Source of the DNA: Eledone cirrhosa
Taxonomy: Eukaryota
Reading direction: 5' to 3'
DNA length: 64,000 nt
NCBI GenBank assembly: GCA_964016885.1
Contig: OZ024748.1
Location: forward strand, 2,914,001-2,978,000
Shown: positions 1 through 64,000 of the stretch, piece after piece
Numbering within the stretch: the stretch's first letter is position 1
How the letters are laid out: the number at the start of each line of letters is the position of its first letter
The notes under the pieces: model-generated
What the model was told of the DNA's origin: nothing
The model's database searches: none
Seen by the model: only the letters and a program-made list of their open reading frames with translations
Position numbers and translations under genes: made by a program

Positions 1-29310: not shown

Positions 29311-29387
<77 letters not shown>

Positions 29388-29519
29388 ATATGTATGTATA
29401 TATATAATATATCTTCTACACATATATATTTTATATGTGTGTGTGTATATATATATATTGGGAGAAGAAATTATGTATATATATTATCAGATAATTCTAT
29501 GGACATGCTTTACTTTATA

Positions 29520-29617
<98 letters not shown>

Positions 29618-29971
29618 TTATACACATATATTTTATATGTACCTATATATATACATGTTAGGGAACAAGAATTAGTGTTGCATCATTTACATATTACATA
29701 CGTTTCACTGTCAATCAGCTCGGGGAACGATCTGTTAATAATCGAACCTGAATTTAGATCGGTAGCTCTCACCTTAACACTTATATATTCATATACATAT
29801 ACATATTATATATATACATATATATAATATATATATATATAAAATATATATTATATATCATATAATTCATACCTTAATACATATATATATATAATATACA
29901 TACATGTATATAATGTATATTATATATATATATATATAATATATTTTATATATCATATATTCATACCTATA

Positions 29972-30147
29972 TAGTAATAATAATAAATGTGAAGACTAAA
30001 CTCCAAAGAGGGCTCGATAAGGATAAATATATATATCAGATATGTAAGAACACTAGAGCAAATATTTATTAAAATAACAGATTAAAGTTTAAGCAAAGAA
30101 TCGCTGCTTTCACCCTTAACGGGATCTTCTGAAACTAACAAAGTCAA
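29972..30147 (-). mobile_element. Family E copy including HHR-like motif (CAGAAGA core)
   Basis: Minus strand: agttt-cagaaga-tcccgttaagggt-gaaa-gcag-cgattct-ttgc-tt-aaact (30136-30086). Confidence 0.7.
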
Positions 30148-30265
30148 TATATATATATACACACCTATATATATACAAAGTCAATATATATATATACACA
30201 CATGTATATATGCATATATATATTATATTATATTATATATCATATAAGTCATGCCTTAATACCTA

Positions 30266-30410
<145 letters not shown>

Positions 30411-30462
30411 CATATATATATATATATTTATTTGTGTGTGTGTGTATATATATATATTTATA

Positions 30463-30660
30463 TTAGAAAGTGAGGTATTTTTACAAAATGAAAAATAACC
30501 GAGGTGTCCTACACGAGTGAAAGTATAAAGAAAAAAAGATGAAATCGAAAATGCAACTGGAGTCTTATTTAAAAATATATATATTTATTTGGTTCCTTTA
30601 CCGGTTTCGCAGTTCTTCTGCTTTTCAAAAGTAGAGTTGAGATGGAGGGTCTGTGGTTTT

Positions 30661-30665
<5 letters not shown>
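30463..30665 (-). mobile_element. Family B copy
   Basis: Near identical to 17074-17258 plus reverse complement of the apex segment. Confidence 0.85.
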
Positions 30666-30706
<41 letters not shown>

Positions 30707-30787
30707 AAGTTAAATAAAAAGTCAAATGTTTAAAATTTAGCTTCGCGTTATTACTGCTATATATATACAACCAACATATACTCAAAA

Positions 30788-30851
<64 letters not shown>

Positions 30852-31142
30852 TGTACGTGTTGTGTATTTTATACATATATAAGTAAGATATAAATATATA
30901 TACATTTATATATATTTATATAATTCATATATATATATCTGTATGTTATATATGATATATAATATGTATATGATTTACATGCAATATAATATATATTTAT
31001 AAATATATACGTATTTGCATATATTTATCTGATATGCTTATTCCTGTAAGTTCGGCCTCCTGTTGGTTTTTAAATTAAGACTAGCATGCATATATATATA
31101 TATATAAGATATATGTATAGTTTGTATATATTACATAGGTGT

Positions 31143-31197
<55 letters not shown>

Positions 31198-31310
31198 CGT
31201 GTGTGCATGTGTGTGTGTATGTATATATATTGCATGATATATATTACATAATAGATTCCTTCATTGTTCAGAGCCGTTGCATGCATTTGCATATTTATTT
31301 ATATATTATG

Positions 31311-31345
<35 letters not shown>

Positions 31346-31422
31346 TGTATGTATTTATATACATGTTTGTAAGTATGTGTGTTTTTATGAGTGAGTGCAT
31401 GTGTGTATGTGTCTAAACGCAG

Positions 31423-31487
<65 letters not shown>

Positions 31488-31700
31488 GTATATATATATA
31501 TGTATATATTTATATATATATATATGTATATATTTATATTTATATATATGTTGTGTGTATTTATATATTTATATCTACATACATACATTGTTTATATATA
31601 TATACACATATATATATATATTGTATATATCATATTTGTTTAAGCAAAGAATCGCTGCTTTCACCCTTAACATCTGTATATATATATAGAGATATATATG

Positions 31701-31778
<78 letters not shown>

Positions 31779-31779
31779 C

Positions 31780-31916
<137 letters not shown>

Positions 31917-31917
31917 C

Positions 31918-32086
<169 letters not shown>

Positions 32087-32571
32087 TATATATATACATA
32101 TATATATATGTATATATGGCGTGTATTACCTATGTATGTATGTGAGTGTATGTGTGTGTGTGTGTAGAAAGACATATACGGAACCAGAGAAATATGGTCT
32201 CTCAAGTTACATAAACCGTTTAACCAATGAATGACATCCTACGGAAGTTTCGGCTCCCTATGTGGTTGGTGAATATGCTAGGAATAGCAGCCATATCTCA
32301 ACTGAAACAGTTATTACCGTCGTAAGAAATGACAGTTTTGTCGTCAGCATCTGGACTATAAAAACGTATATAGAAACGTGGTGGTAAAGTATGAGTGTAT
32401 ATATATATATTATAATATATACATTTACGAGTATATAATTCATATGGGTCTATATGTATACACACATAAATATATATATTTGTGTATATAGATATATATA
32501 TAGATATATATGTTTGTTGATGTAAATATATACATTTCCAATTATTAATAATATTCTTATTATTTCTACTG

Positions 32572-32615
<44 letters not shown>

Positions 32616-32690
32616 ATAATAATAAAATTGAAGACTAAAATATATATATATATATATATATATATAGTAATAATAATAAAATTGAAGACT

Positions 32691-32725
<35 letters not shown>

Positions 32726-32762
32726 GTATATATATATATATTTATTTACTTATATACATATG

Positions 32763-32811
<49 letters not shown>

Positions 32812-32821
32812 GTGTGTCTGC

Positions 32822-32899
<78 letters not shown>

Positions 32900-32909
32900 A
32901 CAGTGACAT

Positions 32910-33333
<424 letters not shown>

Positions 33334-33459
33334 ATATATATATTCTCGCTAATTCTCGCTAATTTATATTTGTATTTATATATATATATATATATATAGT
33401 TTTTACAGCCTTTCTTATGTTGAGAAAGAGAGCAGGAGAGAGAGAGAAGGAGAGAGAAT

Positions 33460-33549
<90 letters not shown>

Positions 33550-33605
33550 TATATATATATATTAATTCAAAATATTAACAAAATAGATATTCTTGTGATC
33601 AAGTA

Positions 33606-33672
33606 TATTTTATTATACATATTTCAGAGGTACTGAGTTAAGTTTAACAGTACGTCCTCATCAGATAAAATA
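33606..33672 (-). ncRNA. Type-I hammerhead ribozyme motif (family J)
   Basis: Minus strand: tattttat-CTGATGA-ggac-gtactg-ttaaacttaact-cagtac-ctct-GAAA-tatgta-TA-ataaaata; 8-bp perfect stem I. Confidence 0.8.
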
Positions 33673-33732
33673 GGATGATGCATGACATACCCTGACATAG
33701 TAGATGGTTAATATTCAGTCATGTGTAACTTT

Positions 33733-33802
<70 letters not shown>

Positions 33803-34212
33803 AATGGATATGTATGAATGTATGAATGAATATGTATTTATGTATATGTATATATATATATATGTATGTGTATATATATGTATGTGTATATATATATATA
33901 TATGTATATATGTATATGTATGTGTATATATATGTAAATATATGTATATATATAAATATGTATATGTATGTGTATATATACATTTATATATAAGTATGTA
34001 GACGTGTACAGACTTATACTTAAGTAACTGCCGTACTAAGAGTGAGAAATGAAATTTCGTTTCATTTTTTCCGTTTATACATTTATATATATATCTACAT
34101 ATATTTACATATACATATATATAAATATATGTTTATATGTATTTACATATGTCTATATATATACATACAAACATATACATACAAACATATATATATATAT
34201 ATATATATATAT

Positions 34213-34380
34213 GAAGATGAGGCATTTTTTCAATAACAACCGAGATGTCCTACACGAGTGAAAGTATTAGGAAAAGAAGTCGAAAATGCAACTGGAGTCT
34301 TTTTAAGAATATTTATTTGTTTCCTTCACCGGTTTCACAGTTCTTATGCTTTTCAAAAGTAGAATTGTGATGGAGGGTTG
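34213..34380 (-). mobile_element. Family B diverged copy
   Basis: ccgagatgtcctacacgagtgaaagt...ccggtttcacagttcttatgcttttcaaaagtag. Confidence 0.8.
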
Positions 34381-34544
34381 CGTAAGAACCCGGTGACATC
34401 TTCAGGTGTATATTGCGTAATAGACGTATACCAACGGAATGGTGGTAAACTTTAAGGAAACAAGCAGCATTTAAGTATGTGTGTGTATGTATATTTCTAT
34501 GTCTGTCTATATATTGTGTGTCAGTAGGTGTGTGTGTGTATGTA

Positions 34545-34578
34545 TATATCACCATGTCTATGTGTGTGTATTAGTCAA

Positions 34579-34609
<31 letters not shown>

Positions 34610-35925
34610 CTCACCATGTCTATATATGTGTGTATGTATATATATATCACCATGTCTATATATGTGTGTATGTATATATATATCACCATGTCTATATATG
34701 TGTATTAGTCTATATATATATCACCATGTCTATATATATATGTGTATTAGTCTATATATATATCACCATGTCTATATATATGTGTATTAGTCTATATATA
34801 TATCACCATGTCTATATATATGTGTATTAGTCTATATATATATCACCATGTCTATATTTATGTGTATTAGTCTATATATATATATCACCATGTCTATATA
34901 TATGTGTATTAGTCTATATATATATCACCATGTCTATATATATGTGTATTAGTCTATATATATATCACCATGTCTATATATATGTGTATTAGTCTATATA
35001 TATATCACCATGTCTATATTTATGTGTATTAGTCTATATATATATATCACCATGTCTATATATATGTGTATTAGTCTATATATATATCACCATGTCTATA
35101 TATGTGTATTAGTCTATATATATATCCCCATGTTTATATATATGTGTATTAGTCTATATATATATCACCATGTCTATATATATGTGTATTAGTCTATATA
35201 TATATCACCATGTCTATATATATGTGTATTAGTCTATATATATATATCCCCATGTCTATATATATGTGTATTAGTCTATATATATATCACCATGTCTATA
35301 TATATGTGTATTAGTCTATATATATATCACCATGTCTATATATATGTGTATTAGTCTATATATATATCACCATGTCTATATATATGTGTATTAGTCTATA
35401 TATATATCACCATGTCTATATATATGTGTATTAGTCTATATATATATCACCATGTCTATATATATGTGTATTAGTCTATATATATATCACCATGTCTATA
35501 TATATGTGTATTAGTCTATATATATATCCCCATGTCTATATATATGTGTATTAGTCTATATATATATCACCATGTCTATATATATGTGTATTAGTCTATA
35601 TATATATCACCATGTCTATATATATGTGTATTAGTCTATATATATATCCCCATGTCTATATATATGTGTATTAGTCTATATATATATCACCATGTCTATA
35701 TATATGTGTATTAGTCTATATATATATCACCATGTCTATATATATGTGTATTAGTCTATATATATATCACCATGTCTATATATATGTGTATTAGTCTATA
35801 TATATATATCACCATGTCTATATATATGTGTATTAGTCTATATATATATCACCATGTCTATATATATGTGTATTAGTCTATATATATATCCCCATGTCTA
35901 TATATATGTGTATTAGTCTATATAT
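34545..35925. repeat. 40-bp minisatellite (tcaccatgtctatatatatgtgtattagtctatatatata), about 34 copies
   Basis: Read directly. Confidence 0.97.
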
Positions 35926-36214
35926 ATATGTGTGTGTTGTGCGATGTTCAGGAGCCGTTGAATAATTTTAATATCAGTTTTATGTCTAATGTTTCTATAT
36001 TTGTTACATTTATGATAATGTTTATAGTGACAAGGCCGATTACTGTGTATATATATATATATTTGTATATACTAGTAGGTGTGTATATATATATACCATC
36101 TACACTACTAGGTGTGTATATATATACCAGCTACACTACTATGTGTGTATATATGTGTACATTTTATTCTACCACATAGTCATATTGTGTATATTCTCTA
36201 GGATATATGGTTCC

Positions 36215-36280
<66 letters not shown>

Positions 36281-36577
36281 AAATCCACCAATTAATGGTA
36301 GGGTCCAAGCCGTATGAAGAACTCAATGTAATCCGTAGAAGATGTCGTGAAGCAAAGTTTAAAATACAAAATTTTCAACGATATAATTCATTGGATACAG
36401 AGTCAAAAATAGAAATATTAAAACAATGAAATTAAACAAAAAACGGTTAATTCATAGTAAAACTCATTATTTTACGATCGTTTCTGGGCGGGGGGGACTC
36501 AGGAGAGTCAACGGCCATCCAATAAAGTTTTTTTTGTGTGTTTGTGGAATGAGAGACTCTTAGTCTTCATCAAGACA

Positions 36578-36879
36578 TCTCTCTAGGAGAAAGTCACTCT
36601 GATATAAACCCAGCGACTTCGTTTGTATCCAATGATGGAGACCAGTTCTACTTTTTGGGGGGTAAATGCATTCAATGTTCAGAGAGTGGGATTGGCTCCG
36701 TGCAAAGCCTTTTCTCACTTAAAAAAAGCTTCAAGCACAGGCATCGCTTGATACGTGACATTTTTTTGCTATGTATGGTATTGCTGGCCATAGGCAAGTC
36801 CCTAGCAGGACTAGGAAGCCTCGTTTTGATGCTGATGTTTAAGTATCAAGAGATGGCATTACTCGAAATCGAGTTTGCA

Positions 36880-36888
<9 letters not shown>
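36578..36888 (+). mobile_element. RTE-LINE-derived short element (5' UTR-like plus 3' end)
   Basis: ctaggagaaagtcactctgatataaacc and tactcgaaatcgagtttgcagcca(tc)(TA)n, paralogous to 58826-59236. Confidence 0.6.
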
Positions 36889-36958
<70 letters not shown>

Positions 36959-37046
36959 TATATATACCAACTCAGAGTATCTTCTTCTTCGCCGATTGGT
37001 AGGAGTAACAGCAGAACCCGTTCTGGATGTTGGTATTTTTTATGAC

Positions 37047-37080
<34 letters not shown>

Positions 37081-37492
37081 GTGATGGCGGTGACGGCGTT
37101 GGTATTAGCAACAACAGCAGTTCTGGATGTTATTGTTATTGTTGTTTTTTGGTTGATTTTGTAATGATGATGATGTTGATGATGATGATGCACGTGGTGG
37201 TGGTGGTGGTGGTGGTGGTGGTTGTGTTGGTTATTGGGTGGGGTGGTGGGGGTATTTTGTTTCTTGGTCTCAGTAAACAGATTGTCAGGAAGATCACCAA
37301 GGAAGGTTGTCACATCAAAGACACAGCAGACGATACCCTATATTTATGACCAAACAACAAAGAGTTAACTGTTTATATCTAGAAAAACCTCACTGGAAAT
37401 ATTGCCATTTTATTACCTCTACTTATATCTACATTTCTTCCACAATCTTCCGCCTGTCTACATGTTTAAGGTAATATATACATACAGAGATC

Positions 37493-37526
<34 letters not shown>

Positions 37527-37528
37527 CG

Positions 37529-37587
<59 letters not shown>

Positions 37588-37654
37588 ATATGTATGTGTG
37601 TTTGTGTGTGAAAGAGAGAGAGAGAGAGAGAGATAAAAAGATTGGGCGATAGTG

Positions 37655-37684
<30 letters not shown>

Positions 37685-37687
<3 letters not shown>

Positions 37688-37880
37688 GGAACGAGTAGGA
37701 CCCCGACGGCTGAGCTCAAGCCGTTTCGGCGGCTGATTCTGGACAGAATCAGCCGTCGAAACGGCTTGAGCTCAGCCGTCGGGGTCCTACTCGTTCCTAT
37801 TACCCACTCTACTACCCTAAGTATTGAGTACTTTGGTGCGTTATGGTCTACCTGGTTCCTTACCACATTTCCTTCGTTAT
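37685..37880. mobile_element. Family C near-perfect fold-back element
   Basis: 57-bp arms (37685-37741 / 37744-37800, one mismatch) followed by the family 3' tail. Confidence 0.9.
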
Positions 37881-38179
37881 ATATATGTATATATATATAT
37901 GTATAATTTATTTATTTATATATATATATATATAAAAGAGAGATAAAGACAGATATATACATATATGTGTTCAAATCGCAAGGGACCAGATTCGCTAGCG
38001 AACCTGGTCTCTTACGATTTGAACACATGTATGTATAAATCTGTGTTTATCTCTCTTTTATATTCAATTATATTACACGGCGCGGAAAAATCTCTTTCCT
38101 TGAGCTATTTAATTGTAAGAGACTATTTTGAGTTTATAACTCAATATATTTACTTCTGCGTTCACAGATTGATCTTTTT

Positions 38180-38252
38180 AGTTTCAGAAGATCCTGTTAA
38201 GGTTGAAAGCAGCGATTATTTGCTTAAACTTTAATCTGTTATTTTAATAAAT
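38180..38252 (+). mobile_element. Family E copy with HHR-like motif
   Basis: agttt-cagaaga-tcctgttaaggtt-gaaa-gcagcgattatttgc-tt-aaact. Confidence 0.65.
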
Positions 38253-38297
38253 ATATATATATATATTGTGTGTGTGTGGGGGGGGGGGGGGGGGTAT

Positions 38298-38341
<44 letters not shown>

Positions 38342-38342
38342 G

Positions 38343-38462
38343 TCGGGTTCAATCGGGGGTAATCACAGTAAGTAAGGTACTCAATACATTAGTAGAATGT
38401 AATGTTTAATATAGAAATGGTTTCTACAGGACTAGAACTGTTTCATTCGAAGGAAATCATCA
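38343..38462 (-). mobile_element. Family A diverged copy
   Basis: cgggttcaatcgggggtaatcacagtaagtaaggtactcaatac...ctagaactgtttcattc. Confidence 0.75.
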
Positions 38463-38530
38463 TATATACAGACAGGTACGCACATATACATACACACACA
38501 CATATATAAACTATGTATGTTTATGTGTGT

Positions 38531-38572
<42 letters not shown>

Positions 38573-38771
38573 GTGTATGTGTGTGTATTGTTAGAAATAC
38601 ACACGAGCCCGATAAAATGAGCTACCAGTCAACTACTGGGGTTGATATAATCAAACAAGATGATCCTGAGAGAAGACAGCGAAACTCTAAAGTAACAAGA
38701 CTCACTATTTACCCTTAATAAAATAAATATTTAAGCTCTGCTTCAGTGCCCAGTACTCTTTTCCCTCAACT

Positions 38772-38885
<114 letters not shown>

Positions 38886-38887
38886 TT

Positions 38888-39016
38888 ACGAGAAAAACCA
38901 CAAACCCTCCATTTCAATTCTACTTTTGAAAAGCATAAGAACTGTGAAACCGGTGAAGGAAACAAATAAATGTTCTTAAAAAGACTCCAGTTTGGAAAAA
39001 AAACTCATTTTCTAAT
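38888..39016 (+). mobile_element. Family B copy (internally deleted)
   Basis: ctacttttgaaaagcataagaactgtgaaaccggtgaaggaaacaaataaa. Confidence 0.75.
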
Positions 39017-39026
39017 ATATATACTG

Positions 39027-39098
<72 letters not shown>

Positions 39099-39381
39099 GG
39101 AATATCAGAAAACAAGAAACAAACGGTGGAGTAAATGTTACAAATATTATTAGTTCACACTTAGTGAGAGTGGGTGGTGTGGTTGCGACTTTTCGGGCAT
39201 AAGCCCTTCATCAAGAGAGGGGGGGGGGGCTCTGAGAAGGACTTCATATGTGTGCAAAAGGTTCAGTAAGTCCGAAGAACACTGGCGAGAGTACCAAGGT
39301 CAGAACTCGATGGCTGGGAAACATTTGTAACCGGGTTGAGCAATAAATCTCATATGTAACACCTCCACTTTGTTCTTATTA

Positions 39382-39544
39382 TAGAGGGTCGGACGCCATG
39401 CTTTGACGTATAGAGTTACGGCCCTTGCCATTCTGAGTTCAAATCCCACCGAGGTTAACTTTGCCTTTCATCCTTACGGGGTCGATAAAATAAAGTACCA
39501 GTAATGTACTGGGTAATTGCTGGCCTTGTGCCAAACGTAGAAAC

Positions 39545-39593
<49 letters not shown>

Positions 39594-40236
39594 GTATTAG
39601 GATTGGTGCTCTGAAATAGAGATGTATACATGAATGTATGTTTAATTTAAAACATTTAGAAGACCTTACACTATCAGTTTTAAAGTAGTGACTATGTCAC
39701 TTACTTATTTTCGGCGAAAGAAGGGAGAGAAGCTGACAGTCTGTTTCGCTACTGATCAGCTCAAGGTTCGATATGTATCGATCTAACCCGTCTCTGGAAT
39801 CAAAAGCGCGTCCGACCTCTGTGGTAGTAATGACGTCCTTGTTAACTTTGCCTTTCATCCTTACGGGGTCGATAAAATAAAGTACCAGTAATGTACTGGG
39901 ATAATTGCTGGCCTTGTGCCAAAAGTAGAAACAATTATTATATTATACTCTGTCTAGCTCTACACCTCGATACTGAAGTGAACCTAAACATGGAGTGCTC
40001 ACCCGGATGAACCTACAGTAACTCCAAGTTACACTCCCCGCAGAAACATAACCTTATTATGTAACAAGCTGTCTGATGATGTCACGACACTCGCACACAG
40101 AACAGTGTGGCCAGTGTCGTCATTGAAATATATATCACAGCATTATTATTAAAGGACTTTATTATTAAAGTACCAGTAATGCACTGGGTTGGGTAATTTG
40201 CTGGCCTTGTGTCTAAAGTAGAAACAATTATTATTA
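39382..40236 (+). mobile_element. Main-family SINE copies (39382-39550, 39840-39945, 40165-40236) interleaved with other elements
   Basis: Same central domain and tail as 14098. Confidence 0.8.
40068..40141 (+). ncRNA. Type-I hammerhead ribozyme motif
   Basis: gctgt-CTGATGA-tgtc-acgacact...agtgtcgt-catt-GAAA-tatata-TC-acagc; stem I 5 bp, stem II 8 bp or more, palindromic stem III, AUC triplet. Confidence 0.8.
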
Positions 40237-40273
40237 AAGGACTTGAACATCTGAAACTACTTCGCTTTTACTT

Positions 40274-40352
<79 letters not shown>

Positions 40353-40365
40353 GTGTATTTGTAAG

Positions 40366-40419
<54 letters not shown>

Positions 40420-40430
40420 ATATATATATA

Positions 40431-40486
<56 letters not shown>

Positions 40487-41191
40487 TAGTTACTTCGAAA
40501 CGGAATCTTGCTAATATATATATATATAGCAGCAAGACCATTAATCAACGAATCAATGAAGTACTCAATACATTTAAATATTCAGAGTCGATATATTTAT
40601 TAGGAACCAATCCAATCATGAGCTAAAACGTCTCGACTATATATAAGTGTGTGTGTGCGTGAGCGTGTGTGTGTGTGCGTGAGCGTGCGTGAGCGTGTGT
40701 GTGTGTGCGTGAGCGTGTGTGTGTGTGCGTGAGCGTGTGTGTGTGTGTGTGCATACGTGTATGTATGTGACGAATAGAAAATAGGTTTCTATTTCGATCT
40801 GCCCCTATTGCCCTTGAGAGTGACACCCCCCCCCCCCCCCCCGTCTCCTAAATAAGTAATTAATACCGTCACCACCTCCACCCCTGCCCCCCCCCCCCCC
40901 CCCCTCACCTTTATTAAACTTCTCTATATATTAATATGATAATAATGATAATAATTATTACGGTGATAACTATAACGATGACGATGACGATGATGATGAT
41001 GATGGTGGTGGTGGTGGTGGTGGTGGTGGTGATAATGAGGATGATGATGATGGTGATGGTGGTGGTGGTGGTGGTGGTGGTGGTGGTGGTGGTGGTGGTG
41101 GTGGTGGTAATGAGGATGATGGTGATGATGATGATATGCTTAATCTATATTAATATTGCATTGCACTACATGAGTGTGTTGAAATAACATA

Positions 41192-41290
<99 letters not shown>

Positions 41291-41420
41291 TACTTGTGTG
41301 TGTGTATTCACAAGAAATCTCGGGTAATATACCCGATGCCTCTCAAGACATGCATATATATATATATGTATATATATATTATATATATATATATACATAT
41401 ATATATATGTATATATATAT

Positions 41421-41451
<31 letters not shown>

Positions 41452-41463
41452 GTATATATATAT

Positions 41464-41496
<33 letters not shown>

Positions 41497-41644
41497 GTAT
41501 ATATATATATGTATATGTATATTATGTATATATATATGTATATATATATTATGTATATATATATATATTATGTATATAACATGTCTCTGAGTGCGTATAT
41601 ATGTTTAAATATATATGTCTGTGTGTGTGTGTGTGTGCGTTCAT

Positions 41645-41692
<48 letters not shown>

Positions 41693-41760
41693 TTATATAT
41701 GCATATATGTATTCTTTCTATACGTGTATTTCTGAAGAGCGAGAAAACTAATATATACAG

Positions 41761-41819
<59 letters not shown>

Positions 41820-42896
41820 TACACACACCACTCAAACGATTCCATTTACATTTACACACTTATACACCCATTTTCACATCTACATATATAATTAGACGTT
41901 TCTGGAAGAAAATTGTATTTTTATTTCATTCTTTTATATATTCTTTACAACAATCAAAGATAATTTGCCATAAATGTTCACTATATAGAATCTTCCTTGG
42001 TTCCTATCTTTGGGAGTTCTTTGAAATCCGCTCCTTGTCTCCGATGAAATGTTTTTCAGGGAATCTCTTCGATTAAAATTCCATACTTCCTGCATATTTC
42101 GGCAATAAAAGTAAAAAAAAATAATATAATTTTCCCTTCATGATTTGCATACAAAATCTATCGTCTGCTCTGTCGTTTTGTTACTCAACACCGCCATCTT
42201 TTTTCTCTCTTTTCTTTCCTTTAATTCATTCTTTCCTTCTATCTATCTTTCTTTCTTTCTCTCTCTCTTTCTTTCTCTCTCTCTTTCTTTCTTTTCTTTC
42301 TTTCTCTCTCTCCCTTCTCTTTCTTTCTCTCTTTCTTTCTCTCTTTCTTTCTCTCTTTCTTTCTCTCTCTTTCTTTCTCTCTCTCTTTCTTTCTTTCTTG
42401 CTTTCTCTCTCTCTCTCTCTCGCTCGCTCGCTCGCTTTCTTTCTTGCTTTCTTTCTCTTTCTCTCTTTCTCTCTCTTCTCTCTTTCTTTCCTTCTCTTTT
42501 CTCTCTTTCTTTCTGTTTTGTTTATTGTGTGTCCTTTTTTATTCCCATAAACATTTACATATCCTATTCTCATGTATGTATGTATATATGTGAGTGTGTG
42601 TATGTATGTTTGTATGTGTAAATGTATGCATGTATTTCTGTGTATTTATTTATGTGTGTTTCTGTGTGTGTGTGTGCAGGTATGCATGTATGCATGTGTG
42701 TATGTATGTGTGTATGTGTGTGTATGTATGCATAGGTGTCTATGCATGTATGTATATATGTATATATGCACGCATTTACGTATATATGTATCTATGTATA
42801 TGAGTATGCATGTATGTATATATGTTTGTATGCATGTATATATATATATCTATATATATATACATCTATGTATATGTGTTTGTATGCATGTATATA

Positions 42897-42972
42897 TATC
42901 AGGGATTCCTGATGATTTCTAAAGAATGAAACAGTTCTAGTCCTGTAGAATCTCATCTATATTAAAACTTCT
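42897..42972. mobile_element. Family A fragment in opposite orientation, followed by a 17-bp tandem repeat (aaacttctatatata)
   Basis: atcagggattcctgatgatttctaaagaatgaaacagttctagtcctgtagaatctcatctatattaaaac. Confidence 0.8.
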
Positions 42973-43051
42973 ATATATAAATCTTCTATATATAAAACTT
43001 CTATATATAAAACTTCTATATATAAAACTTCTATATATAAAACTTCTGAGG

Positions 43052-43160
43052 ATGAAAAACTCAGAGCTGTATGGGAGCATCCCAAAAGTCAGCTCAAAAG
43101 TGACACAGAGGAGACTGAGATTGGCTGGACATGCTCACCGACATCCAGAGTTGACATTAC
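43052..43160 (+). pseudogene. RTE-clade LINE ORF fragment (post-RT region)
   Basis: Translates MKNSELYGSIPKVSSKVTQRRLRLAGHAHRHPELTL, matching the N-ELY...RRL--AGH--R motif of RTE-type LINEs. Confidence 0.75.
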
Positions 43161-43162
43161 AA

Positions 43163-44282
43163 TATGTATACTATGTAAACACTACATGTATACTATGTAA
43201 ATACTACATGTATACAATGTAAACACTACATGTATACTATGTAAACACTACATGTATACAATGTAAACACTACATGTATACTATGTAAATACTACATGTA
43301 TACTATGTAAATACTACATGTATACTATGTAAACACTAGATGTATGCAATCTAAACATTACATGTATACTATGTAAACACTACATGTATACTATGTAAAC
43401 ACTACATGTATACTATGTAAATACTACATGTATACTATGTAAACACTACATGTATACTATGTAAACACTACATGTATACAATGTAAACACTACATGTATA
43501 CAATGTAAACACTACATGTATACTATGTAAACACTACATGTATACAATGTAAACACTACATGTATGCAATCTAAACACTACATGTATACTATGTAAACAC
43601 TACATGTATACTATGTAAACACTACATGTATACAATGTAAACACTACATGTATACTATGTAAACACTACACGTATGCAATCTAAACACTACATGTATACT
43701 ATGTAAACACTACATGTATACTATGTAAACACTACATGTATACTATGTAAACACTACATGTATGCAATATAAACACTACATGTATACTATGTAAACACTA
43801 CATGTATACTATGTAAACACTACATGTACACTATGTAAATACTATATGTATACAATGTAAACACTACATGTATACTATGTAAACACTACATGTATATAAT
43901 GTAAACACTACATGTATACTATGTAAATACTACATGTATACTATGTAAATACTACATGTATACAATGTAAATACTACATGTATACTATGTAAACACTACA
44001 TGTATACAATGTAAACACTACATGTATACTATGTAAACACTACATGTATACAATGTAAACACTACATGTATACTATGTAAACACTACATGTATACTATGT
44101 AAACACTACATGTATACAATGTAAACACTACATGTATACTATGTAAACACTACATGTATACTATGTAAACACTACATGTATGCAATCTAAACACTACATG
44201 TATACTATGTAAACACTACATGTATACTATGTAAACACTACATGTATGCAATCTAAACACTACATGTATACTATGTAAACAT
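43163..44282. repeat. 22-bp minisatellite (catgtatactatgtaaacacta), about 50 copies
   Basis: Read directly. Confidence 0.97.
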
Positions 44283-44591
44283 ATTACCCTTTCTCTCATT
44301 TCTATGTAACAACACCCCCCCCCCCCTAACACACACACACACTATAATGTTGTAACATGTGTTTGTAACGTCTCCTCCATCTGATGCTCGTGTGGCAAAT
44401 AAAAGAAACCATCATCATCATCCTCATCATCATCATCATCATTATTATTATTATGATTATCATCATCATCATCAAATATTTTTCAGTGAAATCACATTTG
44501 ATTTAATTCATTTTCTCCTCCAACATCAATAAAGGTTTTAAAAAACAATATATTTGAACAACAAAACTGAGAGAAATCAATTGAGAAGCAT

Positions 44592-45002
44592 CACAACCAC
44601 TAACAACAACAACAACACCACACCACCACCACACCACCACCACCACCGCCACTACCGCCACCGCCACCAACACCACCAACAACACCAACAACAACAACAC
44701 CACCACACCACCACCACCACCACCACCACACCACCACCACCACCAACACCACCACACCACCACACCATCACCACACCACCACCAACAACAACAAAACCAC
44801 CACCACCACAATACCACCACACCACCACCACACCACACCACACCACACCACACCACACCACACCACCACACCACACCACACCACCACCACACCACCACCA
44901 ACAACAACAACACCACCACCACCAACAACAACACCACCACCACCACCATCACCACACCACCACCACCAACAACAACACCACCACCACCAACAACAACACC
45001 AA
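44592..45002. repeat. (CAC/CAA/CACAC)n low-complexity repeat
   Basis: Read directly. Confidence 0.95.
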
Positions 45003-45242
45003 TATAATAGAGAATGTAATAAACCCAAGCTTATTACATTCTCTATGGTGGAGAGAAAAGAATTAAATGAAACAAAAATAAAAATAAAAATAAAAATAAA
45101 AATAAAAATAAAAAATATAAAATGAAATAATAAGAAATAAACAAAAATAAAGAACAACGATGATGGAACATAAAATATAGCAACACTGAAGATTATAAGG
45201 GAGAAGTGTGTGTATAGGTGTGTGTGTGAGTGATATATGTAA

Positions 45243-45352
<110 letters not shown>

Positions 45353-45471
45353 GTATGTATATATATATGTATGTATATATATATATATGTATATATATAT
45401 ATGTATATATATATGTATATATATATATGTATATATATATATGTATATATCTATATATGTATATATATGTG

Positions 45472-45503
<32 letters not shown>

Positions 45504-45545
45504 TGTATATATATGTATATATATATGTATATATATATATGTATA

Positions 45546-45620
<75 letters not shown>

Positions 45621-45645
45621 GTAAATATATATATGTATATATATG

Positions 45646-45709
<64 letters not shown>

Positions 45710-45790
45710 CATATATGTATATATATATATATATAATATATATGTCTGTGTGTGTGTGTGTACTCATATAAGTATATATATATGTATATA

Positions 45791-45833
<43 letters not shown>

Positions 45834-45858
45834 GTAAATATATATATGTATATATATG

Positions 45859-45898
<40 letters not shown>

Positions 45899-46404
45899 AT
45901 ATATATGTCTGTGTGTGTGTGTGTACTCATATAAGTATATATATATGTATATATATATGTATATATATATATGTATATATATATATATGTGTGTATGTAC
46001 AAATATTTTTGTGTATATATATACTTATATATATGCATGTATGTATTTGTATAGGTGTGTTTGTATATATATATATGTATGTATTTGTATATGTATGCAT
46101 TATATGTATAAATATTTTTGTGTGTATATATATGTGTGTGTATGCATATATATATACACACACACACACTCATACACACACACGCGCGCACACACACAAA
46201 CACACACGCACATATATTAATAATAAGTATGGACGAGGTGCTAAATGTTCATTAAGTTATTCAGGTGTGACGCGTGTTTCGCGATTGATCAGCTTAAGGT
46301 TCGATCTCTATCGATCAGACCTGACTCTCGAATGAAAAATTCATCAGACTTGTGCTTGTGTATATGCATGTATATGTATATTTATGTTTGTGTCACATTC
46401 GTTA

Positions 46405-47110
46405 TGCGTTAGATCTTCCCTGCGCCCTATGGAGGACGTTTGCAACCCAGAGATCTCCACATTTCAAGGTGGTGATCCCTGTTACAGGCCTGCTCCCAGT
46501 CGAAGCAGGGTCACAGACCACGATCAGGTTTTCAGAGGTCTGTCTCACTTCATATGTCCTACACCTAGCTTCCACCCGGATGGAAGAGGGCCTTCTCTGG
46601 TCACTTTGTGGACATATATAGCACATGGTCAATTACCTTATCTCCTGCCATCTTATAGTAATGGTATGCTGTCGGTTATTTAGCCCAGCTCTTTCCAAGA
46701 TATCTTAAGTATGGTCACATAACCCCTTCATTCATGATGTCATACCCAAGATATCTTAAGTATGGTCACATAACCCCTTCATTGATGATGTCATACCCAA
46801 GATATCTTAAGTATGGTCACATAAGCCCTTCATTCATGATGTCATACCCAAGATATCTTAAGTATGGTCACATAACCCCTTCATTGATGATGTCATACCC
46901 AAGATATCTTAAGTATGGTCACATAAGCCCTTCATTCATGATGTCATACCAAGATATCTTAAGTATGGTCACATAACCCCTTTCATTGATGATGTCATAC
47001 CCAAGATATCTTAAGTATGGTCCTAAAGGAACATCTGTAGAAGACGACTGCAGTTCTAAAGATTCTGTTGGTGTTCTTTAACATCTCGTAAGAATAAGTC
47101 ATCGTTGACA
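46405..47110 (-). pseudogene. Decayed RTE/RTE-X LINE 3' end interrupted by a 51-bp tandem array
   Basis: Minus-strand FYRCSFRTILKISW motif; downstream WKLGVGHMK*DRPLKT resembles W.P.G.R.RGRP..TW; ends ccatagggcgcagggaagatctaa. Confidence 0.6.
46696..47022. repeat. 51-bp minisatellite, about 6.4 copies
   Basis: Unit ccaagatatcttaagtatggtcacataaccccttcattcatgatgtcatac. Confidence 0.97.
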
Positions 47111-47924
47111 TGGTAACTGGTGTATGCAGGTAGAACTTTGTACCTTGACTGGTGGAGGAGTTGTACCATAGAGGTCTCAGGTACTGAAAGACAGCTACAG
47201 CTGGGCCGAGTGTTTTTTTCTATATCAGTTTCTAATTGCCTATTACACACACACAAACACACACACAAATACACACACACACATGAACATATTCGCAATC
47301 ACAGGTTAATATACAACCAATGATAATGATCATGATGATAATGACTAGGATTTTGTTAATGATGGTGGTGGTGGTGGTGGTGATGGTAGTGGTAGTGGTG
47401 GTGGTGGTGGTGGTGGTGGTGGTGGTGGTGGTGGTGGTGGTGGTGGTGGTGGTGGTGGTGGTGGTGGTGGTGGTAGTAGTAGTGGTGGTAGCGGTGTTGG
47501 TGGTGGTGGTGGTGGTAGTGGTGGTAGTAGTAGTGGTGGTGGTAGTAGTGGTGGTGGTGGTGGTAGTGGTGGTGGTGGCAGTGGTGATGGTGGCAGTAGT
47601 GGTAGTAGTGGTGGTGGTTGTAATGATAGTGGTGCTGTTGATGATGATGATGACATCACTATGATGGCGACGGTAGGAAGTGTAAACGTGTAATACGAAT
47701 CATAAAAGTAGACATTAAAATTTCTCATTCTTTGCTTATTGTTCTTGTTGTTGTTGTAGTATTTCAGTTTGTTGTTGTTGTTGCTGTTATTGCTATTGTT
47801 GTTGCTATTGTTGTTACTATTGCTATTATTGTTCTTGCTATTGTTGTTGTTGCTATGGTTGTTGTTGCTATGGTTGTTGTTATTGCTGTTGTTGTTGTTG
47901 TTCTTGCTATTGTTTTTGTTTCTA

Positions 47925-47955
<31 letters not shown>

Positions 47956-48882
47956 AGGCTGTTCTTGCTACTCTGTAATCATTGATGTAAGCATTCGTCT
48001 TTGAAAGAGAATGAGGCGAGGGGGGAGGGGGGAGGGGGTAGAGGGGGAGGGGTAGAGGTGGGGAGGGGAGAAAAGAGAGAGACAAAAAAACAGAGTAATA
48101 TCGATTAAGAAAACACAATATTTATTGGTAGTTGAAATCGAAATTTCCAAATGATAGTTGCATCTCCAAGCCAACAACAACAACAACAACAGCAATAATA
48201 GTTTCGCACTTAATTTTCATTCTTCAAACAAACACACAAACACAAACAAACACACAAACACACAAACGCACAAACGCAAACAGATAAACACAAACACATA
48301 CACAAACACATACACAAACACACAAACACAAACACATAAAACACAGCCACATACACAAAACATACACACATACACTGCCACCCTCACACATACACAAACA
48401 TGGAAACAGACGCGCACAAACAACATTAACCCAAATACGCATAGAATCACAAAGCAAAATACACATACAACCACACACGTACATATACACACACATACAT
48501 ATATACGTACAAAAACACAAACACACATTCAAATATGCGTACGTAAACACACACACACGTACACAAGCACAAACACACATACATACATACGTACGCAAGC
48601 ACAACCTCACATACATACATACGTACAAAAAACACACGTACATATTTACGTTTGTAAACACACATATATATGTATACACACATATATGTAAACACACATA
48701 TATGTATACACACACATATATGTAAACACACACATATATGTAAACACGCACACATATGTATACACACACATACCCCCCTCTTCTTCTTACCCATCCCCAC
48801 CCCTCATTTATGACAATTTTCACATCTCATCCTCTTTTTTTCCACTCAATATCTCTCTTACTGTTAATTTTTTCACATTATC

Positions 48883-48957
<75 letters not shown>

Positions 48958-49210
48958 CCTATCTCTCTCTCACCCCCTTCTCTCTCTCACTGTCTCTTCC
49001 CCCTCTCTCTCTCACTCCCCCTCTCTCTCACTCCCCCTCCCCCATCTCTCTCACTCCCCCATCTCTCTCTCTCTCTCTCACTCCCCCTCTCTCTCTCACT
49101 CTCTCTCACCCTCTCTCTCACTATATATATACACCACTCTTCACACCTTCCTTGTTATGAATTTCTAATCACTGCTAAAACGTCAATAATACTCCTCCTT
49201 CTCGTCACCA

Positions 49211-49244
<34 letters not shown>

Positions 49245-49312
49245 GTATGTAAATATCTATCTATCTCTCCCTCTCCCCCCTCCCTCTCTCTCTCTCTCTA
49301 TATATATATTTA

Positions 49313-50075
49313 TACTTTGGTATTGTGTGTTAGATTTTGCCCTACCACAATGTTCAATTTGTTAAGCTATTTAAACGTATGTTATTACACCAAGGACCTA
49401 CCTTGTCCCTTGTCCAGTGCTTTGCTAACTCATTCATATCGTAGGTCGAATTTGCTTGCCGACAAAGCATCCAATTATATTATTTTCTCCTAGATTTAAT
49501 AATTAACTAATTAATTTAATTAGACAATTCTGTTGATTGGTTAATTATTTGTGTTTGTTTAATAACATCTGGTCGAGAGCTTATTCTGAAAGTTAGCGGA
49601 AATTATAATATTTCCTTTGTCTAACATTTTGAACGACCCGCCAAAAACCGGGGGTTATTTCCCTTGCTGGAAATAACTAAATATACGATTAGCTGCTACT
49701 AGCGGCAACATTTAGCATCTAGCCCCGTTCTTTGGTAGAACGAAAACCTGTTGATGAATTGAATCCTCTATTCGATCATGAATACCAGAGTTTGCCAGTT
49801 ACGTAAGTCTGATATTTGATTTCGGATTCATAGAAACACTTTAAACGTATAGCGTTTGATTTGTCCAGGTGTATTTTTTCTCAACCTGTTGGTTCTTTCG
49901 TTACTTTGGTATTGTGTGTTAGATTTTGCCTACCACAATGTTCAATTTGTCAAGCTATTTAAACGTATGTTATTACTCTAAGGACCTACCTTGTCGAGTG
50001 CTTTGCTAACTCATTCATATCGTAGGTCGAATTTGCTTGCACACCGCCAAAGATTCGATTTTACTAAGCATCCTA
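49313..50075 (+). mobile_element. Family K terminally redundant (about 1.25-mer) element with HHR; retrozyme/pLTR-like
   Basis: About 140-bp direct repeats at 49313-49459 and 49902-50040; HHR-like motif at 49744-49857. Confidence 0.75.
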
Positions 50076-50089
50076 TTATATATATATAT

Positions 50090-50172
<83 letters not shown>

Positions 50173-50274
50173 AATGTGTATACTTAAGGATGGTTTTCCG
50201 AAGAGGAACGGAAGAGACCCACAATTAAATAAGGTAATAATACATTAGTAGAGAATATATATATATATATATAT

Positions 50275-50490
50275 AAGCAATGAGTTATATGGTTTGTTGA
50301 TTATTCAACAAAGTTAATTTTACAACAGATTAGAAGCACTCTACAAGATTTATCTGGAGTATTATTAATATTAACAATATTAATCAATGGAAAATATCTT
50401 TTCAAAACCATATTTATTTTATTATACGTATTTCAAGGGTACTAATATTTAAGTACACTTTCATCCATTTATTAATATTGTTAATATATG
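50275..50490. mobile_element. Family J fold-back copy
   Basis: Antisense HHR (gaaatacgtata; stem II gtact/agtac) truncated within the core, then inverted ccatttattaatattgttaatat. Confidence 0.7.
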
Positions 50491-50532
<42 letters not shown>

Positions 50533-50544
50533 CATACATACGGT

Positions 50545-50703
50545 TTCTGATATAGGTACAAGGCCAGCAATTTGGGGGGGAGGGGCAGCCTGTTACTAGT
50601 ACTTTATTTTATCGACCCTGGCGGTCGATTTGAACTCGGAACGTAAAAGCCCGTAACTCTATGCCGCAAAACATGGTATCCGACGCTCTACCGATTCTGC
50701 CAA
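50545..50703 (-). mobile_element. Main-family SINE
   Basis: Reverse complement of head (ctctaccgattctgccaa), B box and tail. Confidence 0.75.
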
Positions 50704-50816
50704 AATAATAGTAACCGCAACAAAAAATGTTATAATTAATGAAAACCCAATGAGTACAAACGAAATATTTCAGTTGAATATTTTTTGTTTTAAAGTAATA
50801 ATTTTATAGTAGCTTG

Positions 50817-51032
50817 CTTAACCGTTTAGCATTTACATTACTCTATATCTGTTATTGTATTTTTGTAAAAAAAAGCTTTATCTCACATAATATCGAATCT
50901 ACAAGATTTTGATATTATTTATTTTGAGAACAATACCTTAACATAAGTATGAGCAGTCAGTTATGGCTGGTTTGAACAGAAAGAGGTGAGAGAATTCTGG
51001 CCGGATATGGCCGAGTTAAACTCAGCTAAAAC
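50817..51032. mobile_element. Possible piggyBac-type MITE
   Basis: Starts ttaaccgtttagcatt; degenerate right end ggccggatatggccgagttaaactcagctaaaa; recognised from memory only. Confidence 0.35.
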
Positions 51033-51879
51033 CCGAACTAAACTAAGGACATTCTCTTCTCGTATATCACCGAAACCTTGTAATGGAAGACTGAAAGACT
51101 TTAATTGGCTGACATTACTGAAAACAAAAATCTTTTATATTTCTACAGTAAAATGTAATAAATCACGGATTAATTTGTTGTTTTTTCTGGTTTAGTTTTT
51201 TTTAGTTGTTTTGTTTTGTTGTTGTTTTTCCTGTGGGGTGTTGGGGTTGTTTGTGTAAGCTGGATTTACCCCTATACATAAACATAAATAACGCAAAAAA
51301 ATAAGAAGGAAAATGGCGAAATTAAGACACAAGCAGAACGACTTCCGTCAACAGCCCCTTCCTGTTATGAACAAACAAGAAAGGGGGACCTATACGTTGT
51401 TATTTGACCTGTTAAACATTCCTAAAATCACACACAATCACTGTCTTTAAAAAAAAGAAAGAAAAATGAAAAGAACACATTGTATAATGTAATCCCAGAT
51501 ACATTATGGATGATAAAGCAAGACGAAATTATTATGACTGGAACGCCTTTGGATAACAGGTTTGCTTCAGTTGAGCTGACATGGGGTTAAAATACAACAA
51601 AACATGGTTTTAAATAAATGATAGATTTAGAACACAGACAAAAATCACTTCCGTCAACAACTTTGCTTTTACTAGCCATTGAGGAAGCCTCTGTGAGGAC
51701 TCGATCTGCTAAAAATAAAGCCCAAATGTCCCTCAAATCATTTTCTGAAGTTTTTTTTTGTTTAAATAATATTTATTCATGGATTCAAATCCGCTCTATT
51801 ACTGTATTCTTATTCTACGAAGGAAGGGGACAACGGGTATAATAGTCTGAAATATATTAGGTTTCACATCACAAATGGA

Positions 51880-52620
51880 ATGATCGACTTTCCTCTTGCT
51901 TCAAATTGCTGGCCTTGTGCCAGTGTTAGAATTATTAGGGCGGTGTATTTAGTAGAATTGTTATAGCGGGAGATGAAAGACCTTGCAGTATTTGTTCTGG
52001 GTCTTTGCGCCGAGTTCAAATCCCACTGAGGACAACTTTGCCTTTCATAATATAATATAACATACAATGCATGTTATATTATATTATATTATATTATATT
52101 ATATATCAAATCCCGTAGAGGTTAGCTTTGCTTTCACCCTTAAGGGGTCGATAAAATAAAGTACCAGTAATACACTGAAGTCGATTAAATCAACTTTCCC
52201 CTCCCCCCAAAATTGCTGGCCTTGTGTCTCGGTGAATTGGCAGTATCGGTAGAGGGTCGGACATGCTTTCCAGCGTAGTTACGTCCTGAGTTCAAATCCC
52301 GTCGAGGTCAACTTTACCTTTCATTCTTCCGAGGTCAATACTATAAAGTACTAGTTAAAGTACTGAAGTAGATATAATCTATTTTCCCGTTCGCACAAAT
52401 TGCAGGCCTTGTGCCGAATTTAGGAAAAATACTATTATATATTTGTGGATCAGCAGTATCGGTAGAGGGTCGGACGCTTTGCTTTGCAGCATGGTGTTAC
52501 GGCCTTTTACGGTCTGAGGTCAACTTTGCCTTTCCTCCTTACGGGGTCGATAAAATAAAGTACCAGTAATACACTGGGATAATTGCTGGCCTTGTGCCAA
52601 AAGTAGAAACAATTATATTA
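51880..52620 (+). mobile_element. Head-to-tail cluster of about 5 main-family SINE copies
   Basis: Repeated A box, B box, central domain and tail. Confidence 0.8.
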
Positions 52621-52659
52621 TAATATATATATTATATTACATATATATTATATTATATG

Positions 52660-52978
52660 TGTAGAGGTTATATTTAATTTGTTGGGATACAACAAGCAAA
52701 ATATTTTTATAACTGATATAAAGCACTCAACAAATTATTGGAGTAAATATACAATGTATTAACAAATGGAAACTATATTTATAAAACCAGGAGATTCCAA
52801 CCAGAATGGTTGAATTTTTTAAGGGTATGTCAATATTTATTTATAAAACTAACCTATATTATATTTTATCTGATGAAAGCGCACCATAGTTTTCTCTGGT
52901 GGCCCTTGAAATATGTATAATGAAATAAATATGGTTTTATAAATATAGTTTCCATTTGTTAATATATTGTATTATATT
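52660..52978. mobile_element. Family J fold-back element with intact HHR
   Basis: Inverted arms about 52746-52789 / 52933-52975; tattttat-CTGATGA-aagcgcacca..tggtggccctt-GAAA-tatgta-TA-atgaaata (52862-52927). Confidence 0.8.
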
Positions 52979-54027
52979 ATATATATATTTATATCATATT
53001 ATACTATATTATATATACTGTATATATTATATTATATATATATTCAACTTTTAACGAAAATTAAACGATATTAAAGAAAGAAAATGGTGGGGAAATTGCG
53101 AAAACAGAAAAGAAAATTAAAAATAAAAGCAAAAAATAAAACAAAAGAAAATAAATAGAAGAAAACAAAACTAGAAGCTGAATGTAAACATGGAAGATAT
53201 TTATGGAAGTGATAAACTAAGCCAGCAACCCATCCATTTGTTTTTCCTGGCATTCTATTTAATAGCCCGCCATGGCATGTTTTGACTTTAATAAGAAAAA
53301 CGCCACCTCTTAACGTAGCAAAATGATTGGCAGAGCTGCCCAAGTTGACTTTATCGTTGTTTATGAGCCACTAAAATACAATTTACATGGCCGACTTCGC
53401 TACTCTCAGCTGTGTCCCTTTAGTTTCTCCTTTTCTCAATTAAATGACGTTTCTCTCGCACATTTTTAAAAATACGTATGTATGGCTCTGGTGTGGATGT
53501 TTTCTCTAATGTTTCGTGTGGATGGTGTTTATATGTGTTGTGTGTCTTGTGTAGTGTGTCTTGTGTATTGTGTGTGTGTCTTGTGTGTCTTATGTGTATG
53601 TGGGTTGTGTGTGTGTGTATTGTGAGTTGTGTGTGTGTTGGAGTGTTTCTGTAGTGTGGTGTTGTGTGTGTGTTGGAGTGTTTCTATAGTGTGGTGATGG
53701 TGGTGTTGGTGGTCATGGTGGTGGCGGCGTTTGTTCTAGTTCGTAGTGGTGGTGGCGGTGTTTTACTTGTTGATGGTGGTGTTGGTGACCGTGTTAGTGG
53801 TGGTGTTGTTGTAGGTGGTAGTGGTTGTGTTGTTCTGGTAGTCGTGTTGGTGGTGTTGTTTTAGCTGTTGTTGGTAATAGTGGTCGTCGTGGAGACGGTG
53901 TTGTTTTAGTTTCTGTTTGTGGTGGTCGTGTGTGTGTGTTTTCTCCCTCACCCTTTTTTCCTAATTTTTCCCCGTTCCTTTTTCTTATCACCCTTTACTT
54001 TCTATTTATCTTCTATTTTTAACTCCA

Positions 54028-54063
54028 TCTTCTGATGAAGGACTAGTGTCCGAAACGTTAAGA
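54028..54063 (+). ncRNA. Minimal Penelope-type hammerhead ribozyme (family I)
   Basis: tctt-CTGATGA-a-ggac-tagt-gtcc-GAAA-c-GTT-aaga; palindromic AACGTT stem III. Confidence 0.8.
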
Positions 54064-54139
54064 CTCTCTACTTCCTATTTCAAGCGTTAAACTAATATAT
54101 TTCTGTGCTGTTTGTTTTGTTATTTTTGTTTACCATTTA

Positions 54140-54247
<108 letters not shown>

Positions 54248-54792
54248 TATATATACACATCTTTACTTCTTAGTACACACCAATCACATGTTAATACATA
54301 TTAATCAACCAAGCGTTGTTAAAATATACCTAGAAGCAATCAACCCAAGTCTTTGACAGGTAAAATGGCTAATACTAGACAGTTTAGTCGTCAATTAGTA
54401 GTTTAATGACAGGTATAAAAAAAAAATTCACACACTTTGATATTATAGAGTTCTACGCCTTGATCCGAAATCTTCTCGGTAATAAAGGCATAGATTTTTT
54501 TCTAAACTATTTAATCATCTCAATAAAGATCCTAAGAAAATACCACTTATTCTATAACTAATCTTCCTGGTGAAAGAAATAATAAACGAACAGCTTTTCG
54601 GTGTGAACATATAAGACTAAAACGAAGCAGAGGTAGATGAAGGGGTTGGAAGACTTATTGAGGAAAATCTAAGCAAGATATTTAATCAGGTTGAATATTT
54701 AATCAAGTTATATTCAGAAAACTGCGACGCGATTTATCAAAGGCAGAAATATTTCACTTGCAAAATGAGAATCCAAAACATGAACATAATCA

Positions 54793-55043
54793 TAGTAATA
54801 ATAATAAATGTGAAGACTAAAATCCGAAGAGAGCTCGATAAGGAAAATATATATATCAAATATATAAAAACCATAGAGCACATATTTATTCTGAACCTCC
54901 CGTTAAGGGTGAAAGCAGCGATTATTTGTTTAAACTTTAATCTGTTATTTTAATAAATATTTTCTCTAGGGTTCTTATATATTTGATGTATATTTATCCT
55001 TATCGAGCCCTCTTTGGATTTTAGTCTTCAGATTTATTATTAT
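54793..55043. mobile_element. Family E fold-back element
   Basis: Antisense arm 54793-54890 and sense arm 54898-55043. Confidence 0.85.
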
Positions 55044-55149
55044 TCGAGGTTAACTTTGCCTTTCATCCTTACGGGGTCGATAAAATAAAGTACCAGTAAT
55101 ACACTGGGATAATTGGTGGCCTTGTGCCCAAAGTAGAAACAATTATTAT

Positions 55150-55151
<2 letters not shown>
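55044..55151 (+). mobile_element. Main-family SINE, 5'-truncated
   Basis: Central domain plus tail. Confidence 0.8.
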
Positions 55152-55199
<48 letters not shown>

Positions 55200-55310
55200 T
55201 CGATTTTATATACACCATCTGGAGACATAATCCAACAAGCAAATCTCTATATGCATCCTTGTCAATTCCTCAACATCACCTCAAAGCACCATATGGCTCA
55301 AGAATATACA

Positions 55311-56276
<966 letters not shown>

Positions 56277-56309
56277 TATATATATGTATATATATATATT
56301 AATAATAGT

Positions 56310-56442
56310 AGTTCCACAGAACGATTGTTTCACCTTACTGCTCGGTAATGGTGAACTAACTGTTGTGGAACCACTTCTACCAAACTCGTCCCAGGGACTG
56401 AGTGCTCTACTACTACGGATATAACCCTCCAGTGTTCTAGTA
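56310..56442. mobile_element. Small fold-back mini-element
   Basis: gttccacagaacgattgtttcacc..ggtgaactaactgttgtggaac arms; ctgagtgct near 3' end. Confidence 0.55.
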
Positions 56443-56443
56443 T

Positions 56444-56511
<68 letters not shown>

Positions 56512-56533
56512 TATATATATATATATATATGTT

Positions 56534-56627
<94 letters not shown>

Positions 56628-56946
56628 CACACACATCACATTTATATATATATATTTATATATAGATAGATAGATAGATAGATAGATAAAAAACAATGTC
56701 TGTGTACAAACAGCTCGTGGTGAGAATGTAAAGTTGTGTTTTAATGGCCGTCTGGAGAGAACTCAGGACAAAACCATATATTTCCTTTAACAATGCACTG
56801 TTTCATTGAAGGAGATTCTTTTTTTATAGCTGCAGGTGAAAGGAAAGTTGAGTGCTATCTATATCTCACATCAAAGGGACTGATTATCTTGCTTACGATG
56901 GCCTCACTATATCATAACGAACGGCTCTATCTGACAACACACACAC

Positions 56947-57024
<78 letters not shown>

Positions 57025-57077
57025 AGAGAGAGAGGGGGGAGGTGTATGTATATATATAAAATATGTTTATGTATAAA

Positions 57078-57114
<37 letters not shown>

Positions 57115-57206
57115 GGCGGGTGTATATATAAATATATATTGCAGCATTGTTGACATGACCCTCCCCAAAATATAATATATAATACATATATGTTTATTAT
57201 ATATAA

Positions 57207-57244
<38 letters not shown>

Positions 57245-57249
57245 CCTCC

Positions 57250-57304
<55 letters not shown>

Positions 57305-57324
57305 GGGAGGGTGTATATATATAT

Positions 57325-57500
57325 ATACAATGATATTAAATAAATGGAAACTATATTTATAAAACCTATTTGTTTTATTATATATATTTCAAGGGTACCA
57401 AGATACATTGGTACGCTTTCATCAGATAAAATACAAAGTTTGTTTTATAAATAGAGACATACCCATGAAAATCATACCTTATCGGTTGGAAATTCACTGG
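57325..57500 (-). mobile_element. Family J copy with intact HHR
   Basis: Minus strand: ttttat-CTGATGA-aagc-gtaccaa-tgtatc-ttggtac-cctt-GAAA-tatata-TA-ataaaa. Confidence 0.8.
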
Positions 57501-57526
57501 ATATATATATATACATATATATATAT

Positions 57527-57630
57527 ACGAGTAGGACCCCGACGGCTGAGCTCAAACCATTTCGACGGCTAATTCTGGATTAACATTTTAGTCCAGAATT
57601 AGCCGTCGAAACGGCTTGAGCTCAGCCATA
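57527..57630. mobile_element. Family C fold-back copy
   Basis: ttcgacggctaattctgga / tccagaattagccgtcgaa arms. Confidence 0.8.
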
Positions 57631-57728
57631 TATATATGGCTGGTACACAGCTACATAGCGATCTTAGCCATTTTTGAATCTAAATTTGGCGCGGTCGGTT
57701 TGAGAAATTAAATGTCTGATTCTGAGTT

Positions 57729-57808
57729 TATCTCCTGATGAATCCTAACTCAGGACAAATCCATATTATTTGGATGTCCTAAATAAGGAAGAAACCATGG
57801 TAGAGATA
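57729..57808 (+). ncRNA. Canonical type-I hammerhead ribozyme motif
   Basis: tatctc-CTGATGA-atcct..aggaca..atcca/tggat..gtcct..aggaa-GAAA-ccatgg-TA-gagata. Confidence 0.85.
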
Positions 57809-58098
57809 TAATTACGGTATGTGCGCATTTCTTCTAAGTTTAATTTTACTACTAATTATGTGCGGTTGATGGTATATTTGATCGGATTCTGCATGCTGCC
57901 GAAATGTTTGATAAATAGTGGAACGGAGCTGCCGCGAAGAGGCTACGATCAATTGTTTGTCAGAGATTTCCCCGTAAGAAAATTTATTCTTAAAGCTTGC
58001 TAGATTTGATTATGTATATGGTTAATTATGCTAATTAGAAGAAGAAATAGTATATATTTTAATATCTGATTGATTCTATAGACATGATTTATGATATA

Positions 58099-58150
<52 letters not shown>

Positions 58151-58521
58151 TGCATATAATCTTTATATCTGTGTGTGCGTATATATATATATAGATATAT
58201 ATATGTATTTATGTATGTATATATATAATGAGTATATATATATATATATGTACATATATATATATAATATAGGTAAATATGTACATATATATGGGAGCGT
58301 TGAGTAGATTGAAATTCTTACAATATGTAGAAATCTCAAATGCAGAATATAACTGTAACAACAGTCGATTGGGATAAATTATACCTTAAAATATTTCGTG
58401 AAATAATACCTCTATAAACGGGAAATAAGGGCCAGCAGATGTTACGAAGTATCGAACTTCCTACCTCTCTACTACTGGCTGTGAGCTCTGTACCATTCCA
58501 GCTAGGCGACCCTTGTGTGTA

Positions 58522-59354
<833 letters not shown>

Positions 59355-59630
59355 CTGTATCTGTACCAATAAACAATCTGAGCAAAGTTGATGACGACTA
59401 CAATAACAATATCAACAACAGCAGTAAGAGTTGATTCATTAGACCCCATTGGCTTTCATCACGGTCATCTTTCTTTTGTCTATTATATATATATGTGTGT
59501 GTATATGTATATATTATATATATTAATACATATAGATTATATACATACATATAGATTATATACATGCATACATATATATATACATACATACATATATATG
59601 TATACATACATATATATATATATATATATG

Positions 59631-59736
<106 letters not shown>

Positions 59737-59913
59737 CATACATACATACATATATATATATATATACATAATACATATATATATATACATACATACGTGT
59801 ATATATATACATACGTGTATATTTATACATACATATATATATACACATATATATGTATGTATATGCTGTAATAACTATACTATCGCACACTCACAATATA
59901 TATACATGTTTAT

Positions 59914-59993
<80 letters not shown>

Positions 59994-60403
59994 CGAACAA
60001 GTGTCATTATGATGTGTATAATACAAGATGTGGCCAACACTATAATATGATCACATCAAAGCTTTTTATATTTTTTTGGTATATATAATCCCTTTCCTTC
60101 TCTTTATATATAAGCACCACCACACCCCGTGATTCAACGCCGCTTTTTTTACCTGCCATCCCCAACACATCAGAACAAATATCCAGTATACATTTTTTTT
60201 TTATTATCTTTACTTAACTTTTGAGAACGGGGTTGATTACTGCTGTAAATGTTACCAAGTAGACCCTTATTGGTTCAACGAACGAAAGAAGGTAACCAGA
60301 CAATAAAAAAACGGTGTTTTTTTTTTCTTTGAGTTCAAAGACTGTATGATATCCAAACATACATATACACACACATATATATATTTACATACATAAATAT
60401 ATA

Positions 60404-60456
<53 letters not shown>

Positions 60457-60764
60457 ATGTGTTTGTATGTGCGTGTGCGCATATATATATATATACACAT
60501 ATATATACATATATATATAAATGTATATATACATATACATATATACATATACAAATATATATATATATATATATAGATATATATAGATATATAAATATAT
60601 GTATATAAATATATACTTATATACTTATATACATATACATATATATGTATATATATATATATATTCTTATATATATATATACACACATATATATATATAT
60701 ATATATATACAAAAAGGAAAAAAGAATATTTATATATATGTTTGTGCTTTTCTCTGTCCGTGCG

Positions 60765-60797
<33 letters not shown>

Positions 60798-61010
60798 TAT
60801 TTTCAGTTTTACTTGAAGCTTGCTAAGTATATTTTTAAGTACCCGCCGGTTGGCCTAACCGATGGGTTCGACTGTACTCCGCCCCATATCAATCACGAGA
60901 GTCAGACAACCGATTTTTGTTGTTTATTGGTGGGGCTTTTGCTGTCTTCATAAACAAATATAAAGAGGAATTAGGCCAGAGGAGTAGTATGTTTTCTCAG
61001 GTTTCTTGCA

Positions 61011-61087
<77 letters not shown>

Positions 61088-61443
61088 TCACGCTATTATT
61101 ATTGTTTTCAGTCTCTGATTTTCTAATGTATAGTGCACTTAGTTGAAAATGGTTTTACTACCCTCAACTAGTAACGTCTCATTCACACACACACGAGGTA
61201 CTACATCTATGATGGAGGATTCACAAGACGTTGAGAGCTTTTTGCTTATTACACCTCTATCTGCTGGTTGGAGTGATTGGATCACAAACCCAGCGACCAA
61301 TTAATGAAACCATACAACGTAAAGAAAAATATATATATGTGTGTGTGTGTGTTTATTTATATACCGTATTTGCTGGTCTATTGGAGGTCTCTTCGTATAA
61401 GACGCACCCTAATTTTACAAGGACATTTGGAGAGAAAAAGAAT

Positions 61444-62178
61444 GTATTGGGCAGTGTATTGGGTCGTGTATTGGGCAGTGTATTGGATCGTGTATTGGGC
61501 AGTGTATTGGGTCGTGTATTGGGCAGTGTATTGGGTCGTGTATTGGGCAGTGTATTGGGTCGTGTATTGGGTAGTGTATTGGGTCGTGTATTGGGTCGTG
61601 TATTGGGCAGTGTATTGGGTCGTGTATTGGGCAGTGTATTGGATCGTGTATTGGGCAGTGTATTGGGTCGTGTATTGGGCAGTGTATTGGATCGTGTATT
61701 GGGCAGTGTATTGGGTCGTGTATTGGGCAGTGTATTGGGTCGTGTATTGGGCAGTGTATTGGGTCGTGTATTGGGTAGTGTATTGGGTCGTGTATTGGGT
61801 CGTGTATTGGGCAGTGTATTGGGTCGTGTATTGGGCAGTGTATTGGATCGTGTATTGGGCAGTGTATTGGGTCGTGTATTGGGCAGTGTATTGGGTCGTG
61901 TATTGGGTAGTGTATTGGGTCGTGTATTGGGTCGTGTATTGGGCAGTGTATTGGGTCGTGTATTGCGTAGTGTATTGGGCAGTGTATTGGGTCGTGTATT
62001 GCGTAGTGTATTGGGTCGTGTATTGGGCAGTGTATTGGGTCGTGTATTGGGTAATGTATTGGGTCGTGTATTGCGTAGTGTATTGGGTCGTGTATTGGGC
62101 AGTGTATTGGGCAGTATATTGGGTCGTGTATTGGGTCGTGTATTGGGTCGTGTATTGGGTAGTGTATTGGGTAATGTA
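61444..62178. repeat. 12-bp minisatellite with 24-bp alternation (gtattgggcagt / gtattgggtcgt)
   Basis: Read directly; explains the RVLGSVLG ORFs. Confidence 0.97.
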
Positions 62179-62313
62179 TTCGACATTGTATTCCGGATTC
62201 TACTAGAGATAGTTTGGTTAATTTATTTATTTTTAATGCTAGTTCTGAATTTAATGATTTCTAAATGTTGTTATCTTTGCTAAGTTTATGGAGTGATTAT
62301 TACTGGTTTTATA

Positions 62314-62505
62314 GGTGGATTGGCAGTATCGGTAGAGGGTCGGACGCTATGGTTTGCAGCAAAGGGTTACGGCCCTTTGTGGTCTGAGTTCAAATCCTGC
62401 CGAGGTTAACTTTTTTTTTTCACCCTTACGGCGTCGATAAAATAAGGTACCAGTAATACACTTGGATAATTGCTGGCCTTGTGCCAAAAGTAGAAACAAT
62501 TATTA
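62314..62505 (+). mobile_element. Main-family SINE, full length
   Basis: A box, B box, central domain, tail. Confidence 0.85.
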
Positions 62506-63029
62506 CTGGTTTTCGAATAATTTCTCATTCATTTAATTTTATGTAGTCTTCAGGTACAGTGGCTTTGTTAAATCAGCTTTGTATGGGGGATACATTGACT
62601 TCGGTGGGATTTGAACTCAAAACGCAGAGAATCAGAACAAATATCACAAAGCATTCTATCTGAAATTTTCACGGCTCAGCCAATTCGTTGTCTTTTGTTG
62701 ATCGCAATACTTCAGATCAAATATATATTTTAAACTGTATTCTCACAATAAATCTGAGTTAATGAATTCAAATGTTTGTTTCAATATATATATCATAGTT
62801 CAAATCTGTAACATACACACACACACACACATAATATTTATAAGCGTTGCACCTGTCCTTCTTACGAAACGAAGGGGTTTTTCTTCTTGTCACCGTAGTG
62901 GACAGAAGCCCTATGATTCTAAGAAGAAGAAAAAATTAATTTATGAGAAAATGGCATCATATATATATATATATAATTGCTCTACAATTGTATGTATGTA
63001 ATCTGCATTGGTATGTTACCCTCTCTCTG

Positions 63030-63122
<93 letters not shown>

Positions 63123-63126
<4 letters not shown>

Positions 63127-63216
63127 ACCGTCTTCCTGCTATATCAAGCGTTAACTTAATATATTCCTTCCATATACTGTACCGGTTGTGTTGTTATTTT
63201 TCTTTACCTTTTACAT
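63123..63216 (+). mobile_element. Family I 3' fragment
   Basis: tatcaagcgttaac.taatatat..cttccat.tactgtaccg.ttgtgttgttattt matches 8883-8957; related to 54060-54140. Confidence 0.65.
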
Positions 63217-64000
63217 ACATATATATATATATATATATTTATATATGTGTGTGTGTGTGTATGGGTATATATATATATATACATATATGTGTGTGTATAG
63301 GTATATATATATATGTATATGTACATATATGTGTGTGTATAGGTATATATGTATATGTACATATATGTGTTTATAGGCGTATATATATATATGTATATAT
63401 ACATATATGTGTGTGTATATATAAGTATATATATGTATATATACATATATATGTATGTGTATATATAGGTATATATATGTATATATACATATATAAGTGT
63501 GTGTATATATATACGTACGTACATATGTGTATGTTTGCAGGTCTACGTGTGGCCCTGTCACCTTGTCAGTCAGTCACCCAGTCAGTCAGTCAGTTATTAT
63601 ATTCGACCCCAGTATCTGCCATATTCTAAACAACCCTATAATCCCAACATTAATATTCATATATTAGAAGTATTCACACTCCACAAATCCAGTTACAGAG
63701 GGAAAGAAAGAGAGAGACCCAGAAAGAAGATGGCGCAGGTGTCGAAGTATTTAAATGGCGGATGCTATACACGAAATTCGATTTTGTTTGACATAATGGC
63801 TATTGCTAAAACATGTCGTTCAGTTGACTTGTTAACGACTGTTTGACGATTGAATAGGATTTCGAAGACGTATAAAGGAAACAATCTTGTATAAAGATAG
63901 TTTCTTTTTTTCTTAGGGTTTGCATTTTTTCTATGTCAAGTATTAATATTTAGGGAGTATGCCTCCCACCCCCATCTCCATCATCACCTCACTGATCTAT

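What the first reader, a model, noticed from the sequence alone, without database searches (positions are those of the whole stretch)
57729..57808. Best intact hammerhead: canonical core, 6-bp stem I, extended stem II, palindromic stem III, GUA site
Seen: tatctc/gagata stem I, CTGATGA at 57735, multi-segment stem II, GAAA at 57791, self-complementary ACCATGGT. Predicted cleavage after 57802. Inference: active as a monomer or through stem III dimerisation.
Basis: partly seen in the sequence, partly recalled or inferred. Interest (0 to 1): 0.75.

Follow-up and report, generated by a model that had tools for sequence, protein, structure and literature searches.

The report
Dimer-type hammerhead in animal retrozyme copy
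This is a hammerhead self-cutting-RNA motif inside one shortened copy of a 675-letter jumping repeat that is very abundant in this animal genome; it would likely cut only when two copies pair up, and probably weakly, because this copy lacks the usual first base pair of one stem.

Summary
Every motif named is at the stated place, and the type I hammerhead layout is far beyond chance. Three corrections follow. (1) It is not a lone ribozyme. It lies in a 5'-truncated copy (57637-58097) of a ~675-nt non-coding repeat with at least 1,698 core-intact copies. Copies are dispersed or tandem, end in (TA)n and are often head-to-head: a non-LTR retrozyme with Penelope-type insertion marks. (2) The core is not fully canonical. 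The first stem II pair (10.1-11.1) is A.A, an inherited state of 280 copies, while 1,418 copies have another base (nearly always a pyrimidine) at 11.1. Three other hammerheads in the window keep that pair. (3) Monomer activity is unsupported (stem III probability 0.01), whereas two copies fold best as a double hammerhead. No partner copy lies in the window. Cleavage is untested and no parent element was found. The scan has noted other retrozyme families in this genome before. Verdict: new member of a known kind, with an unusual long pseudoknotted stem II.

The parts
57637..58097 (+). 5'-truncated copy (unit positions 232-690) of a ~675-nt non-coding retrozyme unit
   Evidence: 98.3% to the natural tandem unit L006:1247-1936; the only copy in the window
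57724..57727 (+). Likely pseudoknot 5' strand (GAGU), just 5' of stem I
   Evidence: covariation with 57748-51
57729..57734 (+). Stem I, 5' strand
   Evidence: compensatory U-A to C-G at pair 2 in 6 of 154 contexts
57735..57741 (+). Core C3-A9, CUGAUGA
   Evidence: 51-52 of 52 copies identical per position
57742..57790 (+). 49-nt stem II: A.A mismatch 57742/57790; IIa 57743-46/57786-89; internal loop; IIb 57752-56/57776-80; IIc 57760-63/57771-74
   Evidence: fold; covariation in IIa and IIb
57748..57751 (+). Likely pseudoknot 3' strand (ACUC) in the internal loop of stem II
57791..57794 (+). Core G12-A15.1, GAAA
   Evidence: 54 of 54 copies
57794..57801 (+). Self-complementary stem III, ACCAUGGU (8-bp duplex between two copies)
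   Evidence: duplex -11.2 kcal/mol, hairpin +2.9
57802..57802 (+). A17; predicted cut 3' of this base (unit position 397)
   Evidence: hammerhead geometry
57803..57808 (+). Stem I, 3' strand
57810..58090 (+). Long predicted rod-like hairpin in the 3' part of the unit
   Evidence: a whole circular unit folds at z -4.6 against 40 shuffles
58098..58150 (+). (AT)n tract at the element's 3' end, the likely insertion target
   Evidence: 34 of 35 arm ends are followed by (TA)n

Best explanation
This is the type I hammerhead motif of a 5'-truncated, solitary copy of an abundant 675-nt non-coding repeat; the repeat is likely a retrozyme pasted into (TA)n by borrowed Penelope-type enzymes, and the ribozyme would likely cut after 57802 only as a dimer and slowly. 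Family mechanism (inferred): multimeric transcripts of tandem copies pair two ribozymes through the ACCAUGGU palindrome. A 4-bp pseudoknot between the 5' flank of stem I and the internal loop of stem II would align the two helices. Cutting gives unit-length RNA, which would be circularised and then reverse-transcribed from AU-rich start points onto nicked (TA)n. This copy (shown): it lacks unit positions 1-231, has no same-family neighbour in the window and carries A.A at 10.1-11.1. It is therefore probably a spent insertion whose RNA, if read through, could be cut only with a second molecule. Odds: retrozyme identity 0.9; dimer dependence 0.8; pseudoknot real 0.7; this exact sequence cuts detectably as a dimer in vitro 0.5, as a monomer 0.1.
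For: Repeat: 2,019 candidates, the 40 scored at 95-100% identity. The unit period is 675 nt. Exact core patterns give 1,418 + 280 disjoint matches with 0 for the reversed controls. A tandem array on C1 shows 33 listed matches over 28 kb. Insertion marks: of 35 arm 3' ends at 23 loci, 32 fall at three fixed sites, 34 are followed by (TA)n and none is at the cut site; head-to-head truncated arms are common. These match the Penelope features in PMC8557442 passages. Young RT + GIY-YIG ORFs are present (938 aa; copies 96-98% identical), and one such Penelope-like family also ends in (TA)n. Selection on the fold: the core is the same in a subfamily only 71.5% identical and sampled off the ribozyme; compensatory changes occur in stems I, IIa and IIb. 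Pseudoknot: the variable pair is U-A 79, C-G 44, U.G 9, unpaired 2, motif missing 20 of 154 contexts, and never C.A. Dimer; precedent in PMC4209133 and PMC6765202. 5' ends pile up just after the cut site: 6 of 46 arms (0.92 expected) and 3 of 35 arms (0.67 expected).
Against: No cleavage data exist. No autonomous element carrying this unit as its terminal repeat was found: the copy beside a Penelope ORF in L141 is an independent insertion, since none of the other 29 fetched copies of that element's end continues into the unit. The U-A to C-G pseudoknot change is a single event on the tree. The 5'-end pile-up is confounded by AT-rich microhomology, because 7 of the 46 arms also end at an internal TA tract. 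With 60-nt flanks, predicted stem I falls to 0.05 for this copy and to 0-0.03 for paired relatives, so folding does not show the active state in context. In a recent test 8 of 9 predicted Xenopus retrozyme dimers did not cut. Rfam does not recognise the motif.
Confidence: 0.78

Rival explanations
1. The ribozyme of this A.A lineage is catalytically dead. The lineage spreads without cutting (as uncleaved multimers or by satellite-style amplification), and the core is merely inherited.
For: A.A at the most conserved stem II pair; PMC3088659 section 8 says U.U is the best-tolerated mismatch there, which makes A.A worse. 28 of 154 contexts also have A.A at 10.2-11.2. Many units of the C1 array have a broken stem IIa. 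Insertions can span two or three ribozymes. Competing hairpins appear in context.
Against: No inherited change in CUGAUGA, GAAA, the palindrome or the pseudoknot strands among 52-54 close copies, while neighbouring columns are polymorphic. A compensatory stem I change arose inside the A.A lineage (L015, L027, L098). U-A pairing is found in sister copies (19 of 52). 3 of 35 5' ends lie just past the cut site (p 0.03, confounded).
Confidence: 0.25
2. The A.A copies are weak enzymes but good substrates and are cut in trans by better-paired sibling RNAs in mixed dimers.
For: The substrate half (palindrome, GUA, GAGAUA) is shared, and mixed dimers fold as well as homodimers with the sibling's stem II fully paired. 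Variation in this lineage concentrates in the enzyme half's stem II base.
Against: The enzyme-half core letters stay conserved in the lineage, and its compensatory stem I change implies pairing with itself. There are no expression data showing co-occurring transcripts.
Confidence: 0.15
3. The ribozyme is an efficient monomer, with the pseudoknot compensating for the short stem III.
For: A monomeric coral retrozyme cut at about 0.8 per min (PMC7229834 passage). Pseudoknots raise rates strongly (PMC3088659 passages). ViennaRNA cannot score the pseudoknot.
Against: Monomer stem III probability is 0.01. The 8-nt palindrome is kept across subfamilies, which a monomer would not need. The A.A mismatch weakens the core.
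Confidence: 0.1
4. The repeat is simply the detached terminal repeat (pLTR) of a full Penelope-like or Naiad element rather than a self-standing retrozyme.
For: Penelope-type ends. PMC8557442 mentions Naiad 'half cores' with 35-50 nt spacing. The 2026 preprint finds retrozymes homologous to pLTRs.
Against: Whole units occur in head-to-tail arrays with no ORF between them. Of the 202 loci then held, only 6 rows (4 places) had both the unit and Penelope-like coding sequence, and none showed a consistent join. The 11-letter GAAA-palindrome motif is absent from the published Naiad, Chlamys and Hydra consensus files (line breaks could hide it).
Confidence: 0.12

Closest known systems
Metazoan non-LTR retrozymes (Cervera and de la Pena 2020, PMC7229834, passages read; Li, Clavereau and Pollet 2026, 10.64898/2026.07.22.740005, parts 1-3 of 5 read)
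   Same: Non-coding, AT-rich (33% GC) unit with one type I hammerhead, found as monomers, dimers and long arrays; strongly folding; co-occurs with Penelope-like elements.
   Different: The unit is 675 nt against 170-400 nt in the 2020 paper (within the 51-972 nt range of the preprint). Stem II is 49 nt in three segments. RNA, circles and cleavage are not shown here.
Palindromic-stem-III type I hammerheads of Penelope-like element terminal repeats (Cervera and de la Pena 2014, PMC4209133, parts 1-2 of 4 read)
   Same: 6-bp stem I, short palindromic stem III, predicted dimer action, solitary truncated and opposite-strand copies.
   Different: No linked RT-EN ORF was found; no extra base between 9 and 10.1 in this copy; A.A instead of the conserved G10.1-C11.1; much longer stem II.
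Hammerheads with a stem I-stem II pseudoknot (Perreault et al. 2011, PMC3088659, passages and section 8 read)
   Same: A short Watson-Crick helix links the stem I side to the stem II side; the paper predicts this in about 40% of hammerheads and reports a natural U.U mismatch at 10.1-11.1.
   Different: Here the partner strand lies in an internal loop of a long stem II and pairs with the 5' flank of a dimer-type type I motif. The mismatch is A.A. I did not see this layout in the parts read.
PK hammerhead resembling pistol (Zhan et al. 2024, PMC11300833, part 1 of 6 read)
   Same: Hammerhead core plus a pseudoknot.
   Different: There the pseudoknot replaces helix II; here helix II is present and the pseudoknot is peripheral.

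Membership tests
Type I hammerhead ribozyme | Conserved core CUGANGA, GAAA and UH around a three-way junction, open at stem I | tested here: met
   6 descriptor hits in the window against 0 in each of 200 shuffles
Type I hammerhead ribozyme | Base pair at 10.1-11.1 closing stem II (strongly conserved, not absolute) | tested here: not met
   A.A at 57742/57790; paired in 88 of 154 family contexts; natural U.U exceptions are known
Type I hammerhead ribozyme | Stems I-III formable and supported by covariation | tested here: met
   stems I and II; stem III only between two molecules
Type I hammerhead ribozyme | Match to an Rfam hammerhead model | tested here: not met
   probably due to the 49-nt stem II (inference)
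Type I hammerhead ribozyme | Site-specific self-cleavage | not testable with these tools
   only an indirect, confounded 5'-end pile-up
Non-LTR retrozyme | Non-coding repeat unit with one type I hammerhead, in tandem and dispersed copies | tested here: met
   no Pfam hit for the 2 open frames tested inside the copy
Non-LTR retrozyme | Stable, rod-like circular monomer fold | tested here: met
   -169.6 kcal/mol against a shuffle mean of -140.2, z -4.6, 40 shuffles
Non-LTR retrozyme | Unit-length linear and circular RNA in tissues | not testable with these tools
Penelope-like element (autonomous) | RT plus GIY-YIG ORF between the terminal repeats | tested here: not met
   no tblastn hit in the window and no consistent join in 202 loci
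Penelope-like element (autonomous) | 5' truncation, partial tandems, inverted truncated arms, microsatellite targets | tested here: met
   compared with PMC8557442 passages

The most novel reading that the evidence does not exclude
A lineage of 280 or more retrozyme copies with a crippled stem II base has spread by being cut in trans by better-paired siblings through the shared ACCAUGGU palindrome: cheater ribozymes complemented in mixed dimers, in a family that uses an undescribed internal-loop pseudoknot to dock stems I and II.
Probability: 0.15. Interest if true: 0.7.

Novelty: new member of a known kind. Interest (0 to 1): 0.36.

Why it matters
As a single motif it is ordinary: one of well over a thousand copies in a genome crowded with hammerhead repeats. 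The family is more useful than the copy. It supplies a natural series at the most conserved stem II pair (G-C, A-U, U-A, A.A, G.A, U.U, A.C) in lineages that all amplified recently. That lets one test how much cutting a retrozyme needs in order to spread, and whether weak copies are rescued in mixed dimers. The long pseudoknotted stem II escapes Rfam and short-stem descriptors, so such ribozymes are probably undercounted in animal genomes.

Tried and rejected
Rfam: no hammerhead match. Expression: no RNA holder listed, so nothing can be said either way. Parent search: the GIY-YIG search (150 scored of 10,597 candidates, 30 loci fetched) and 11 long-ORF regions gave Penelope-like ORFs. The one adjacent family copy (L141) proved to be an independent insertion. 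A long-stem-II hammerhead beside the ORF in L127 proved to belong to a separate 459-nt repeat. An early idea that A11.1 is invariant in the family was an artefact of my pattern and was overturned. An early idea that upstream partial copies never cross the cut site was dropped, because dimers and trimers do cross it. A private decay mutation or assembly error at 57742/57790 was rejected: 280 copies share A.A. Host gene context: 70 open frames scanned gave 1 weak HTH hit in a transposase-like fragment, so no evidence of a host exon. A Naiad origin was checked only by a motif search in the supplement of PMC8557442 (0 hits). Lunse et al. 2017, the closest paper on dimeric Penelope hammerheads, was not held; I saw it only as cited in PMC6765202, so it may already describe similar variants. 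bioRxiv supplements were not seen. Literature searches listed no paper on this family.

Full report
Observation. A strict type I descriptor finds 6 motifs in the window and none in 200 block shuffles. A looser core pattern with spacers up to 38 nt, which excludes this motif, finds 14 against 0.44 expected. The window is therefore crowded with hammerheads of several families. Two claims fail. The first pair of stem II is A.A (57742/57790), and three other motifs in the window keep a pair there, so this is neither fully canonical nor clearly the best. Rfam has no hammerhead match.

What it sits in. The window lies on a chromosome-scale contig of a 3.0-Gb, microsatellite-rich animal genome. The stretch has 2,019 candidate copies; the 40 scored are 95-100% identical. 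Tandem copies define a 675-nt unit, and the window holds one copy, unit positions 232-690 at 57637-58097, ending in (AT)n. Exact core patterns give 1,418 copies with a non-A base at 11.1 and 280 with A.A; an overlapping pattern for A at 11.1 gives 241. All reversed controls gave 0. One array on C1 shows 33 listed matches over 28 kb, all A.A. A natural unit folds as a circle far better than shuffles (z -4.6, 40 shuffles).

How it inserts. At 23 distinct loci chosen on the region downstream of the ribozyme (30 fetched, 7 duplicates merged), the 35 arm 3' ends fall at unit positions 13-15 (20 arms), 131 (11), 114 (1) and elsewhere (3). 34 of them are followed by (TA)n and none lies at the cut site. 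Head-to-head truncated arms and partial tandems are common. These are the marks described for Penelope-like elements (PMC8557442, passages). Because copies run across the cut site, the template must have been a circle or an uncut multimer (inference). The genome holds young RT + C-terminal GIY-YIG ORFs (938 aa; copies 96-98% identical), and one related Penelope-like family also ends in (TA)n. Their cysteine-rich linker suggests the Neptune clade (label, not tested by tree). No such element was found to carry this unit as its own end, so the borrowing of enzymes is inferred.

Is the fold under selection? A subfamily 71.5% identical over the unit, sampled on sequence outside the ribozyme, keeps the same core and palindrome (6 deviations in 425 core cells among 25 copies, against 120 in 3,751 upstream cells). 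In 154 distinct contexts (most selected by core patterns, so core conservation there is not evidence), pair 10.5-11.5 is G-C 69 and U-A 62, and stem I pair 2 is U-A 141 and C-G 6. In a 39-row alignment (40 thinned rows, one dropped for lacking its 5' flank), 93% of cells pair and 5 of 17 pairs change on both sides; slid controls give 24-43%. Stem IIa was out of register in that alignment and was counted separately.

A missed pseudoknot. GAGU just 5' of stem I (57724-27) can pair with ACUC in the internal loop of stem II (57748-51). The variable pair is U-A 79, C-G 44, U.G 9, unpaired 2, motif missing 20 of 154, and never C.A. In the alignment the other three pairs hold in 37-38 of 39 rows. On a tree built from sequence outside the ribozyme, C-G forms one clade, so this is one compensatory event. 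U.G wobbles appear separately in the A.A lineage. An unrelated 459-nt repeat shows the same layout by eye. I rate the pseudoknot likely (0.7). Stem I-II pseudoknots are common and rate-enhancing in hammerheads (PMC3088659).

Monomer or dimer. In a monomer, stem III costs +2.9 kcal/mol and has probability 0.01. Between two molecules it is an 8-bp duplex of -11.2 kcal/mol, and the best joint fold of two copies is exactly the strand-swapped double hammerhead (-50.6 against -39.0). This agrees with dimer-dependent animal type I hammerheads (PMC4209133 parts 1-2, PMC6765202 passages). Against over-reading: with 60-nt flanks stem I drops to 0.05 here and to 0-0.03 in paired relatives. The palindrome occurs once in the window, so no partner is available in cis within it.

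The A.A mismatch. It is inherited, not private. On the tree the window copy sits in a supported clade with A at 11.1, where A.A and U-A copies interleave (25 of 52 close copies have A at 10.1, 19 have U, 7 a gap). PMC3088659 section 8.1-11.1 the most conserved pair after 15.1-16.1 and U.U the best-tolerated mismatch, so A.A should be slower (inference). Yet the lineage amplified as recently as the G-C one (95-99% against 97-98% among the best-scored copies), keeps its core letters and shows a compensatory stem I change. Residual activity as a dimer is my best reading. A dead lineage and trans rescue by siblings are the rivals; mixed dimers fold as well as homodimers.

Indirect trace of cutting. 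Arm 5' ends fall within 13 nt after the cut site in 6 of 46 arms of the G-C subfamily (0.92 expected, p 0.0004) and in 3 of 35 arms of the window's subfamily (0.67 expected, p 0.03). The same stretch is AT-rich, and 7 of the 46 arms end at another TA tract, so microhomology may explain part or all of this.

Comparison. It works like, and by the testable features belongs to, the animal non-LTR retrozymes (PMC7229834 passages; preprint parts 1-3). In that preprint 8 of 9 predicted dimers did not cut, which is a caution. It is not an autonomous Penelope-like element. The long, internally pseudoknotted stem II and the amplified A.A state are the unusual points. I did not see them in the papers read, but Lunse et al. 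2017 was unavailable. Earlier notes of this scan describe other retrozyme families with the same kind of ends in this genome; none matched this sequence.

Verdict. A real hammerhead motif in a spent copy of a retrozyme; likely dimer-dependent and weak; a new member of a known kind; interest 0.36.

Noticed in passing
window 7147, 13485-13536, 13756, 28914, 33606-33672, 41732, 42902-42954, 52862-52927, 54032, 55869, 57373-57431, 62511: Fourteen hammerhead core patterns against 0.44 by chance, from several repeat families; the nearest is 300 nt upstream on the minus strand with an A-U closing pair and a different palindromic stem III.
   Followed up: partly
L071, L090, L094, L096, L128, L129, L131, L134, L139: Several unrelated hammerhead families in this genome start stem II with U.U or A.A instead of a pair, so the mismatch may be a recurring trait here.
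   Followed up: no
L127:6010-6919; L161:1-787: An unrelated 459-nt tandem repeat whose hammerhead has a 50-nt stem II, U.U at 10.1-11.1 and a possible GGAAA/UUUCC pairing between the 5' flank and the internal loop, the same layout as this finding.
   Followed up: partly
L127 about 5600-5640; L141 about 6610-6655: The 3' ends of two Penelope-like families show, by eye, a possible minimal hammerhead with a U3-A8 core variant and an ACCGGU palindrome.
   Followed up: no
G000 C1:92,987,000-93,015,000 (L099-L120, L136, L137): An array of about 42 units, the 33 listed all A.A and many with a broken stem IIa, next to an inverted copy that has a paired A-U.
   Followed up: partly
window 57527-57627 and 58718-58823: A long near-perfect hairpin formed by head-to-head pieces of another repeat, directly 5' of the element; only sub-threshold miRNA-type Rfam hits.
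   Followed up: no
window 55592-56212: A broken transposase-like fragment (weak HTH_32 hit); mariner-like by recalled resemblance only.
   Followed up: no
L126:3809-6622 (minus strand): An uninterrupted 938-aa RT + GIY-YIG reading frame with copies 96-98% identical, a candidate source of enzymes in trans.
   Followed up: partly
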